DNA of 64,000 nt from Armatimonadota bacterium. GTDB taxonomy: Bacteria > Armatimonadota > UBA10988. The notes below the pieces were generated by a model. The model worked only from the letters and a program-made list of their open reading frames with translations. It made no database searches and was not told the origin of the DNA. Location: assembly GCA_016235455.1 (NCBI GenBank), contig JACRKZ010000068.1, forward strand, positions 14,682 through 78,681, in the 5' to 3' direction. Positions 1 to 64,000 of the stretch are shown piece after piece (the stretch's first letter is position 1; every line of letters starts with the position of its first letter). Made by a program: the position numbers and the translations under genes.

Positions 1-2481
1 GCGCTGGCCGTCGAGCCAGGCGAGGATCGACCGGGCCTGCTCGTCGCTGGCCAGGCCAAAAGCGATGGCCTCGTTGTTGACGAAGGTGTAGCCGTAGTCG
101 TGGCCCACACCGGCGCTGTCGATACAGGCCACGAAGCGGCCGGTGGTCGGGTTCCAGAAGCGTTGCCGCGAGCGCGTGCGCACCTGGTCGGCCAGCGCCG
201 CCAGGCTGGCCGCGCCGCGCTCGGCTGGAGGCAGGCGCCACTCCGGATGCGCCGCGATCTGGCCCTCGAGCTGCGCCATGCGTCGCAGCGCGTCGTACAG
301 GTAGATTGTGGCCAGCGTGTCGTGGCCGCCGAAGGGCAGCAGGTCCCAGTAGTTGTTGCCGATGCCCAGCCCGGCATGCACGGTCTTGCCGTCGTAGCCC
401 GCGCGGCCATCGTGGCCGACCCACGGCACGAATACGCAGCCTTCCTGTTCGACTCTGAACTCGCGCAGGGCGAAGTCCAGCGCGTGGCGCATGCGCGGCA
501 GGTTCTCGGTCAGGAAGGCGCGGTCGCCGGTCCAGCGGTAGTACTCGGTGCAGCCCTGCACGTAGTTGGGGTTGTTCACCGGATGCCGCGTATCGCAGGC
601 GGTGACCAGCCCCAGAATGCGCAGCGTGCCGCCGCGCGCGCCGTTGAATGCCAGGCGCAGGCGCGTCAGGCGCTGGGCTGGGTCGGCGTGACGATAGAGC
701 GGCACGTGGGTGAACGACCGGCCCGGCATGTCGGTGGCCAGCGGCAGCGGCAGGCTGCGCTCGGCGCCGAACTCGGGCTGGGTGGGGCTGGTCCAGGCCA
801 GCGTGGCGCGCGCGCCCGCGGGGCACTTGGGCTCCCATTCGAGGCGCACGAACGGCGCCACCAGCCGGTCGACATCGAAGGCCGGCGTGGTCAGGCTGGC
901 CGTGTCGGCGTCGATCTTGAGCGTCAGGCCGGTCGTCTTGTCGAGCCCGGTCTGCGCCAGCCCGTCCAAGGCCCAGCCGTCGAGCGCCTTGGTGGCGCCG
1001 ACGCGGTAGACGAGGTGCTCCGTGGCGAACTGCCACGCGATGCCACCGGCCTGGAAGGTGGTCGGGAACGGCCAGCCCTCACCGTGGCCGAAGCCGTGGT
1101 GCTGGATGGTGCTGACATAACCTTCGGCGTCGATGGGCCGTTTGAGCAGTTCCGCGCGCCAGGTGGCGGCGTGGTCGTTGGCCGGCTGGTCGCCCACGGC
1201 CGGCCACAGCGAAGCCATCGACAACCAGCCGTCCCACAGGGTGGCCTTGGGGCCGCTGCCCGCATAGTGCAGCCAGTGCAGCGAGCGCAACAGCTCGGTG
1301 TAGCGCTCCTGGCCGGGGATCTCGAACCGCGGGAAGTCGTCGGGCACCAGCCAGGTGAGGAAACCCTGGGTGCCCCACGGCGGGCAGCCCACACGACCCA
1401 GCTCCATGGCCGCGGGCCAGGCCCGGTCGTCGAACCCCGACTCACGCCAGCCGGTGGCCTCAGCCGAAGCCACGCGCCAGCGGGCGTCGGTCAACGCCGA
1501 CACCAGCACCCGGTCGCCCTCGCCCAGCAGCACCAGCGCGCCGGCCAGGCCGGCGGGGTTGGGCATCTCGCCCGCGTTCAGCGCCTCCACGGCGAGCACG
1601 TTGCGGCCCGGCCGCAGCGACTCGCGCACGTCCATCTCATACCAGTCGCCGAAGCTCGACGCGACGCCGCGATAGACGCCGTTGACCCACACCGTGGCCT
1701 GGTTGTCGGCCGAGCCGACGAAGAAGGCGCGCTTGACCTGGGCCGGGTCGGCCACGTCGAACGCGCGGCGGAAGTAGCGCGTGCCCACCGGCGCGGCGTC
1801 GCGCGGGTTGGTCTTCTCGGTCGACCAGATCCACTGCGTGCGGCGGAAATCGATCTCGCGCACCGGTTGGCCCGCGGCGCGGGCCCGGGCCCGGTTGATC
1901 TGGACCGCCTGGCCCGCGGGCGCGTCGACCGGCTCGATGCTGACCGCGTCGATCAGCACCGAGATGCCGTCGCCGGGGTCGACCTGGCTGAGCTCCAGCG
2001 TGTACCCGCCGTCGCCCGGCACGAACAGCACTTCAAAGGCTTTCCAGGGCGTGGCATAGGTGCCGGCGGCATCCACGGCCGGCACTTCCACCGGCGCGAC
2101 CAGGGCTGTGCCGTTGAGCCGCACTTGGAGGCGGCCGAAGTGGCCGCAGGAGTCCTTGTCGGTGGCGCGGCCGTTGGCCGCGAGCCGCAGCCGGTAGACC
2201 TTGTCGCGCTCGAACGGGCCGACGTCCTGGCGCAGCACCGCGCGGTTCTGCAGCGCCAGCACGAACTGCCCGTCGGGCTGCGCGCCGTTGTCGAAGAAGG
2301 CCAGCGCGCGCGGATTGCGCGCGGCTTCGCCCAGCACTTCCCAGCCGGGGAGTGTGTTGCCGCCACTGACATAGCCAACGCCCTTGATCGGCGTGCTGCC
2401 AGCTTCAAAGCCGCCGTTGGCCACCAGATCAGGCGCGCCGAGGGTCAGGCAGAACAGTCCGAACGCCGCGATGGGGAACAT
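1..2481 (-). CDS. Secreted glycoside hydrolase-like protein (CBM-like and rhamnosidase-N-like domains plus (alpha/alpha)6 catalytic domain); 3' end runs off the window
   Basis: Not in the ORF track (no stop in window). My translation: MFPIAAFGLFCLTLGAPDLVANGGFE...QWIWS...RYFRRAF...SADNQATVWVNG...YYRWTGDRAFL...GNNYWDLLPFGG. GGAG ribosome site upstream, strongly G/C-ending codons. Confidence 0.75.
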   Translation of the reverse strand, partial: MFPIAAFGLFCLTLGAPDLVANGGFEAGSTPIKGVGYVSGGNTLPGWEVLGEAARNPRALAFFDNGAQPDGQFVLALQNRAVLRQDVGPFERDKVYRLRLAANGRATDKDSCGHFGRLQVRLNGTALVAPVEVPAVDAAGTYATPWKAFEVLFVPGDGGYTLELSQVDPGDGISVLIDAVSIEPVDAPAGQAVQINRARARAAGQPVREIDFRRTQWIWSTEKTNPRDAAPVGTRYFRRAFDVADPAQVKRAFFVGSADNQATVWVNGVYRGVASSFGDWYEMDVRESLRPGRNVLAVEALNAGEMPNPAGLAGALVLLGEGDRVLVSALTDARWRVASAEATGWRESGFDDRAWPAAMELGRVGCPPWGTQGFLTWLVPDDFPRFEIPGQERYTELLRSLHWLHYAGSGPKATLWDGWLSMASLWPAVGDQPANDHAATWRAELLKRPIDAEGYVSTIQHHGFGHGEGWPFPTTFQAGGIAWQFATEHLVYRVGATKALDGWALDGLAQTGLDKTTGLTLKIDADTASLTTPAFDVDRLVAPFVRLEWEPKCPAGARATLAWTSPTQPEFGAERSLPLPLATDMPGRSFTHVPLYRHADPAQRLTRLRLAFNGARGGTLRILGLVTACDTRHPVNNPNYVQGCTEYYRWTGDRAFLTENLPRMRHALDFALREFRVEQEGCVFVPWVGHDGRAGYDGKTVHAGLGIGNNYWDLLPFGGHDTLATIYLYDALRRMAQLEGQIAAHPEWRLPPAERGAASLAALADQVRTRSRQRFWNPTTGRFVACIDSAGVGHDYGYTFVNNEAIAFGLASDEQARSILAWLDGQR

Positions 2482-2497
2482 GAGCCACTCCAAGCGC

Positions 2498-2662
2498 CTC
2501 GGGATGTGCGCCGCCAGTGCCGGTACGCCAATCTCCAGATTGGCATCGGCCGGAGGCGAAGCCGCAGGTCGACATCACGGCGAACCGGTGGCGGACGGTA
2601 GTCCTGCGGACCACTGCCAATCTGGAGATTGGCGTACCGGCACTGGCGGCGCTGATCCCGAG
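2498..2662. repeat. REP-doublet/MITE-like inverted repeat
   Basis: Perfect 38-bp arms at 2508-2545 and 2615-2652, each carrying the internal palindrome GCCAATCTCCAGATTGGC. Imperfect 10-bp outer extension. Confidence 0.85.
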
Positions 2663-2713
2663 AACGAGCAACTACCCGGCCATTTCGCCGCGGCTCAGGC
2701 AGCGCCTTCCGGT

Positions 2714-3598
2714 TCAGTAGCCCCAGTCGCGGCTGTAGCGGAAGTCGCGGTCGATGGTGCGTTCGGAGAGCTTGGCGATGACCGGCAGCCGGCGCTTGAA
2801 CTGGGTGCGGCCGACCAGGCGGCTGACGCGCTGCACCAGGGCCTCGTCGTGGCCGACGGCGACCAGGTGCTCGGCCGGCCGGCGATGGTCGATCAGTTCG
2901 ATCAGCACGGCATCGATGGCGGTATAGGGATAGCCGAGCTGGCTCTCGTCGGTCTGGCCGACAAACAGGTCGGCCGTGGGCGGCTTGTCGAGGATGGGCT
3001 GCGGCACGCCCAGGTGCGCCGCGAGCTGGCGGATCTGGGTTTTGTAGAGGTCGCCCAGTGGGTTGAGCGCGCTGGCCATGTCGCCGTGCAGCGTGCCATA
3101 GCCCAGCAGCAGCTCGGTCTTGTTGCTGGTGCCCAGCACCAGTGCGTTCAGGTGCTGGCTGAAGTCGTACAGGATGGTCATGCGCTCACGGGCCATCTTG
3201 TTGCCGCGGCGCAAGCGGTCGTCGGCATCGTCGCGGCCGGCGGGCACCACGGCCTGGGCGTAGTAGGCATCGACCTGATCGGAGATGTCGACGACGACGT
3301 GCGGCGTGTGGCAGTCGTCGACGCAGGCCATGGCGTCGTCGAGGCTGGCCTGGCTGCTGGTGCGGTATGGCATGAGCACGGCGTGGGTGTTCTCGGGTCC
3401 GAGCGCCTTGGCGGCCAGGTAGTAGCTCACCGCGGAGTCGATGCCGCCGCTGAGGCCAACCACGATCTTGCCGAAGCCGACCTTGGTCACCTCATCGGCA
3501 ATGAACGCGACGAGCATCTTCTCCACCACGGCGGTGTTGATGCGCAGTTCGGGCCTGATGGACTCGGCGGCCCACAGGGCCTCCACGCGGTCGTTCAT
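2714..3598 (-). CDS. nadE: NAD+ synthetase (synthetase subunit)
   Basis: GLSGGIDSAV PP-loop, GNKMARERM, GTSNKTE, LGDLYKTQI, KPPTADL. Confidence 0.95.
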   Translation of the reverse strand: MNDRVEALWAAESIRPELRINTAVVEKMLVAFIADEVTKVGFGKIVVGLSGGIDSAVSYYLAAKALGPENTHAVLMPYRTSSQASLDDAMACVDDCHTPHVVVDISDQVDAYYAQAVVPAGRDDADDRLRRGNKMARERMTILYDFSQHLNALVLGTSNKTELLLGYGTLHGDMASALNPLGDLYKTQIRQLAAHLGVPQPILDKPPTADLFVGQTDESQLGYPYTAIDAVLIELIDHRRPAEHLVAVGHDEALVQRVSRLVGRTQFKRRLPVIAKLSERTIDRDFRYSRDWGY

Positions 3599-4491
3599 CG
3601 GTACACCTCGCTGCCGATGCGCTCCAGTTCACGCCGTACCACATGCACCGACTCGCCCAGCGCACGCGGCGAGCTGGCGCGGTGCGCGCGGAGCCACAGC
3701 TCGGTGTCGATCTCGACGCTGAGGATGGCCTCGTCGAACAGCGGTGCCGCCAGCAGCGTGTCGCCCGACGGCGTGACGATCTCGCTGCCGCCGGTGAAGA
3801 TGTACTGGTCCTCCACGCCGACGCGCTGCACGTGCACCACGAGCACGCCGAAGATCTCGGCGTACAGGCGATTGAGCCGACGCCAGGTCTCGAGGTTGGC
3901 GGTAGTGAAGCCCTCGGTGTTGTCCACGCCACGCGCGGGCGAGTTGGCGATGCCCAGCAGCACGCCCATGCCCTCGAAGCCCGGCCCGTCCACGCTCAGC
4001 GTGTAGACCGTGGCCGGATGCCACAGGTCCTCGCACACCAGCAGCCCGGCCCGGCCCAGCACCGGGCTGTCGAACGCCGCCAGCCGCTGACCGGGATTGA
4101 CGTAGCGGCGCTCGTCGAACATGCCGTAGGTGGGCAGATGGACCTTGCGGTGGCGATGCACCAGCACCGGCGTCGCCTGGCCCGGCTCATACCGCAGGTA
4201 GACGGCGGCGTTGTAGCACTGGCGCCCCGCGCTCAGCTCGATAAAGCCGAGCACGACGTCCAGCGGCTTGTCGCCGGGCGCGATGCCACGCAGTTCGCCG
4301 ATGAGCTGCTCGGTGCTGCGCGCGACACGCGCCGTGTCGTCGCGCAGCAGGTAGCCGGTGACACTCAACTCGGGGAAGACCAGCAGGTCGACGCCCTCGG
4401 CCCAAGCCGCCGCGATCAGCTCGCGGTGCCGCGCCAGGTTCTCTTCCACGCGCCCCAGCCCAGGGGCGATCTGCGCCAGCGTGATCTTCAT
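3595..4491 (-). CDS. Nitrilase/carbon-nitrogen hydrolase, probable glutaminase subunit for NadE
   Basis: Triad motifs FPELS, RKVHLPTYGMFDE, VCEDLW. Overlaps the nadE start by 4 nt. Confidence 0.85.
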   Translation of the reverse strand: MKITLAQIAPGLGRVEENLARHRELIAAAWAEGVDLLVFPELSVTGYLLRDDTARVARSTEQLIGELRGIAPGDKPLDVVLGFIELSAGRQCYNAAVYLRYEPGQATPVLVHRHRKVHLPTYGMFDERRYVNPGQRLAAFDSPVLGRAGLLVCEDLWHPATVYTLSVDGPGFEGMGVLLGIANSPARGVDNTEGFTTANLETWRRLNRLYAEIFGVLVVHVQRVGVEDQYIFTGGSEIVTPSGDTLLAAPLFDEAILSVEIDTELWLRAHRASSPRALGESVHVVRRELERIGSEVYR

Positions 4492-4519
4492 CGAGCCCTC
4501 ACCACACGGTCAGCAACCC

Positions 4520-4590
4520 ATCAACAGATGGCGCAGATGGTCGCAGATGGACTGCCCTGGTATCTGCGTCCATCTGCGCCATCTGTTGAT
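4520..4590. repeat. Intergenic inverted repeat built from CAGAT(GG) units
   Basis: 29-bp arms at 4520-4548 and 4562-4590 with one mismatch. Confidence 0.85.
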
Positions 4591-4597
4591 CACGGTG

Positions 4598-5773
4598 CTA
4601 CGCACCCAGGAACCGGCCCAGGCGGCGCAAGCCTTCCTCGATGTTGGCCATGGAGGCGGCATAGGACAGGCGGATGTAGTCGGGCGCGCCGAAGCCGTTG
4701 CCCGGCACGACGGCCAGCTTGGCTTCTTCCAGCAGGCGCGCGGCCAGGTCGTCGGCGGTCTGGCCAGGCTTCAGGTGCGCGCTGATGTTGGGGAAGGCAT
4801 AGAACGCGCCGCCGGGCTCGTTACAGGTCACGCCGGGGATGGCGTTGAGGCCATCGACCATGACGCGACGGCGCGCCTCGAAGGCCACGCGCATCTCCTC
4901 CACCGGGCTCTGGTCACCGCGCAGCGCGGCCTCGGCGCCGGCCTGGGCGATGGAGGTCGGGTTGGAGGTCTCGTGGCTGGCGATGCGCGTCATGGCGGCG
5001 ATGAGCGGCGTGGCGCCCACGGCCCAGCCGATGCGCCAACCGGTCATCGAGTAGGCCTTGGAGCAGCCGTTGACGATGACCGTCTGAGCGCGAACGCTGT
5101 CGACCTGGGCGATGGAGAACGAGCGCTCGCCGCCATACACCAGGTGCTCGTAGATCTCGTCGGAGATGACGGTAAAGTCGGGCTGCTGGGCCACCACCTC
5201 GGCCAGCGCGCGCAACTCCGCCTCGGAGTACATGGCGCCGGTCGGGTTGGAGGGCGAGTTGAGCACCAGGGCCTTGGCGTAAGGATAGGCGACCATGGCC
5301 TCCGCGAGCTGGGCGGGGCTGATCTTGAAGCCGGACTCGGGCGTTGTGGGCAGGATGATCGGCACACCGCCGGCCAGGCGGGTCATGTCGATGTAGCTCA
5401 CCCAGTAGGGCGCCGGCACGAACACCGCGTCGCCCGGATCGATGAGGGCCTGGAAGGTCAGGTAGAGCACATGCTTGCCACCGCAGCCGACGATGACGTT
5501 CTTGGGTTCGTAGTCCAGCCCGCTGTCGCGCCTGGTCTTCTCGACCACGGCGGCGCGCAGGCCCGGCGTGCCGGCGGACGGCGTGTACTTGGTCAGACCC
5601 TTGGCCAGCGCGGCGCGCGCGGCCTCCTTGATGGGCTCGGGCGTGTCGAAGTCCGGCTCACCGGCGGTGAAGCCGACGATGTCCTCGCCGGCGGCCTTGA
5701 GCGCGTTCACCTTGGCGGTCAGCGCCAGGGTCGGCGAGTCGGTGGCGGCCGCGGCGCGGCTGGACAGTCGCAT
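4598..5773 (-). CDS. aspC: Class I PLP-dependent aminotransferase (aspartate aminotransferase-like)
   Basis: GEPDFDTP, NSPSNPTG, SDEIYE, SKAYSMTGWRIG. Confidence 0.9.
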   Translation of the reverse strand: MRLSSRAAAATDSPTLALTAKVNALKAAGEDIVGFTAGEPDFDTPEPIKEAARAALAKGLTKYTPSAGTPGLRAAVVEKTRRDSGLDYEPKNVIVGCGGKHVLYLTFQALIDPGDAVFVPAPYWVSYIDMTRLAGGVPIILPTTPESGFKISPAQLAEAMVAYPYAKALVLNSPSNPTGAMYSEAELRALAEVVAQQPDFTVISDEIYEHLVYGGERSFSIAQVDSVRAQTVIVNGCSKAYSMTGWRIGWAVGATPLIAAMTRIASHETSNPTSIAQAGAEAALRGDQSPVEEMRVAFEARRRVMVDGLNAIPGVTCNEPGGAFYAFPNISAHLKPGQTADDLAARLLEEAKLAVVPGNGFGAPDYIRLSYAASMANIEEGLRRLGRFLGA

Positions 5774-5868
5774 GGTGCTCTCCTCTTGGTTGTTGCGTTC
5801 CCGAATAGAACCTGGCCGGCGCGCGGCTCTTTCATCGCGTCACGAACGTGACGCGCCGGCGGTGGGAA

Positions 5869-5951
5869 CGGAGGGAAAGGGATTCGAACCCTTGGAGCTT
5901 GCGCTCGACGGTTTTCAAGACCGTTGCCTTAAACCACTCGGCCATCCCTCC
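5869..5951 (-). tRNA. tRNA-Ser (anticodon UGA), CCA not encoded
   Basis: Reverse complement reads GGAGGGATGGCCGAGTGGTTTAAGGC-ACGGT CT TGA AA ACCGT-variable arm-GGTTCGAATCC-TCCCTCCG. TATAAT upstream at 5982-5987. Confidence 0.95.
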
Positions 5952-6060
5952 AGCAGGTCCGCGCGAGCGGACCGAAGGGCCATTATAGCAAGGTCTGGCG
6001 CGTTGGCGTCGGGCGTGGGGGAAAAGCACGGGGTGTGCCCCCACGCCCGGTGAAAGGGGG

Positions 6061-6436
6061 CGGAGACCAGGCCTGTAAGCCGGTTTCTGTCGAGGACGGT
6101 CATCTCTCTGGGACGGCCGTTACCGACCGCCTCGTGCACCCTACCCGGGGAATCGGCGGGCCGCGTCATCTTCCCCTGTCTGGGCTTGCTCCGAACGGGG
6201 TTTGCCGAGCACGACCGGTCACCCGGCCGCCTGGTGGGCTCTTACCCCACCGTTTCACCTTGACCGCAGCCGGCCTGGGCCGGCGGCGGCAGTTTGCTTT
6301 CTGTGGCACTTTCCGTCAGGTCGCCCTGCCTGGCCGTTAGCCAGCGTCCTTGCCCTATGGAGACCGGACTTTCCTCCAACCGGGCCGCGGCGCACGCGCC
6401 GCGGCGTCGGCCGGTGACCGCCCAGCCTGCTCTCCG
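6061..6436 (-). ncRNA. rnpB: RNase P RNA (type A)
   Basis: Reverse complement contains GAGGAAAGTCC, GGAAAGTGCCACAGAAA, GGTGAAACGGTGGGGTAAGAGCCCAC, GGCAAACCCC, AGAGAGATGA and ACAGAAACCGGCTTA. The ends pair as P1. Confidence 0.95.
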
Positions 6437-6590
6437 CGCCGGTCAGTATACCTCGGCTGGCGCGGTTGCCAGCGGACATGTCGGACCGGTGCGACAGGCC
6501 CCAGGGTCGCCCAGGCGCGCGGAGAGGACGCCATCGGGCCGATCACAGTCCGGATCTTGGGCTTATAATGGCCGCTCGGAGCGACAGAAC

Positions 6591-7217
6591 GTGCGGCGAC
6601 GAATCGTATTGATGGGCGAAGAGATCCTGCGGCAGAAGGCCAAGCCGGTCAAAGTGGTGGACGCCTCGGTACGTCGACTGATCGACGACCTGACGGAAAC
6701 CATGCACGCCGCCGACGGCCTGGGCCTGGCGGCGCCGCAGATCGGCGTGGGCCGGCGCGTGTTCGTCGCCCGCGATGGCGACCGGCTGTATGCGCTGGTC
6801 AACCCGCAGATCGTCGCGCGGCGCGGCAAGGAGGTCGGCGTCGAGGGCTGCCTGTCCATGCCGGGCCTGCAGGGCAACGTGCAGCGCGCCAAGGAGGTCA
6901 CCATCCGCGGCCTGGACCGCGCCGGTCGCGAGGTGCAGTACGAAGTCAGCGGCCTGACCGCGCGCTGCTTCCAGCACGAGTTCGACCACCTCAACGGCGT
7001 GCTCTACGTCGACCACACCAAGGACCTGTGGTGGTTGGAGGAGGCCGAGCAGGGCGCCAAGGTGGAACTGCCCGAGGGCGACGAAGAGGCCGACCACTTC
7101 GAGGACGAGGACGGCCGCCGGGTCATCGTCGTGCGTGTGCCGACCACCCTGGCCGAAGCCGAGGCCTGGTTCCACGAGGAGATCGCGGCTCATCGCCGCG
7201 GGGAGTCGGTGGAGTGA
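6591..7217 (+). CDS. def: Peptide deformylase with acidic C-terminal extension
   Basis: GLGLAAPQIG, EGCLS, QHEFDHLNG. GTG start after GGAG; TATAAT at 6564-6569. Confidence 0.95.
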   Translation: MRRRIVLMGEEILRQKAKPVKVVDASVRRLIDDLTETMHAADGLGLAAPQIGVGRRVFVARDGDRLYALVNPQIVARRGKEVGVEGCLSMPGLQGNVQRAKEVTIRGLDRAGREVQYEVSGLTARCFQHEFDHLNGVLYVDHTKDLWWLEEAEQGAKVELPEGDEEADHFEDEDGRRVIVVRVPTTLAEAEAWFHEEIAAHRRGESVE

Positions 7218-8149
7218 AGGCTGTCTTCATGGGCACGCCCGAGATCGCCGTCGGCTGCCTCGCGGCCACGGCGCGGTGGGCGGTCGACGGCCTGCGCGTG
7301 GTCACCCAGCCCGACCGCCCGCGAGGTCGCTCGGGTCAGCCCGCGCCGTCGCCGGTCAAGCAGCGCGCGCTCGAGCTCGGGCTCGAGGTGGTGCAGCCGC
7401 AGCGGCTGCGCGGCAATGCCGAGTTTCTCCACTGGCTCAGCGCCGACCCGCCGGACGTCATGGTGGTGGTGGCCTTCGGCCAGATCCTGCCGGCCGACGT
7501 GCTGGCCGTGCCGCGGCACGGCTGCATCAACGTGCATTTCTCGGCGCTGCCCCGCTATCGCGGCGCGGCGCCGGTGCAGCGTGCGATCATGGCCGGCGAG
7601 ACGCAGACCGCCGTCGACACCATGCTCATGGACGTCGGACTCGACACCGGCCCGGTGCTGATCAGCGAGCCCGTGACCATCGGTGCCGACGAAACCGCAG
7701 GTGAGCTGGCCCAGCGTATGCAGGATCTGGCCCCCGAAGTCCTCGAGCGTACCTTGCGCGAGTGGACCGGCGGACGGCTGACGCCGCGGCCGCAGGACGA
7801 TGCGGCGGCCTGTCTGGCGCCGCGGCTGGCCAAGGAGGACGGGCACATCGACTGGACTCGGCCGGCAACCGAGCTGGCCAACCGGATCCGCGGCGTGACT
7901 CCCTGGCCCGGCGCGACCGCCGAGGTGGCTGGCGAAGCGCTCAAGGTGCTCTCGGCCCGACCCGGCGAGGGTAGCGGCACGCCCGGCAGCATTCTCGCCA
8001 TCGATGAATTGTGCGGAGTGCTTTGCGCGGCAGGCCAAGATGCGTTATGGTTGGGGACAGTACAGGTTCCCGGTCGCAAACCGGTAAGCGGAGCGGCCTA
8101 CGCCCATGGTCGGCGGTTACGCCAGGAGTGTAGCGGCAGTGGACGATGA
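7214..8149 (+). CDS. fmt: Methionyl-tRNA formyltransferase
   Basis: FMGTPE, VTQPDRP, INVHFSALPRYRGAAP, LDTGP. GTGA overlap with def. Confidence 0.95.
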   Translation: MKAVFMGTPEIAVGCLAATARWAVDGLRVVTQPDRPRGRSGQPAPSPVKQRALELGLEVVQPQRLRGNAEFLHWLSADPPDVMVVVAFGQILPADVLAVPRHGCINVHFSALPRYRGAAPVQRAIMAGETQTAVDTMLMDVGLDTGPVLISEPVTIGADETAGELAQRMQDLAPEVLERTLREWTGGRLTPRPQDDAAACLAPRLAKEDGHIDWTRPATELANRIRGVTPWPGATAEVAGEALKVLSARPGEGSGTPGSILAIDELCGVLCAAGQDALWLGTVQVPGRKPVSGAAYAHGRRLRQECSGSGR

Positions 8150-8492
8150 AGCCCGCCTTCAACAAGCCGACAAGCTGTGCTATGACGGCGACTATGACGC
8201 CGCCATCGCCGTCTATGACGACCTGCTCGCCGGCAACCCAGGGCAATACCTGGCGCGGTTCGGCCGAGCCAAGGCATGGCTTTTCACCGGGCTGTTCGAC
8301 GAGGCAATCGCCGAATTCGAGCAGCTTCGCGCCGACCACCCCGATTTCCTCAAGGGCCGCGTCGAGCTCTTCAAGAGCTACCTGATGTTGTCCATGGTGG
8401 ATGAGGCCAAGGATGAGGCGCGTGCCATCCTCAAAGCCGATCCCGGCAACGAAGAGGTTCACAAGCAACTTATGTATCTGGGCGACCTTTGA
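8139..8492 (+). CDS. Small tetratricopeptide repeat protein
   Basis: GDYDAAIAVY and GLFDEAIAEFE TPR-like helices. AGGAG upstream of the GTG. Confidence 0.75.
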   Translation: MDDEARLQQADKLCYDGDYDAAIAVYDDLLAGNPGQYLARFGRAKAWLFTGLFDEAIAEFEQLRADHPDFLKGRVELFKSYLMLSMVDEAKDEARAILKADPGNEEVHKQLMYLGDL

Positions 8493-9781
8493 TCGACTCA
8501 AGCCGACGCGTTGCCGTCGAGGTTGTCGCACGCTGTGAGCAGGGCGCTTTCGCCGAGCGCGTTCTCGAACAAGCCCTGGCTCGCGCCAAGTATCCCCACT
8601 GGTCGACTCGCGCCACCGCGCTGGCCTACGGCACGCTGCGCCTGCGCGCCCGGCTCGACGCCGTGCTCGGGCCGTTCCTGTCGCGCCCGCTGGCCGAGGT
8701 CGATGCCCCGCTGCGCGCCGTGCTGCGAGTCGGCGCCTATGAACTGCTCTTTGCCGACCACGTCGAGACGGCCCAGGCCGTGCATGCGTTGGTCGAGCTG
8801 GCCAAGGATGAGAGCCGCGGCGGCCATGTGGGCCTGGGCTCGCTGACCAACGCCGTGCTGCGCAAGCTGGTGGCCAACGCCGACCAGCTGCGCGTCGAAC
8901 CGCCGGGTCTGAGCATCGACCAGCGGCTCGAGGGCTGGTGGTCGCTGCCACGCTGGGTGGCCGAGCGCTGGGTGCGACGCTGGGGCGAAGAGGGCGCGCT
9001 GGAACTGGCGCAAGCCGCCGGCACCGACCCGCATGTCCACCTGCGCGTCAACCGGTGCCGCACCGACCGCGAGCAGCTCCTGGCCCGCCTGACCGAGGCG
9101 GGAGTCCGGGCACGACCCAGCGCCTTGAGCCCGTGGGGCGTCCTGATTTCCGGTGGGCAGCCCGAGCGGCTGCCCGGCTTCGCCGAGGGCTGGTTCACCG
9201 TCCAGGACGAAGCCTCGGTGGCCATCGCCGAGCTCACCGGCGCGCAGCCGGGCCTGCGGGCCATCGACCTGTGCGCCGCACCGGGCAGCAAGGCTACGCA
9301 GTTGGCCGAGATGGGCGCCGAGGTGCTGGCCTGCGATATCCAACGCAAGCGACTGGCCCGCGTCGACGAGTCGGCGCTGCGCATGGGCCTGACCATCGAG
9401 ACGCTGGTGGCCGACGCGCGCGAACTGCCGGGCAAAGTCGAGCCGGCGGACATCGTCCTGCTCGACGCGCCGTGCAGCGGCACGGGCACGCTGGCGCGCC
9501 GGCCTGATCTGCGCTGGCGGCTCGACGACGAGCGCCTGGCCGAGGTGCAGCGCCTGCAGCGCGAGCTGCTGGCCGCCGCGGCGCGGCTGGTCAAGCCGGG
9601 CGGGGTGCTGGTCTACTCGACCTGCAGCCTGGAGCCCGAGGAAAACGACGAGCAGATGACCTGGCTGGCCCAAGTCGGCTCCGAACTGCTGCCTGATGGC
9701 CCGGCTGATGTCACACTGAAGCCAGTCGCCGGGCAACACGATGGCTTCTTTATGGCCCGGCGGCGCCGAGCCGAGACATGA
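8489..9781 (+). CDS. rsmB: 16S rRNA m5C967 methyltransferase (Sun)
   Basis: NusB-like N-terminus, VQDEAS, DLCAAPGSK, DAPCSGTG, YSTCS. def-fmt-sun context. Confidence 0.9.
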   Translation: MIDSSRRVAVEVVARCEQGAFAERVLEQALARAKYPHWSTRATALAYGTLRLRARLDAVLGPFLSRPLAEVDAPLRAVLRVGAYELLFADHVETAQAVHALVELAKDESRGGHVGLGSLTNAVLRKLVANADQLRVEPPGLSIDQRLEGWWSLPRWVAERWVRRWGEEGALELAQAAGTDPHVHLRVNRCRTDREQLLARLTEAGVRARPSALSPWGVLISGGQPERLPGFAEGWFTVQDEASVAIAELTGAQPGLRAIDLCAAPGSKATQLAEMGAEVLACDIQRKRLARVDESALRMGLTIETLVADARELPGKVEPADIVLLDAPCSGTGTLARRPDLRWRLDDERLAEVQRLQRELLAAAARLVKPGGVLVYSTCSLEPEENDEQMTWLAQVGSELLPDGPADVTLKPVAGQHDGFFMARRRRAET

Positions 9782-10380
9782 ACGAGTTCGACATCGATGC
9801 CCGGCAGCTGCGGGTCGACCGCGAGCAGGCCGAGCGCCACCGCCGCAGCCGGCTGATCGCGGGCCTGCTCCGCCAACTCCTGTTCGTGCTGGCGCTGTTC
9901 GCCATCATCCTGCTGCGCGTCTTCGTCATCCGCCCCGTCGAGGTGCAGCAGAACAGCATGGCGCCGACGCTGGCCGAGGGCGACCGCCTGCTGGTCAACA
10001 CCTGGTCCACCCGCGCCGGCCTGCCGCCGCGCGGCACGGTGATCGTGCTGCAGAAGCCCCAAAGCGATGTCTTGGTTGTCAAACGCGTGATAGGCGTCGG
10101 GGGTGATAAACTGCGTCTCACGCCCTACGGGGTGTGGCGCAACGGCAAACTGGTGGCCGAGCCGTACGTCAAGCCGTGGGATTACCTGCCGCTGAGCCTC
10201 ACGGTGCCGGACGGGCAGGTCTTCGTGCTGGGCGACAATCGACCCCAGAGCGAAGACAGCCGCGACTTCGGCCCAGTGCCCGCGGCGAGCATTCTCGGCA
10301 CGGCCGTCTATCGGTTCTGGCCGTGGCCCAAGCGCGGCCGATTGGCCGGACCGTCGACCGAGCCTGGGGCTCGGCCCTGA
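9778..10380 (+). CDS. lepB: Signal peptidase I
   Basis: SMAPTL, VKRVIG, GDNRPQSEDSRDFG, N-terminal TM helix. Confidence 0.92.
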   Translation: MNEFDIDARQLRVDREQAERHRRSRLIAGLLRQLLFVLALFAIILLRVFVIRPVEVQQNSMAPTLAEGDRLLVNTWSTRAGLPPRGTVIVLQKPQSDVLVVKRVIGVGGDKLRLTPYGVWRNGKLVAEPYVKPWDYLPLSLTVPDGQVFVLGDNRPQSEDSRDFGPVPAASILGTAVYRFWPWPKRGRLAGPSTEPGARP

Positions 10381-10384
10381 GAGC

Positions 10385-10816
10385 GTGGAGAAGCAGAGCA
10401 CGATGACACTCGCAATGTTCGGGACCTTGCTGATCGCCCTGGCCTTGGGCACGGCCGGCAACACGTTTATGAAGATGGGCCTCAACCGCCACGGGCAGAT
10501 CGAGAGCATCGCCTCCCTGTTCGGCGCGCTCATGCAGCTGCGCATCATCATCGGGCTGGGCTTCTTCGTGGTCAGCAGCATGTTGTACCTGACCGTCATG
10601 TCCAAGATGCCGCTGAGCGTGCTCTACCCGATGGTCGCCCTCAACTACATCTTCGTGACCATTTCGGCCCGCTACTTCCTGGGCGAGCCGGTCAACGCCA
10701 TGCGCGTCGTGGGCCTGTCGGTCATCGTGGCGGGTGTGGTCCTGGTCGGCTTGAGCCAGCAGTCGAAGCCGGCCGGCAACGGCACGGCCATGCCGCAGGT
10801 GGGCGAGCACGTCTAG
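10385..10816 (+). CDS. 4-TM EamA/SMR-type protein (ArnE/ArnF-like)
   Basis: Four hydrophobic helices, PLSVLYP...FLGE motif. Confidence 0.75.
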   Translation: MEKQSTMTLAMFGTLLIALALGTAGNTFMKMGLNRHGQIESIASLFGALMQLRIIIGLGFFVVSSMLYLTVMSKMPLSVLYPMVALNYIFVTISARYFLGEPVNAMRVVGLSVIVAGVVLVGLSQQSKPAGNGTAMPQVGEHV

Positions 10817-10828
10817 GTGGAGGGGCCC

Positions 10829-12676
10829 ATGGCAGAGCCGCCGGTCGAGACCCCCTCGCCCGACCCGGTCGACGCGCCGGACGTGCCCGCGCCGACAGCG
10901 CGCCCGTCGTTCTCGCGGCGCGAGCTGTCCTGGGCGCTAGGCTTCGCCGTGGCCATAGCCGTGCTGACCAGCCTGCCCTACCTGTGGGCGCTGATCACCC
11001 AGAAGTACGGCTATCAGTATCTGGGGTTCGTCTACAACCCCGACGAGCCCAACGTGCACCTGTCCTGGATCCGCCAGGCCCAGGAAGGTGCGCTGTTCTT
11101 CCGCAACGAGTTCACCTCGGAGCCGCATGTCGGCCGCTTCTTCAACCTGTTCATGCTGGCGCTGGGCCGGCTGGCGGCGTTGGCGCACACCACTCCGTAT
11201 GCGGTCTGGGCGGCCGCGCGCGTGGTGGCGGCCATCGCTCTGTGCCTGGCCATCTACGCCGCCATGGTCCCGTTGACGCGCAGCGTGCGCTTGCGGCGGC
11301 AAGGGGTCGTGCTGGTCGCCCTGTCGGCCGGACTCGGCTGGCTGGTCGTGGCCTGGGGGCTGGGCATCGACGCGGTGGACGTCGAGCCCAACCGCGTCAT
11401 GCCCGAAGCCATCACCTTCCTCTCGCTCTACCTCAACCCGCTGTTCACCAGCTCCATGCTGCTGCTGCTCGGCGCCATGCTGCTGGGCGCCGACGCGTTG
11501 CGGCGTGAACGCTGGCTACCAGCGGTCGGCGCGGGCCTGCTCGGGCTGCTGCTGGCCAATGTGCACACCTACGACGTCATCCCGCTGTGCCTCGTGCTGA
11601 CCGCCTGGCTGATCGACCTGAGCGTGCGCGACGGCTGGCGCTGGCGCCGGTTCGGGCTGCTGGTCGTTGTCCTGGCGCTGCTGGGGCCGGCGGTGGTCTA
11701 TCAGGCTCATCTCATCCACGGCGACCCGCTGTATGCCGCCAAGGCCAACACCGTCACCGCCACGCCGCCACTGCTGGCCATGTTGCTCAGCTACGGGCTG
11801 CTGCTGCCGCTGGCCGTGGTCGGCGCACGGCGCACGCTGCGCATGCGCCTGGAGGCCGGCCGCTTCCTGTGTTACTGGGCGGTCCTGCACTTTGCCTGCA
11901 TCTATCTGCCGGCCACGCTCTTCCCCTTCCAGCGGAAGATGATTGAGGGCTTCCATCTGCCGCTAGCGCTGCTGGCCACGCTCGGCGTGCGCCAGACGGC
12001 GCGCTGGCTGGCCCACGGCGTGGCCTGGCAGGCGACCGCGCCGCAAATGCGCAAGTATGGCCGGGCCTGGCCGGTGCTGGCCGACATGGCGGCACGCCGC
12101 CTGGCCTGGCAGAAGCCGCTGACCACGCTGATCCTCGCCGCGCTCATGCCGTCCAACCTGCTGTTCGTGCTGAGCACGCTGGACAACGTGCGCACCAACA
12201 ACCAGGAGAAGATCAGCGTGCTCATGCCGCCCTTCTCCCTGCCGCAGACAGACCTCGCGGCGCTGGCCTGGCTGAAGCGCAATAGCGAGCGTGACAGCGT
12301 GGTGCTGTGCATGCCGCTGGTGGGCAACTACGTGCCGGCGCTCATCGGCCGCACGGTCTATGTCGGCCACTGGGCGGAGACCATCAACTACGGCACCAAG
12401 CTCAACGAGTTCGCCGCGTTCATGAAGGGCGACGGCAGCGCCGACGACAAGACCGCCTGGCTGCGTGAGAACCGCATCGCCTATCTGTTCATGGGCACCT
12501 ACGAGACCGCTTGGACCGACGGCCAGCACCCGCAGTTGCCCGTGCTGGAGCGCGTGTACCCGCCCGAAGGCAAGCTCGCCGCGCTGGAACTGCCGCCGGT
12601 GCAGATCTTCCGCGTCAAGCCCACGGAAGAGGCCAAGCCGCCGGCCGAAGCTACTTCACCTCGTCCCAACCCTTGA
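10829..12676 (+). CDS. Polytopic membrane protein, probable GT-C-fold glycosyltransferase
   Basis: First loop has an acidic NPDE motif, followed by many TM helices and a C-terminal periplasmic domain (ALAWLK...VYVGHWAET). Confidence 0.6.
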   Translation: MAEPPVETPSPDPVDAPDVPAPTARPSFSRRELSWALGFAVAIAVLTSLPYLWALITQKYGYQYLGFVYNPDEPNVHLSWIRQAQEGALFFRNEFTSEPHVGRFFNLFMLALGRLAALAHTTPYAVWAAARVVAAIALCLAIYAAMVPLTRSVRLRRQGVVLVALSAGLGWLVVAWGLGIDAVDVEPNRVMPEAITFLSLYLNPLFTSSMLLLLGAMLLGADALRRERWLPAVGAGLLGLLLANVHTYDVIPLCLVLTAWLIDLSVRDGWRWRRFGLLVVVLALLGPAVVYQAHLIHGDPLYAAKANTVTATPPLLAMLLSYGLLLPLAVVGARRTLRMRLEAGRFLCYWAVLHFACIYLPATLFPFQRKMIEGFHLPLALLATLGVRQTARWLAHGVAWQATAPQMRKYGRAWPVLADMAARRLAWQKPLTTLILAALMPSNLLFVLSTLDNVRTNNQEKISVLMPPFSLPQTDLAALAWLKRNSERDSVVLCMPLVGNYVPALIGRTVYVGHWAETINYGTKLNEFAAFMKGDGSADDKTAWLRENRIAYLFMGTYETAWTDGQHPQLPVLERVYPPEGKLAALELPPVQIFRVKPTEEAKPPAEATSPRPNP

Positions 12677-14726
12677 TGCCGATGATCGGGAGCGCAAAGG
12701 CTGTGGCCTCGGCTTCCTGGGGAGTATCCAGCGCCTGGTAGACATACCAGATGGGCTTGCGGCCGCTGGGGTCGCCCGGCTCATCGGGGAACTTGCGCAG
12801 CCCGATACGCAGGCCGCCCTCGCCGCGGTTGTCCACCCAGTTGTGATAGTCGAAGGCCTCGATGCTGGGCAGCCGCCGGAGTTTGGCCCAGGTGTAGGCC
12901 ATGCCCGCCGCCTGAGCCGCCAACTCCTTCTCGCTGTAGTCGCGCGAGTTGAGGCCCTGCTCGGTGAGGTGGACAGTGCGCGGCCGGCCGTGATAGAGCG
13001 CCCGTGGCTGACGCATCCAGGCATCCAGCACGTCCATGTTCTTGAAGGTGATCTTGGGCGTGTCGAAATCGGAGCGCACCTGCGTATCGGCCCAGACGCG
13101 CGGCTCGAACAGGTTCTGCGGGTAGGGATGATGGGCCAGCGCCCACTCGAAGTCGCCCTCGACGGCACATTGGGTGAGCAGGCAGTCAAGCAGGTCGCGG
13201 CCCGGATGGCAGCGCGGATCCTGCTTCATCGTCCAGTGATGCTCCAGCGACACGAAGACCTTGGCGCCCGCGTCGTACTGCCGCGCGACGAGCCAAGCAC
13301 AGCGCAGCGACCGCTGATAGAGGTCCATGTATTGCACGTCGGTCTTCTCGCCGGCGTTGGTCCAGATCCAGCCGGCATTGACCTCGTTGTGCAGGATCCA
13401 GTGGTGCACACGACCGTGGCCGCCCGCGGGGTCGCTGTAGCGCCGAGCCAGGTAGTCCAGCCCCGCGCAGTACGCCTCGACTCCCGCCTGGCTGGTCACG
13501 TCGGGCATGACGAAGATGCCCGCCGGATCGGCGTCGGGATGCGTCAGCAGGCGGCTGTAGCTGCCCGCCGGCGATGCGCCCGGCTGGCCGATGAGCACAA
13601 TGACTGAGGTGATGACGCCGTGCTCGGCCAAGGCGCGGAAGGTGCGGTCGAAGCTGGCGATCTGGGAGTCGTGCGCGTACCAGGTGCGGCCGGCATACTC
13701 AAACGGCGACCAGCCCGCGGCCGGCGTGGTGGAGAAGAGCGAGTTGAGCACGAGGTTGACCGTGGCGTAGCTGATGCCCAGGTCGACCAGGTCGCTCCGC
13801 GGGCGCTCCAAGCCAAAGCCGCCCAACCCCTTGCGGCCGCTCGCCTTGGGCACGGGCAGGTCCCAGCGTGCCTGCACCTGGTCGGCATAGTGCGCGCTGG
13901 AGAGCAGTTGCCACGGCGCAGCATCTCCTTGGCGCGCGACTGCCCAGCGGCTGAGCAGGCGGTCGCGGGCGCCGTCGAGGCGCGGCACGCGCACGACGAA
14001 CCGCCCAGCGGCGTCGGCGACGATGGGATGCGGCCCGAGGAAGGCGGCCGGCTGGTCGGTGTCGACCCACATGGGCACTTCGACCAGGCTCGCGCCTTGC
14101 GCTCCGGCCAGCTCGCCGACGACGAGGATGGCGTTGGCGTCGGCCCGCACGCTCGTCACCCGGGCCGGATACTCATGCCGCAGGTAGTCGCGTAGCCAGG
14201 CGTCGTTGCGCGCCAGCAGGTCCAGTCGGGCCTGGCGCTGCGCCGCCAACTCCTGCTCGCGGTCCGTCGGCGGGCGCAGCCTTGGGCTGCGCAGTTGGAG
14301 GGTACGGCCCGGCTGGTTGCCGAAGTCGAGGCGCAGGCTGCCGACCTGGCCACCGAGTTTGGTCAGCACCGGCGACAGGTCGAGCGCATGGCGCGACCAG
14401 CCCTCGCTACGCGACAGGCCGGGCCCCTTGACGCTGTTGGCCTCGCTCAGCGGCGGCTGGCAGAAGACCTGGAAGGCATCGGTGCCGGTGGCCGAGAAGA
14501 AGTCGAAGGCCAGCATAAACGTGGCCCGCGGGTCGACCGGCGCGGTGAGCGGCGCGGTGAAGACATACGGGTCACCGCCGGTGGTGCGGATCTCCCAGCC
14601 GCCGTCGGGCAGCGGCGTGAGCTCGAGGTCGTGCGCGTTGGCCGCGACGAGAGTCAGCGGCACGGGGTTCTGCGCCATGGTCGCGCCTCCCAAGACCAAG
14701 CCCAGGCAGAGGGCGAGCAAGCGCAT
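12651..14726 (-). CDS. Secreted DUF5722-like clan-A glycoside hydrolase
   Basis: Signal peptide MRLLALCLGLVLGG; WILHNEVN, AHHPYP, LTEQG. Confidence 0.75.
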   Translation of the reverse strand: MRLLALCLGLVLGGATMAQNPVPLTLVAANAHDLELTPLPDGGWEIRTTGGDPYVFTAPLTAPVDPRATFMLAFDFFSATGTDAFQVFCQPPLSEANSVKGPGLSRSEGWSRHALDLSPVLTKLGGQVGSLRLDFGNQPGRTLQLRSPRLRPPTDREQELAAQRQARLDLLARNDAWLRDYLRHEYPARVTSVRADANAILVVGELAGAQGASLVEVPMWVDTDQPAAFLGPHPIVADAAGRFVVRVPRLDGARDRLLSRWAVARQGDAAPWQLLSSAHYADQVQARWDLPVPKASGRKGLGGFGLERPRSDLVDLGISYATVNLVLNSLFSTTPAAGWSPFEYAGRTWYAHDSQIASFDRTFRALAEHGVITSVIVLIGQPGASPAGSYSRLLTHPDADPAGIFVMPDVTSQAGVEAYCAGLDYLARRYSDPAGGHGRVHHWILHNEVNAGWIWTNAGEKTDVQYMDLYQRSLRCAWLVARQYDAGAKVFVSLEHHWTMKQDPRCHPGRDLLDCLLTQCAVEGDFEWALAHHPYPQNLFEPRVWADTQVRSDFDTPKITFKNMDVLDAWMRQPRALYHGRPRTVHLTEQGLNSRDYSEKELAAQAAGMAYTWAKLRRLPSIEAFDYHNWVDNRGEGGLRIGLRKFPDEPGDPSGRKPIWYVYQALDTPQEAEATAFALPIIGIKGWDEVK

Positions 14727-14739
14727 GGCGATACCCCTA

Positions 14740-14768
14740 AGGGACCGCCAGCTTGGCTGGCGGTCCCT
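14740..14768. terminator. 13-bp stem-loop between co-directional genes (terminator or mRNA stabiliser)
   Basis: AGGGACCGCCAGC-TTG-GCTGGCGGTCCCT; no U tract. Confidence 0.45.
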
Positions 14769-14779
14769 CGGCGGTTGAA

Positions 14780-15646
14780 CTACCAGATCTTCTTGAGACC
14801 GGCCAGCGAGATCTCCACGCACTCGAGCGGCGTCTTGCCGTCGGGATAGGACTCCTGCTCGATGGTGACCCACTGGGTGGCACCGGCTTCGCGGCAGGCC
14901 TTGAGGACCGCCACCCAGTCCACCGAGTCCTGGCCGATATAGGCCTTCTGCTCGGCCTTCTTGGGGCCGAAGACGGCGGGCTTGAAGTGGGTGATCAGCG
15001 TGCGGCCGGCGTACTTGCGGATCAGCGCGACCGGATCCTGGCCGGCGGAGGCGCTCCAGCCGCAGTCCTGCTGCAGGACGACGTCCTTGCTGGTGCGCTC
15101 GGCGAACAGCTCCCAGTAGGACTTGCCGGTCTCGGCGTCCTTGCTGAACTCGTGGGTGTGGTTGTGGTAGCCGCACCACATGCCCAGCGGCTTGAGCTTG
15201 GCAGCCGTCTCGGTGAAGAAGTCGGCCAGGGCCTTGCTCTTGTCGGGGCTGGCGAAGTCGCCATCGCCGGGGACCATGAGCAGCTTGCAGCCGATGGTCT
15301 GATGGAAATCAACGGTGCGCTGGAAGGCATCACCCCGGAACGAGCCGGTACCGATGTGCGTGCCGGCGGCCTTCAGGCCCAAGTCGTCGAGGCGCTTGCG
15401 CAGCTCGGTGGGCTTGCCGCCGTAGCTGTGGTAGCCGGCAAACTCGACGCCGGCAAAGCCCATCTTGGCGACCTTGTCGAGCGTGCCGTCAAAGTCCTTG
15501 CCGCAATCGTCGCGCACGCTGTAGAGCTGCAGCGAGATCTGCGGCGTGGCATCGGCGGCAAACGCGCGACGCCCGGCGGCCAACGCGGCGGCGGCCACGA
15601 GCGAACCGCCCACGAAGCCGCGGCGGGTTATGTTCTGGTCCAACAT
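14780..15646 (-). CDS. Tat-exported sugar phosphate isomerase/epimerase (xylose isomerase-like TIM barrel)
   Basis: TRRGF Tat motif, LQLYSVR, GVEFAG, YHNHTHEF, IEQE. Confidence 0.85.
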   Translation of the reverse strand: MLDQNITRRGFVGGSLVAAAALAAGRRAFAADATPQISLQLYSVRDDCGKDFDGTLDKVAKMGFAGVEFAGYHSYGGKPTELRKRLDDLGLKAAGTHIGTGSFRGDAFQRTVDFHQTIGCKLLMVPGDGDFASPDKSKALADFFTETAAKLKPLGMWCGYHNHTHEFSKDAETGKSYWELFAERTSKDVVLQQDCGWSASAGQDPVALIRKYAGRTLITHFKPAVFGPKKAEQKAYIGQDSVDWVAVLKACREAGATQWVTIEQESYPDGKTPLECVEISLAGLKKIW

Positions 15647-15786
15647 GATTCTGGTGCTCCTCACTACCCAACAGGTACCTTAGCATAGACGCTTCACCGC
15701 GCGCGCGCGTTTCCCTTCCCGAGAGGAACAGGCCCGCGCGCGACCAATCGATACCCGACACGCATCCTGAGATGGAGGGAGCACCC

Positions 15787-16284
15787 ATGCCGACCACACT
15801 CGATAACCTGGCTGAGGCCTTCGCCGGCGAGAGCCAGGCCAACCGCAAGTACCTGGCTTTCGCCAAGAAGGCCGAGCAGGACGGCTTCGCCAACGTGGCC
15901 AAGCTGTTCCGCACCGCCGCCGAGGCCGAGACCATCCATGCCCTGGCGCACTTCGCCGCCATGGACGGCGTGGGCTCGACCCTGGACAACCTCAAAGCCG
16001 CGGTGGCCGGTGAGACCCACGAAGCCACCGCCATGTACCCGCCGATGCTGGCCCAGGCCGAGGCCGAGGGACACCGGGGCAAGCGCATGTTTGAGATGGC
16101 CAGCAAGGCCGAGGCCGTCCACGCCGAGCTGTACAAGGCCGCCCTGGCCGCCGTCGAGGCCGGCGTCGACCTGGAGGCCGCCGAGATCTACCTGTGCCCG
16201 GTCTGCGGCCACATCGAGATCGGCGTGGCGCCCGAGGCCTGCCCCATCTGCGGCGCCAAGGCCAGCCGGTTCGTCACCGTCTGA
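15787..16284 (+). CDS. rbr: Rubrerythrin
   Basis: AFAGESQANRKY, ETIHA, EAVH, C-terminal CPVCG...CPICG. Confidence 0.93.
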   Translation: MPTTLDNLAEAFAGESQANRKYLAFAKKAEQDGFANVAKLFRTAAEAETIHALAHFAAMDGVGSTLDNLKAAVAGETHEATAMYPPMLAQAEAEGHRGKRMFEMASKAEAVHAELYKAALAAVEAGVDLEAAEIYLCPVCGHIEIGVAPEACPICGAKASRFVTV

Positions 16285-16307
16285 GCAGCGCCGATTAGGA
16301 GCCACCG

Positions 16308-17076
16308 ATGTCCTCCGTGACGCGCTGGTGGTGGTTGGTCGCGGGTGCCCTGGCGGCGCCCGCGACCGCCGATCCGGCGCGCGCCTTCGCCGCTGACACG
16401 GCAGAGTCGGCGCGCGCCTGGCAGACGGAATCGCGTCGCCAACTGGCGCGGGCCCTGGCCCTGGACGACCTGCTGGCGACCAACGTGCCGGTGGACGCCA
16501 AGGAGGTCTCGCGCACGCACTGGCCCAAGTATGAGCGGCTCGAGATCGAGTTCCAGAGCACCCCGACTCGGCGCATCAAGGCCATCGTCACGCTGCCCCG
16601 GGCGCCGCTGGTGGCCCGGCAGCCCGCCGTGGTCTGTATCCACGGCCACGGCGGCAACCGCGGCATCGTCTACGACACTGAGAGCCAGTACCGCGGCTTC
16701 GCCCACGTGCTGGCCGGCGCGGGCTATGTGACCGTCGCCACCGAGGTCGGCCAGCACCAGGTCTACGAGGCCGGCCGCACCCTCATGGGCGAGCGGCTGT
16801 GGGACGTGCGCCGCTGCGTGGACTACCTGCTCAGCCGAGCCGATGTCGACCACCGGCGCATCGGCTGTGCCGGCCTGTCGCTCGGCGGCGAGATGGCGCT
16901 GTGGCTGGGCGCCATGGATGAGCGCGTGGCCGCCACGGTCAGCTCGGGCTTCCTGACCACCGTGGCCAACCTGCGCGACGGTCACTGCCCCTGCTGGGAC
17001 TTCCCCGGCCTGACCGAGAACTACGACTTCTCCGACATCTACTCGCTCATCGCCGCGGCATCTCGCCGCCGACTGA
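16308..17076 (+). pseudogene. Secreted alpha/beta hydrolase (acetylxylan esterase/dienelactone hydrolase-like), apparently missing its C-terminal part
   Basis: CIHGHGG and GLSLGG nucleophile motif. After YSLIA the frame degrades and reads into coaX. A short RHLAAD-stop tail lies in the +1 frame at 17056-17076. Confidence 0.65.
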
Positions 17077-17091
17077 GCCCGCGCGCCTCCG

Positions 17092-17100
17092 TGCTACAAT
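17092..17100 (+). promoter_or_regulatory. Extended -10 element, likely leaderless coaX transcript
   Basis: TGC-TACAAT 6 nt before the ATG at 17107, no SD. Confidence 0.55.
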
Positions 17101-17106
17101 CTGGCC

Positions 17107-17835
17107 ATGCTTCTGGCCCTGGACATCGGCAACACGCGCACCAAACTCGGCTGGTTCGACGGCGCCGACCTGGCTGCGGCCGACCATCGGCCGACGGCGG
17201 ACGAGCCGAGCCTGCCGGCGGATCGACCGGTCACCGAAGCGGTGCTGTCGGGCGTGGTGCCGACGGCGCTGGCCGCCTGGTCGGCCTGGCTTGGCGAGCG
17301 GGGCGTGCGCGTATGCCGCGTGGGCGACGATCTGGCCGTGCCGCTGACCGTCGACTACCACCCGCCCGAGTCACTTGGCGCCGACCGCCTGCTGGGCGCC
17401 CTGGCCGCGGCCCACCGCCACGGCTCGCCGGTGCTCACCGCCGACTGCGGCACCGCCACCACGCTGAACGTCGTGGCCAACGGCGACGTCTTTGTCGGCG
17501 GTGCCATCTGCTGCGGGCTGGGCACGGCGCGCGATGCCCTGGCCAGGGAGGCGGCGCTGCTGCCGCGCATCGAGCTGGAGCCACCCGCGGGCGTGCTCGG
17601 CCGTGACACCGCGGCCTGCCTGCGCAGCGGCCTGGTGCTGGCCCATGCGGGCATGATCAGCTGGCTGGCCCAACGCCTGCGCGCCGAAGCCAATCTGCCC
17701 AGCGCCCCGCTGGTGGCTACCGGCGGCCATGCGGCGGTGCTGGCGCGAGCGCTGCCGGGCGTGTTCGCCGAGGTCGACCCGCACCTCGTGCTGCGCGGGC
17801 TGGCCGCGACCTACTGGGAGAACGTCCATGCGTAA
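17107..17835 (+). CDS. coaX: Type III pantothenate kinase
   Basis: LDIGNTRTK, LGADR, DCGTATT, ATGG. Confidence 0.93.
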   Translation: MLLALDIGNTRTKLGWFDGADLAAADHRPTADEPSLPADRPVTEAVLSGVVPTALAAWSAWLGERGVRVCRVGDDLAVPLTVDYHPPESLGADRLLGALAAAHRHGSPVLTADCGTATTLNVVANGDVFVGGAICCGLGTARDALAREAALLPRIELEPPAGVLGRDTAACLRSGLVLAHAGMISWLAQRLRAEANLPSAPLVATGGHAAVLARALPGVFAEVDPHLVLRGLAATYWENVHA

Positions 17836-18313
17836 GTCGGGACGTCGGGTCTCCGGCGCCGGGCGGGCCGTGGCCCTGACGGCGCTCGGGTTGCTGCTGG
17901 CCGCGCTGGCCCATCTGCCCGCGGCGGAGCCGGCCGAGCAGCCGGCGCTGGCCACGCTGCGCGCCTTCTGGGCCGCGCTTTCGGCCGGTGACGCGGCCGC
18001 CTTCGAGAGCACGGTGGATCTGCCGCTGACGCTCCAGGATCTGAGCGACGCCGGCCAGCCGGGCGTGCGCCTCGTGGTGCGCCGCGAAGACTGGGACGGG
18101 TTCCGCCGGGCCTTCCCCGGGCAGCCCGAGGCCGGCCCCGCGCTGGCGCTGACCAACGTGCACGTGGAGCAGCTAGGCAAGGGGTTGTGCGTGGTCACCT
18201 ACAACGTGGGGCCCACCGCCGAGCAGAGCAGCAAACACACCGCCACGCTGGTGGACCACGGCGGCTGGAAGGTGGTCTTCGCCACCTTGCCCGCGGACGA
18301 CCCCCAGCCATGA
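17828..18313 (+). CDS. Secreted NTF2/SnoaL-like hypothetical protein
   Basis: Signal peptide; FWAALSAGD...GGWKVV pattern; overlaps neighbours on both sides. Confidence 0.6.
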   Translation: MRKSGRRVSGAGRAVALTALGLLLAALAHLPAAEPAEQPALATLRAFWAALSAGDAAAFESTVDLPLTLQDLSDAGQPGVRLVVRREDWDGFRRAFPGQPEAGPALALTNVHVEQLGKGLCVVTYNVGPTAEQSSKHTATLVDHGGWKVVFATLPADDPQP

Positions 18314-19159
18314 CCATGCCGCCAGCCATCTCGCTGGGTCGTGTGGTCATCGACCCGCCGCTCGTGCTCGCGCCCATGTCGGGCGTGACCAACGTGCCCA
18401 TGCGCCTGCTGTGCCGAGAGCAAGGCGCCGGCCTGGTCTGCAACGAGTTCATCAGCGGCTACGGTCTGTTCTATGGCAACGCGCGTACGCAGGACTATCT
18501 GCTGTTCGATGAGCGCGAGCGACCGGTGAGCAGCCAGATCTTCGGCGCCGACCCCGACAAGCTGGCCGTGGCCGCCCGGCAGGTCGAAGCCGCCGGCTCG
18601 GACATCCTCGACCTCAACCTGGGCTGCAGCGTGCGCAAGGTGGTCAAGACCGGCGCGGGCGCCTGCCTGCTGCAGACGCCCAGCCAGGTGGCGCGCATCG
18701 TCGAGGCGCTGGTGGCCGCCCGACTGGTCGGCCATTGGCGAGGTGAAGGCCGCGGTCGGCATCCCGGTACTGGGCAATGGCGATGTGAAGACGCCCCAGG
18801 ACGCGGCCGAACTGCTGCGCCAGAGCGGCTGCGACGGCGTGATGATCGGCCGCGCCAGCGAGGGCAACCCGTGGATCTTCGCCCGCACGGCGACCTACCT
18901 CAACACGGGAGTGCTGCCGCCCGAGCCCACGGCCGACGAGCGGCTGACCATGGCGCTGCGCCATGGCGAACTGATGCGCGAGTTCAAGACCGAAGACCGC
19001 ACCGCGGCCGAGATGCGCAAACATGTGGCCTGGTACGTGCATGGTCTGCCCAGCGCGTCGGTGCTGCGCACCGCTGTCAATCAGGCGCACAGTTGGGATA
19101 CCATGGTGGATCTGATCAGCCGGTATCGTGAGCGTTTGGTGGAAGAGAGGGTCTCGTGA
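18310..19159 (+). pseudogene. dusB: tRNA-dihydrouridine synthase DusB with internal deletion and frameshift
   Basis: LAPMSGVT and DLNLGC in the first frame; DWSAIGEVK...GNGDV...GVMIGR in the +1 frame from 18722. The TVKxR and HGRT segment is absent. Confidence 0.8.
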
Positions 19160-19809
19160 AGGATAAAGGCACCGCCGTCGCACTGGCCTTCACGCTGGGC
19201 GGGTTCGGCGTGCATCGGTTCTACCTGGACGATGTCGGCGGCGGCATCATCTACCTGGCGCTGACGTTCTTCACCTGCTTGCTGGGCTATCCGGCAGCCT
19301 GGATCGAAGGCGTCATGCTGGCCCTGATGTCGGAAGAGGCCTTTGACCAGCGCTACAACGCGCATCGCACCGGCACCCGCGACATCACCACCCGCGTCAC
19401 CGTGCGCAAGGTGGTCATCGGACCCGATGGCCAGCGGCACGAGGTGGTGGAGGAGCGCACCACCGGTCGCGACGACCGTGTACCGTCGGGCCGGCGCCCG
19501 CGAGGCCGACAAGCCGAGTATGCCAGTCGCCGGCCGCGCAACGCCGCCGAGCGCGACCGCTTCGTGCTGCAGGCCGCCGGTGACAACGCCGGCATGCTCT
19601 CGCCGCCCGACCTGACGCTGATGAGCCAGTTCAGCCTGGCCGAAGCGCGCGAAGCGCTCGATGGCCTGCACCGCCAGGGCGTCTGCGAGATCGAGGTCGA
19701 CGACGAAGGCCTGACCCGCTATGTCTTCCCCGACCTGCGGACCCCCGACTCCAAAGCGCGCATGTCCGGCCAGCCGCTGGACGCGGATGAGGATCTCCAT
19801 GCGACCTGA
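19156..19809 (+). CDS. TM2-domain protein with C-terminal helical/winged-helix-like region
   Basis: KDKGTAVALAFTLGGFGVHRFYL. Confidence 0.8.
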   Translation: MKDKGTAVALAFTLGGFGVHRFYLDDVGGGIIYLALTFFTCLLGYPAAWIEGVMLALMSEEAFDQRYNAHRTGTRDITTRVTVRKVVIGPDGQRHEVVEERTTGRDDRVPSGRRPRGRQAEYASRRPRNAAERDRFVLQAAGDNAGMLSPPDLTLMSQFSLAEAREALDGLHRQGVCEIEVDDEGLTRYVFPDLRTPDSKARMSGQPLDADEDLHAT

Positions 19810-20731
19810 TGGCGCTCTGCACGTGGTCAGCGTGAGCATCGGCTCCAGCTCACGCGACAAGATCGTCGAAACGGATCTGGGCGGCCGGCACCTGGTCATC
19901 GAACGGCGCGGCACCGACGGTGACCTGGAACGCGCTCGCCAGCTCATCGCCGAGCTCGACGGCACGGTCGACGCCTTTGGCCTGGGCGGCACCGACCTCT
20001 ATCTGGTGGCCGCCGGCCGGCGCTACACCATCCGCGACGCGGCGCGCATCGCCTCGGCTGCCAAGCTGACCCCGGTACTCGACGGCAGCGGCCTCAAAGG
20101 CACCCTGGAGCCGGCGGCGGTGGCGCATCTGGAGCGCTCGGGCCAACTCGACCTGGCCCACTCCAAAGTGCTCGTGGTCACCGCCGTCGACCGCTTCGGC
20201 ATGGCCGAGGCGCTGGCCGAGCACGCACAGCAGATCGTCATCGGCGACCTGATGTTCAACCTCGGCCTGCCCATCGCCATCCGCGGCATGGCTACCTTGC
20301 AGCTCGTGGCCAAGGCCGTGCTGCCGTTGATCGTCCGCCTGCCTTTCAAGATGCTGTATCCTACCGGCGAGAAGCAGACGGCGATCACGCCCAAATGGGG
20401 CAAGTGGTACGCCTGGGCCGACGTCATCGCGGGTGATTTTCACATGATCCGGCGGTTCCTGCCGGCCGAGCCCGATGCGCTGGCGGGCAAGGTGGTCCTG
20501 ACCAACACCACCACCAGTGACGACGTCGAGCTGCTGCGCAGCCGCGGGCTGAGCCGGCTCATCACCACCACCCCGGTGTTCGACGGCCGCAGCTTCGGGA
20601 CCAATGTGATGGAGGCCGTGCTGACCGCGCTCGCGGGTCAGCGCGAGCCGCTCAGCCCTGACCAAATGCTGGCTCAGCTCGAGGCCTGGGGCTGGGAACC
20701 GACCGTGACCAGGCTGGATAGCACCGCATGA
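19799..20731 (+). CDS. Conserved hypothetical protein (often mis-annotated quinate 5-dehydrogenase), partner of the downstream reductase
   Basis: VVSVSIGSSSRD, RRGTDGD, DAFGLGG, DGSGLK, LYPTG, GRSFGTNVMEA; coupled to the next gene. Confidence 0.7.
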   Translation: MRPDGALHVVSVSIGSSSRDKIVETDLGGRHLVIERRGTDGDLERARQLIAELDGTVDAFGLGGTDLYLVAAGRRYTIRDAARIASAAKLTPVLDGSGLKGTLEPAAVAHLERSGQLDLAHSKVLVVTAVDRFGMAEALAEHAQQIVIGDLMFNLGLPIAIRGMATLQLVAKAVLPLIVRLPFKMLYPTGEKQTAITPKWGKWYAWADVIAGDFHMIRRFLPAEPDALAGKVVLTNTTTSDDVELLRSRGLSRLITTTPVFDGRSFGTNVMEAVLTALAGQREPLSPDQMLAQLEAWGWEPTVTRLDSTA

Positions 20732-21843
20732 ACCGTTTCGCCTTCATCGTCCACCCGATTGAGATCAAGGATTTCGCGCGGCGCTATCCGATCACCCGCT
20801 ACCTGCCCAGTCGGCTGGTGGAACGGCTCATGCGGCTCAAGAAGCCGGCGACCGTGGGCGAGATCAGCGGCATCCGCTCGGCCCACGACGGCTCCGAGGT
20901 GAGCGGCGTGTTCATCGGCTGCCCGCTGACCACGCGCGTCATGGCCGATGAGCCCGCCGAGCGCACACTGCCGACCATCATCGAATCGGCCCGCGTCGGC
21001 CAGGCCGAAGGCGCCGGCATCGTCGGCCTGGGCGCCATGACCTCGGTGGTTGGCGACGCCGGGCTGACCGTCAGCCGCAACGTATCCATCGCCGTGACCA
21101 CCGGCAACACCTACACCGTGGCCACCGCGCTGCAAGGCGCGCGCCGCGCCGCCGAGCTGATGGGCGTGACCATGAGCGAGGCGACCGTGGCCGTGCTCGG
21201 CGCCACCGGGTCCATCGGCAAGGTTTGTGCCCAGATCCTGGGCGACGAAGTGGCCCGCGTGGTGCTCGTGGTGCGCGATCTGGCCCGGGGCCTGGCCCTG
21301 GCCGACCAGCTCCAGCCGCACGCCAAGGCCACCATCGAGGTCAGCCGCGACCTGGACGACGTGCTGCCCACGGCCGACATCCTGGTCTGCGTGAGCGCCG
21401 CGGTGGACGCGCTGGTCCAGCCGCGCCACCTCAAGCGCGGCGCGGTCATCTGCGATGTGGCGCGTCCGCGCGACGTCTCCGTGGCCGTGGCCAAGCAGCG
21501 CGACGACGTTCTGGTCATCGAAGGCGGCGTCGTCAAGCCGCCGGGTGACAAGGTCGACCTCGGCCTCAACTTCGGCTTCCCGCCGGGCCTCATGTACGCC
21601 TGCATGGCCGAGACCTCGGTGCTGGCCCTGGCCGGCCGGTTCGAGAACTTCAGCCTCGGCCGCGACCTCGAACGCGCCAAGGTCGACGAGATCGCCGCTC
21701 TCGCGGCCCTGCATGGCTACGAGCTGGCGGGCTTTAGAAGCTTCGAGCGCGCACTCAGCATGGACGACATCGCAGGCATTCGGCAGCGCGCCGCCGGTCA
21801 GGCGCCGCCGGCAGCGCCTGACCGGCCGAGCAGCCCGCTCTAG
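20728..21843 (+). CDS. Long-chain acyl-ACP reductase-like oxidoreductase
   Basis: FAFIVHP, GLGAMTSVVG, TTGNTYT, VLGATGSIG, DVARPRD, YACMAE catalytic Cys, FSLGR. Confidence 0.75.
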   Translation: MNRFAFIVHPIEIKDFARRYPITRYLPSRLVERLMRLKKPATVGEISGIRSAHDGSEVSGVFIGCPLTTRVMADEPAERTLPTIIESARVGQAEGAGIVGLGAMTSVVGDAGLTVSRNVSIAVTTGNTYTVATALQGARRAAELMGVTMSEATVAVLGATGSIGKVCAQILGDEVARVVLVVRDLARGLALADQLQPHAKATIEVSRDLDDVLPTADILVCVSAAVDALVQPRHLKRGAVICDVARPRDVSVAVAKQRDDVLVIEGGVVKPPGDKVDLGLNFGFPPGLMYACMAETSVLALAGRFENFSLGRDLERAKVDEIAALAALHGYELAGFRSFERALSMDDIAGIRQRAAGQAPPAAPDRPSSPL

Positions 21844-23570
21844 AACTGCACGAACAGAGCGTTCTGGCGCGCGCCGGTCGTGGCCGACAGGTAGGCGCCG
21901 TCACCGGAGATGATGGTGGCGAACAGCCGGCCCAGCGCACTCACACCGGTGGTGGCGAACATCGGCTGACCGCCCGTGCCCGGCTTGCTGTTGGTCAGGT
22001 TGATCGGCGGCCACCAGATGCCTTGTCCATCCGACACGGTCAGGTAGAGGTCGAAGTACGGTGACCCGGCGTTGCGGTCGGGACAGACCGTGGCCATCAC
22101 CGCCATGCGGCCATGCGGCAGCGCGACCGCGTGCCACGAGACGATCTTCCCGCTGGCGTTGGCGCACTCGATGACCGACGCCGGTTCGCCCAGCCGGCCC
22201 TCGTGCAGCGTGTAGTCGCGAATGCACGGCACGGCGATCTTCTCTGGCGCACGCAGCACATGCACCTCGCCGCGGGTGTCGGTCAGCAGCGCCGGCGGGT
22301 CGTTCCAGGTCGGGTAGCTCTGGTACTTTTCGTACTCATAGAGCCGATGCAGTGTCTGGCCGTCCCAGAACACCAGCCGCCGCCCGGTCTGTTGGTCGGA
22401 GGCGCCCTCGGCCACACCGGGGTGCTCGCCCAGAAAGGCCATCGTGCCGTCGGCGCGCAGCATGGCCTGCAGGTTCAAGATGCCCTCGCGCCGCGGCCGG
22501 CGGTCGTCACCGGGGATGGGATGACCGGCGGCGTCGGCCGCGGCGATCTCGGCCTCGGTGGGCAGCGGCTTGGGCGTGATGAGCACGCGCCGCGCGGCCA
22601 GGCCATTGCCCTCCAGCCGCGCGGTGACCACCTGGTTGCAGTACTGGAAGAAGGTCCAGTTGTTCATCGCGCGCATGGCATCGGCTGGGGTCTGGCTCCA
22701 CAACAGGTGCAGCGAGCCGTCGGCGGCAGTGGTCAGCGACCAGGAGAAGCCGGGCGTGGCCGGGTCGGTCACATTGACCGGCGGCGACCACACCCCGTTG
22801 GCCAGGCAGCGGAAGACGATCTGCCCGGTGGCATAGCCGCCCGGTCCGTCGATGACGTCGTTGACCGCCATGTACTTCCAGACCGCGTAGATCCTGCCGG
22901 CGGCGTCCTGGGCGAGCCGCGCGTAGCTGGCGGTACGGCCGCTCTCGTCATCGCTCAGGTTCTTGGCCGGGCTCCAGGTGGCGCCGCCGTCGCTGCTGGC
23001 ACGGTAGTAGAGGTAGTAGGCGTGCGAGCTGTCGGCGCGCTCGTTGAACACCGCATGCAGGCTGCCATCGCGCGCCGCGAGCGTGTCGGCATACTGGCAG
23101 CCGCCCAGCGCCGACAGGCGCACGGGTTTGACCGGCTGGCCGTCGGCCGTCTTGCCGTCGGGCTTGGGCAGGTCGGGCAAGGCTTTCCCGCCGCCGGCGC
23201 CCGCGGCGGCGCCGAGCACCTGCTTCTGCTCATCGGTCAGCGCTGGCGGCGCGCCGGTGCGCTGCGTTGGCGCCAGGCTGGCCTCACGCAACGCGGCGGC
23301 GGCCAGGTCGGCCTTGCCCTGACCGCGGAAAGCCTTGGCTAACGCCGACCAGGCTTCCTTGTAGCGCGGCTCGAGCCGGCAGGCCTCCTTGAGCGAGGCC
23401 TCGGCGTCGGCGAACTTCTGGTCGGTCAACTGGTCCAGCCCCTGGTCGAACCATTCCGACGCGGTTCGGTCGGCGGCGCGGGCACCAGGCAGGCAGACCA
23501 ACGCGAGTAGCAGGTACGACAGGGCATGACGGATCGTCAACGGGCGTCTCCAGGTACGTCGCGCGCTCAT
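21840..23570 (-). CDS. Secreted TPR plus BNR/sialidase-like beta-propeller protein
   Basis: Signal peptide, N-terminal TPR, SSDGGATWS Asp-box. Confidence 0.7.
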   Translation of the reverse strand: MSARRTWRRPLTIRHALSYLLLALVCLPGARAADRTASEWFDQGLDQLTDQKFADAEASLKEACRLEPRYKEAWSALAKAFRGQGKADLAAAALREASLAPTQRTGAPPALTDEQKQVLGAAAGAGGGKALPDLPKPDGKTADGQPVKPVRLSALGGCQYADTLAARDGSLHAVFNERADSSHAYYLYYRASSDGGATWSPAKNLSDDESGRTASYARLAQDAAGRIYAVWKYMAVNDVIDGPGGYATGQIVFRCLANGVWSPPVNVTDPATPGFSWSLTTAADGSLHLLWSQTPADAMRAMNNWTFFQYCNQVVTARLEGNGLAARRVLITPKPLPTEAEIAAADAAGHPIPGDDRRPRREGILNLQAMLRADGTMAFLGEHPGVAEGASDQQTGRRLVFWDGQTLHRLYEYEKYQSYPTWNDPPALLTDTRGEVHVLRAPEKIAVPCIRDYTLHEGRLGEPASVIECANASGKIVSWHAVALPHGRMAVMATVCPDRNAGSPYFDLYLTVSDGQGIWWPPINLTNSKPGTGGQPMFATTGVSALGRLFATIISGDGAYLSATTGARQNALFVQF

Positions 23571-23611
23571 TGTTGTGCGCGAGCCGCCGCGAGGTACCCT
23601 GGAATTGGGAT

Positions 23612-23647
23612 GCGGGCCATCGGTCGACTGTGCAGCCGATGGCCCGC
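23612..23647. terminator. 12-bp stem-loop downstream of the lipoprotein gene
   Basis: GCGGGCCATCGG...CCGATGGCCCGC. Confidence 0.4.
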
Positions 23648-23652
23648 GACGT

Positions 23653-24498
23653 CTAGCGACGGCGATCGTCAGCGGATCGGCCCACGGCGACCGAGTAGGT
23701 GATGGTCCGCTCGTACGTCTCGCCCGCCACCACGTCGATCGTCAGGTTGGCCGGCCGGTACCACCCGTTCACGTACTTGTAGCTGATCTCGTGGCTGCCG
23801 GGCTCGACCGCCACCGACGCGCCACTGTCGTGGAAGGTGCCACCATCGATCGCCCACTGAGCCCCCGCGGCTCGCACCCCGGCGGGCTCGCACACCACAC
23901 GCACGGTGCCGGTAGTGGCAGGGATGAGAGTGTAGGCGGCACTCACCGTGGAAGTGGCGCCAGCAGTCACGGTGACCGTCTGGTTGGCCGGCGTGGTGTA
24001 GCCCTCGACGGCAGTGAAGGCGACCGTGTGATCACCAGCAGCCACGTCAGTGAGCGGCGTACCGGACGCATGCTGCGTGGCACCGCCATCGAGCGTCCAC
24101 TTGGCGCCAGCGGTCACCGCGCCGGCCGGCGTGATGTTCACCGTGACCGTGCCCGTGGTCGGGACGATCGGCGTGTAGACACCGGTAGCGCGCGAGGCAT
24201 TGCCTTGAGACACCCAGACTGTAGCCTCGGCCGGCGTCTGGTAGCCGGCTACCGTTTTGTATGACACCGTGCACGGGAACGGCGGAAGGCCTTCCACCAC
24301 ATCGCCCGAGGCATGCTCGGTGCCGTTCAGCACCCATTTGGCGCCAGCGGTGACAGCGCCCGCCGGCAGGATCTCCACGGTCAACGTGCCAAAGTAGTTG
24401 GGCAATGTGGTGCCTCCGCCGCACCCGCTGACCATCATCCATGGGACCAGCAGGCAACCAACGACGAGACAGAACCTTTTCAGCAAGCAACTTCGCAT
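23653..24498 (-). CDS. Lipoprotein with three PEGA-like beta-sandwich repeats
   Basis: Lipobox VSGC; three repeats GTxxVxxxPAGxxxAGAxWxxxG...GYxTP/GWYRP. Confidence 0.75.
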   Translation of the reverse strand: MRSCLLKRFCLVVGCLLVPWMMVSGCGGGTTLPNYFGTLTVEILPAGAVTAGAKWVLNGTEHASGDVVEGLPPFPCTVSYKTVAGYQTPAEATVWVSQGNASRATGVYTPIVPTTGTVTVNITPAGAVTAGAKWTLDGGATQHASGTPLTDVAAGDHTVAFTAVEGYTTPANQTVTVTAGATSTVSAAYTLIPATTGTVRVVCEPAGVRAAGAQWAIDGGTFHDSGASVAVEPGSHEISYKYVNGWYRPANLTIDVVAGETYERTITYSVAVGRSADDRRR

Positions 24499-24508
24499 CT
24501 GTCGCTCC

Positions 24509-24631
24509 TTACACGCCAGAGCTGGCGCCAGGCCGGCCGGTGTATGAGCAAGCAAGACCGAGCAGCGTGACGACCAAGAGCAGGACCACCCGCCAGCAGG
24601 TCCGCGCAGCAGAGCCCCGGACCTGTGACAT
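24509..24631 (-). CDS. 40-aa small ORF resembling a lipoprotein signal peptide
   Basis: MSQVRGSAARTCWRVVLLLVVTLLGLACSYTGRPGASSGV; its TAA overlaps the AGGAG site of the next gene. Confidence 0.35.
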   Translation of the reverse strand: MSQVRGSAARTCWRVVLLLVVTLLGLACSYTGRPGASSGV

Positions 24632-24757
24632 GGCGTGCAGTGTAGCCGCGACAAGTGGGCGTTTCAAGTCATATTATGGTCATACACCAGATAAACACAA
24701 ATGCGATCAGAGGCCTAAAGAAGCCGCCGATGCGGCCGATTGCTCGCGCCGCATGCC

Positions 24758-27736
24758 CTATTCAGCCGCGTCGTAGACCTTGGTGCCGTTCTGGCGCGCG
24801 GCGCGCGCGCGGCGGTCCATCTGGGCCAGGCGCTCATACTTGGCCTCGCGCCGCTGGTCCACCTCGCACATCTGGAAGCCCTCGGCGTCGCATTCGGGCT
24901 TCTTGGCCAGTTGGTCGCGACCGGCGCGCACAATGCCCAGCGCCTCGGCGTAGCCCGCCGCATCCCGCTCGCGCAGCGCCACCAGCGCGGGGCTCATCTC
25001 GGGTCGGTCGAAGCTGATCTGCGGACCGCGGTTGCTACCGAAGCCGGCCAGATCGAAGAACCGGAGGCCGGTCAGTTCGCCCAGGCGGTTGACACGGTCG
25101 TTGGGCAGCGGGCAGCGGCCGGCCAGGTTGTCGGGATAGGCACTGGCGTAGCTGGGGTAGTACGGCGCGTTGAGGTCGACCCAGGTGACAATGCGGTCGT
25201 AGCTCTCGGCATCGAGCTTGACGCCGTAATGGTCGGACTCGATGGCCTTGACCAGCCGACTGGCGTGGCTGCCCCACGACTTGGCCGGCAGGTTCTGGTG
25301 TGGGCCCGCGCCGGCCACCTTGACCAGCCCCTTGCGCCACAGTTCGTTGTACGCGGCGTTGAAGGTCAGGTCGCGGTCGCCCGCCAGGACCACGGCCTTG
25401 GCACCCGCGCCGCCCCAGTCGTGACACGGCAGGCACTGGCGGTCGAAGACCGGCTGCACTTCCGCGCGGAAGCCGAACTCGCGCGTGGGGCCGTGCCATT
25501 CGCGCAGCGTCGCGGGCGACTTGGCGGCCGCGCGTTTGGCCTTGGGCGCGCCGAGCCGGTTGTCGTGGCAGCCCACGCAGCCCGCGCGCTCGCCCGGCTG
25601 CACCAGGGTACCGCTGCGCATGGACTGCACCATGCGGCCGCGCTCGTCGAGCAGCTGGAAGTAGACGAACTTGCCCGACGGCACGCTGAAGTACGCGCTG
25701 CCATCGGGCTCGACCGGTACGGTGCCGAGGATGCGCTTGTTGTTGAAGTCGTGCCAGTCCATGGCCGGCGCGGCGATGCCCTGGCCGCCCCAGGCCTGCG
25801 AGGCCCAGAAGCGCTTCTCGGGCGACTCCACCACACGCAGCGTCTTCACCTCGCCGCGCTTGACCCCGGCCATGTGCGTGCCGTCGTAGACATCGTCCAC
25901 GTAGAACAGGCCGTCGCCGTCGCCCCACTCGCGCCGCACGGGAATGGCCGGCGGTCGCGGCCGCGAGCGCAGCGGCATAGGATCGAAGCAGCCGGCGCCT
26001 TCGATGTGCAGCAGCGTCTCGTTGCCCCAGGTGTCGAGCACATAGATGCCCATCTGCTCGCCTTCGCCAGTCATCCGCGAGCAGAGGATGAACTGGTCAT
26101 CGAGCGGATAGGGATCCTCGTACTTGGGCCGCAAACCGGTGTAGGAATCGAATCCGCCCTGGTCGACGCGATCGATGGCGCCAGCCGGCCAGGTGCGCAC
26201 CACGCCGCGCTTGCCGTCGATGGCCTGGCGCCGATCAACGATGGCGATGGCGCCCCACGGCCGGTCATGGCACGAGGTGAAGGTGCAGACCACGGTCTCG
26301 CCGCCGGGCTGGCCCGGCCGGCCGGGCATGGGCCGCGCATCGATCACGCCGCCCGGCGAACTGGTGTTGTTGCCCCAGTAGACCACGTGGTTGGTGCCGT
26401 CGGGGTTGGCCGTCCACAGGCCCTGGCCGTCACCGAAGTTGCGGTCGACATACTCCCAGCGGTCATAGAGCACACGGCCGTCGGGCAGCAGCGCGCCATG
26501 GCCCTCGAACAGCGTGTTGCGCCCGATCTGGGTGATGTTGGCGCCGTCCGGCTCCATCAGGCACAAGTTGGCCATGATGTGACGGTTGCACATGCAGTAC
26601 TTGGGCTCGCGCGTGCCCGAGAAGAGGATCTGGTCGGTCGGCAGGTAGAGCGGGTCGATGTCGCTCACACCGGGCAAGCGCGTGAGCTGCCGCAGGCCCT
26701 GGCCGTCGGCACCCACCTCGTAGATGTGGTAGTCGTCCTTGATGTCGCGCCGCATGGAGAACAGCACTCGCTGGCCGTCGAAATGCACTTCCGGGTCACG
26801 AGCGATGCCGGTTGGCGCGTCAACCAGCACGCGGCTCTGGTCGCTGGCCACGTCGAGCAGCCGCAGCGAGCCGCCGCCCACGAAGCTGCCGGTGTTGATC
26901 TCATTGGTCTGGAACATCGTCTCGGTGTTGTGGTGGTCTGGGCGGTACTGGGCACGCGACACGAAGACCAGCGGGTGCGCCAGCTCGGGATGCGCGGCCA
27001 ACGCCTCGCGCCGCAGCGCGGCCAGCGCTTCGGGGTCGGGGTCGGCGCCCAAGGCCTGCACCTTGGCCAGCAGCGCGGCGGCGTTCGGGTAGCGCGGGCC
27101 GTAGGCCGTCCGCAGCCCCTCGATGGCGGCCTTGAGGCTGGCCGGCGTGCCCGCACCGAGGCGGGAGTCGGCGCCAAGCACGCGCTTGTGGCTCGCCCGG
27201 AGCTTGGCCGTGGCGTCGGCATCGATGGTGCCGCTCAGGTGCACATCATCGATGGTCACATGGCCCCAGCCGCCGTTCTGGCCGTCGATCAGCCGCAGGT
27301 AGACCAGTTGCCCGACCCACGGTGTCGCGTCCCACGTCACGCGCTGCAGCGCCTCGTCGTTGATGCCGTGGGCGGTGAGCAGCGCCTTGCCCGACACGTC
27401 GCACAACTGCGCGGCGGTATCGGCATGGCTGCCACCGCCGACCATCAGGCGCACAGCGCCGGCTTCGAGCCGCACCACGGGTGACTCGATCACGCCCGTG
27501 TAGACATCCGAGCAGGTCTGCTGCGGTGTCTCGAGCGTGGACAGGAACCACGTGCCCTGCTTGGCGACGTACGGCTGACCCGTGTTGCGGTAGCGCTCGG
27601 GCCGCGCCAGAAGCGCGCCGAAGCTGCCTTCGGTCACCTTCCAGCCCTGCATGTCGCCGGTCTCGAAGTCCCAGACGATCTCGGCGCCCCAGGTGCAGGT
27701 CACAACGGCCACAGCCAGGCTCAGCCAACGCCACAT
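24758..27736 (-). CDS. Secreted HzsA-middle-domain/beta-propeller protein with two CxxCH motifs
   Basis: Signal peptide, WGHVTIDD CBM-like domain, YDRWEYVDR, VEPDGSAYF, VQSMRS, CVGCH, CLPCH. Confidence 0.8.
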   Translation of the reverse strand: MWRWLSLAVAVVTCTWGAEIVWDFETGDMQGWKVTEGSFGALLARPERYRNTGQPYVAKQGTWFLSTLETPQQTCSDVYTGVIESPVVRLEAGAVRLMVGGGSHADTAAQLCDVSGKALLTAHGINDEALQRVTWDATPWVGQLVYLRLIDGQNGGWGHVTIDDVHLSGTIDADATAKLRASHKRVLGADSRLGAGTPASLKAAIEGLRTAYGPRYPNAAALLAKVQALGADPDPEALAALRREALAAHPELAHPLVFVSRAQYRPDHHNTETMFQTNEINTGSFVGGGSLRLLDVASDQSRVLVDAPTGIARDPEVHFDGQRVLFSMRRDIKDDYHIYEVGADGQGLRQLTRLPGVSDIDPLYLPTDQILFSGTREPKYCMCNRHIMANLCLMEPDGANITQIGRNTLFEGHGALLPDGRVLYDRWEYVDRNFGDGQGLWTANPDGTNHVVYWGNNTSSPGGVIDARPMPGRPGQPGGETVVCTFTSCHDRPWGAIAIVDRRQAIDGKRGVVRTWPAGAIDRVDQGGFDSYTGLRPKYEDPYPLDDQFILCSRMTGEGEQMGIYVLDTWGNETLLHIEGAGCFDPMPLRSRPRPPAIPVRREWGDGDGLFYVDDVYDGTHMAGVKRGEVKTLRVVESPEKRFWASQAWGGQGIAAPAMDWHDFNNKRILGTVPVEPDGSAYFSVPSGKFVYFQLLDERGRMVQSMRSGTLVQPGERAGCVGCHDNRLGAPKAKRAAAKSPATLREWHGPTREFGFRAEVQPVFDRQCLPCHDWGGAGAKAVVLAGDRDLTFNAAYNELWRKGLVKVAGAGPHQNLPAKSWGSHASRLVKAIESDHYGVKLDAESYDRIVTWVDLNAPYYPSYASAYPDNLAGRCPLPNDRVNRLGELTGLRFFDLAGFGSNRGPQISFDRPEMSPALVALRERDAAGYAEALGIVRAGRDQLAKKPECDAEGFQMCEVDQRREAKYERLAQMDRRARAARQNGTKVYDAAE

Positions 27737-27800
27737 GGCAACGTCTCCACAGTTGACATCAGAGTACCATCGTCGCATCCTCGTTGACCAGGAGCCCGCC

Positions 27801-29840
27801 ATGCAGTACCCGGCCACCCGCCACGACGACACCGTGATCGACGACTACCACGGCACGTTGGTGCCCGACCCCTACCGGTGGCTGGAAGACCCCAATAGCG
27901 ACGAGACCGGCGCCTGGGTGGCCGCGCAGAACGAGGTCACCTTCGGCTATCTGCGCGACCTGCCGCACCGCGGGCCGATCGCCGAACGGCTGGAGCAGGT
28001 CTGGGACTACCCCAAGCGTGGGCTGCCCTTCCGCACCGGCGGGCGGTGGTTCCAGTATCGCAACAGCGGTCTGCAGAACCAGAGTGTGCTGTACGTCGGC
28101 GACGCGCCCGACGGCGAGTTCCGCGAGTTGCTCGACCCCAACGCTCTGTCGGCCGAGGGCACCGTGGCGCTGGGCGGCATCGCCGTCAGCGAGAACGGCG
28201 CCTATCTGGCCTACAGCCTGTCGTCGGCCGGCAGCGACTGGCAGACCTGGCGGGTGCGCGACATCGCCACCGGCACCGACCTGCCCGACGAGCTGACCTG
28301 GTCCAAGTTCTCCGGCGCCAGCTGGAGCCACGACCACGCCGGCTTCTACTACAGCCGCTACGACGCGCCGGCGGCGGGCGAGGAGTACTCGAGCACCAAC
28401 CTCAACCAGAAGCTCTGCTACCACCGCCTGGGCACGCCGCAGGCCGATGACGTGGTGGTCTATGAGCGCCCGGATCACCCGCAATGGGGCTTTGGCGGAC
28501 ACGTCACCGACGACGGCCGCTACCTGGTGATCAGCGTCTGGAACGGCACGCAGCAAGAGAACGCGGTCTTCTACTGCGACCTGGCCGAGCCCGGCGCGCC
28601 GGTGGTTGAGCTGCTGGCCGCATGGGACGCGCGCTGGAGCCTGGTCGACAACGATGGCGAGCGGTTCTGGCTGTTCACCAACAAGGACGCGCCCCGCAGC
28701 CGGCTGGTGGCCATCGACCTGAGCGCGCCGGACACGCTGGTCGAACTCATTGCCGAGGATGCGGACAATCTGCTGGGCCTCAGCCGCGTGGGTGACCGCT
28801 TCTTCGCCACGTACCTGCACGACGCCCACAGCCGAGTGGTCTGTCACGCTTTAGACGGCACGCTCCTCGGTGAAGTCGCGCTGCCCGGACCGGGCACGGT
28901 GGGCGGCTTCGGCGGCCGGCGTGAGGACCAGCGCACCTGGTACGCGTTCACCAGCTTCACCGACCCCGGCGCCCAGTATGGCTACGATCTGGCCACCGGT
29001 GAGAGCACGCTGTTCTGGCGGCCGGAACTGGACTTCGACGGCTCGCGGTACGAGACCGAGCAGGTCTTCTTCGAGAGCCGCGACGGGACGCGTGTGCCCA
29101 TGTTCATCACGGGCAGCCGCCTGACCGAGCGCACCGGCGACCGGCCGGTCTACTTGTACGGCTACGGCGGGTTCAACATCCCTCTCACGCCGGGCTTCGC
29201 GGTGACCATGGTGCCGTGGCTGGAGCGTGACGCGCTGTATGTCGTGGTCAACCTGCGCGGCGGCGGTGAGTATGGACAGACCTGGCACGATGCTGGTCGC
29301 CTGCACGCCAAGCAGAACGTCTTCGACGACATGATCGCCGCGGCGGAGTACCTGTGCACCGAAGGCTACACCAACCCCGGCCGGATCGCCGTCGCCGGCG
29401 GCTCCAACGGCGGGTTGCTGGTGGGTGCCTGCATGACCCAGCGGCCGGATCTGTTCGGCTGCGCCCTGCCGGCGGTAGGCGTGATGGACATGCTCAGGTT
29501 CCAGCACTTCACCATCGGCTGGGCCTGGGTCAGCGACTACGGCAGCGCCGACAACGCCGACGACTTCGAAGTGCTGATGAGCTACTCGCCACTGCACAGC
29601 CTCCAGCCCGGCACGGCCTATCCGGCGACGCTGGTGACCACCAGCGACCACGACGACCGCGTGGTGCCCGCGCATAGCTTCAAGTTCGCGGCGGCGCTGC
29701 AGGCGGCGCAGGGCGGTGACGCGCCAACGCTGATCCGCATCGAGACGCAGGCCGGCCACGGCGCGGGCAAGCCCACCGCCAAGGTCATCGAGGAGGCCGC
29801 CGACCGCCTGGCGTTTGCGCTGGAGGCGCTGGGTAGCTAG
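27801..29840 (+). CDS. Prolyl oligopeptidase (S9A)
   Basis: DPYRWLED, YGYGGF, GGSNGG, HDDRV, AGHG. Confidence 0.95.
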   Translation: MQYPATRHDDTVIDDYHGTLVPDPYRWLEDPNSDETGAWVAAQNEVTFGYLRDLPHRGPIAERLEQVWDYPKRGLPFRTGGRWFQYRNSGLQNQSVLYVGDAPDGEFRELLDPNALSAEGTVALGGIAVSENGAYLAYSLSSAGSDWQTWRVRDIATGTDLPDELTWSKFSGASWSHDHAGFYYSRYDAPAAGEEYSSTNLNQKLCYHRLGTPQADDVVVYERPDHPQWGFGGHVTDDGRYLVISVWNGTQQENAVFYCDLAEPGAPVVELLAAWDARWSLVDNDGERFWLFTNKDAPRSRLVAIDLSAPDTLVELIAEDADNLLGLSRVGDRFFATYLHDAHSRVVCHALDGTLLGEVALPGPGTVGGFGGRREDQRTWYAFTSFTDPGAQYGYDLATGESTLFWRPELDFDGSRYETEQVFFESRDGTRVPMFITGSRLTERTGDRPVYLYGYGGFNIPLTPGFAVTMVPWLERDALYVVVNLRGGGEYGQTWHDAGRLHAKQNVFDDMIAAAEYLCTEGYTNPGRIAVAGGSNGGLLVGACMTQRPDLFGCALPAVGVMDMLRFQHFTIGWAWVSDYGSADNADDFEVLMSYSPLHSLQPGTAYPATLVTTSDHDDRVVPAHSFKFAAALQAAQGGDAPTLIRIETQAGHGAGKPTAKVIEEAADRLAFALEALGS

Positions 29841-29845
29841 ACGGC

Positions 29846-29951
29846 GCTTGAGGCGAACGGTGTCAGGGCAGAAAAACGGTGTCAGGGACCGTTTCGCTCG
29901 CGAAACGGTCCCTGACACCGTTTTTCTGCCCTGACACCGTTCGCCTCAAGC
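29846..29951. repeat. Perfect 52-bp inverted repeat (REP-like) between convergent genes
   Basis: Arms at 29846-29897 and 29900-29951; each carries two AACGGTGTCAGGG units. Confidence 0.9.
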
Positions 29952-30788
29952 AGACTCGACCGCCTGGAGCAGCGCGCGCATGGTGTCCTCGGGCAGGGCC
30001 GAGCTGTGCTTGTCGCAGGGGAAAGCGCCATCGGCGACTTCGGCGGCGTAGGCGCGCAGGGCCTCGGTGGCCAGGTCGCCGAGCTTGGCATACTGGCCGG
30101 CATGGCGCGGCACGAAATCGGGGAACAGGCCCAGCAGGTCGTGCCAGACCTGAACCTGGCCGTCGCAGCCCGGGCCGGAGCCGATGCCGATAGTGGGCAC
30201 GCGCAGGTTGCCGGTGACGCGGGCGGCCAGCGGTGCGGGCACGCATTCCAGCACGATGGCGAACGCGCCCGCCTCTTGCAGGGCCAGGGCGTCGTCGAGC
30301 AGTTTGCGCGCCTGAGAGACAGTCTTGCCGCGCACGATCTGGCGGCCAAAGGTGTGTACCGACTGCGGCGTGTAGCCCAGGTGGCCCATGACCGGCAGGC
30401 CGCGCACGGTCAGCGCGCGGACCACGTCGAGCGCCTCGTCGGCGCCCTCGAGCTTGACGGCCTGCACGCCGGCCTCCTGGAACAGCCGCGCGGCGCTGCG
30501 CAGCGCGTCGTCGACCGACGCGTAGGTCATGAACGGCAGGTCGCCCACGACCATGGCGTGGTCGGAGCCGCGCACGACCATCTGCGCGTGGTAGACCATG
30601 TGGTCGAGGGTCACGGGCACCGTGGTGTCGTGGCCTTGGACCACCGTACCCACGCTGTCGCCCACGAGCATCAACGGCAGCCCGGCGCGTTCGGCCAGGC
30701 GAGCGGAGGTGTAGTCGTAGGCGGTGACCATGGCGAAGCGTTCACCGCGGCGCTTGAGTTCCAGCAGATCGCCGATGGTGACTCTCAT
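29946..30788 (-). CDS. panB: 3-methyl-2-oxobutanoate hydroxymethyltransferase
   Basis: [37 protein letters not shown]. Confidence 0.95.
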
Positions 30789-31207
30789 GACAAGCTCCCC
30801 AGCCGGTCGAGCACCGGCTCCTCGGGCGGCAGGATGCGCGGCCGGTCGATGGCGCTGACGCGGTTGTCCGCGTCGACATGCACCAGCGTCGGCCGGAAGT
30901 CGGTCAGTTCGGACTCGCTCAACTGGCAGTAGGCGATGACGATGACCAGATCGCCGGGATGGCCCAGGCGCGCCGCGGCGCCGTTGAGCGCGATGATGCC
31001 GCTGCCGGCCTCGCCAGGAATGACATAAGTCTCGAAACGCGCGCCGTTGGCGATATTCACCACCGCAATCTGCTCATACGGCAGCAACCCGGCGGCGTCC
31101 ATCAAGTCGGTGTCGACGGTCAGGCTGCCGACGTAGTTGAGGTTGGCGTCGGTGATCGTCGCGCGGTGGATCTTGCAGCGGCAGAAAGGTCTCAACATCA
31201 CGGCCAT
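30785..31207 (-). CDS. panD: Aspartate 1-decarboxylase
   Basis: [12 protein letters not shown] self-cleavage site, [14 protein letters not shown]. Confidence 0.95.
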
Positions 31208-31209
31208 CC

Positions 31210-31647
31210 CTAAAGGTCGCGTGCCAGGAAGACCACCGAAGAGTCGTCCGTGCCCGGCAGATAGCGGTCGTTGAACCCGCAGATGCGGAAGCTGTTTTGC
31301 AGGTAGAACTCGATCAATTGCCCGCCTTGGGGCTCAAAGTCCATGAGCACCAGCGCGCCCAGGCCCTTGGCCGCGGCCAGCAGCGCGTCGACCAGGATGC
31401 GGCCCTGACCATGGCCGCGGCGGTCGCGGCGGATGCTCAGGTCCATGATCCAGGCGACCTTGTTCCAGCGCCAAAGCTGGCAGCCGGCCACGCCGAAAGC
31501 TCGCCCGGCATCGTCGACCAGCACCACCCAGGTCTCGTGGTCCGAGCCAAAGGCCTTCTTGAAGGCCTCGGCGTCACGGCCGGTGGCGGTGATCGAAGCG
31601 CACAGGTCGGCGTCTTCCTCGCGCGCGGGCCGCGTGCTAGCTGGCAT
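31210..31647 (-). CDS. GNAT-family acetyltransferase
   Basis: RRGHGQG acetyl-CoA motif, FYLQNSF. Confidence 0.8.
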
Positions 31648-32113
31648 GACGCTTCCCCTCTCCGGCTACCTCGCCGGCGCGAAACTGCCGGGCATCGCCC
31701 AGGCTGTCCAGTTCCGCGGCGTACAGCGGCATGACCACCTTGGGCCGCGACGCCGAGCGCTCGTCGTCGTCGTGGCGGAAGCCACGCCCCTCGCCCAGCC
31801 GGCCCAGATCAACCGCGTATTCGCCCGGACCCACCGGCTTGTAGGGCACCTGATGGAGCCGCCTCCCAACCGCCGGCTGCGCCGGTTCGGTCGAGGTGCC
31901 GGACCCGTCAGCCGCCGCCGAATCGGCCGACGCGTCGGCCACGAGATGCAGTTGGTCGCGCAAGGCTTTGGCCCGCGCCACATCCGCCTCGCCCCACACG
32001 CGCCAGTTGCGCCAGTCCCGCGCCACATCGGTCAGGCGCCCCTCGGCGATCCACCGCAACAGCGTGTTCTTGGACACGCCAATGCGCGCCGCCGCCTCCG
32101 CCGTCGAGATCAT
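31637..32113 (-). CDS. MerR/excisionase-type HTH protein
   Basis: STAEAAARIGVSKNTLLRWIAEG...RDWRNWRVW; GGAG upstream. Confidence 0.8.
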   Translation of the reverse strand: MISTAEAAARIGVSKNTLLRWIAEGRLTDVARDWRNWRVWGEADVARAKALRDQLHLVADASADSAAADGSGTSTEPAQPAVGRRLHQVPYKPVGPGEYAVDLGRLGEGRGFRHDDDERSASRPKVVMPLYAAELDSLGDARQFRAGEVAGEGKRHAS

Positions 32114-32126
32114 GGGTCGTCTCCAG

Positions 32127-32191
32127 GTGAGTACAGTGAGTATACTCACTATCCCTACAACTCAGCTTAGCACTGGCGGCACACCTGTCAA
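32127..32191 (-). promoter_or_regulatory. Sigma70-type promoter with downstream palindromic operator
   Basis: TTGACA (32191-32186), 16 nt, TAAGCT (32169-32164); perfect palindrome AGTGAGTATACTCACT at 32135-32150 plus half-site GTGAGTAC at 32127-32134. Confidence 0.65.
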
Positions 32192-32207
32192 GCAACCATG
32201 GCGGGGA

Positions 32208-32552
32208 TCAGCGCCAGATGACGGACTCGTAGTACTGCTCGACGAACAACGTAGCGGCACGAATGTCGTCGTCGGTCAGATCGAGCTGGTGAGCAGCGAC
32301 GACCACGAGCTTGTCGTCGTCGTCGTTGGTGCGGTGGATGACCGCGAGGCAGTGGCCGCTGGCGCGGTCGACGGGGCGGTCGGCGCCCAGGTACCAGGCG
32401 TCGAGTTCATGGCCATCGGGCGACAGCGTGCCAGGCACGTAGCCGTAGTTCAGCTGGTAGATGATTTCGCACCGGGGGTGTCGGCTGCCCAGCGGGCGGT
32501 CGATGACCAGGTCAACGGTCCGTCCCAGGTACGAGCGTGCGTCAGTGGTCAT
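32208..32552 (-). CDS. Short inorganic pyrophosphatase-family protein
   Basis: IDRPLGS, YQLNYGYVPGT, DGHELD, DDDKLV. Confidence 0.8.
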   Translation of the reverse strand: MTTDARSYLGRTVDLVIDRPLGSRHPRCEIIYQLNYGYVPGTLSPDGHELDAWYLGADRPVDRASGHCLAVIHRTNDDDDKLVVVAAHQLDLTDDDIRAATLFVEQYYESVIWR

Positions 32553-32607
32553 GGTGCGGAGGAGGCCACCGGCGGCAAGGGCGCCGCCGGTGGCCAGCGG
32601 CGAATGT

Positions 32608-33696
32608 CTAGAGCAGGCCCCACAGGACCATTTCGCTGCCGAGCTCAGCGTCGATGAAGGTGACCAAGACGCCTCCGACGACTTCGCCATCGACGACCGC
32701 GATCTCGTTGCCTTGGGCATCGCGCAATGATCCGGTGAAGATCCCGCCGTCGGTGATGGTCATGTCGCAGTTCATGCCGTTGCTGGCCAGGCAGCGGATG
32801 TGCCCGCTGACCGTCATGTCACTCTCGGCCTTGGCCCCGCGGATCGGCGGGAGGGCATCCACGCCCGCGTACTTCAGGGACTCTTGCGTGCGCACCCACC
32901 ACAGGCCGGTCTCGAACTGCTCGCCAATGCTGGTGGAGCCGGTGAAGTCCAGGCCAGTGCGGTTGCCGTTGAGGTAGCCGGTCAGAGTCATCGATTCCGA
33001 GCTGCGGTACAGCAGCGAGCCATCCTCCGCGCGGACCTCCACGGCGGCGTTGTGCCGACCGCTCATCTCACCGATCATGCTTTGCAGGCTGAGCAACGTG
33101 CCGGTCATCTCGGTCTGCATGCGCACGGTCACCACGTCGGTGTCGAGCGCATAGGTGCCGTTGACACCCAGCACGACGCGGATCGCCGCGCCGTTGGTGA
33201 TGGCGGCTTCCAGCCCCGCGGCCAGTTCATGCACGCCGTCGCGGCCCACGAGCTGTGCGCTGACGCTCTGCTGCGTGATGCGGACGGTGCCGGTCCAATG
33301 CAGGCCGGTGATGTCGTCGTGGTGATCGATGGTGGTCGTGCCGGGGGTGATGGTGGGCAGCGCCTCGATTTGGCGTTGGGCCAACCGGGCCACCGTCGCG
33401 GTGGTTCGCTGCCGGCGGGTGCGCACGTCGCCCAACGGGCCAAACGCGGCGCGGGTGTCCAGCCCGGTACCCAACCAGCTCAGCGCCCACAGCGCGTTGG
33501 CGGTACCGGTGCTGGTAACGCCGCCATCGGCCAGGCCGCCACTGGCGGTGGACACGGCCAGATCGCGCATGCTGGCCTCGTCGGCCGTCGGCGCGAAGAA
33601 GCCTTCCGAGGGCGCGCCGATGAAGCCGCTGCCACCGCAGCCGGCCAGCAGCACCAGGGCCACCACGGCCCCCAGTTGGTAAGTGAGTCGTCGCAT
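32608..33696 (-). CDS. Hypothetical lipoprotein
   Basis: Lipobox LAGC; beta-rich body; GAGGAG upstream. Confidence 0.7.
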   Translation of the reverse strand: MRRLTYQLGAVVALVLLAGCGGSGFIGAPSEGFFAPTADEASMRDLAVSTASGGLADGGVTSTGTANALWALSWLGTGLDTRAAFGPLGDVRTRRQRTTATVARLAQRQIEALPTITPGTTTIDHHDDITGLHWTGTVRITQQSVSAQLVGRDGVHELAAGLEAAITNGAAIRVVLGVNGTYALDTDVVTVRMQTEMTGTLLSLQSMIGEMSGRHNAAVEVRAEDGSLLYRSSESMTLTGYLNGNRTGLDFTGSTSIGEQFETGLWWVRTQESLKYAGVDALPPIRGAKAESDMTVSGHIRCLASNGMNCDMTITDGGIFTGSLRDAQGNEIAVVDGEVVGGVLVTFIDAELGSEMVLWGLL

Positions 33697-33834
33697 GGGC
33701 TATCTCCTCGCCTCTGGGACAGAACATGGTACGACTGGTCCGGCCCTCGCCAGAGTATGGCTCCCGCGCGAGTGCGACGCAAGGCGATCAGGCGGTCGCT
33801 CCCGCGCGTTACAATACCGCCTAACGAGGCCCCG

Positions 33835-35298
33835 ATGAGCTACCCGAACTTTCGTGCCTTTGTCGACGACCTGGAACGCCGCGGCGAACTGACACGCGTC
33901 AGCCGCGCCGTTGACCCCGTGCTGGAGATCACCGAGATCGCCGACCGCTGCGTCAAGCAGGGCGGTCCCGCACTGCTGTTCGAGAACCCGGTGGGCTCGA
34001 CCATTCCCGTGGCCATCAACACCTATGCGTCCTGGCGGCGCATGGGCCTGGCCCTGGGCGCGGAATCGATGGACGAGATCGCCGAGCGCATCCGCAAGCT
34101 CGTGCACCTGCCCCAGGCGCTGCCGCGCATGAGCCTGGGCGAGAAGCTGGCCGCCGGCTGGGAGGCGCTGGGCCTGTTGCCCCAGCTCAAACCCCGCCTG
34201 GTCAAGACCGGCCGTTGTCAGGAGATCGTGGAGACGGAGTATCCTAACCTGCTTGAGCTGCCGGTTCTCTGGTGCTGGCCCGAGGATGGCGGCCGCTTTG
34301 TGACGCTGCCCCTGGTGTTCACTCGCGACCGTGTGACTGGGGCGCGCAACGTGGGTATGTACCGGCTGCAGGTCTTCGACGAGCGCACCACGGGCATGCA
34401 CTGGCATTTCCACAAGGAGAGCAGCCGACGCTACCAGGACTACGAGGCGTGTGGCGAGCGCATGGAGGTGGCGGTGGCGCTGGGCGGCGACCCGACGCTG
34501 ACCTACTGCGCCACGGCACCGCTGCCCGACGGCATCGACGAGATGATGCTGGCCGGCTTCCTGCGTGGCTCGGCGGTGGAAATGGTGCAGTGCAAGACGG
34601 TTGACCTGCAGGTGCCGGCCAGCGCGGAGATCGTGCTGGAAGGCTACGTGGAGCCCGGGGAGCGGCGGCGCGAGGGCCCGTTCGGCGACCATACCGGCTT
34701 CTACAGCCTGGCCGACGACTATCCGGTGTTCCATGTGACGGCCATCACGCGCGCCGCCGACGCGGTCTACCCCTGCACCGTGGTGGGCAAGCCGCCGATG
34801 GAGGACACGTATCTGGGCGGCGCGACGGAGCGCATCTTCCTGCCGCTGATCCAGATGGTCATGCCCGAAATCCGCGATATGGCCATGCCCCTGGCGGGTG
34901 TCTTCCACAACTGCGTGGTGGTCAGCATCGACAAGCGCTACCCGCTGCACGCGCGCAAGATCTGCTACGCCATCTGGGGCACGGGCCAGCTCATGTTCAC
35001 CAAGTTCATCATCGTGGTGGACAAGCATGTCGACGTGCACAATGAGCAGGAAGTGATGTGGCACGTCTGGAACTCGGTCGACCCGCGGCGTGACACGTTC
35101 GTGGTGGACGGTCCGCTGGACGCGCTCGACCACACCTGCCCGCAGCCGTGCTGGGGCTCGAAGATGGGCATCGACGCGACGAAGAAATGGGCCAGCGAGG
35201 GGTTTGCGCGGGAGTGGCCCAATGAGATCGACATGAGCGAGGCGATCCGGGCGCGGGTGGATGGGATGTGGAGTGAGCTGGGTATAGACTTGGGGTAG
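33835..35298 (+). CDS. ubiD: UbiD-family decarboxylase (MqnL-type)
   Basis: NVGMYRLQ, EIVLEG, EGPFGDHTGFY, GKPPMED, KMGIDAT. Confidence 0.92.
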   Translation: MSYPNFRAFVDDLERRGELTRVSRAVDPVLEITEIADRCVKQGGPALLFENPVGSTIPVAINTYASWRRMGLALGAESMDEIAERIRKLVHLPQALPRMSLGEKLAAGWEALGLLPQLKPRLVKTGRCQEIVETEYPNLLELPVLWCWPEDGGRFVTLPLVFTRDRVTGARNVGMYRLQVFDERTTGMHWHFHKESSRRYQDYEACGERMEVAVALGGDPTLTYCATAPLPDGIDEMMLAGFLRGSAVEMVQCKTVDLQVPASAEIVLEGYVEPGERRREGPFGDHTGFYSLADDYPVFHVTAITRAADAVYPCTVVGKPPMEDTYLGGATERIFLPLIQMVMPEIRDMAMPLAGVFHNCVVVSIDKRYPLHARKICYAIWGTGQLMFTKFIIVVDKHVDVHNEQEVMWHVWNSVDPRRDTFVVDGPLDALDHTCPQPCWGSKMGIDATKKWASEGFAREWPNEIDMSEAIRARVDGMWSELGIDLG

Positions 35299-35309
35299 GT
35301 GGGCGACCG

Positions 35310-35765
35310 ATGGTCAAGCACACGGCGGAGTCGTATCGCGAGGCAGCGCTGGCCCATCTGAAGCTGGCGCTGAGCCTGCACCACGATCTGGCCGCCTACG
35401 GCGCCGCCCACTACTGGGCAGGACTGGCTGTGGAGTGCATGTTGCGGGCGTGGCGCAGGTTGGCTCATGCCGAGTTCGACAGCCGCCACGACTTGGTTGC
35501 ATTGGCCAGAGCCGCGCGATTCCATCAGGTTGTAGGTCCCGATCTAGCACCATTGGTGTCCACGGCGCTGGGCGAAGTGGCCGTACGCTGGTCCAACGAC
35601 CACCGCTACCGGCCGGCCCGCCTGATTGAGCGATGGCTGCGCGACCAGGGCCTTGACCGGCACGTCGCCGGTGACAAGCTGAAGTACAGCAGCACGTGCA
35701 TCATCGATGCAGCACAGACGATCGTACAGATGGGAGCACGACGATGGCCTTCGACGACGAACTGA
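35310..35765 (+). CDS. HEPN-domain protein
   Basis: YWAGLAVECMLRA, RHDL, WSNDHRY pattern. Confidence 0.7.
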   Translation: MVKHTAESYREAALAHLKLALSLHHDLAAYGAAHYWAGLAVECMLRAWRRLAHAEFDSRHDLVALARAARFHQVVGPDLAPLVSTALGEVAVRWSNDHRYRPARLIERWLRDQGLDRHVAGDKLKYSSTCIIDAAQTIVQMGARRWPSTTN

Positions 35766-36007
35766 GGCAGAGCTTGGTCGAGCGGTTCCCCGGGGCCGAA
35801 CTGGTCGACTTCGGCCGCGCCGATGAGGCCGACCAACTCGGCGGCGTCGTGTGCTGGGAGGGCTTTGAGGACGTGGCGCAGATCGACCGGCAGATCGCGC
35901 TATGGGACATGCTGAAGGGCAGGTTCTCCCGCGACCAACTGCTTGAGGTTGGCTTCATCATGACCTTCACCCCCTTCGAGCTGACCGCCCTGGCCGAGCG
36001 CTCGTGA
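35744..36007 (+). CDS. Small acidic BolA-like protein
   Basis: VVCWEGFEDVAQIDRQIALWDML...TFTPFE resembles BolA VVSxxF..R...TPxE; overlaps the HEPN gene. Confidence 0.55.
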   Translation: MAFDDELRQSLVERFPGAELVDFGRADEADQLGGVVCWEGFEDVAQIDRQIALWDMLKGRFSRDQLLEVGFIMTFTPFELTALAERS

Positions 36008-36603
36008 ACACACCACCCCATCGCCTCGTCATCGCCGTCTCCGGCGCCTCGGGCAGCCGCTATGCGCGGCTGCTGCTGGAGCACGCCATCCCCTTTGTGC
36101 CCGAGATCGGCCTGGTGGTCAGCCGTGTGGCGCCACAGGTTATCGCCCAGGAGCTCGACCTGCCCGAGGGCGACCTGCTGGCCGGGCTGGCTCTGCCCGA
36201 GGGCCATCGCGTCACGCGCCATGCCATCGACGACTACCGCGCGCCGTTTGCCTCGGGCTCCAATGTCTATGATGCCATGGTCGTCGTGCCGTGCAGCCAG
36301 GGGCTGATCGGCCGCATGGCGCACGGCATCAGCGACTGCCTGATCAGCCGGGCCGCCGATGTGTTCCTCAAGGAGCGGCGCCCGCTCATCCTCGTGCCGC
36401 GCGAGATGCCCATGAGCACGCTGCATCTGCGCAACCAGCTCACGCTGGCCGAAGCCGGAGCGCTGATACTGCCGGCCTGCCCCAACTTCTACCATCGACC
36501 ACAAACGGTGGAGGAGGTTATGCTGACGGTGGTCGACCGCATCCTGTCGCACCTGAACCTGCGGCGACCGGGGAGTCGGCGTTGGTCCGAGGAGGCTCGA
36601 TGA
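36004..36603 (+). CDS. ubiX: Flavin prenyltransferase UbiX
   Basis: SGASG, ASGS, PCS, RAADVFLKERRPLILVPRE, FYHRP. Confidence 0.93.
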   Translation: MNTPPHRLVIAVSGASGSRYARLLLEHAIPFVPEIGLVVSRVAPQVIAQELDLPEGDLLAGLALPEGHRVTRHAIDDYRAPFASGSNVYDAMVVVPCSQGLIGRMAHGISDCLISRAADVFLKERRPLILVPREMPMSTLHLRNQLTLAEAGALILPACPNFYHRPQTVEEVMLTVVDRILSHLNLRRPGSRRWSEEAR

Positions 36604-37499
36604 GGTCGTTTGCCGCTGATCTGAGGGGATTCCTGACCGATATCCGGTTGGAGCACAGCCTCTTCGCGCTGCCGTTTGCGCTGATCGGCGCGCTGCTGGC
36701 CTGTCAGGCCGGGCTGTATGCCGGCACCCGCCTGCTGCCCTATCCCAGCCGCCACGAGTTGCTCTATCTGGTGGTGGCCATGGTCGCCGCGCGTAGCGCC
36801 GCCATGGGCTTCAACCGTGTGGTCGACCGCCACATCGACGCCCGCAACCCGCGCACGGCGGGCCGCAGCCTGGCCGCGGGCCGGGCCCGCGTGGTCACCT
36901 ACTGGGTGCTCATCGCCGGCGGCTCCGCGCTCACCTGGCTGGTCGCCGGGCGGTTCAACGCGCTGGCCCAGCGCTGCGCGCCGTTCGCGCTCGGGGTGCT
37001 GTTCTTCTACAGCCTGACCAAGCGCTTCACCGCGTTGTGTCACTTCTTCCTGGGCCTGGCGCTGGCCATCTCGCCGTTGGCCGCCTGGGTGGCCCTGTGC
37101 GGCAAACTGCCAGCCGCCTGGCCGCCCTATCTGCTGTCGGCCGCGGTGCTGTTGTGGGTGGCCGGCTTCGACGTGCTCTATGCCACGTTGGATCTCGAAT
37201 TCGACCGGCGCGAGCGGCTGCACTCCATCCCCGCCGCCCTGGGCCTGCACCGCGCGTTGTGGGCGGCGCGGCTGTGTCATCTGGGCACGGCGCTGTGCCT
37301 GCTGGCCTTCTATGCGGCCACCTCGGGCCTGGGAGTCGGGTTCGGGCTGGCCACGCTGCTGTCGCTGGGCCTGCTGGCCTACCAGCATCTGCTGGTCCGA
37401 GCCGACGATCTGGGCCGGGTCAATGCCGCCTTCTTCACCGTCAATGCGGTGCTCGGGCTGATCCTGCTGGTCGGCGCGGTGCTCGACTGGGTGCTATAG
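36600..37499 (+). CDS. ubiA: UbiA-like prenyltransferase (MqnP-type)
   Basis: EHSLFALPF, NRVVDRHIDARNPRT, YSLTKRF, GFDVLYA. Confidence 0.9.
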   Translation: MRSFAADLRGFLTDIRLEHSLFALPFALIGALLACQAGLYAGTRLLPYPSRHELLYLVVAMVAARSAAMGFNRVVDRHIDARNPRTAGRSLAAGRARVVTYWVLIAGGSALTWLVAGRFNALAQRCAPFALGVLFFYSLTKRFTALCHFFLGLALAISPLAAWVALCGKLPAAWPPYLLSAAVLLWVAGFDVLYATLDLEFDRRERLHSIPAALGLHRALWAARLCHLGTALCLLAFYAATSGLGVGFGLATLLSLGLLAYQHLLVRADDLGRVNAAFFTVNAVLGLILLVGAVLDWVL

Positions 37500-38540
37500 C
37501 CCGCTCAACTCACTGGCCGTGGTCGGCGCTATCCACTCCATGAAGTGCGCCATGTTGGGGTACAGCCCGAAGCCGATGACCACGTCGCCGGCGCGCAGCA
37601 CGTAGGTCGGGTCGGGGCTGATCACCAGTTTGCCGTCGGCCGCGGCTTTGACCGCCGCTATCAACACGCCGGTCTCCTGGCGCACACCGGTGTCGCGCAG
37701 GGCCTGGTCACAGACGCGGCTGCCCGTCTCCACCACCGCCTCGCGCACCACCAGCCCGGCCTCGTGGCTCTCGCCCCAGCCGGCCATGAGTTCGGCCACC
37801 GAGGGCGACACCGCCGCCATGGCCAGCCGGTGCGCGCCGAGATCGTACGGCGAGACCACCGCATCCGCGCCCGCACGCCGCAGCTTGGCCTCGGAGCCGG
37901 GCGCCATGGCCGCGGCACAGATGTGCAGGTCGGGCACCAGTTCGCGCGCGGTCAGTGTCACGAACACATTGACCGGATCGCTCCGCGTCACGGCCATCAG
38001 GCCGTCGGCGCGCGCGATGCGCGCCTTGAGCAAGGTCTCCTCGTCGGTGGCATCGCCGCAGAGCGCCATCAGTCCATCGGCGCGCGCCTCCTCGACGGCT
38101 TGCGAGTTGGTGTCGATGACCAGCGCGGTGCGACCGTTGCGCCGCAGCCACTTGGCCACGGACCGGCCCACCAAGCCGTAGCCAATGACCACAAAGTGCC
38201 GCTCGGCGGCGGCCAGGTCGCGTTCCATCTGGCGGCTCCTCCAGCGCTGCCAGCCTATAACGGCCAGCTCGATGATATGGGCAACAATGAACGTCCAGGT
38301 GGCCAGTCCGACCACGATGACCGCCATGGTGAAGATCTTGGCCTCATCGGTCAGCGCGTAGTCGTTGTAGCCGATGGTGGTAATGGTGGTGAGCGTGAAG
38401 AACAGCGCCTGCAACAGGCTCCACGGCATGAGATGGGTGTAGGCATACGCCGCGACCAGGAACAGCAGCGCCAGCACGCCCACGGCGCGAGAGAGGCGGT
38501 AGCGCACAGCCTGCAGATCCCGGTCGGCACCCGTCAACAT
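37494..38540 (-). CDS. 2-TM potassium channel with TrkA-N/TrkA-C (RCK) domains
   Basis: TTIGYND filter, GYGLVG, GDAT, AGADAVVSP. Confidence 0.88.
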   Translation of the reverse strand: MLTGADRDLQAVRYRLSRAVGVLALLFLVAAYAYTHLMPWSLLQALFFTLTTITTIGYNDYALTDEAKIFTMAVIVVGLATWTFIVAHIIELAVIGWQRWRSRQMERDLAAAERHFVVIGYGLVGRSVAKWLRRNGRTALVIDTNSQAVEEARADGLMALCGDATDEETLLKARIARADGLMAVTRSDPVNVFVTLTARELVPDLHICAAAMAPGSEAKLRRAGADAVVSPYDLGAHRLAMAAVSPSVAELMAGWGESHEAGLVVREAVVETGSRVCDQALRDTGVRQETGVLIAAVKAAADGKLVISPDPTYVLRAGDVVIGFGLYPNMAHFMEWIAPTTASELSGL

Positions 38541-38544
38541 CGGC

Positions 38545-39129
38545 TCAGGTCCTCGCCGGTGGTTGCAGGTCGCCGGTCTCGGGGTCGATGCGCCAGCCGT
38601 GGTTGAGGCACCACTGCCGCACCTGCATGGCGCGGCCCATGGCGCCCATGAACCTCTCGCGCAACTCCGGGTCGCCGATCCCGGCCGCCGCGGTCTCGAT
38701 GCTGCGCCGCGTCGACTGGGCCAGTTGCGTCTCCACCAGCTCACGCCCGGTGGGCATCGGCTCGCCTTCAGGCTCGGCCGCGTCCGTCTCCTCGGTCAGC
38801 CGGCGCACCAGCTCGTAGTCCACCTCGAAGCGCAGCTTCTCAATGCCCGCCTCGGGGCACACCTGCCGCAGCCGCTCGGTCAGACGCCGCGACTGGCTGT
38901 GCAGTGTCTGGCTCCAGGTGGCGTTATCCACCGAGACGACCAGCGTTCCGCCCAGCAGTCGGTTGGGCAGCGTGTGTCGACCCATCAGCTCGCCAACGAT
39001 CTCGCGCCACCGCCGACGCAGCATGCCCATGCGCAGGATGTCGGCCGCGCCGGGCTGACGCGCTAGGATCTGCTGCGCCAGGCCACCGACCTCGCTCAGC
39101 CTGCCGTCGGTCACGCGGGGACTGCCCAT
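38545..39129 (-). CDS. dciA: DUF721/DciA family protein
   Basis: WREIVG...GTLVVSVDNATWSQTL; directly after recF. Confidence 0.8.
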   Translation of the reverse strand: MGSPRVTDGRLSEVGGLAQQILARQPGAADILRMGMLRRRWREIVGELMGRHTLPNRLLGGTLVVSVDNATWSQTLHSQSRRLTERLRQVCPEAGIEKLRFEVDYELVRRLTEETDAAEPEGEPMPTGRELVETQLAQSTRRSIETAAAGIGDPELRERFMGAMGRAMQVRQWCLNHGWRIDPETGDLQPPART

Positions 39130-39140
39130 CGAGCTGTTCC

Positions 39141-40271
39141 TCACAGGCACTGCACCGTTCCGGCTTCCACCATGCGCCGGTCCGCTTCCGCCAGACCTGG
39201 CAGGTCCCAGCCTTCAGCCTCGGCGCCGCTCAGCAGCACCTGGTCTGCTTCCTCGGCCAGGGCGATGACCGCCGCGCGACGATGACTGTCCAGTTCTGAC
39301 AGTACATCGTCGAGCAGCAGGATCGGCGCCTCGCCCAGATGTTGTGCCACTACCCGCAATTCTGCCATTTTGAGCGCCAGGGCGGCAGTCCGTTGCTGCC
39401 CCTGGCTGCCGAACGTACGCGCATCGACGTCGTTGACGCGCAACCGCAGATCATCGCGGTGCGGACCGACCAGCGTCAGGCCGCGGCGCATCTCGTCGGT
39501 GCGCTTCACGATGAGCTGCTCTCTCATGCCGTCCGCCAACTGCTCCGGGGTGTCTCCGTCCAGGCGCAGATGGGGCTCGTAGCTCACCTCAAGCTCCTCT
39601 CGGCCGCCGGAGAGCACACGGTGAAGGTCAGCCGCCTCATGGCCCAGTCGGGCCGTCCAGTCGCGTCTGAGCGCCATCATCACCCCGGCGCGGTCGGCCA
39701 ACTCATCGTCCAGGGCGAGCAGCAGGTTCTCGTCGACCCGTCGGCCCGGCCCGCCGCGACCCAAGGCCGAGCGCAGCAGGCTGTTGCGCTGACGCAGCAC
39801 GCCGCGGTAGCCGCCGAGCGCGGTCAGGTAGGCCGAGCTGGTCTGGCCGATGCAGGTGTTGAGGAACTCACGCCGGTCACCCGGCGCGCCGCTGACCAGT
39901 TGCAGCTCGCCCGGCCCGAAATAGACGACGACCAGCTCGCCGATGCCGTCGGCGAGGCGCTTGCGAGGCTGACCGTCGACCCGCAGGCTCTTGCCGCCAT
40001 CGCGTTTGAGGCTGAGGCTGACCGCCACGGGATCGCGCTGGCCGCGCCGCGCTTCGCCGCGGATGACCGCCTCGGCCGCGCCCCAGCGCACCATTTCGCC
40101 ATCACGCGCGGCACGCGGCGAGCGGGCCAGGGCCAGGAGAGCGACGGCCTCGAGCAGGTTGGTCTTGCCCTGGGCGTTGGCGCCCTGGAACACCGTCAGC
40201 CGTCGCTCGAAGGCCAGTTTCAGGCCAACGTAGTTGCGGAAGTCGGTCAGCTCGAGGCGTTCTAGGAACAT
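39141..40271 (-). CDS. recF: DNA replication/repair protein RecF
   Basis: FRNY, GANAQGKTN, GPHRDD, GSQGQQR, LLLDDVLSELD. Confidence 0.97.
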   Translation of the reverse strand: MFLERLELTDFRNYVGLKLAFERRLTVFQGANAQGKTNLLEAVALLALARSPRAARDGEMVRWGAAEAVIRGEARRGQRDPVAVSLSLKRDGGKSLRVDGQPRKRLADGIGELVVVYFGPGELQLVSGAPGDRREFLNTCIGQTSSAYLTALGGYRGVLRQRNSLLRSALGRGGPGRRVDENLLLALDDELADRAGVMMALRRDWTARLGHEAADLHRVLSGGREELEVSYEPHLRLDGDTPEQLADGMREQLIVKRTDEMRRGLTLVGPHRDDLRLRVNDVDARTFGSQGQQRTAALALKMAELRVVAQHLGEAPILLLDDVLSELDSHRRAAVIALAEEADQVLLSGAEAEGWDLPGLAEADRRMVEAGTVQCL

Positions 40272-40281
40272 GCTGGGGTCA

Positions 40282-41412
40282 TCAACCCATCTGCATGGGC
40301 ATCAGCACGTAGACGTAGTCTTCCTCGGCCACCGGCTTGACGGCGCCGGGATGGTTGGAGGCGGTGAGCTGCAGCTTGATCTGCTCGCACTTGAGGTAGA
40401 CCAGCACATCGTGCAGGTAGTCGGCGTTGAAGGCTATTTCCAGGCCCTCGGTGACGCCGCTGGTCACCTCGATCTCGATGTCGTCGAGCATCTCCTCGGC
40501 GCGACCGATCTTGGTGCTGGCGGCGTTGAGGTGCAACTGGCCGTCGACCGTGGCGCGCAGGATCAGCTTGCGGTTATCCTCCCGCGAGACGATAGCGCAG
40601 CGCTTGACGCTCTCGCGCAGGCGCGCCGTGTCCATGGTGATGGTCCAGTCGGTGCGGCTGGGAATGACCTTGCGGTAGTTGGGGAACTCGCCCTCGATGA
40701 GCCGTGAGATGACGGTCACGCCGTCGAAGCGGAACTGCACCTGGCTCTCGGTCAGGTCGATGTTGACCACCGACTTGTCGTCCTCGGACAACAACCGCTC
40801 CACTTCGCGCAGGGCACGCGCCGGGATGATGTGCGCCACGACGCTACCGGGGATATCGTCGATGGCCTCCGAGCAGGTGGCCAGCCGGTGGGTGTCCGTC
40901 GCCACCAGGCGCAGTCGGCCATCCTCGATGGTGAACAACATGCCGGTCAGCCGAGCGCGGGTCTCGTCATGCCCGACGGCGATGATGCACGCGTTGATCA
41001 TGTGCTTGAGCAGGCCTTGAGGCACGGCGAAGCTCGTCTCGCTGTTGAGTGCGGGGATGACCGGGAACTCATCGGCGGGCAGGCCGTGAACTTCCATCTC
41101 GCCGCGGCCACAACGGAATGTGACGTGGTCGCTGTCGTCGCTCTCCACCACCAGCGGCGGACCGGCCGGCTGCGCGCCGACCACTTCGCTAAACAGGCGC
41201 GCGGGCAGCGTGGTGCGACCGACAATCTCGGTGTCCACGGCCAGGCGAGCGCGAATGCCGATCTCGTGATCGGTGGCCGAAAGGGTCAGACCGTCGCCGT
41301 CGGCTTCCAGCAGAATGTTGGACAAGATGGGCAGCGTGCTGCGGCTGGAGACCGCGCGCTGCACCGTGCCAATGGCCTGCTGGAGCTGCTCACGCTGCGT
41401 GACGAACTTCAT
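40282..41412 (-). CDS. dnaN: DNA polymerase III beta clamp
   Basis: TLPILSNIL, ATDTHRL, SRLIEGEFPNY, VLMPM. Confidence 0.97.
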   Translation of the reverse strand: MKFVTQREQLQQAIGTVQRAVSSRSTLPILSNILLEADGDGLTLSATDHEIGIRARLAVDTEIVGRTTLPARLFSEVVGAQPAGPPLVVESDDSDHVTFRCGRGEMEVHGLPADEFPVIPALNSETSFAVPQGLLKHMINACIIAVGHDETRARLTGMLFTIEDGRLRLVATDTHRLATCSEAIDDIPGSVVAHIIPARALREVERLLSEDDKSVVNIDLTESQVQFRFDGVTVISRLIEGEFPNYRKVIPSRTDWTITMDTARLRESVKRCAIVSREDNRKLILRATVDGQLHLNAASTKIGRAEEMLDDIEIEVTSGVTEGLEIAFNADYLHDVLVYLKCEQIKLQLTASNHPGAVKPVAEEDYVYVLMPMQMG

Positions 41413-41434
41413 TGCTGGTGGCTCCTCATACGGA

Positions 41435-41658
41435 TTGTCCACAACCGGGTCGAGCCCTTCGACAGAGACTCTTATGAATCTAGATCAGCGATCAGTAGCA
41501 GTAGGCCCGGTGGAAACGGTGGAAACCGTCGACCGGCCGCTCCCGGGGCCAATCGGGGCGGTGGATAGTCTGGTGGATAACCACCGGACTCTTGTTGACT
41601 TGTCCACCGGCCGCGAGCGCCCATGATATCCCCAAACCTATCCACCGTGCAATCCACC
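41435..41658. promoter_or_regulatory. Probable oriC: DnaA-trios, GC spacer and DnaA-box cluster
   Basis: CAG TAG CAG TAG (41493-41504), GCCC, then GGTGGAAAC twice (41509-41526). Further boxes at 41435, 41560, 41572, 41600, 41638 and 41650. Confidence 0.75.
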
Positions 41659-41665
41659 GGCTTCT

Positions 41666-41698
41666 CGACCGAAACGGTGTCAGGACCCGTTTCGGTCG
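41666..41698. repeat. Short hairpin related to the 29846 repeat family
   Basis: CGACCGAAACGG-TGTCAGGAC-CCGTTTCGGTCG shares AAACGGTGTCAGG...CCGTTTCG. Confidence 0.7.
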
Positions 41699-41816
41699 CG
41701 GGGCGCTACCTGCTGGCGCATCCGGCGGATGGTGTTAGACTGTAAGGATAGTGGGTCCAGCCGGCCATGACCAGTGGTGACGGCGGACACGGAGCAGAGC
41801 CACAGAAGGACGGGCG

Positions 41817-43085
41817 ATGAGGGCCGAGATTGTCTGCGTCGGGACCGAGTTGCTGCTAGGCAACATCGTCAACACGAACGCCGCGGCCATCGCTCGTGAT
41901 CTGGCGGTGTGGGGCGTCGATGTCTACCACCACAGTACGGTGGGCGACAATCCAGAGCGCTGCGCCGAGGTGCTGCGCACCGCCATGCTGCGGGCCGACG
42001 CGGTGATCGTCACCGGCGGCATCGGCCCGACTCCCGATGACTGCACGCGTGAGGCCCTGGCCGCGGTCTTGGGCGTCGAGCTGGTCCGGCCACCCGAGCT
42101 GATGGCCGTGCTGGAGGCGCGCTATGCCGCCTGGGGGCGCAAGCCCAGCGCCAGCAGCCTGAAGCAGGCCGAGTTGCCAGCCGGCTGCCTGCCCATCAAC
42201 AATCCTACCGGCAGCGCCGTTGGAGTCCTGGCGGCGCCAAGCGAGGGTCCCTTCGCTGGCCATGCGGTCTATGTTTTGCCCGGTGTTCCGAGCGAAATGG
42301 AACGGATGCTCGCCGAAGGCGTCTTGCCTGATCTGAGAGCGCGGTTTGGGTTGACCACCGGGCTGTGGCAGCGCGTCCTGCGGAGCCGGAATCTGGGCGA
42401 AAGCCTGATTGCCGACCGCCTGGCCGACCTGCTGACCGGCAGTACCAACCCGACCGTGGCCACATACGTCAAGAATGCGGAGGTCGAGATTCGATTGACG
42501 TGTCGCGCAAGCGATGCGTCGCAAGCCGAGAGCCTGTTCGCGCCGGTCCAAGCGGAGATCCTCCAACGGCTGGGCGACTTCATCTACGGGCTCGACGACG
42601 AGGGTTACGAGAAGCAGATTGGTCGATTGCTGGCCGAGCGCGGCGCGCTCCTGGCCACCGCCGAGAGTTGTACAGGCGGGCAGATCGGCGATCTGGTCAC
42701 TTCGGTGCCGGGCAGTTCCGGTTGGTACCGAGGTGGTGTGGTGGCCTACAGCAATGCGCTCAAGCAGTCGTTGCTGGCGGTCGATGAGGGTGTCTTGGCG
42801 GAACAGGGCGCGGTCAGTGAAGCCTGCGCCCGGGCCATGGCTGAGGGCGTGGTGGCGTCGTTGGACGCCGACTTCGGCCTGGCTGTGACCGGCATTGCCG
42901 GTCCGGACGGCGGCACTGACGCCAAGCCGGTCGGACTGGTCTACCTGGCGATCTGTGATCGGCGGGCTGCGGTGACGGTGGTCAAGGAGAGAAAGTTCAC
43001 CGGCACGCGCGCGTTGATCAAGGAGCGCACGGCACTGGCGGCCCTCGAACTGGCCTGCCGGTACATGAATGGATCGGAACCGTGA
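41817..43085 (+). CDS. cinA: CinA (MCF domain plus NMN deamidase PncC)
   Basis: GTELLLG, VGDN, GGIGPTPDD, PGVPSE, AESCTGG, GAVSE, TGIAGP. Confidence 0.93.
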   Translation: MRAEIVCVGTELLLGNIVNTNAAAIARDLAVWGVDVYHHSTVGDNPERCAEVLRTAMLRADAVIVTGGIGPTPDDCTREALAAVLGVELVRPPELMAVLEARYAAWGRKPSASSLKQAELPAGCLPINNPTGSAVGVLAAPSEGPFAGHAVYVLPGVPSEMERMLAEGVLPDLRARFGLTTGLWQRVLRSRNLGESLIADRLADLLTGSTNPTVATYVKNAEVEIRLTCRASDASQAESLFAPVQAEILQRLGDFIYGLDDEGYEKQIGRLLAERGALLATAESCTGGQIGDLVTSVPGSSGWYRGGVVAYSNALKQSLLAVDEGVLAEQGAVSEACARAMAEGVVASLDADFGLAVTGIAGPDGGTDAKPVGLVYLAICDRRAAVTVVKERKFTGTRALIKERTALAALELACRYMNGSEP

Positions 43086-43753
43086 GAGCTTTCCTGGCGA
43101 TCGTGCCACCGCGGGTGGTGCGTGATGCGGTCGAACTGGTACGGGATCCGCTGCGCGATGCCGCACCGGGTGGACGTTGGGTGCATCCGTCGTTGTGGCA
43201 CCTGACGCTCAAATTCCTGGGCGATGTCGAGGACGAACTGGTGCCCGCCGTGGCCGATCTGGCCAGCGAAGTGGCGCAACGATTCGAGGCCTTCCGCCTC
43301 GGCCTCGGTGGCCTCGGCGTCTACCCCAACATGGAGCGTCCACGCACCCTGTGGGTCGGCTCCACGCAGGGCGCCGAGCAGTTTGAGGCGCTCGCCGCCG
43401 CGCTCGACGGCGGGCTCGACGGCCTCGGCTTCCAGCCCGAAGACGAGATCATCCGCGCCCATCTGACCGTGGCCCGGTTCCGCGACAACCACGAATTTGG
43501 CGAACTCGCCGGCCATATCGGCCCCGGCGCGGAGATCGCCAGCTTCGCGGTCAAGGAGCTGGTGCTCATGCGCAGTGTCCTGCGGCCCCGTGGCCCCGAC
43601 TACAGCGTGGTCGAGAAGCTGCCGCTGGTCATCCCCGAGGGCTTTGAAGTGCCCGACGAGGAGGATCTGGCCGCCGATTCCGCCGCGGCCGAGCCCGGCG
43701 CGGCCGAAGAGCCGAACCCGGCGGCCGAGACCGAGGCCACCAGCGAAGCCTGA
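43082..43753 (+). CDS. thpR: RNA 2',3'-cyclic phosphodiesterase (2H family)
   Basis: RAFLAI, HLTLKFLG, HLTVAR; acidic tail. Confidence 0.9.
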   Translation: MRAFLAIVPPRVVRDAVELVRDPLRDAAPGGRWVHPSLWHLTLKFLGDVEDELVPAVADLASEVAQRFEAFRLGLGGLGVYPNMERPRTLWVGSTQGAEQFEALAAALDGGLDGLGFQPEDEIIRAHLTVARFRDNHEFGELAGHIGPGAEIASFAVKELVLMRSVLRPRGPDYSVVEKLPLVIPEGFEVPDEEDLAADSAAAEPGAAEEPNPAAETEATSEA

Positions 43754-43780
43754 TTGCGGAAGGGCACTGGCCCTGACGCT

Positions 43781-43818
43781 CGAAATGCCCATCGGGGAGA
43801 TTCCCGATGGGCATTTCG
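43781..43818 (+). promoter_or_regulatory. 16-bp perfect hairpin enclosing the start codon of the next gene
   Basis: CGAAATGCCCATCGGG-GAGATT-CCCGATGGGCATTTCG; the ATG at 43807 is in the 3' arm. Confidence 0.55.
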
Positions 43819-44919
43819 TTGGCGCTGCTGGGTTGCGGCGCGTTCGGCTCCAGCTTCATCCGCCACTGGCGCGCACATCCCGATGTCGCGCGCTTCGCGC
43901 TGTGTGATCATGACTCCGCACGCCTGGCCGCGGCTGCTCGCGAGCATGATGTCACCGAGACCTACGACTCGCTCGAGGCGCTGGTCGCCTCGGACATCGA
44001 GGCCGTCGCGCTCTTCAGCCAGCACTGGATGCACGCGCCGCAGGCCGTGGCGCTGCTCGATGCCGGCAAGCATGTCTACTCGGCCGTGCCCGCCGCGGCC
44101 AGTCTCGACGAATGTGATGCGCTGGTCCGCGCCGTCGAGCGCAGTGGCCGCCTCTACATGATGGGCGAGACCAGCTTGTTCCGCGCCGAGTGCGCCTACT
44201 GCTGCCAGCGCGCGGCGGCCGGCGACTTCGGCCATCTGGTCCACTTCGACGCCGAGTACCTGCATGACCTCGACCACGGCCTGCGCGATGTGCTGCGCAA
44301 TCGCCTGGGTGAGGCCTTCAGCATGAGCCGGACCGGCGCGCCGCCGATGCACTACCCGACGCACTCGATCGGCTTCGTCATGGCCATCTGCGCCGCGGTC
44401 GACCCCGACGTCCATGTGACCTCGGTGTCGGCGCTGGGTACGGCCATCCCTGGCGACGACTGGCACCGCGCCGATACCGACTGGCACAACCCGTATGGCA
44501 ACGAGATCGCGCTGCTGGAGCTGAGCTGCGGCGCCACGGCGCGCATCGCCGAAATGCGCAAGGTCGGCCATCCCGGCGCCGAGCGGGTGGCCCGCGTCTA
44601 CGGCACCGAGGGCACGTTCGAGCTCGGCAGCCGCGGCGCGAGCTGGTGCACCAAGTCGGGTTGCGAGCCGGTGGAGCCGACGCTCGACTTCGCGCCGCTG
44701 CCCGCGGCCCTGGCCGCGGACCGTGGCGGGCATGGCGGGTCGCACGCGCATCTGGTGCATGAGTTCGTCAGTGCGGTGCGCGACGGCCGGCAGCCACGGA
44801 TGAACGTCTGGCAGGCGGTGCGGACGCTGGCGCCGGGCCTCGTGGCGCACGAGTCGACGGTGCAGCAGGGACGGCGCCTGCCGGTGCCGGACTGGGGATC
44901 GGGGCCGGGGTCGGCATGA
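43807..44919 (+). CDS. Gfo/Idh/MocA oxidoreductase
   Basis: LGCGAFG, GKHVYSAVP, YMMGET, YPTHS, GGHGGSH. Confidence 0.88.
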   Translation: MGISLALLGCGAFGSSFIRHWRAHPDVARFALCDHDSARLAAAAREHDVTETYDSLEALVASDIEAVALFSQHWMHAPQAVALLDAGKHVYSAVPAAASLDECDALVRAVERSGRLYMMGETSLFRAECAYCCQRAAAGDFGHLVHFDAEYLHDLDHGLRDVLRNRLGEAFSMSRTGAPPMHYPTHSIGFVMAICAAVDPDVHVTSVSALGTAIPGDDWHRADTDWHNPYGNEIALLELSCGATARIAEMRKVGHPGAERVARVYGTEGTFELGSRGASWCTKSGCEPVEPTLDFAPLPAALAADRGGHGGSHAHLVHEFVSAVRDGRQPRMNVWQAVRTLAPGLVAHESTVQQGRRLPVPDWGSGPGSA

Positions 44920-44984
44920 CATGGCCAGAACGTGCCGGGGCCGAGGGTGTTGCTCTGGGCTGGTAGGGCGCCGGGCCGTCGGCC

Positions 44985-45467
44985 CTAAGCGCCCAGCCAC
45001 AGCCGGTAATCGGCCGGATCCTGCCAGTCGATGGGCCGCGCGGCCAGATGGTGATCGCCCGACTCGACCCAGGCCTGGGCCGTCTCGCGGGCGATGGGCT
45101 GCAGGTCGTCACGGGCCAGCAATCGGTCGGGGCTGAGCCAGACGACCTCGCTGACCTCGTTGCCGTCGGCCGTGGTGGCCTCGCTGAGCGCGCGCATGGC
45201 GAACACGAAGTAGAGGTTGGGCAGCGGCTCCTCGCGGCGTTGGCGAACCATGAGGATGCCGAGCGGCTCGGCCTCGACGCCGGTCTCTTCACGGACCTCG
45301 CGCGTGGCCGTCTCGTGCAGGAGTTCGCCGGGGTCGAGGTGGCCGCCGGGGATCATCAGTCGGCCCTTGGCCGGACCATAGGTCATGCGGACCAACAGCA
45401 CGCAGCCGTCGGCCCGCACGACCCAGCCGCCCACGCCGACCGAGTGTTGGCTGGCGGGCAGTGACAT
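44985..45467 (-). CDS. Nudix hydrolase
   Basis: GGHLDPGELLHETATREVREETGV Nudix box; start overlaps the hisG stop. Confidence 0.9.
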   Translation of the reverse strand: MSLPASQHSVGVGGWVVRADGCVLLVRMTYGPAKGRLMIPGGHLDPGELLHETATREVREETGVEAEPLGILMVRQRREEPLPNLYFVFAMRALSEATTADGNEVSEVVWLSPDRLLARDDLQPIARETAQAWVESGDHHLAARPIDWQDPADYRLWLGA

Positions 45468-46339
45468 CAGACGATCTTGTTGATGGGCAGCTCGATGATG
45501 CCCTCGGCGCCGACCGTGCGGAGCTGCGGTATGAGCTCGCGCACTTCGCTCTCGGAGACCACGGTCTCCACCGCGAGCCAGTCGCTCTGGTAGAGGTGGT
45601 TGACCGTCGGCGAGTTGATCGACGGCAGCAGACCGATGACGGCCTGCACCGCGGACTCGGGGCAGTTCATCTTGAGCAGCACCATGCCGTCGGCTTCCAG
45701 CGCGCCGCGCAGCAACATGGCGATCTGCTCGATCTTGCGCCGCTTGAAGCCATCTTCCCAAGCCGCCTGGTTGGCGATGAACTTGGTGTTGGTCTCGAGC
45801 AGCGTGTGGATGATGCGCAGGCCGTGGGCCTTGATGGTGGAGCCGGTCTCGGTGACCTCGACAATGGCATCGACCAGACCTTCAGCCACCTTGCCCTCGG
45901 TGGCGCCCCACGAGAACTCGGTGTCGACGGTGATGCCGCGCTCGGCGAAGTAGCGCTTGGTGAAGCCGACCAGCTCGGTGGCGATGCGTTTGCCCTGCAG
46001 GTCCTCGATCGTGTTATAGGGCGAGTCGCCGCGCACCGCGAGCACCCACTTGGCCTTCTGGGTGGAAACCTTGGAGTAGATCAGGTCGGCGATGTACTCG
46101 ACCTTGGCGTCGTGCTCCAGGATCCAGTCGAGCCCGGTCAGGCCGCAGTCCAGCGTGCCCTGCTCGACGTACTTGGCCATTTCCTGCGCGCGCACCAGGG
46201 CGCACTCGATCTCGGGATCGTCGATCTGCGGGAAGTAGTTGCGCGACGAGCCGCGGATGCGCCAGCCGCTGCGGCGGAACAGGTCGATGGTGGCCTCTTC
46301 GAGGCTACCCTTGGGAATACCCAGTTTCAAGACACTCAT
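45467..46339 (-). CDS. hisG: ATP phosphoribosyltransferase (long form)
   Basis: GIPKGSL, RAQE, GLTGLDW, SWGATE, ETGST, C-terminal regulatory domain. Confidence 0.95.
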
Positions 46340-46722
46340 GATCCATACACCTTCTTGGGGTCGAAGAGCGGCTCGCCCTCGACCGTAAAGCCTTCGTCGC
46401 CGAGCACGCGGTAGAAGCAACTGCGGTGGCCGGTATGGCAGGCGGCATCGCCGATCTGCTCGACCTTGATCACCACGGCGTCGAGATCGCAGTCGATGCG
46501 GATCTCGTGCACCTGCTGCACGTTGCCCGAGCTTTCGCCCTTCTTCCACAGCTTGCTGCGCGAGCGGCTCCAATAGGTGGCGACCCGGGTCTGGAGGGTA
46601 TGATGCCAGGCTTCCTCGTTCATGTAAGCCACCATCAGGATGGTGCCGTCATGCACGTCCTGGGCGATCACGGTTACGAGGCCCCCGCCTTTGGCGAAAT
46701 CGGGGGTGAGTTGCTCTGCCAT
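46336..46722 (-). CDS. hisI: Phosphoribosyl-AMP cyclohydrolase (monofunctional)
   Basis: [30 protein letters not shown]. Confidence 0.95.
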
Positions 46723-46796
46723 GGCTGTCTCCAGTCCCTTCCAGGGTTGATACGCGCTGCAAAAGGCCCCCTCCAGAGCCCAACGAGCGCCGCTTC

Positions 46797-46825
46797 ATGG
46801 TAGGGCCGGCCCCATTAGCTGTCAA
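46797..46825 (-). promoter_or_regulatory. Sigma70-type promoter for hisI-hisG-nudix
   Basis: TTGACA, 17 nt, TACCAT. Confidence 0.65.
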
Positions 46826-46973
46826 CGAAGCGCGCTGCGCGCGCGGCGTGGGGCGTGCTGCTCGACGCGCGGCATAGGGCGTGGGGGGAACGATAGGTCA
46901 CGCAGGCGATCTGCCCGCGCGCAGCGCGGCACCCCTCACGGTCTGCGCCCTACGCCGCACGCGAAGCGCGCCC

Positions 46974-48011
46974 TCACCAGCCGTGCGGCACGTCGTCCTC
47001 GCCGTCGATGTCGGGCAGGTTCTCGGGTTTCTGACCGCGGTGGTCGGCCAGGTCGCCGGTGGGTTCGGTGGGTTCGGCATCGCCCAGCAGCGCGCCGGCG
47101 ATGTTGGCCACGCCACCGGCCAGGCCTTCCAGGTCGTAGCCGCCCTCCAGGCAGGCCACGACGCGGCCCTGGCAGAACTCGGCGGCCCAGTCCAGCACGC
47201 GGCGGGTCATCTGGCCGAAGCCGCTGTTGGTCACGCGCATCTGGCCGAGCGGGTCGCGTTCGTGGGTGTCCTGGCCGGCCGAGACCAGGATCAGCTCGGG
47301 CGAGAAGGCCCGGACCGCCGGCGCGACGATCTCGTCGAGCAGTTGCAGGTAATCGGCGTCGCGGCGGCCGGGGCGCAGCGGCAGGTTCAGCGTGGCGCCC
47401 TCGCCGGCGCCGGCGCCGCGTTCGTCCTCGGCGCCGCTGAAGGGGTACCAGTTGACCTGGTGCAGCGAGCAGAAGAAGACGTTGGGGTCCTCGTAGAACG
47501 CCTCCTGGGTACCGTTGCCGTGGTGGACGTCCCAGTCGAGGATGAATACGCGCTCGATGCCCCGCTGCTGCGCGGCGCGGGCGCTCAGCGCGATGTTGTT
47601 GAACAGGCAGAAGCCCATGCCGCGGCTGGGCCGCGCGTGGTGGCCGGGCGGGCGCGTGAGCACCAGCGCGTTGTCCACCTCGCCCTCGAGCACGGCCTCG
47701 ACCGCCACCAGTGCGCCACCGGCGCTGAGCCGGGCAATGCGGTAGCTGGCCGGGCAGATGTGCGTGTCGGGGTCGAGCGAGCCGCCGCCCTCGTCGGCGA
47801 CCGCGCGGACATGGTCGATGTACTCCGGCTCATGCACCCAGGCGATCTGCTCGGCGGTGGCGGGGCGCGGCTTGTAGTAGGCCATGCGCGGCCAGAGCCC
47901 GGTCTCCACCAGCGTCGACCAGATGGCCCGCAGACGTTGGGGCCGCTCGGGATGGAGTGGCCCGTTGTCGTGCAGCAGGTATTCGTCGTGCGTGATAAGT
48001 CCGGTCGACAT
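46974..48011 (-). CDS. Zn-dependent histone deacetylase-family protein
   Basis: HPERPQRL, RPPGHHA, GFCLFNN, DWDVHHGNGTQ, LEGGY. Confidence 0.93.
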   Translation of the reverse strand: MSTGLITHDEYLLHDNGPLHPERPQRLRAIWSTLVETGLWPRMAYYKPRPATAEQIAWVHEPEYIDHVRAVADEGGGSLDPDTHICPASYRIARLSAGGALVAVEAVLEGEVDNALVLTRPPGHHARPSRGMGFCLFNNIALSARAAQQRGIERVFILDWDVHHGNGTQEAFYEDPNVFFCSLHQVNWYPFSGAEDERGAGAGEGATLNLPLRPGRRDADYLQLLDEIVAPAVRAFSPELILVSAGQDTHERDPLGQMRVTNSGFGQMTRRVLDWAAEFCQGRVVACLEGGYDLEGLAGGVANIAGALLGDAEPTEPTGDLADHRGQKPENLPDIDGEDDVPHGW

Positions 48012-48017
48012 CGCTGG

Positions 48018-51000
48018 CTAGTTCGCCGGCGTCAGGCGACAGCCTTCTAATCGTTTGATTGCAGTTTCCAGAGAGTCCGACCAGCTGGCCGCGAGGTCGC
48101 GGGTCAAGGTCAAGCGACGGATATCCTGGCCGTCGCGCAGGCAGATCTCCACCGGCTGTTGGCCCGGGTGGTCCTTCAACGTCGTGGCGAGTTGGCACAG
48201 CCGTTGCTGCAGGTCGTACTCCTCAAGCTCGCCGGTGGGCACCTGCACCTCCACGCGCAGGCGGTTGGTCGCGGTGCTCGTCGGTGTGGGTTGCGGCACG
48301 GGCGGCAGCTCCGGCTTGGGCGGCTTGGGCTGGCCGTTGCCGTTGCCATGGCCGTGGTGCGGCGGAGTCACCGGCAGCGACTCCTGCGGCGGCGTCACGG
48401 CTGGCCCCACGCCGTCGCCGTGCTCGTCGTCCGGACGCCGCGCGCTGGGGCTGGGCCCGCCGTTGCCGGCCGCGGGGGTGATGGCGGCGCTGCCGAGCAC
48501 TTCGGGCCGCGGCGGCTTGGTGCGCTTGCGCTTCCATTCGGTCGGCCGCAGGATCTGGTCGACCACGAGGTCGGGCGGACCCGGACGGTCCTCCTGGCGC
48601 CGGACCTTGCCATAGACGACCCGCACTTCGCCGCCTGAGCAGAGGTGCTGGTAGCTGTCGTGCTGACCGCTCCACAGCAGGACGGTCGTCGAGCCGACCA
48701 GGTCGGTGAGCCGCGCCCGGCTGGCCTCGCCGCGGCGAGTGTTGAAGGTGCGCTGCTCGTCGAGCAGGCCGGCCATGATGATCACGGTGTCGTTGGGCAG
48801 CGCGGCGACCTCGCTCGACAGCACCGCGCTGTCGACCACTTCCATCTCGGTCAGTTGCCGGCGAAGCTCGGCGAAGGGATCCTCAAAGACCACCAGGCCG
48901 AGCAGCTCGGTGTCCATCTGCCGCAGTTCTTCCTTGGCATACTCGGCCGACTTCTTGAGCGGCGGCACGAGCATGTCGCCGCCGTCGCTGTCGTCGAGCC
49001 CATCGAACAGGCTGATCTGGCCCGAACGCTGGTCTGCCTGGGTGCGCTGCGCGGCGTCCCAGATGGCCTCGTAGCTGAGCATCAGCTCCTTGCGATTGCC
49101 GAAATCACGGCAGGCGCCCGCCTTGATCAGCTTTTCGACCGCCGCCTTGGGCACCGTTTTCAGGTCGACGCGGCACAGGAAGTCGTAGAGGTCGCCGTAG
49201 GCGCCGGCCTCGGCACGTTGGTCGACGATAGCCTGGGCCACCTTGGAGCCGATGCCGTTGATGCCGGCCAGGCCGTAGACGATGTGGTCGCCCTGGACCT
49301 CGAACACCTCGCCGCCCGAGTTCACGCACGGCGGCAGCACCTCGATGCCCACGGCGCGGGTGTCGTTGATGAAGGCCACGACCTTGTCGCGGTGGTCCAT
49401 GACGCTGGTGAGCTGCGCGGCCATGAACTCACGCGGGTAGTTGGCCTTGAGGTAGGCGGTCCAGTAGGCCACAACGGCGTAGCAGGCGCTGTGCGCCTTG
49501 TTGAAGGCGTACCGCGCAAAGGCCTCGATCTCGTCCATCAGCTCGTTGGACAGCCGCTCGCTGATGCCCTGCTTGGAGGCGCCCGCCACGAAGTTGGTGC
49601 GCACCTTGGCCATCACCTCGGCGTCCTTCTTGCCCACGGCCTTGCGGATGGCGTCCGCGCCGGCCAGGGTGAAGCCGCCCAGGTCACGCCCGATCTGCAT
49701 GACTTGCTCTTGGTAGACGATGATGCCGTAGGTCTCTTTGAGGATGGGCTCCAGCAGCGGATGCTTGAAGACCACCTCGCGCTGCCCGTGCTTGCGGGCG
49801 ATGTACTCGGGGATGTTGTCCATCGGGCCCGGCCGATACAGCGCCACCAGGGCCACGATGTCCTCGATGCGGTCCGGCTGCATTTCCTTGCAGACCTTCT
49901 GGAACCCACCGGACTCGAGCTGGAACACGCCGACCACGTCGCCGCGGCTGATCAGGTCGTAGGTGCGCTTGTCGTCCAGCGGCAGGTCGCGCACATCGAA
50001 ACCAGGCAGATGGTGGTTGCGCGCGATCAGCCGGCAGGCCTCGTCGATGACGGTCATCGTGCGCAGGCCCAGGAAGTCCATCTTGAGCAGGCCGCACTTC
50101 TCGATGGCGCCCATATCGAACTGCGTCACCACGTCGTCGCCGCCCGACACGCGGCACAGCGGCACGTAGTTGCTCAGGTCGTCGGGGCCGATGACCATCG
50201 CCGCGGCGTGAATCGAGGTGTGCCGAGCCATACCTTCCAGGCGTAGCGCGTTGTTGATGATCTCATTGACGCGCTGGTCGGACTCGTAGCGCCGGCGCAG
50301 CTCCTCGGAACCTTCCAGGGCCTCCTTGAGGCTGGTGCCGGGCTTGTCGGGCACCATCGCGGTCAGCTCGTTGACCTCGTTGATGGGCATTTCGAGCACG
50401 CGGCCGACGTCCTTGATGGCGGCCTTGGCGCCCATGGTCCCAAAGGTGATGATCTTGGCCGTGCGCGTGGCACCGTACTGCGCGATGGTGTAGGCCACCA
50501 TCTCCTCGCGGCGCTCAGGCGGGAAGTCGATGTCAATGTCCGGCGCCGACGGCCGTTCCGGGTTGAGGAACCGCTCGAAAAACAGAGCGTAACGTAGTGG
50601 GTCGAGCTCGGTGATGCCCAGCACATAAGCCACCAGCGAGCCCGCCGCCGACCCACGGCCCGGGCCGACGCGGATGCCGCGGCTCTTGGCGTAGTCGATC
50701 AGGTCCCACACGATGAGCATGTACGGGCTGTAGCCCTTGTCCTCGATGACCTTGAGCTCATAGTCGAGCCGCTCGAGCACCTCGCGGTTGTTCTGGTCAT
50801 AGAAACGGCCCAGCCGCTCCAGGCAGAGGGTGCGCAGGTACTCGCCGGCCGACTGGCCCGGCGGCAGCTTGGGGAACTCGGGCAGGATCAGGTCGCCTGT
50901 GCTGAGCTTGACGTTGCAGCGCTCGGCGATGGCGCGGGTGTTGAGCAGCGCCTCGGGCACTTCGCCAAAGAGGTCCCACATCTGCTGGCCCGAGCGCATG

Positions 51001-51752
51001 AACAACTCACGGCTGGACATGCGCATGCGGTTCTCATCGGCGTGCAGGCAGCCGGTCTGGATGCACAGCAGCAGATCCTGCGGGCCGGCGTCGCTCTCTT
51101 CCACATAGTGCACGTCGTTGGTGGCCACCAGAGGGATGCCCGTACGCCGGTGCAGCTCGTACATGCCGAGGTTGACCTTGGTCTGTTCGGGCGTGTGGTG
51201 GTCTTGCAGTTCCAGGAAGAAGTTGCGCTCGCCAAACAGGTCGCGGAACTCATAGGCGACGCGCTCGGCGCGCGCGGGATCGTCGTGCAGCAGCGCCTGG
51301 GGGATCTCGCCACCCAGGCAGCCGCTCATGGCGATCAGCCCCTCGGTGTGCTCGCGCAGCAGCTCGCGGTCCATGCGCGGCTTGTAGTAGAAGCCGTTCA
51401 GCCAGCTGTCCGAAACCATCTTGAGGATGTTCCGGTAGCCGGTCTCGTTCTCGCAGAGCAGCGTGAAATGGCACAGGCCCTTGCCATCCTCGCGCTTGAT
51501 GCGTGTCTTCTCCAGGCGCGAGCCCTCGGTGATGACGTAGCCCTCAACGCCCAGAATGGGCTTGACGCCGGCGGCCTTGCAGGCCTGATAGAACGGCATC
51601 GTGCCGTACATGTTGCCATGGTCGGTGAGCGCGACGGCGCCCATGCCCCATTCGGCGGCCCGCTTGGCGATCTCCGTGACGCGACCGGCGCCGTCCAGCA
51701 GGCTGTACTCGGTATGCAGATGGAGATGGACGAAATCCGTGGCGCCGCTCAT
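48018..51752 (-). CDS. dnaE: DNA polymerase III alpha subunit
   Basis: HLHLHTEYSLLDG, GRGSAAGS, PDIDIDF, KMDFLGL, FNKAH. Confidence 0.97.
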   Translation of the reverse strand: MSGATDFVHLHLHTEYSLLDGAGRVTEIAKRAAEWGMGAVALTDHGNMYGTMPFYQACKAAGVKPILGVEGYVITEGSRLEKTRIKREDGKGLCHFTLLCENETGYRNILKMVSDSWLNGFYYKPRMDRELLREHTEGLIAMSGCLGGEIPQALLHDDPARAERVAYEFRDLFGERNFFLELQDHHTPEQTKVNLGMYELHRRTGIPLVATNDVHYVEESDAGPQDLLLCIQTGCLHADENRMRMSSRELFMRSGQQMWDLFGEVPEALLNTRAIAERCNVKLSTGDLILPEFPKLPPGQSAGEYLRTLCLERLGRFYDQNNREVLERLDYELKVIEDKGYSPYMLIVWDLIDYAKSRGIRVGPGRGSAAGSLVAYVLGITELDPLRYALFFERFLNPERPSAPDIDIDFPPERREEMVAYTIAQYGATRTAKIITFGTMGAKAAIKDVGRVLEMPINEVNELTAMVPDKPGTSLKEALEGSEELRRRYESDQRVNEIINNALRLEGMARHTSIHAAAMVIGPDDLSNYVPLCRVSGGDDVVTQFDMGAIEKCGLLKMDFLGLRTMTVIDEACRLIARNHHLPGFDVRDLPLDDKRTYDLISRGDVVGVFQLESGGFQKVCKEMQPDRIEDIVALVALYRPGPMDNIPEYIARKHGQREVVFKHPLLEPILKETYGIIVYQEQVMQIGRDLGGFTLAGADAIRKAVGKKDAEVMAKVRTNFVAGASKQGISERLSNELMDEIEAFARYAFNKAHSACYAVVAYWTAYLKANYPREFMAAQLTSVMDHRDKVVAFINDTRAVGIEVLPPCVNSGGEVFEVQGDHIVYGLAGINGIGSKVAQAIVDQRAEAGAYGDLYDFLCRVDLKTVPKAAVEKLIKAGACRDFGNRKELMLSYEAIWDAAQRTQADQRSGQISLFDGLDDSDGGDMLVPPLKKSAEYAKEELRQMDTELLGLVVFEDPFAELRRQLTEMEVVDSAVLSSEVAALPNDTVIIMAGLLDEQRTFNTRRGEASRARLTDLVGSTTVLLWSGQHDSYQHLCSGGEVRVVYGKVRRQEDRPGPPDLVVDQILRPTEWKRKRTKPPRPEVLGSAAITPAAGNGGPSPSARRPDDEHGDGVGPAVTPPQESLPVTPPHHGHGNGNGQPKPPKPELPPVPQPTPTSTATNRLRVEVQVPTGELEEYDLQQRLCQLATTLKDHPGQQPVEICLRDGQDIRRLTLTRDLAASWSDSLETAIKRLEGCRLTPAN

Positions 51753-52000
51753 GAGAAATCACCTTCGACCGCGGCCGCGAGCAGGCAACATAAGCGCCGC
51801 GGCGCTGGGCAGTCTACCACCGTGGCCAGCGCCGTCGCAAGCTTTGGGTGCCGTGCCGACTCCCGTGTCGATGGTCGGCCGGAACACGACGAACCCGCTC
51901 CCGGTCGGCCTTGTCCTGGTTTGGACAGCCAACGCGTGAGCGGGTTCGTTGCGGCCTGGTTGCCGGCCGGCCGCGCGCACGAGGCGCGCGGCCCAGGGCC

Positions 52001-52942
52001 TCAACCCGCCGCTGGCATGGCATCGGGCGAGCTGGCATCTTTCAAGATGGTGCTGGTCCGGCCGTCTTGGCCGAGCAGGCGAATCTCGCTCGCCGACTCC
52101 CCGCCATCGCCATACAGTTCGACCGAGTAGTAGACCCGTTGGCCGTCGGCGCTGACGCTGAGATCGCTGACGCCGCCCTTGCCCATCTCCCAGGTGTCGA
52201 CGCCCCGGATGGTCTTCTTGGCCGGGTCGAACAGGTACAGCCCGGTGGTCAGCGTGCCCAGCGCCAGGCGGCCATCGGCCAACCAACCGACGCAACTCAC
52301 CGCGCCGTCGGCCTTGTGCTCGCTCATCCACTGCCAGTCCAGCCACAGCGGCGAGAGCATCTTCTGGCTACGCAGGTCGTAGAGCTCTACCGTGGCCGAG
52401 ACATCGGTGGGGAAGGTGGGCACGACGATCTGCTTGCCGTCGGGCGAGAACCGCAGGCGCGCGCGCGGGCCACCGACATCGCCCATTTCATGGGAGGCGA
52501 TTTTGCGCGACGGACCCCACTCGCTCTCCAGCGCGCCGAGGGTCAGGTACAGATCGAACTGCTCCTCGCCCCGCCGGCCGATCTTGGTGAAGGCCATCAT
52601 CCGCTCGGCCGGGCTGGCGCCGATGCCCAGCGCCGCGCCAGCGGACTTGAGCCAGGTCAGATCGGCCGGCTTGACCGGCAGTTGGCTTGTCTGCTCGACG
52701 ATGCCCACATGCGAGCGCAACGTCTCGCCGCCCTTGAGCCGCATGGTGACGAACCGCTCGGCGTCAATCCAGGTGGGCTGCACATAGACCCAGCCCGGAT
52801 CCTCGGCGATGGCTATCCTGGGCTGGGTCTTGTCGGCGGGCAACAGCCATACGCGCCCACCCCGACAGAACAGCAGCGTATCCGGCGCGGCCCCAGCGGC
52901 CCACGCGGTCAGCAACAGTGCCAACAGAGCAATGCAGCGCAT
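52001..52942 (-). CDS. Secreted TolB-like beta-propeller protein (paralog 2)
   Basis: Signal peptide; DPGWVYVQPTW, FSPDG, DLSVSADG shared with the neighbour. Confidence 0.75.
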   Translation of the reverse strand: MRCIALLALLLTAWAAGAAPDTLLFCRGGRVWLLPADKTQPRIAIAEDPGWVYVQPTWIDAERFVTMRLKGGETLRSHVGIVEQTSQLPVKPADLTWLKSAGAALGIGASPAERMMAFTKIGRRGEEQFDLYLTLGALESEWGPSRKIASHEMGDVGGPRARLRFSPDGKQIVVPTFPTDVSATVELYDLRSQKMLSPLWLDWQWMSEHKADGAVSCVGWLADGRLALGTLTTGLYLFDPAKKTIRGVDTWEMGKGGVSDLSVSADGQRVYYSVELYGDGGESASEIRLLGQDGRTSTILKDASSPDAMPAAG

Positions 52943-52966
52943 GGTCGGTCTCCTTCTAGATCATCG

Positions 52967-53908
52967 TCACTCGCCGGCCGGCGCGGCATCGGGCCAGTCA
53001 GCGTTCTCCAGTACGACCTCGGCCTCGCCGGTGCCGTCCCACATGCGGATCTCGGTGGTCGGCGCCTGGTTCTCCACGCTGACCTCCAGACCGTAATAGA
53101 CGCGCTTGCCATCGGCGCTGACGCTCAGGTCGGTGACGCTGGCCTGGCCCTTGTCGCGCGCGTCCAGGCATTCTGCCTTCTTGGTCTTAGGGTCGTACGC
53201 CCAGAGGCCGGTGCCCGTCGTGCCCAGCAGGATGCGCCCGTCGCCCAGCCACGCGGCGCAGCTCACGCGCGGGCTCTCGAGGTGCTCCACCAGCCACTCA
53301 TGCTTCAGCCATTCCGGCTCGAGCAGCTTGCCCGAGGCCACGTCGACCAGCGACATGGGCACGCCAAACGCGTCGGTGAACGTGGGCACGATGGCCTGGC
53401 TGCCGTCGGGCGAGAAGTGCACGCGCGCCAGCAGCGAGGACTGGTCCTCGGCGAAGGTGGAGTAGTTCTTGGCCTTGGGCCAATCGCCCTCGAACGGCGC
53501 GACGGTCAGGAAGGCCTTGTTGACGCCCTCCTTGCGCTCACCGAGCTTGGTCAGCGCCAGCAGCTTGTGCTTGGGGCTGACGCCGATGTTGAACGCGCCA
53601 CCGGCGGGCTCCAGCCACTGGATGTCGGCGACCTTGTACTCGCCTTCGGGCAGCACACCGGCCATGCCGACATGCGAGCGGTTCAGTTCGCCGTCTTTGA
53701 GCCGCATGACAGCAAACACGTCGGCATCGAACCACGTGGGCTGCGTGTAGGCCCAGCCGGGATCGTCGGCGATGGCCTGGCGTGGCTCGTCGGCATCCTT
53801 GGGCAGCACCCAGATGTGGCCATCGCGCACGAAGAGCAGCGCATCGGGCGCAGCCTGGAGCGCGGCGACGGCGGCGAGCAGGAGAAGCAGGGGGGTGGTA
53901 CGGCGCAA
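52967..53908 (-). CDS. Secreted TolB-like beta-propeller protein (paralog 1)
   Basis: TTG start after GGGAGA; signal peptide; DPGWAYTQPTW, FSPDG, DLSVSADG. Confidence 0.75.
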   Translation of the reverse strand: MRRTTPLLLLLAAVAALQAAPDALLFVRDGHIWVLPKDADEPRQAIADDPGWAYTQPTWFDADVFAVMRLKDGELNRSHVGMAGVLPEGEYKVADIQWLEPAGGAFNIGVSPKHKLLALTKLGERKEGVNKAFLTVAPFEGDWPKAKNYSTFAEDQSSLLARVHFSPDGSQAIVPTFTDAFGVPMSLVDVASGKLLEPEWLKHEWLVEHLESPRVSCAAWLGDGRILLGTTGTGLWAYDPKTKKAECLDARDKGQASVTDLSVSADGKRVYYGLEVSVENQAPTTEIRMWDGTGEAEVVLENADWPDAAPAGE

Positions 53909-54008
53909 GTTGGATCTCCCTTGGCTGTGTATTGTAGCTGATGGCCAACCGACCTTGTCGGCGTTCCTCAGCGCGGCTGGCACGGCCACGCGCGTAGTAT
54001 CAGTCTGT

Positions 54009-54038
54009 TTGACTCTGATTCTGACGATGTGATACATT
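54009..54038 (+). promoter_or_regulatory. Candidate promoter for the ATPase module
   Basis: TTGACT, 18 nt, TACATT preceded by TG, in an AT-richer intergenic region. Confidence 0.5.
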
Positions 54039-54082
54039 CAATAGAATGCGAGTCACTTCCTAGGTTCAACGCGGGGTATGTC

Positions 54083-55450
54083 ATGTGCGTCGACAACGAG
54101 GCTGGCGGCCCAACCAGTGGGGAGACAACGAAGGTCGGCCCGCTCCTACTCCAAGTGCCGCAAGACATAGAGCAGGACGCGCGGTGGGCTGACGCGGTTG
54201 TTGAACGCGGTCCTGTTCGCGCCCCGGGGGGCGCAGAGACGCCGCTGTCGTATGAGGCCCTGGCCGAGATCCACGACGGGACGGCGAAGGCGCCTCAGAA
54301 GGCCCGAGTGGTGGTCTGCCGAGCCGAGGAGGGTGTGCTGTGGAGCGTGACGTGCCGGCCGCAGGGCGGCGGGTCAAGCAAGTACGCCTACAAGGCCACC
54401 GACATGGCGCGCCTCGTCTGGGGCCGCCTTGAGTCGCACGTGCAGGCCCGGGACCCCAGAGGCGGACTGCTGATCGTCGCTGGCGGGACGGGTTCGGGCA
54501 AGACCACATACGCGCGGGAGCTGTGCCACCGGCTGGTTCAGCAGGATCCCACGCGCCTGCACATTGTCTCGATCGAGGATCCTGTCGAGACGGCGAACTG
54601 GTTCAGCGGGACGACTGGTGCGACGGCACGATTGGTGGAACTGGCCGCCACCCGGAACAGGGCGCGCGATGAAGCAGCTACCGAAGCCATGGCGGCCGCG
54701 CGGTGCACGGCCCATCGTCTTGGCCCAGAGGTCGAGCGAGCGTACCTTGCGGCGGAGCGAACGAAGGGAAGTGCGCTGCACGAGGCCAGCAGCGCCGGTG
54801 GCCCGGACTCCACTTGGTGGAAGACGATGCGGCATCGTCGCATCGACACCGAATCGGTGCGCGCGGCGCTGATGGGCACGGCGCTGCGTCAGACGCCGGG
54901 TCTGGTGATTGTGGGCGAGGTGCGCGACGACGAAGACTGGCAGGCCGTCGTCGAGTTCAGTCGCACGGGCCATCTCTGCGTGGTGACCACTCATGCCGGG
55001 TCGCTGACCATGGCCGTGTCCAGGCTGATCCGGGCACTTGGCCTGCGCACTCCCGCTGACCGTGCGTACCTGGCTGACTCGCTGCTGGGCGTCCTTCACC
55101 TGGCGGTCCACGCCCTGGCGAAGCCCGCGGGCACGGTGGCGCAGTTGCCGGCGCTCTGGGTGCCCCTGCCACGCTCCGCTGGGCTCTTCGCCGGTTCAGG
55201 GCTGCGGTCGCTCGTGGCCGAGCGATCCGCGCTGGCGCCGCGGCGCGCTGGTCGGGATGCGAGTGGCGTCTATGGACGGCACTACTTCATGGAATCCGCT
55301 TTCGGTGCCAGCGGCTGCAAACTGCGTGACAAAGCGGTTCGGCTGTTTCCCAACCAACCCGATGGCGCACCTGTAGGTACGGCGGCTAAGCGTGCTGCCC
55401 GAGGCGAACTGCTCGAACGCGCCTACCGAATGGACGAGAGGGGGTTGTAG
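54083..55450 (+). CDS. Divergent PilT/GspE/VirB11-family ATPase
   Basis: GGTGSGKT Walker A, SIEDPVE Asp box, ALRQTPGLVIVGEVRD Walker B, TGHLCVVTTH His box. Start uncertain (54029 or 54083). Confidence 0.85.
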   Translation: MCVDNEAGGPTSGETTKVGPLLLQVPQDIEQDARWADAVVERGPVRAPGGAETPLSYEALAEIHDGTAKAPQKARVVVCRAEEGVLWSVTCRPQGGGSSKYAYKATDMARLVWGRLESHVQARDPRGGLLIVAGGTGSGKTTYARELCHRLVQQDPTRLHIVSIEDPVETANWFSGTTGATARLVELAATRNRARDEAATEAMAAARCTAHRLGPEVERAYLAAERTKGSALHEASSAGGPDSTWWKTMRHRRIDTESVRAALMGTALRQTPGLVIVGEVRDDEDWQAVVEFSRTGHLCVVTTHAGSLTMAVSRLIRALGLRTPADRAYLADSLLGVLHLAVHALAKPAGTVAQLPALWVPLPRSAGLFAGSGLRSLVAERSALAPRRAGRDASGVYGRHYFMESAFGASGCKLRDKAVRLFPNQPDGAPVGTAAKRAARGELLERAYRMDERGL

Positions 55451-55453
55451 GCG

Positions 55454-58400
55454 ATGGCTCACAACGACTACGCACTCAAGCTCGGCATCCCGTCACTCGA
55501 CGGCCTTCTGCCGTGGCCGCCAGGGAGCAGGGGCAAGAGCACAACCTGCGGGATCCATGTCTGTGGCGGTGAGGCCACGACGGTGGCGTTTGTGGGTGGC
55601 GACGGCACGGGCAAATCGGTACTGGCCATGCACATGGCGGCAACCTACCACAGCGAACTGAGGAAGGACGGCGGTCGGTCCACTGTCTACTACGTTTCGT
55701 CTGACCTCAGCCATGCGCGCGCGAAGGCCATGTGGACCAGCTTCGGCCTGGACCAGCGCATCCGCCGGGTCTGCTTCTGCGAGAGCAAGTCGGGCACGGT
55801 GCGGCTGGGGACGCGCGCCAAACTGGTCCTCGCGGGTACCGACGCCGTGTCGGGCGCGAAGGCCGCGCGGGGAGCTCGCGCAGACCGCCCAGTCCCCTTC
55901 ATCGACCTGGCCAGCCGCTCTACCGGCGACGATTGGGGGTATCTGTGCCGCTTGGTCGGCCTACTCCCAACGCCATCGGCTGGCGAACGCCCGCATATGC
56001 TAGTCATCGACTCCGTGGATGGGCTGTTCCGTTGCGGTGGTCGGCTTGACGCCTATGGCGAGGAGCGCAGTCGCGAAGACTGCCTGACTGAGTTGATGCG
56101 ACTGGCCAGCAGAAAGTGCCATTTGGTACTGCTGGCCGAAGAGCCCGACGAGGGCAAGCGCACGCGCGAGCAGTACGACTGCAATGTGGTGTTCCGCCTG
56201 AGGGTCGAGGAGGCCGCCGACACACCGCGCGTCAGCATCCAAGTCGAGAAGACGCGCGGCCAGCAGGCGCGTCAGGGACGGCACGAAATGGCCATCCTGC
56301 CCGGATCCAAGGCCCACGGCCTCCTGCTGTGCAACAGCTACGTCCATGTCTACCCGTCGATCAGCAGCGAGAGCCTGGACGCAGAATGGTCGCCAGACGC
56401 TCCGGCCGACGCCGTTGACGAGGAACCAAGCGCGGTGACGCTGAGCGGCATCAAATACCTGGATGCCATGGTGGGTCGCATCACCAGGCAGCAGGCTGCC
56501 GGGCACATCACGGCGCTGATCGGCGAGGAAGGCACGCACAAGCTGTACCTAGCTAATGCCTTCCTGACCGCGCATCTCCACGGAGGCCAGCCTGGCAAAG
56601 CCGTGCTCCTGACGACCAGGACCTTGAGCGAGGAGGTCTGGCGGCACGAACTCCGCACGGCGATGGGTGAGGCGCGCGGCTCGGAGCACCCGGCAGTTGA
56701 CCTGAGCCGGTCGACGCACCTGGTTGCGCTGGGCAACCGGCCATTCAGCGCCGAGCGGCTGCTCCACCGCATCCGCCGCGCGATATGCCATGTGGCGGAG
56801 TTCGACGCCGATGGGAGCCCGGACAGCAGCCACTGGCAGCGCATGGCCACGCGCGACGCGGACTACACCAAGGGGAAGCGCTCGCCGGAGATCCGGCTGG
56901 TCATCGATGACCTCTCGCGCATCCTGCACGACTACCCCGACGTGGGGCAGCAGGCCGAGTTCATCAAGGAACTGGAGCGCCTGATCAAGCAGACGGGCGT
57001 GCAGGCCATGCTGGTCAACACGCAGCGCGGACAACTCCGATCAGCGCAGCGGGACGAGCGCGCCGACCTTGTCCGCGCCATGGCGGACCAGGTGCTCTAC
57101 ACCTGGAAGGTGAGTCTGCTTGGCAGCACGGCCGTGGCGATCAGTGCTTCGCCCTTGGCCCCGCGCGGCCACCACGCGAGCATCGGCGAACTGCGATGGC
57201 CGCGCCAAGCCCCTCCGGGATCCAGCCGACTGCTCGTCGACCCGCACTTGGACATGTACGATGGGCTGGACAAGGCGGACCCGGAGGCCGTGCCGGTTCA
57301 GTTGCGTGTCCATTTGTACAGGGAGACCAACGGGCCAACGGTTTCGCCAGGTGATGACGCGAGCCTCGCGGCAGCGGCCGCACCGCCGCACCAGGCAGGC
57401 ACCCGCGTTGCGGCTCGGGGCAGTGGCGGTGAGCCGGCCAGCGTCGACCACTACTTCCGCGAGATGGCCAGATGGCTCTCGCAGAGCATGCAAGAGCACG
57501 ACCGCGACCCCCACACCAGGCCGACTGTCGTGTTCTGCGCGCACGATGACTACGGTGACCTGCGCAATGTGTGCTATGCCTCCGGGGGCATGTTGTACGG
57601 CCACTCGCAGGTTGTCCAGATCGACGAGTGGTGGGCCGACACCAACGGCAACCTACTGCCGATGGACACCTACTTGGACGAGACCGTCGAGACGGATGGG
57701 GCGCACGACGACCTGGTCGATCCCTACCGCGTCTTCAGTCAGAGGATGGGCGACCAGACGACCAAGGGCATAGCCGGTGACGCCATCCTCAGGCGCCTCG
57801 ATTGCGTCATGCATGGGGAGCTCGACTACGGCTACGACCTGCTCGTCCAGGCCAAGTGCGCCAACGGCCAGACAGGCGCAGGCCAGCCTGCTCCAACCGC
57901 GAACGGCGGAACCGCCGCGGCCAGGCATCTGACGCCCATCGACCGTTTCCCGCACACCTTCGACTTTGGCTTTTTGATGCTGCATCGCGCCAGTTGGTCC
58001 TATGCACTGGCCTCGCCCAAGGCGCCGGCGGGCATGCAGCAGCGCTATGACTTGCTCACCAAGCCCTTCACGGCTCCAACGCCGCCCACCAAGAAAGGGC
58101 GGCGGGACTGGCACGAGTCGGTGGTCAGGCCGTTTCTCGACGCCAACGTGGACAGCCCGACATGGGTGACGTGGGCGGAGTTCATTGCTGATTGCGAGTT
58201 CGTGGCGAGTCTGGCCGGCGACATGCTCCCGTTCGGCGTGGCCATGGACTCCACCGAGACCATGTCATGCCTGGTGCTGGAGATCTGGGCCTCGCTGCTC
58301 GACGCGCCGTGCAGCGATGGGCCGCTGGACTCCGCTTGGACCAGCGGGGCACCGGTTCGGTCGACGATGAGCGCAGCCGGCGATGGGTGCCGCTTCGGTG

Positions 58401-59143
58401 GGCCACGGTGGATGACCGGGCCGTTCTCACTTCATGATCTGCTCGGCACCGAGCCAGGCGCCGACAGCCTTCGCCGTGCGATCGAGACCATCGCCAAGGG
58501 GCTACGTGGCCAGCAGCCCCTCGGCGATCAGCAGGGCTTCATCGCTCAGTCGGCGCCGTCGAACGTGGTGGCGGCTCGGCACTGGTACAGCACGGCAGCA
58601 CCGCAACTGCCGCACTCGACCGAGCGTAAGCAGTGGGTGGCGGCCGTACTGCCGGGCATGTACAGCGTCCGGGGCGACTGGTTCCTGGGCATCGGCCATG
58701 GCAGCCGCTCCACCGCCCTGGCGCGGCGTGCGGTGGATTTGCTGTCCAGCCACCGCGCGAACGCTGAGCGACTGCACTGCTGCATCGGCCTGCCTGTGCG
58801 CCGCACCTATCAGAAGGAGGTGCGGATGGCCGGGTTCACGCGCCTGGCGGCGGCGGACGGCAAGCCGGTCGGTCTGGGCACCATCATGGACACCGTCTGC
58901 GGTATGTATGGCCCTGCGCCTGGGCGGAAGGAGACCATCAACCATCCGGAACATCGGCGATGGCTGTGGCGCTCATCGATCCGCAACTACCACCACAACA
59001 ACCGCGTCTGGATCGGCTGGCTGCGTTGGGTGATCGAGCAAGCCCTAAGCGACCTGCGGACGCACGGTGAGGTCAACCCCGAGTGGTGGCCCGGCGAGAT
59101 CGGCGTCATCAAGGCGGCGCTCAGGCAGAGCGAACCAATGTAG
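55454..59143 (+). CDS. Tandem KaiC/RecA-like ATPase domains fused to a C-terminal solute-binding-protein-like domain
   Basis: Domain 1: LGIPSLDGLL, GGDGTGKS, LVIDS, EKTRG. Domain 2: SGIKYLD, GEEGTHKL, LVIDD. C-terminus: IDEWW, LLPMD, FPHTFDFGFL, TWAEF, RHWYS, GDWFLGI, GLPVR. Confidence 0.75.
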   Translation: MAHNDYALKLGIPSLDGLLPWPPGSRGKSTTCGIHVCGGEATTVAFVGGDGTGKSVLAMHMAATYHSELRKDGGRSTVYYVSSDLSHARAKAMWTSFGLDQRIRRVCFCESKSGTVRLGTRAKLVLAGTDAVSGAKAARGARADRPVPFIDLASRSTGDDWGYLCRLVGLLPTPSAGERPHMLVIDSVDGLFRCGGRLDAYGEERSREDCLTELMRLASRKCHLVLLAEEPDEGKRTREQYDCNVVFRLRVEEAADTPRVSIQVEKTRGQQARQGRHEMAILPGSKAHGLLLCNSYVHVYPSISSESLDAEWSPDAPADAVDEEPSAVTLSGIKYLDAMVGRITRQQAAGHITALIGEEGTHKLYLANAFLTAHLHGGQPGKAVLLTTRTLSEEVWRHELRTAMGEARGSEHPAVDLSRSTHLVALGNRPFSAERLLHRIRRAICHVAEFDADGSPDSSHWQRMATRDADYTKGKRSPEIRLVIDDLSRILHDYPDVGQQAEFIKELERLIKQTGVQAMLVNTQRGQLRSAQRDERADLVRAMADQVLYTWKVSLLGSTAVAISASPLAPRGHHASIGELRWPRQAPPGSSRLLVDPHLDMYDGLDKADPEAVPVQLRVHLYRETNGPTVSPGDDASLAAAAAPPHQAGTRVAARGSGGEPASVDHYFREMARWLSQSMQEHDRDPHTRPTVVFCAHDDYGDLRNVCYASGGMLYGHSQVVQIDEWWADTNGNLLPMDTYLDETVETDGAHDDLVDPYRVFSQRMGDQTTKGIAGDAILRRLDCVMHGELDYGYDLLVQAKCANGQTGAGQPAPTANGGTAAARHLTPIDRFPHTFDFGFLMLHRASWSYALASPKAPAGMQQRYDLLTKPFTAPTPPTKKGRRDWHESVVRPFLDANVDSPTWVTWAEFIADCEFVASLAGDMLPFGVAMDSTETMSCLVLEIWASLLDAPCSDGPLDSAWTSGAPVRSTMSAAGDGCRFGGPRWMTGPFSLHDLLGTEPGADSLRRAIETIAKGLRGQQPLGDQQGFIAQSAPSNVVAARHWYSTAAPQLPHSTERKQWVAAVLPGMYSVRGDWFLGIGHGSRSTALARRAVDLLSSHRANAERLHCCIGLPVRRTYQKEVRMAGFTRLAAADGKPVGLGTIMDTVCGMYGPAPGRKETINHPEHRRWLWRSSIRNYHHNNRVWIGWLRWVIEQALSDLRTHGEVNPEWWPGEIGVIKAALRQSEPM

Positions 59144-59176
59144 ACGAATACGCAAGCCGGCCAAACGTCCACCCCC

Positions 59177-59206
59177 TTGACGACCGCCTCCGGCCGATGC
59201 TAGCCT
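59177..59206 (+). promoter_or_regulatory. Promoter, probably leaderless transcript of the GHMP kinase
   Basis: TTGACG, 18 nt, TAGCCT preceded by TGC; ATG 7 nt later with no SD. Confidence 0.5.
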
Positions 59207-59213
59207 CCACGCC

Positions 59214-60626
59214 ATGAGCACCGACAACCTGCCCGCCGATCTCGCCGCGTTCGCCGCCCGCCTGCGCGGCCACGCGTTGTGCCGTTTCGCCGCCGGCCAG
59301 CCGCTCCTGCTGACCCGCGCGCCGGGCCGGCTCGATGCGCTCGGCGGCGTCATCGACTACACCGGCGGCACCGTCTGCGAGATGCCCTGCGCCGTCGCCA
59401 CTCGGGTGGCGCTGCAGCCGCGCGCCGACCGTGTCGTGCGCATCGTCAGCCTGGGCGTCGAAGAGCATGGGCTCACGCCGGTGGTTGAGGTGCCGCTCGA
59501 TGCCCTGCTCAGCAACGACTACGCTGCTGTCGGTTCGATGCTGCGCGCCGACCCTTCGGCGTCCTGGGCGGCCTATGTGGCCGGCGCCTGGACCGTGCTG
59601 TTCGGCGAAGGGCTGGTGCCGTCGTTCCCCGGTGGCGCCGAGGTGGTCATCGACAGCGATGTGCCCGCCGGCGCCGGCGTCAGCAGCTCGGCCGCCATCG
59701 AGATGGCCACGCTGCTGGCTGTCGCGCGGTACGCCGGCGCGGACGTTGAGCCCAGCCGGCTGGCGCATCTCGGCCAGCGCGTGGAGAACCGCGTGGTCGG
59801 CGCGCCGTGCGGGCTGATGGACCAGCTCACCGTGACGCTCGGCCTGGCCGACTCGCTGTTGGTCATTCGCTGCCAGCCGGATCAGATCGTGGCCAACCGG
59901 CGGCTGCCCCAGGGCGTCACGCTCGGCGCCATCCATACCGGCGTGAAGCACTCGGTGGGCGGTCGGCACTATACCGACGCCCGCGTGTCCGCCTTCATGG
60001 CCCACCGGATCATCCTCGACCATCTGCGCGCCCTGGGCACCGTCGGTGCCGCGGACGATCCGTTCGGCGGCTACCTGGCGGAGGTCCGGCCGTCGGAGTT
60101 CGCCACCGCCTACCTGCCGCTGCTGCCCGAGCGCATGACCGGCGCCGCCTTCATCGCCGCGCATGGTCAGACCGTCGACACGGCGACGCGCGTCGATCCC
60201 GACACCACCTATCGGGTCGCCTCGGCCGCCCGCCATCATGTGCGCGAGAATGCCAACACATACGCATTCCTGGAGGCCTTGGACGCCTTCGAACGGACCC
60301 AGCAGACCGCCTTCCTGGAGCTGGCCGGTGAGCTGATGATCCAGGGCCACGACGGCTATCGCGACGACCTGGACCTGGGCGCGCCCGAGGCAGACCTGCT
60401 GGTGGCGCTGGCCATGTCGGAAGGCCCGCTCAACGGCGTCTACGGCGGCCGCATCACCGGCGGCGGCAGCGGCGGCAGCGTCATCTTCCTGGGCGACGAT
60501 CGGCTGCCCGCCTTGCTGCCCCGGCTGGCCGAGCGCTACGCGACCGAGTCGGGCTGCCAGCCGACCATCCTGCTGGGCTCGAGCGACGGCGCCGCGGCGG
60601 TCGGGGTCAACTCGCTGGTCTGGTAG
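59214..60626 (+). CDS. GHMP sugar kinase (galactokinase/L-arabinokinase-like)
   Basis: APGRLDALGGVIDYTG, PAGAGVSSSAA, CGLMDQ, GGRITGGGSGG. Confidence 0.88.
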   Translation: MSTDNLPADLAAFAARLRGHALCRFAAGQPLLLTRAPGRLDALGGVIDYTGGTVCEMPCAVATRVALQPRADRVVRIVSLGVEEHGLTPVVEVPLDALLSNDYAAVGSMLRADPSASWAAYVAGAWTVLFGEGLVPSFPGGAEVVIDSDVPAGAGVSSSAAIEMATLLAVARYAGADVEPSRLAHLGQRVENRVVGAPCGLMDQLTVTLGLADSLLVIRCQPDQIVANRRLPQGVTLGAIHTGVKHSVGGRHYTDARVSAFMAHRIILDHLRALGTVGAADDPFGGYLAEVRPSEFATAYLPLLPERMTGAAFIAAHGQTVDTATRVDPDTTYRVASAARHHVRENANTYAFLEALDAFERTQQTAFLELAGELMIQGHDGYRDDLDLGAPEADLLVALAMSEGPLNGVYGGRITGGGSGGSVIFLGDDRLPALLPRLAERYATESGCQPTILLGSSDGAAAVGVNSLVW

Positions 60627-60727
60627 AGGTGTGGTTGTCGCTGAGCCGAACTAGGCGTGAAGATGCTGCGTAGGGCCACGTTAGAGGCCTGGCGCAACCT
60701 GCGCGTGGGGTCGCCAAGGAGACAACC

Positions 60728-61813
60728 ATGAGAACCCGATTCGGTGTTGTTCTGGCCGCGATGACGATGCTGTGGGCCGCGACGGCCCAAGGCTTCACCG
60801 TTGGCGATCCCGCGCCCAAGCTCGCGCTGGGCCCGTTCATCAAGGGCCAGCCGGTCACGGCGTTCGAGCCCGGCAAGGTCTATGTCATCGAGTTCTGGGC
60901 CACCTGGTGCGGCCCCTGCCGGGCGAGCATCCCGCACCTCTCCGAGCTGGCCCGCAAGTACAAGGACGTCATCGTCATCGGCACCAACGTGTGGGAGCCC
61001 GATGTCACCAAGGCCAAGCCTTTTGTCGACCAGATGGGCGACCAGATGGCCTATCGCGTGGCGCTCGACGACGACAGCAAGATGGCCGACACCTGGATGA
61101 AGGATGGCGGCCAGGACGGCATTCCGGCCGCGTTCATCGTCGACGGCCAGGGCAAGATCGCCTGGGTCGGCCACCCGATGAGCATGGACGAGCCGCTGGC
61201 CGCGGTCGTGGCCGGCACCTACGACCTGGCAGGCGCGCGCCAGGCCGCCGCCGCCGAGGCCGCGCGCAAGGCCAAGATGAAAGAGATCACGGCCAAGATG
61301 CGCGCCGCCGGCACCGACCGGGCCAAGCAGATCGCGGTCTACCGCGAGTGGTTCGCGAGTGATCCCGATGCGCAGAAGCAGTACGGCATCGGCTTGTTCA
61401 ACCTGCTCAAGCTCTCTGACCCGACGGCGGCCACGGTCTACTACCGGCAGCTGGTGAACGACACGCTGCGCGGCGATGCCGAGGCGCTTAACGGTCTGGC
61501 CTGGCAGGTCGTCGACCCGCGCCTGCGCGGTGTCGATCCCGAGCTGGCCAAGCTGGCGCTCTCCGCCGCGCAACGCGCCGACCAACTTGCCGACGGCCGC
61601 AACGCGCCCATCGCCGACACCCTGGCCGCGGCCTACTGGCGCTGTGGCGACGCCAACTCGGCGGTCTCCTGCCAAGCCCGCGCGCTGGAGCTGGCGGCGG
61701 GCACCGAGCTGGCCAAGGAGATGGCCAAGCGGCTGGCGCAGTATGAGGCCGAGGCGGGCCGGCCGGCGTATTCGGGCTGCTCGCGCGTGGCGCGGACGGG
61801 GGTGGTGAAGTAG
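60728..61813 (+). CDS. Secreted TlpA-type thioredoxin with TPR-like C-terminus
   Basis: Signal peptide, EFWATWCGPC, GIP, LNGLAW...DTLAAAY. Confidence 0.9.
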   Translation: MRTRFGVVLAAMTMLWAATAQGFTVGDPAPKLALGPFIKGQPVTAFEPGKVYVIEFWATWCGPCRASIPHLSELARKYKDVIVIGTNVWEPDVTKAKPFVDQMGDQMAYRVALDDDSKMADTWMKDGGQDGIPAAFIVDGQGKIAWVGHPMSMDEPLAAVVAGTYDLAGARQAAAAEAARKAKMKEITAKMRAAGTDRAKQIAVYREWFASDPDAQKQYGIGLFNLLKLSDPTAATVYYRQLVNDTLRGDAEALNGLAWQVVDPRLRGVDPELAKLALSAAQRADQLADGRNAPIADTLAAAYWRCGDANSAVSCQARALELAAGTELAKEMAKRLAQYEAEAGRPAYSGCSRVARTGVVK

Positions 61814-62012
61814 GGAGAGCGGCACGAGCGGCTGTCAGAGGGGCCCTGCCGTGCGCGGCCTAGATCCGGGCGGCACGACACGCGTGGGAGCGTGGCGTTG
61901 CGGCGATCGGCGGGCCAGGGCTGCGTGCTCCGGGTCCTCCGGCGGCCCGGCGGGCGCGTCCATCTGCGCAGCCGCTTTGTCGGTGATGCTCTTGCGGCAA
62001 GCGGTCGCGGCT

Positions 62013-63389
62013 CTACTCGTGACCACCACGGGCTTTGAGGAGGTCGGCCAGGCCTGCATGGCCCTTCGCGTAGTGCAAGGGCGTCCGACCGTCAATGCCC
62101 TTGGAGTTGACGTCGGCGCCCTTGTCGAGCAGGAACCTGACCATCTTGGACTGCCCCTTGATCACGGCGTAGTGCAACGGCGTAAAGCCCTCAGCGCCAT
62201 CAGCCACGTTGATGTCGGCGCCTTTCGCCAACAGCAGTTGGGCGACCTCGGCGTGGCCCAACATCGCCGCGTAGTGCAAAGGTGAGGTCGAGGCAGGCAA
62301 TCCTGCGGCGCTCTGGCCATTCACATCGGCACCATGGTCTAGAAGGACCTTGACCATCTGCGCGTTGCCTCTACAAGCAGCCCAGTGCAGGGGCAAGCCC
62401 TTGTCGTTTCCGACATCGACGTCGGCGCCCTTCTCCACCAACAGTTGGACCAACTCGATTTGCCCATCGCTGCAAGCGCATATCAAGGGCGTCAGGCCGC
62501 CGTTGTTCTTGGCGTCGATGCCGCTCCATCCACGCTTTGTGCCCTCGATTCGGGAGCCCTCGCGTAGCGGCACGGTCAGCACCTCCCGCTGTGCAAGCGG
62601 CTCCCGAGCTTGGCGGTTGAGCGCACGCAGTTCATCAACCGTGCTGTTGCAGGAGCGGGCCACTGACTCCATCGTGTCCCCCTGCTGAACATGGTAGATG
62701 ACATAGGTGGTAGTCCGGTGTTCCGGGGGCATGGCACCGCCTGCTGTGGCCGTGTTGACGGCAAGGGCAGCGCCTTTCTCGACGATCAAGCTGGCTATCT
62801 GAGTGTTTCCTTTGTAAGCGGCCCAGTGCAGAGGGGTAGAGCCGTTACCGTCTTCGGCATTGATGTCGGCGCCCTTCCCTAGCAAAAGTTGGGCGACCTC
62901 GGTGTGCCCATAGATGGCGGCACAGTGCAGGGCGGTCCAGCCCCTATCGTCCTTGCGATTCACGTCGCCGCCATGGCCAAGAAGCACCTCGACGACCTTG
63001 TCGTGTCCCTTAACCACCGCGTAGTGCAAGGGGGCGACGCCTGCGGAGGCCTTGGCGTTGACGTCGGCGCCATGGTCCAGAAGCATCTCGACGACCTTGT
63101 CGTAACCATTGGAGGCGGCCCAGTGTAGAGGGGACTTCCCTTCTGCTGCCCTCAAGTTGACGTCGGCGCCCTTCTCCAACAACAGCCGGACGACCTGATC
63201 ATGGCCGTTGCCAGCAGCTCTGTGAAGAGGGGTGATACCGTCCAAGGCCCTGGTGTTTACGTCAGCGCCCTTGGCGAGAAGCATACCTATCGCTGCCACG
63301 TCGCCCTTGGCGGCCGCTTCTCCCATCGGGTCGGCCGGGCTCGCCGCTGCCATCACGAAACAGATCAGGAACACCCTACAGCCGACCAT
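62013..63389 (-). CDS. Secreted ankyrin-repeat protein with internal LysM domain
   Basis: About 11 TPLH-type repeats; YHVQQGDTMESVA...ELRALN...LTVP insert; hydrophobic N-terminus. Confidence 0.85.
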   Translation of the reverse strand: MVGCRVFLICFVMAAASPADPMGEAAAKGDVAAIGMLLAKGADVNTRALDGITPLHRAAGNGHDQVVRLLLEKGADVNLRAAEGKSPLHWAASNGYDKVVEMLLDHGADVNAKASAGVAPLHYAVVKGHDKVVEVLLGHGGDVNRKDDRGWTALHCAAIYGHTEVAQLLLGKGADINAEDGNGSTPLHWAAYKGNTQIASLIVEKGAALAVNTATAGGAMPPEHRTTTYVIYHVQQGDTMESVARSCNSTVDELRALNRQAREPLAQREVLTVPLREGSRIEGTKRGWSGIDAKNNGGLTPLICACSDGQIELVQLLVEKGADVDVGNDKGLPLHWAACRGNAQMVKVLLDHGADVNGQSAAGLPASTSPLHYAAMLGHAEVAQLLLAKGADINVADGAEGFTPLHYAVIKGQSKMVRFLLDKGADVNSKGIDGRTPLHYAKGHAGLADLLKARGGHE

Positions 63390-63711
63390 GAATGACTCTC
63401 CCCTGCCGTGGTGGACCGCGACAACGCGACTGCCGGCCGCTGCTTCCCGAGCGCCACCCCTATGCCCTGGCTCAGCTCGCTTCGCATTGGGCGCGACGCC
63501 AACTCGTCTGCCTTCGACGCGGCAGGTGGGTGTCCTTCGCCGGACCGCCCAGTCGCAGGCCCGCAGGTCACCTGCACGGGCCCTGAATGCACCTAACTCC
63601 GCCCAGTCACGCAACCGCTGTGGCAGTACCGGGATCACCCGCACCGGCTCAGCCTGCTCGGCTGGCGCGTGCCGTCGGGGATCCCGATGCCCGCTCGCCA
63701 CCAGTGCCCCA

Positions 63712-64000
63712 TCACTCCACCAACCGCACCGCCCCCACCACCACCGTCGTCGCATAGTCCGCGACGCCCTTCCGGTCGACCACCTCCAGCCGCAGCCGCA
63801 GCGTCTCGCCCGGCTTGGCGACGGGGCTCAGGTCGACCGTGGTCCACTCCTTGCCGTGACGGTTCAGCGCCAGATCCTCTTCCCACAGCAGCCGGTCGCC
63901 GCAGCGTAGCGCATACCAGCGGTAGCCCGGCCAGTCGGGCGAGACCAGCGTGTCGTTGAGGTAGAGCTGGAGCGACGGCGCCTTGACGCCCGCGGGGATG
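63712..64000 (-). CDS. C-terminal fragment of a protein with a beta-sandwich tail (5' part outside the window)
   Basis: My translation ...LQLYLNDTLVSPDWPGYRWY...LLWEEDL...VDLSPV...LRLRLEVVDRKG...VRLVE-stop, with G/C-ending codons. Confidence 0.65.
   Translation of the reverse strand, partial: IPAGVKAPSLQLYLNDTLVSPDWPGYRWYALRCGDRLLWEEDLALNRHGKEWTTVDLSPVAKPGETLRLRLEVVDRKGVADYATTVVVGAVRLVE

Follow-up and report, generated by a model that had tools for sequence, protein, structure and literature searches.

A conserved bacterial gene pair couples a PilT-type ATPase with a double KaiC-like ATPase bearing a predicted sugar-binding-protein fold

What might a PilT-type ATPase and a KaiC-like ATPase fused to a solute-binding domain be doing side by side where no pilus, clock or transporter genes adjoin them? 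We asked this of a locus within an Armatimonadota contig (the window, meaning the whole 64,000-nt stretch analysed), for which an earlier note had described a stand-alone pair of tightly linked genes and had interpreted their products as a soluble, ligand-gated two-ATPase machine acting in signalling, motor control in trans or biological conflict. We find the observation confirmed and the interpretation partly supported, in that the architecture holds. The features that define the locus are the following:

54083..55450, + strand: gene A, probable coding sequence from ATG 54083 (residue M19), 455 aa, a PilT/PilU/DotB-like ATPase
54029 (GTG)..55450, + strand: longest ORF of gene A (P0001), 473 aa, whose residue numbering is followed throughout
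55454..59143, + strand: gene B (P0002), 1229 aa, two KaiC-like domains and a predicted solute-binding-protein (SBP)-fold domain
55437..55445, + strand: Shine-Dalgarno-like GAGAGGGGG for B, lying in A's final codons, as read off the sequence itself
54009..54038, + strand: sigma-70-like promoter candidate TTGACT-18-TACATT, a consensus match only

Evaluating the locus itself, the ORFs at 54029-55450 and 55454-59143 confirmed the tight linkage, with an intergenic gap of 3 nt (GCG, between TAG at 55448-55450 and ATG at 55454). The promoter-like element attributed to the pair was also found, as the sole such site within 53500-59700 (9/12 matches; 0.4 +/- 0.8 expected from shuffles), but it is weak evidence for a putative promoter of A, and its overlap with GTG 54029 makes ATG 54083 the likelier true start of A. 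Codons are used in a less stereotyped way than in the neighbors, as had been claimed, with GC3 of 0.76 in A and 0.83 in B versus 0.90-0.925 in the HDAC, DnaE, GHMP kinase and thioredoxin-like genes. The flanks are likewise unrelated to the pair, with DnaE and two secreted proteins without family match on the 5' side and a GHMP kinase, a thioredoxin-like gene and an ankyrin protein on the 3' side, and no pilin, PilC/GspF-type platform protein, secretin, KaiA/KaiB, ABC permease or histidine kinase was found among them. Neither protein has an evident signal peptide or transmembrane segment, the maximal 19-residue Kyte-Doolittle means being 1.46 for A and 1.24 for B. The junction between the genes is bridged without indels by independently assembled contigs (55298-56916; 54522-59300) from two metagenome runs of one study, and is thus not the assembly chimera that had been raised as a possibility.

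Gene A belongs to the GspE/PilT superfamily, scoring 76.7 bits against Pfam T2SSE (PF00437; cut-off 24.9), and its family profile retrieved PilT from PDB sequences (E 1.6e-29). Its structure model (pLDDT 73.5) matches DotB 6geb, PilU 9n32 and PilT 2eyu at Z 20.7, and residues 40-471 align with chain 2-341 of 3jvv_C over 290 residues, with low confidence at residues 1-38 and 45-66. Along the protein we distinguish four features:

54146..54388, + strand: N-terminal domain of A, residues ~40-120, beta-rich (strands 74-111), aligning with the PilT N-terminal domain
54482..54505, + strand: Walker A GGTGSGKT of A, residues 152-159, G152, T154 and K158 being the same in all 29 sequences
54617..54766, + strand: helical-hairpin insertion of A, residues ~197-246, following the Asp box and preceding the remaining core
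55136..55447, + strand: C-terminal extension of A, residues 370-473, family-specific, predicted docking element for B

In the family alignment, R93 of the N-terminal domain is invariant and R110 nearly so. The Asp box (E183-D184-P-x-E187), Walker B (G296-E297-x-R299) and His box (H315/T320/H322) are kept alongside Walker A, all four catalytic motifs being invariant or nearly so in the 29 family sequences, such that A reads, as far as its sequence tells, as a complete PilT-type motor ATPase with intact catalytic motifs. The insertion (helices 197-230 and 233-246, pLDDT 52-78) is far longer in the window copy than in its homologs. The extension carries the motifs PAxWRRT, G..L.ADGL.S, GRxxFA and a terminal ..WDLEG (..YRMDERGL in the window), with P374, W377, G391, R417 and D469 near-invariant, and it is lacking in ordinary PilT proteins, which match the A-family profile at positions ~135-320 only.

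Gene B scored 42 bits against Pfam KaiC (PF06745; cut-off 26.6) over two stretches, which correspond to two domains:

55454..56383, + strand: KaiC-like domain 1 of B, residues 1-310, matching Pfam PF06745 and KaiC 8zn5 (E 1.9e-13)
56438..57238, + strand: RecA/KaiC-like domain 2 of B, residues 329-595, more divergent, with a KaiC_arch_3 match at 332-389 (E 1.9e-4)

Domain 1 possesses a Walker A (G48-S55, 55595-55618), a Walker B (D186) and a KaiC-type segment (K266/R268), all invariant, and its best stretch against 8zn5 (EEFVaDvVirLR..RRTiEveKaRG) aligns to KaiC CI; the Pfam score, Walker motifs and K..R segment together place B among the KaiC/RecA-like ATPases. Domain 2 retains a Walker A (G357-K363, 56522-56545) and a Walker B (V483-I484-D485), gives a weak second stretch against KaiC (profile positions 524-576 on KaiC residues 129-181) and, on a by-eye reading of the family consensus, has no obvious catalytic acid after Walker A.

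The remainder of B is where sequence and structure searches part ways:

57239..59140, + strand: SBP-fold domain of B, residues 596-1229 (634 aa), complete type-II, sugar-binding (MalE/TMBP/CbpB) kind, a predicted fold

The model of this domain (pLDDT 77.1, pTM 0.84) shows a two-lobed type-II binding-protein fold and drew 338 PDB matches by Foldseek at E <= 0.001, led by CbpB 7x0j (E 4e-8). It superposes on 1eu8_A across both lobes (Z 21.4, rmsd 3.4, 370/407 residues aligned), and its best 50 structural matches are all ABC-transporter solute-binding proteins, nearly all for sugars. The solute-binding fusion that had been proposed therefore stood in the predicted fold (Z 21.4 to 1eu8), but not in the sequence searches: none of 44 B family members matched Pfam SBP (PF13416 / PF01547) at E <= 10, PF13416 matched six other places in the host genome and not B, the family profile found no PDB sequence at E <= 10, and a single-sequence hhalign search did not detect the domain. 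Against a 33-row SBP alignment, hhalign did return a local match (P 0.0048; controls 0.24-0.65) over a conserved strand-helix motif in the C-terminal lobe. The B family has invariant Trp/Arg/Asp/Ser residues, and the domain lacks a signal peptide and includes insertions totalling ~260 aa. Its SBP identity is thus confirmed at fold level only, in a predicted model; being appended C-terminally to an ATPase, it has to function in the cytoplasm, and from the fold alone we infer that it may bind a small ligand and gate the protein.

We assessed next to one another the pairing of the two genes and their spread. Related loci found by tblastn come from Acidobacteriota, Planctomycetota, Armatimonadota, Pseudomonadota and Verrucomicrobiia, and in 47 of the 57 A lies directly 5' of B on the same strand, with -4 to +10 nt from the A stop to the B start in 38 of these 47. 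ORF clustering with the window included gave the pairing in 48/58 loci and no third conserved neighbor gene across those 58; nor were pilus or secretion genes conserved beside the pair in any of the 57. Among 401 genomes of the window's phylum, the module occurs in eight; five A-family-specific matches (150-457 bits) all adjoin B, and ordinary PilT paralogs reach at most 121 bits to the A-family profile, over the core only. Full-length B without A was seen at two Myxococcales loci. The A and B trees have 18 of 36 splits in common (shuffled labels: mean 0.3, maximum 2). The loci thus show co-occurrence of A and B, translational coupling and no further conserved gene, so that the pair stands as a genuine, conserved module. 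These results bear out what the earlier note had named in advance as support, namely a conserved pair of patchy spread without pilus genes, and dispose of two findings it had allowed could count against the reading, as the homologs are found together and, in the 401-genome sample, A-type genes sit only beside B rather than in pilus/T2SS loci.

To evaluate contact between the proteins, one subunit of each was modelled for the homologous pair of another locus (L013), whose proteins are ~32% identical to the window's, using the whole 399-aa A and B residues 1-600 with their own alignments. The complex scored 0.74, versus 0.00 for the best of three controls, a mark that 58 of 80 solved complexes attained, as did 2 of 110 mismatched pairs, counts that hold roughly because self-made alignments were used. 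At least 78% of contacts agreed between runs, with partner pLDDT of at least 80. The interface on A maps to window residues 389-401, 416-418 and 462-470, within the C-terminal extension, and that on B to domain 1, near window residues 162-173 and 199-217. Predicted interface residues showed no excess conservation over the remainder in either protein (B 0.479 vs 0.516, p 0.71; A 0.495 vs 0.434, p 0.10), and window A departs from the consensus at several of these positions (among them P to A at 397 and L to E at 470, with a shorter tail). The two-protein structure model that had been suggested as a check thus yielded a predicted contact for a homologous pair, within the scope of one subunit each and the first 600 residues of B, and it supports a predicted docking of A's C-terminal extension on B KaiC domain 1.

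Seeing this architecture, we compared the pair with known systems. A close pairing is ArlH-ArlI (FlaH-FlaI), in which a KaiC-like RecA-fold protein accompanies a hexameric ATPase of the GspE/PilT superfamily, much as KaiC-like B is predicted to contact the secretion-type ATPase A. Unlike ArlH-ArlI, the module is bacterial, B combines two KaiC-like domains with a predicted sugar-binding-protein fold where ArlH is a single domain, and the A-B loci hold no ArlJ platform, ArlX/CDE or filament/archaellin genes. Assignment of A to ArlI/FlaI itself was rejected (NF058587, 34.9 bits vs cut-off 550; FlaI fold Z 14.4, below PilT/PilU/DotB).

Among secretion-type ATPases, A resembles PilT/PilU in its two-domain build with Walker A, Asp box, Walker B and His box (Z 20-20.7), and in having, on a by-eye reading of the alignment, no visible tetracysteine zinc module, which is of the PilB/GspE kind. 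It differs from them in its own N-terminal leader and ~100-residue C-terminal extension and in adjoining B, never pilus genes, at the loci examined; as a PilT/PilU type IVa pilus ATPase it was rejected (TIGR01420, 80.6 bits vs cut-off 319.1). DotB, whose PilT-like ring acts by docking to a second ATPase assembly of the cytoplasm, shares the top structural score for A with PilU and PilT (6geb_B at Z 20.7 over 312 residues), but there are no Dot/Icm genes, A's partner is KaiC-like rather than VirB4-like, and the DotB model of Dot/Icm type IVB was rejected (TIGR02524, 41.7 bits vs cut-off 463.3).

For B, tandem RecA-like domains, the domain 1 segment EEFV.D.VI.LR..RRT.E..K.RG and a PF06745 score above cut-off are shared with circadian KaiC, whereas a highly diverged domain 2 and the appended 634-aa solute-binding domain are not; the circadian KaiC assignment was rejected (NF006799, 9 bits vs cut-off 408; no KaiA/KaiB in the flanks). 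Its predicted C-terminal domain has both lobes of sugar-binding proteins (TMBP 1eu8, MalE3 6dtq, CbpB 7x0j, beta-glycoside-binding protein 7c68) at 8-17% identity and with no Pfam SBP match, and, unlike the SBPs of ABC importers, it lacks a signal peptide or lipobox and has no permease or ABC ATPase gene alongside.

With somewhat better than even confidence, we interpret A and B as forming a soluble, self-contained, probably ligand-gated two-ring ATPase complex that resembles ArlH-ArlI. B would most likely be a ring of the KaiC type, with one RecA-like tier stacked on another (ring stoichiometry presumed), from which cytoplasmic MalE-like domains would project to sense a small ligand, probably carbohydrate-like, and A would be a PilT-type motor without pilus context, its family-specific extension docking on B KaiC domain 1 beside the Walker B region. 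Whether A is bound and active may then be set by B's ligand occupancy and nucleotide (or autophosphorylation) state; the gating by ligand, the direction in which control runs and any downstream target are presumed as well. A precedent for B's state controlling A is the archaellum, where, according to PMC8978795, ATP-bound ArlH, which is KaiC-like, stimulates ArlI and autophosphorylated ArlH no longer interacts with it.

An alternative is that the pair is an anti-phage or other conflict system, in which the SBP domain would sense an infection-derived molecule and the ATPases would arrest the cell (e.g., through ATP consumption) or remodel a component of the invader. Patchy spread fits this, as do the state of the eight copies in the phylum (three with stops or in fragments, and a further one only a contig-end fragment), the lack of a full copy in any of 40 close relatives, GC3 below the housekeeping neighbors, a two-gene sensor-plus-NTPase operon layout, and some inter-phylum transfers on the tree (7 label changes, minimum 4). 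That tree nevertheless mostly follows phyla, and PADLOC-DB 2.0 gave no specific match, the sole one being to mad8 at P-loop level (A residues 138-183, E 7.4e-5; B residues 462-529, E 1.4e-5), part of an ATPase-nuclease module according to PMC13662399. The proximity to defense islands that had been suggested as a sign of conflict did not materialize: of 132 ORFs flanking the pair at 47 loci, ~8 matched PADLOC at E <= 1e-10, several only generically (to ankyrin, RtcR-like AAA or P-loop models), two of the 132 were integrases, and the commonest flanking Pfam families are housekeeping. Searches of 72,556 plasmid records, 50,697 phage records and IMG/VR turned up no copy, no att-like repeats flank the pair and no tRNA adjoins it, and no nuclease, protease, TIR or other effector or output domain was found in the pair or in variants of 1.6-1.9 kaa. 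The conflict proposal thus keeps the spread, the decayed copies and the atypical GC3 on its side but neither the neighborhoods nor mobile or viral copies, and we consider it unlikely.

Control in trans of the host's type IV pilus or T2SS is also doubtful. Here A would be a spare retraction-type motor held or released by B according to a metabolite, so that motility or secretion would follow carbohydrate status. This suits the whole PilT architecture with every catalytic motif, a predicted sensor of sugar-binding-type fold, and a host genome with at least 10 further PilT/GspE-type matches as possible targets. Carrier phyla commonly have type IV pili, and archaeal motility by pili or archaella is influenced by KaiC-like proteins (ArlH in PMC8978795, and reportedly the protein of the CirA paper). 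The PilT C-terminal helix is needed for retraction, but in A the predicted B-binding extension stands in place of that region; moreover, pilus and secretion genes are not conserved beside the pair at any locus, and the module is missing from most pilus-bearing relatives.

Chance neighbors, misassembly or decaying remnants without joint function are scarcely credible, as the window copy is highly diverged (a very long branch of 2.34 and atypical composition on the B tree, the extra A insertion, the interface substitutions) but order, strand and near-zero spacing repeat in 47 other loci of five phyla, independent contigs span the junction, and both ORFs are intact with every family-invariant residue retained.

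Literature searches returned no description of the A-B pair. Whether or not its products form the ligand-gated two-ring complex that we favor, the function of the pair is hitherto undescribed, and the pair is shared by several bacterial phyla with neither pilus nor transporter genes beside it.

Scanning one genome per species for relatives of the KaiC-like, solute-binding-fold gene of the window (gene B), we recovered 57 loci from Acidobacteriota, Planctomycetota, Armatimonadota, Myxococcota and Pseudomonadota (Burkholderiales), with single records from Verrucomicrobiia and Longimicrobiaceae; the only cultivated carrier among them is Rhizobacter sp. OV335 (locus L052). A tblastn search with the PilT-like ATPase (gene A) placed its homologue directly upstream of B on the same strand in 47 of the 57, and in 38 of those 47 the A stop lies -4 to +10 nt from the nearest B start. 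The ten loci without an A match comprise eight in which B is fragmentary or truncated by a contig end and two from Myxococcales. ORF clustering revealed no third conserved gene, and beyond A and B no gene is common to more than a handful of loci. A conserved pair without pilus genes is what the earlier note had named as support for a distinct system, and the result runs against the outcome that it had named as damaging, namely that homologues of the two genes do not occur together. Among 401 genomes of the window's phylum, a profile of the A family gave five matches of 150-457 bits, which cover the family-specific ends and all adjoin B; ordinary PilT paralogues in the same genomes reached at most 121 bits over the core only. 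Trees of A and B have 18 of 36 splits in common versus at most 2 with shuffled labels, an agreement to which shared species history contributes.

Several loci and clusters depart from this pattern. The two Myxococcales loci (L014:5824-13388 and L020:1089-7401) possess a full-length B without A, and L014 additionally carries a second B-like gene (1225 aa, with KaiC domains) convergent with B, as well as a GH5 cellulase gene upstream. As candidate extra partners, ORF clusters 2-6 proved to be antisense shadows within A or B, and clusters 7-12 common families that are scattered.

In the window, the two genes are laid out as follows, with A residues numbered from GTG 54029:

54029 (GTG)-55450, plus strand: gene A, PilT-like ATPase, ORF of 473 aa
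55454-59143, plus strand: gene B, KaiC-like ATPase with solute-binding fold, ORF of 1229 aa

The A stop codon (TAG, 55448-55450) is followed by three nucleotides (GCG) and then the B start (ATG 55454), with GAGAGGGGG at 55437-55445, within A, as a putative ribosome-binding site for B. A site scan of 53500-59700 returned a sole sigma-70-like match, TTGACT-18-TACATT from 54009 (shuffles 0.4 +/- 0.8), and no terminator-like site. Because the sigma-70-like site overlaps GTG 54029, we take ATG 54083 (M19) to be the likelier start of A. The stretch 53996-54108, holding the promoter candidate and the 5' end of A, is represented in two metagenome runs by two alternative 113-nt contigs differing at 54026, 54046, 54075 and 54078, a strain-level polymorphism immediately 5' of the start codon favoured here. 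The A/B junction is spanned without indels by contigs independently assembled from two metagenome runs of a single study, which argues against the assembly chimera that the earlier note had considered. Neither protein has a signal peptide or a hydrophobic segment of transmembrane level, and codon usage is less stereotyped than in the housekeeping neighbours (GC3 0.76 in A and 0.83 in B versus 0.90-0.925), both as first described for this pair.

On the upstream side lie DnaE, a histone-deacetylase-family gene and then two tandem paralogous secreted-protein genes on the minus strand; on the downstream side lie a GHMP kinase, a thioredoxin-like protein and an ankyrin/LysM protein. The tandem paralogues (52001-54037, minus strand; P0190 of 313 aa and P0189 of 356 aa as its longest ORF) are divergent from gene A, have signal-peptide-like N-termini, common motifs (..FSPDG.. 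and ..DLSVSADG.RVYY..) and a GC3 of 0.86, and gave no Pfam match. B and the GHMP (galactokinase-like) sugar kinase gene on the same strand are only 70 nt apart (59144-59213), an interval free of terminator-like sites, and read-through transcription from B into the kinase gene is possible; this kinase is not conserved beside the pair in other loci. The ankyrin/LysM protein (62013-63755, minus strand, 580 aa) carries nine or more ankyrin repeats and also matches LysM, and since its GC3 (0.74) is as atypical as that of A, its gene may be another acquired one.

Evaluating the protein encoded by gene A, we found a match to Pfam T2SSE at 76.7 bits and scores far under every cut-off of the curated PilT/PilU, GspE, PilB, DotB, VirB11 and FlaI models. 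Across 29 family members from related loci, the Walker A (G152, T154, K158), Asp box (E183-D184-P-x-E187), Walker B (G296-E297-x-R299) and His box (H315, T320, H322) residues are invariant or nearly so. Against PDB sequences, the A-family profile matched PilT and PilU at E ~1e-29 over the ATPase core only. The predicted structure (pLDDT 73.5, pTM 0.68) reached Z 20.7 to DotB, PilU and PilT, and because full-length PilT aligns with model residues 40 to 471, A contains, as modelled, both PilT domains. Specific to the family are an N-terminal leader that is poorly predicted, a variable insertion that follows the Asp box (a helical hairpin at ~197-246 in the window copy) and a conserved C-terminal extension of ~100 residues, which terminates in ..WDLEG in most members and in ..YRMDERGL in the window.

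Residues 1-310 of B form a KaiC-type domain (Walker A G48-S55, Walker B D186) with the segment EEFV.D.VI.LR..RRT.E..K.RG and invariant K266 and R268, and the B-family profile matched KaiC structures at E 1.9e-13. A second, far more diverged RecA-like domain (Walker A G357..K363, Walker B VID485) occupies residues 329-595; a phmmer search of the N-terminal half against the PDB gave no match.

The remainder of B, residues 596-1229, had been described as a solute-binding fusion, which is right at the level of fold, with sequence searches giving no significant match. Pfam saw no solute-binding domain in B or in 44 C-terminal domains of the family, PF13416 run against the window's own genome did not match B, the family profile of the C-terminal domain found nothing in that genome at E <= 10, profiles against PDB sequences returned no solute-binding protein (SBP) for the domain, and hhalign against two single SBPs gave nothing. 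A local hhalign match to a 33-row SBP alignment stood at P 0.0048 versus 0.24-0.65 in controls, and protein-atlas language-model features gave weak SBP_bac_8 similarity for the window domain (0.93, 128 of 256 features shared) and for its homologue P0065 (0.81-0.82). The structure predicted from the 44-sequence alignment (pLDDT 77.1, pTM 0.84) drew 338 PDB matches at E <= 0.001 in Foldseek, headed by cellodextrin-, beta-glycoside-, maltose- and trehalose-binding proteins. A second aligner placed it on the trehalose/maltose-binding protein 1eu8 with Z 21.4 and an rmsd of 3.4 A over 370 of 407 residues, and its best 50 matches were all ABC-importer solute-binding proteins, nearly all for sugar. 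The predicted structure settles the fold as a complete two-lobed solute-binding receptor, here with ~260 residues of insertions, without an export signal and as the terminal part of a cytoplasmic ATPase. Invariant within it are W727, E943, W945, S947, R1073, D1075, S1084, S1086, D1095, R1106, R1116, W1170 and R1173. In three Bryobacteraceae/Acidobacteriaceae loci (L054:9968-13660, L056:6464-10333 and L059:9968-13735) the part of B before this domain spans ~1230-1290 aa versus ~600; the extra ~600 residues of L054 and L056 have no Pfam domain, and the long variants scanned and the Myxococcales neighbours gave only KaiC/AAA matches as extra domains, with no recognisable effector domain.

Our analyses show that A, a catalytically equipped and complete PilT-type ATPase, and B, a tandem KaiC-type ATPase, are obligately co-encoded and translationally coupled, in a module without a membrane, filament, transporter, clock or effector partner. 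A has fold and motifs in common with PilT/PilU, FlaI and DotB but falls outside these families, as does B with respect to circadian KaiC, while its C-terminal domain has the fold of transporter SBPs but is not recognised as one. We rate the pair as a variant on a known theme, that of a KaiC-like partner of a secretion-superfamily ATPase.

Because of the length of the window's own A and B, we modelled instead the shortest related pair, that of the Armatimonadota locus L013, using the whole 399-aa A and B residues 1-600 with their own alignments. The complex scored 0.74 (best of three controls 0.00), a mark that 58 of 80 solved complexes attained, as did 2 of 110 mismatched pairs; these counts are only rough because own alignments were supplied. 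Runs agreed in at least 78% of contacts with partner pLDDT of at least 80, and the model supports A-B binding in this homologous pair. On the A side, the predicted interface falls in the family-specific extension (L013 340-352, 362-364 and 388-398, equivalent to window A 389-401, 416-418 and 462-470); on the B side, it falls in the first KaiC domain (L013 128-141, 164-175 and 201-219, or ~132-139, 162-173 and 199-217 in the window), just past the conserved TAGDDWG element and just past Walker B. We know of no solved complex of such a PilT-type/KaiC-type kind. The predicted docking should not be over-read, given that conservation at interface positions does not exceed that elsewhere (B, p 0.71; A, p 0.10), window A deviates from consensus at several of them, and the rings lie outside the model.

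The most economical mechanism, towards which we lean slightly, is a soluble two-ring assembly of A and B, in which KaiC-like B would sense a small molecule via its receptor arms and its nucleotide or phosphorylation state would hold, release or activate the PilT-like motor A. The same control logic, a KaiC-like partner governing an ATPase, is described for ArlH-ArlI (PMC8978795). At least ten further PilT/GspE-type ATPase matches occur elsewhere in the window's genome (contigs C8, C28, C36, C97, C108, C161 and C169, three of them clustered on C161), so that several pilus or secretion machines would be addressable by a trans-acting regulator; that A and B act in this manner on the host's machines we consider unlikely.

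Evaluating distribution, we found the C-terminal domain in 997 cluster representatives (50% identity) at E <= 0.001 and in 398 at E <= 1e-30; the best 150 of the 997 are nearly all 1100-1870 aa with the domain C-terminal, the shorter ones being fragment-like. Within the window's phylum it occurs in 8 of 401 genomes, and of these copies three are stop-broken or fragmented (G328:C1:42902-44466, G318:C7:897-2621 and G198:C194:9145-11017) and one is merely a contig-end fragment; the module seems readily lost. All 40 closer relatives lack a full copy, and the nearest relatives of window B, at two Armatimonadota loci, are ~32% identical. Window B sits on a very long branch in a tree that largely follows phyla, with a few transfers.

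The two nearest ORFs on each side of 47 loci (149, or 132 once ORFs >640 aa were left out) most commonly encode short-chain dehydrogenases, response regulators, peroxiredoxin/thioredoxin, phosphoglucomutase, nucleotidyltransferases, TPR proteins, hydrolases and glycosyltransferases, with two integrases. A match of A/B to the PADLOC mad8 model reflects P-loop similarity only. A conflict or defence role, which we judge improbable, would fit the patchy, decaying distribution and atypical composition, but the neighbourhoods give no support, with ~8 of 132 flanking ORFs matching PADLOC models at E <= 1e-10, several of them generic, rather than the proximity to defence islands raised in the earlier note, and there is no mobile-element signal (no copies in plasmid, phage or IMG/VR collections, no convincing att-like repeats around the pair and no tRNA near it, the window's only one lying 48 kb off).

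PilT-family ATPases are understood almost solely as motors of membrane-anchored filament or secretion machines, and KaiC-family proteins as clocks or archaeal signalling hubs. In the present pair, a KaiC-type protein is the strict partner of a complete PilT-type motor, no membrane component is involved, and the receptor, of the sugar-transporter type, is cytoplasmic. Searches of the main text of openly accessible papers found no description of the pair, and the names given to B in databases are limited to 'hypothetical protein', 'ATPase domain-containing protein' or 'KaiC/GvpD/RAD55 family RecA-like ATPase'. With 398 clusters at E <= 1e-30 the family is not uncommon in nature, and the soil and freshwater phyla in which it occurs are difficult to study. 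Should the docking of A on B prove real, the pair would offer a tractable, soluble two-protein model of KaiC-like control over secretion-type ATPases, which for the archaellum is still an open question. It would then also offer a new case of a solute-binding fold taken up as a sensor within the cell, and, for Acidobacteriota, Planctomycetota and Armatimonadota, a candidate regulator or conflict system. More tentatively, the pair may represent a class of soluble bacterial machine not recognised before, in which a PilT-type ring would be stacked on a two-tier KaiC-type ring with six cytoplasmic sugar-binding-protein arms and which would work on a cytoplasmic glycan, glycosylated polymer or metabolite signal without depending on a pilus, secretion system, clock or transporter. 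Such a stacked-ring machine would put the ATPase fold of pilus motors to a new use and would be the first counterpart in bacteria to the control logic of archaeal ArlH-ArlI.
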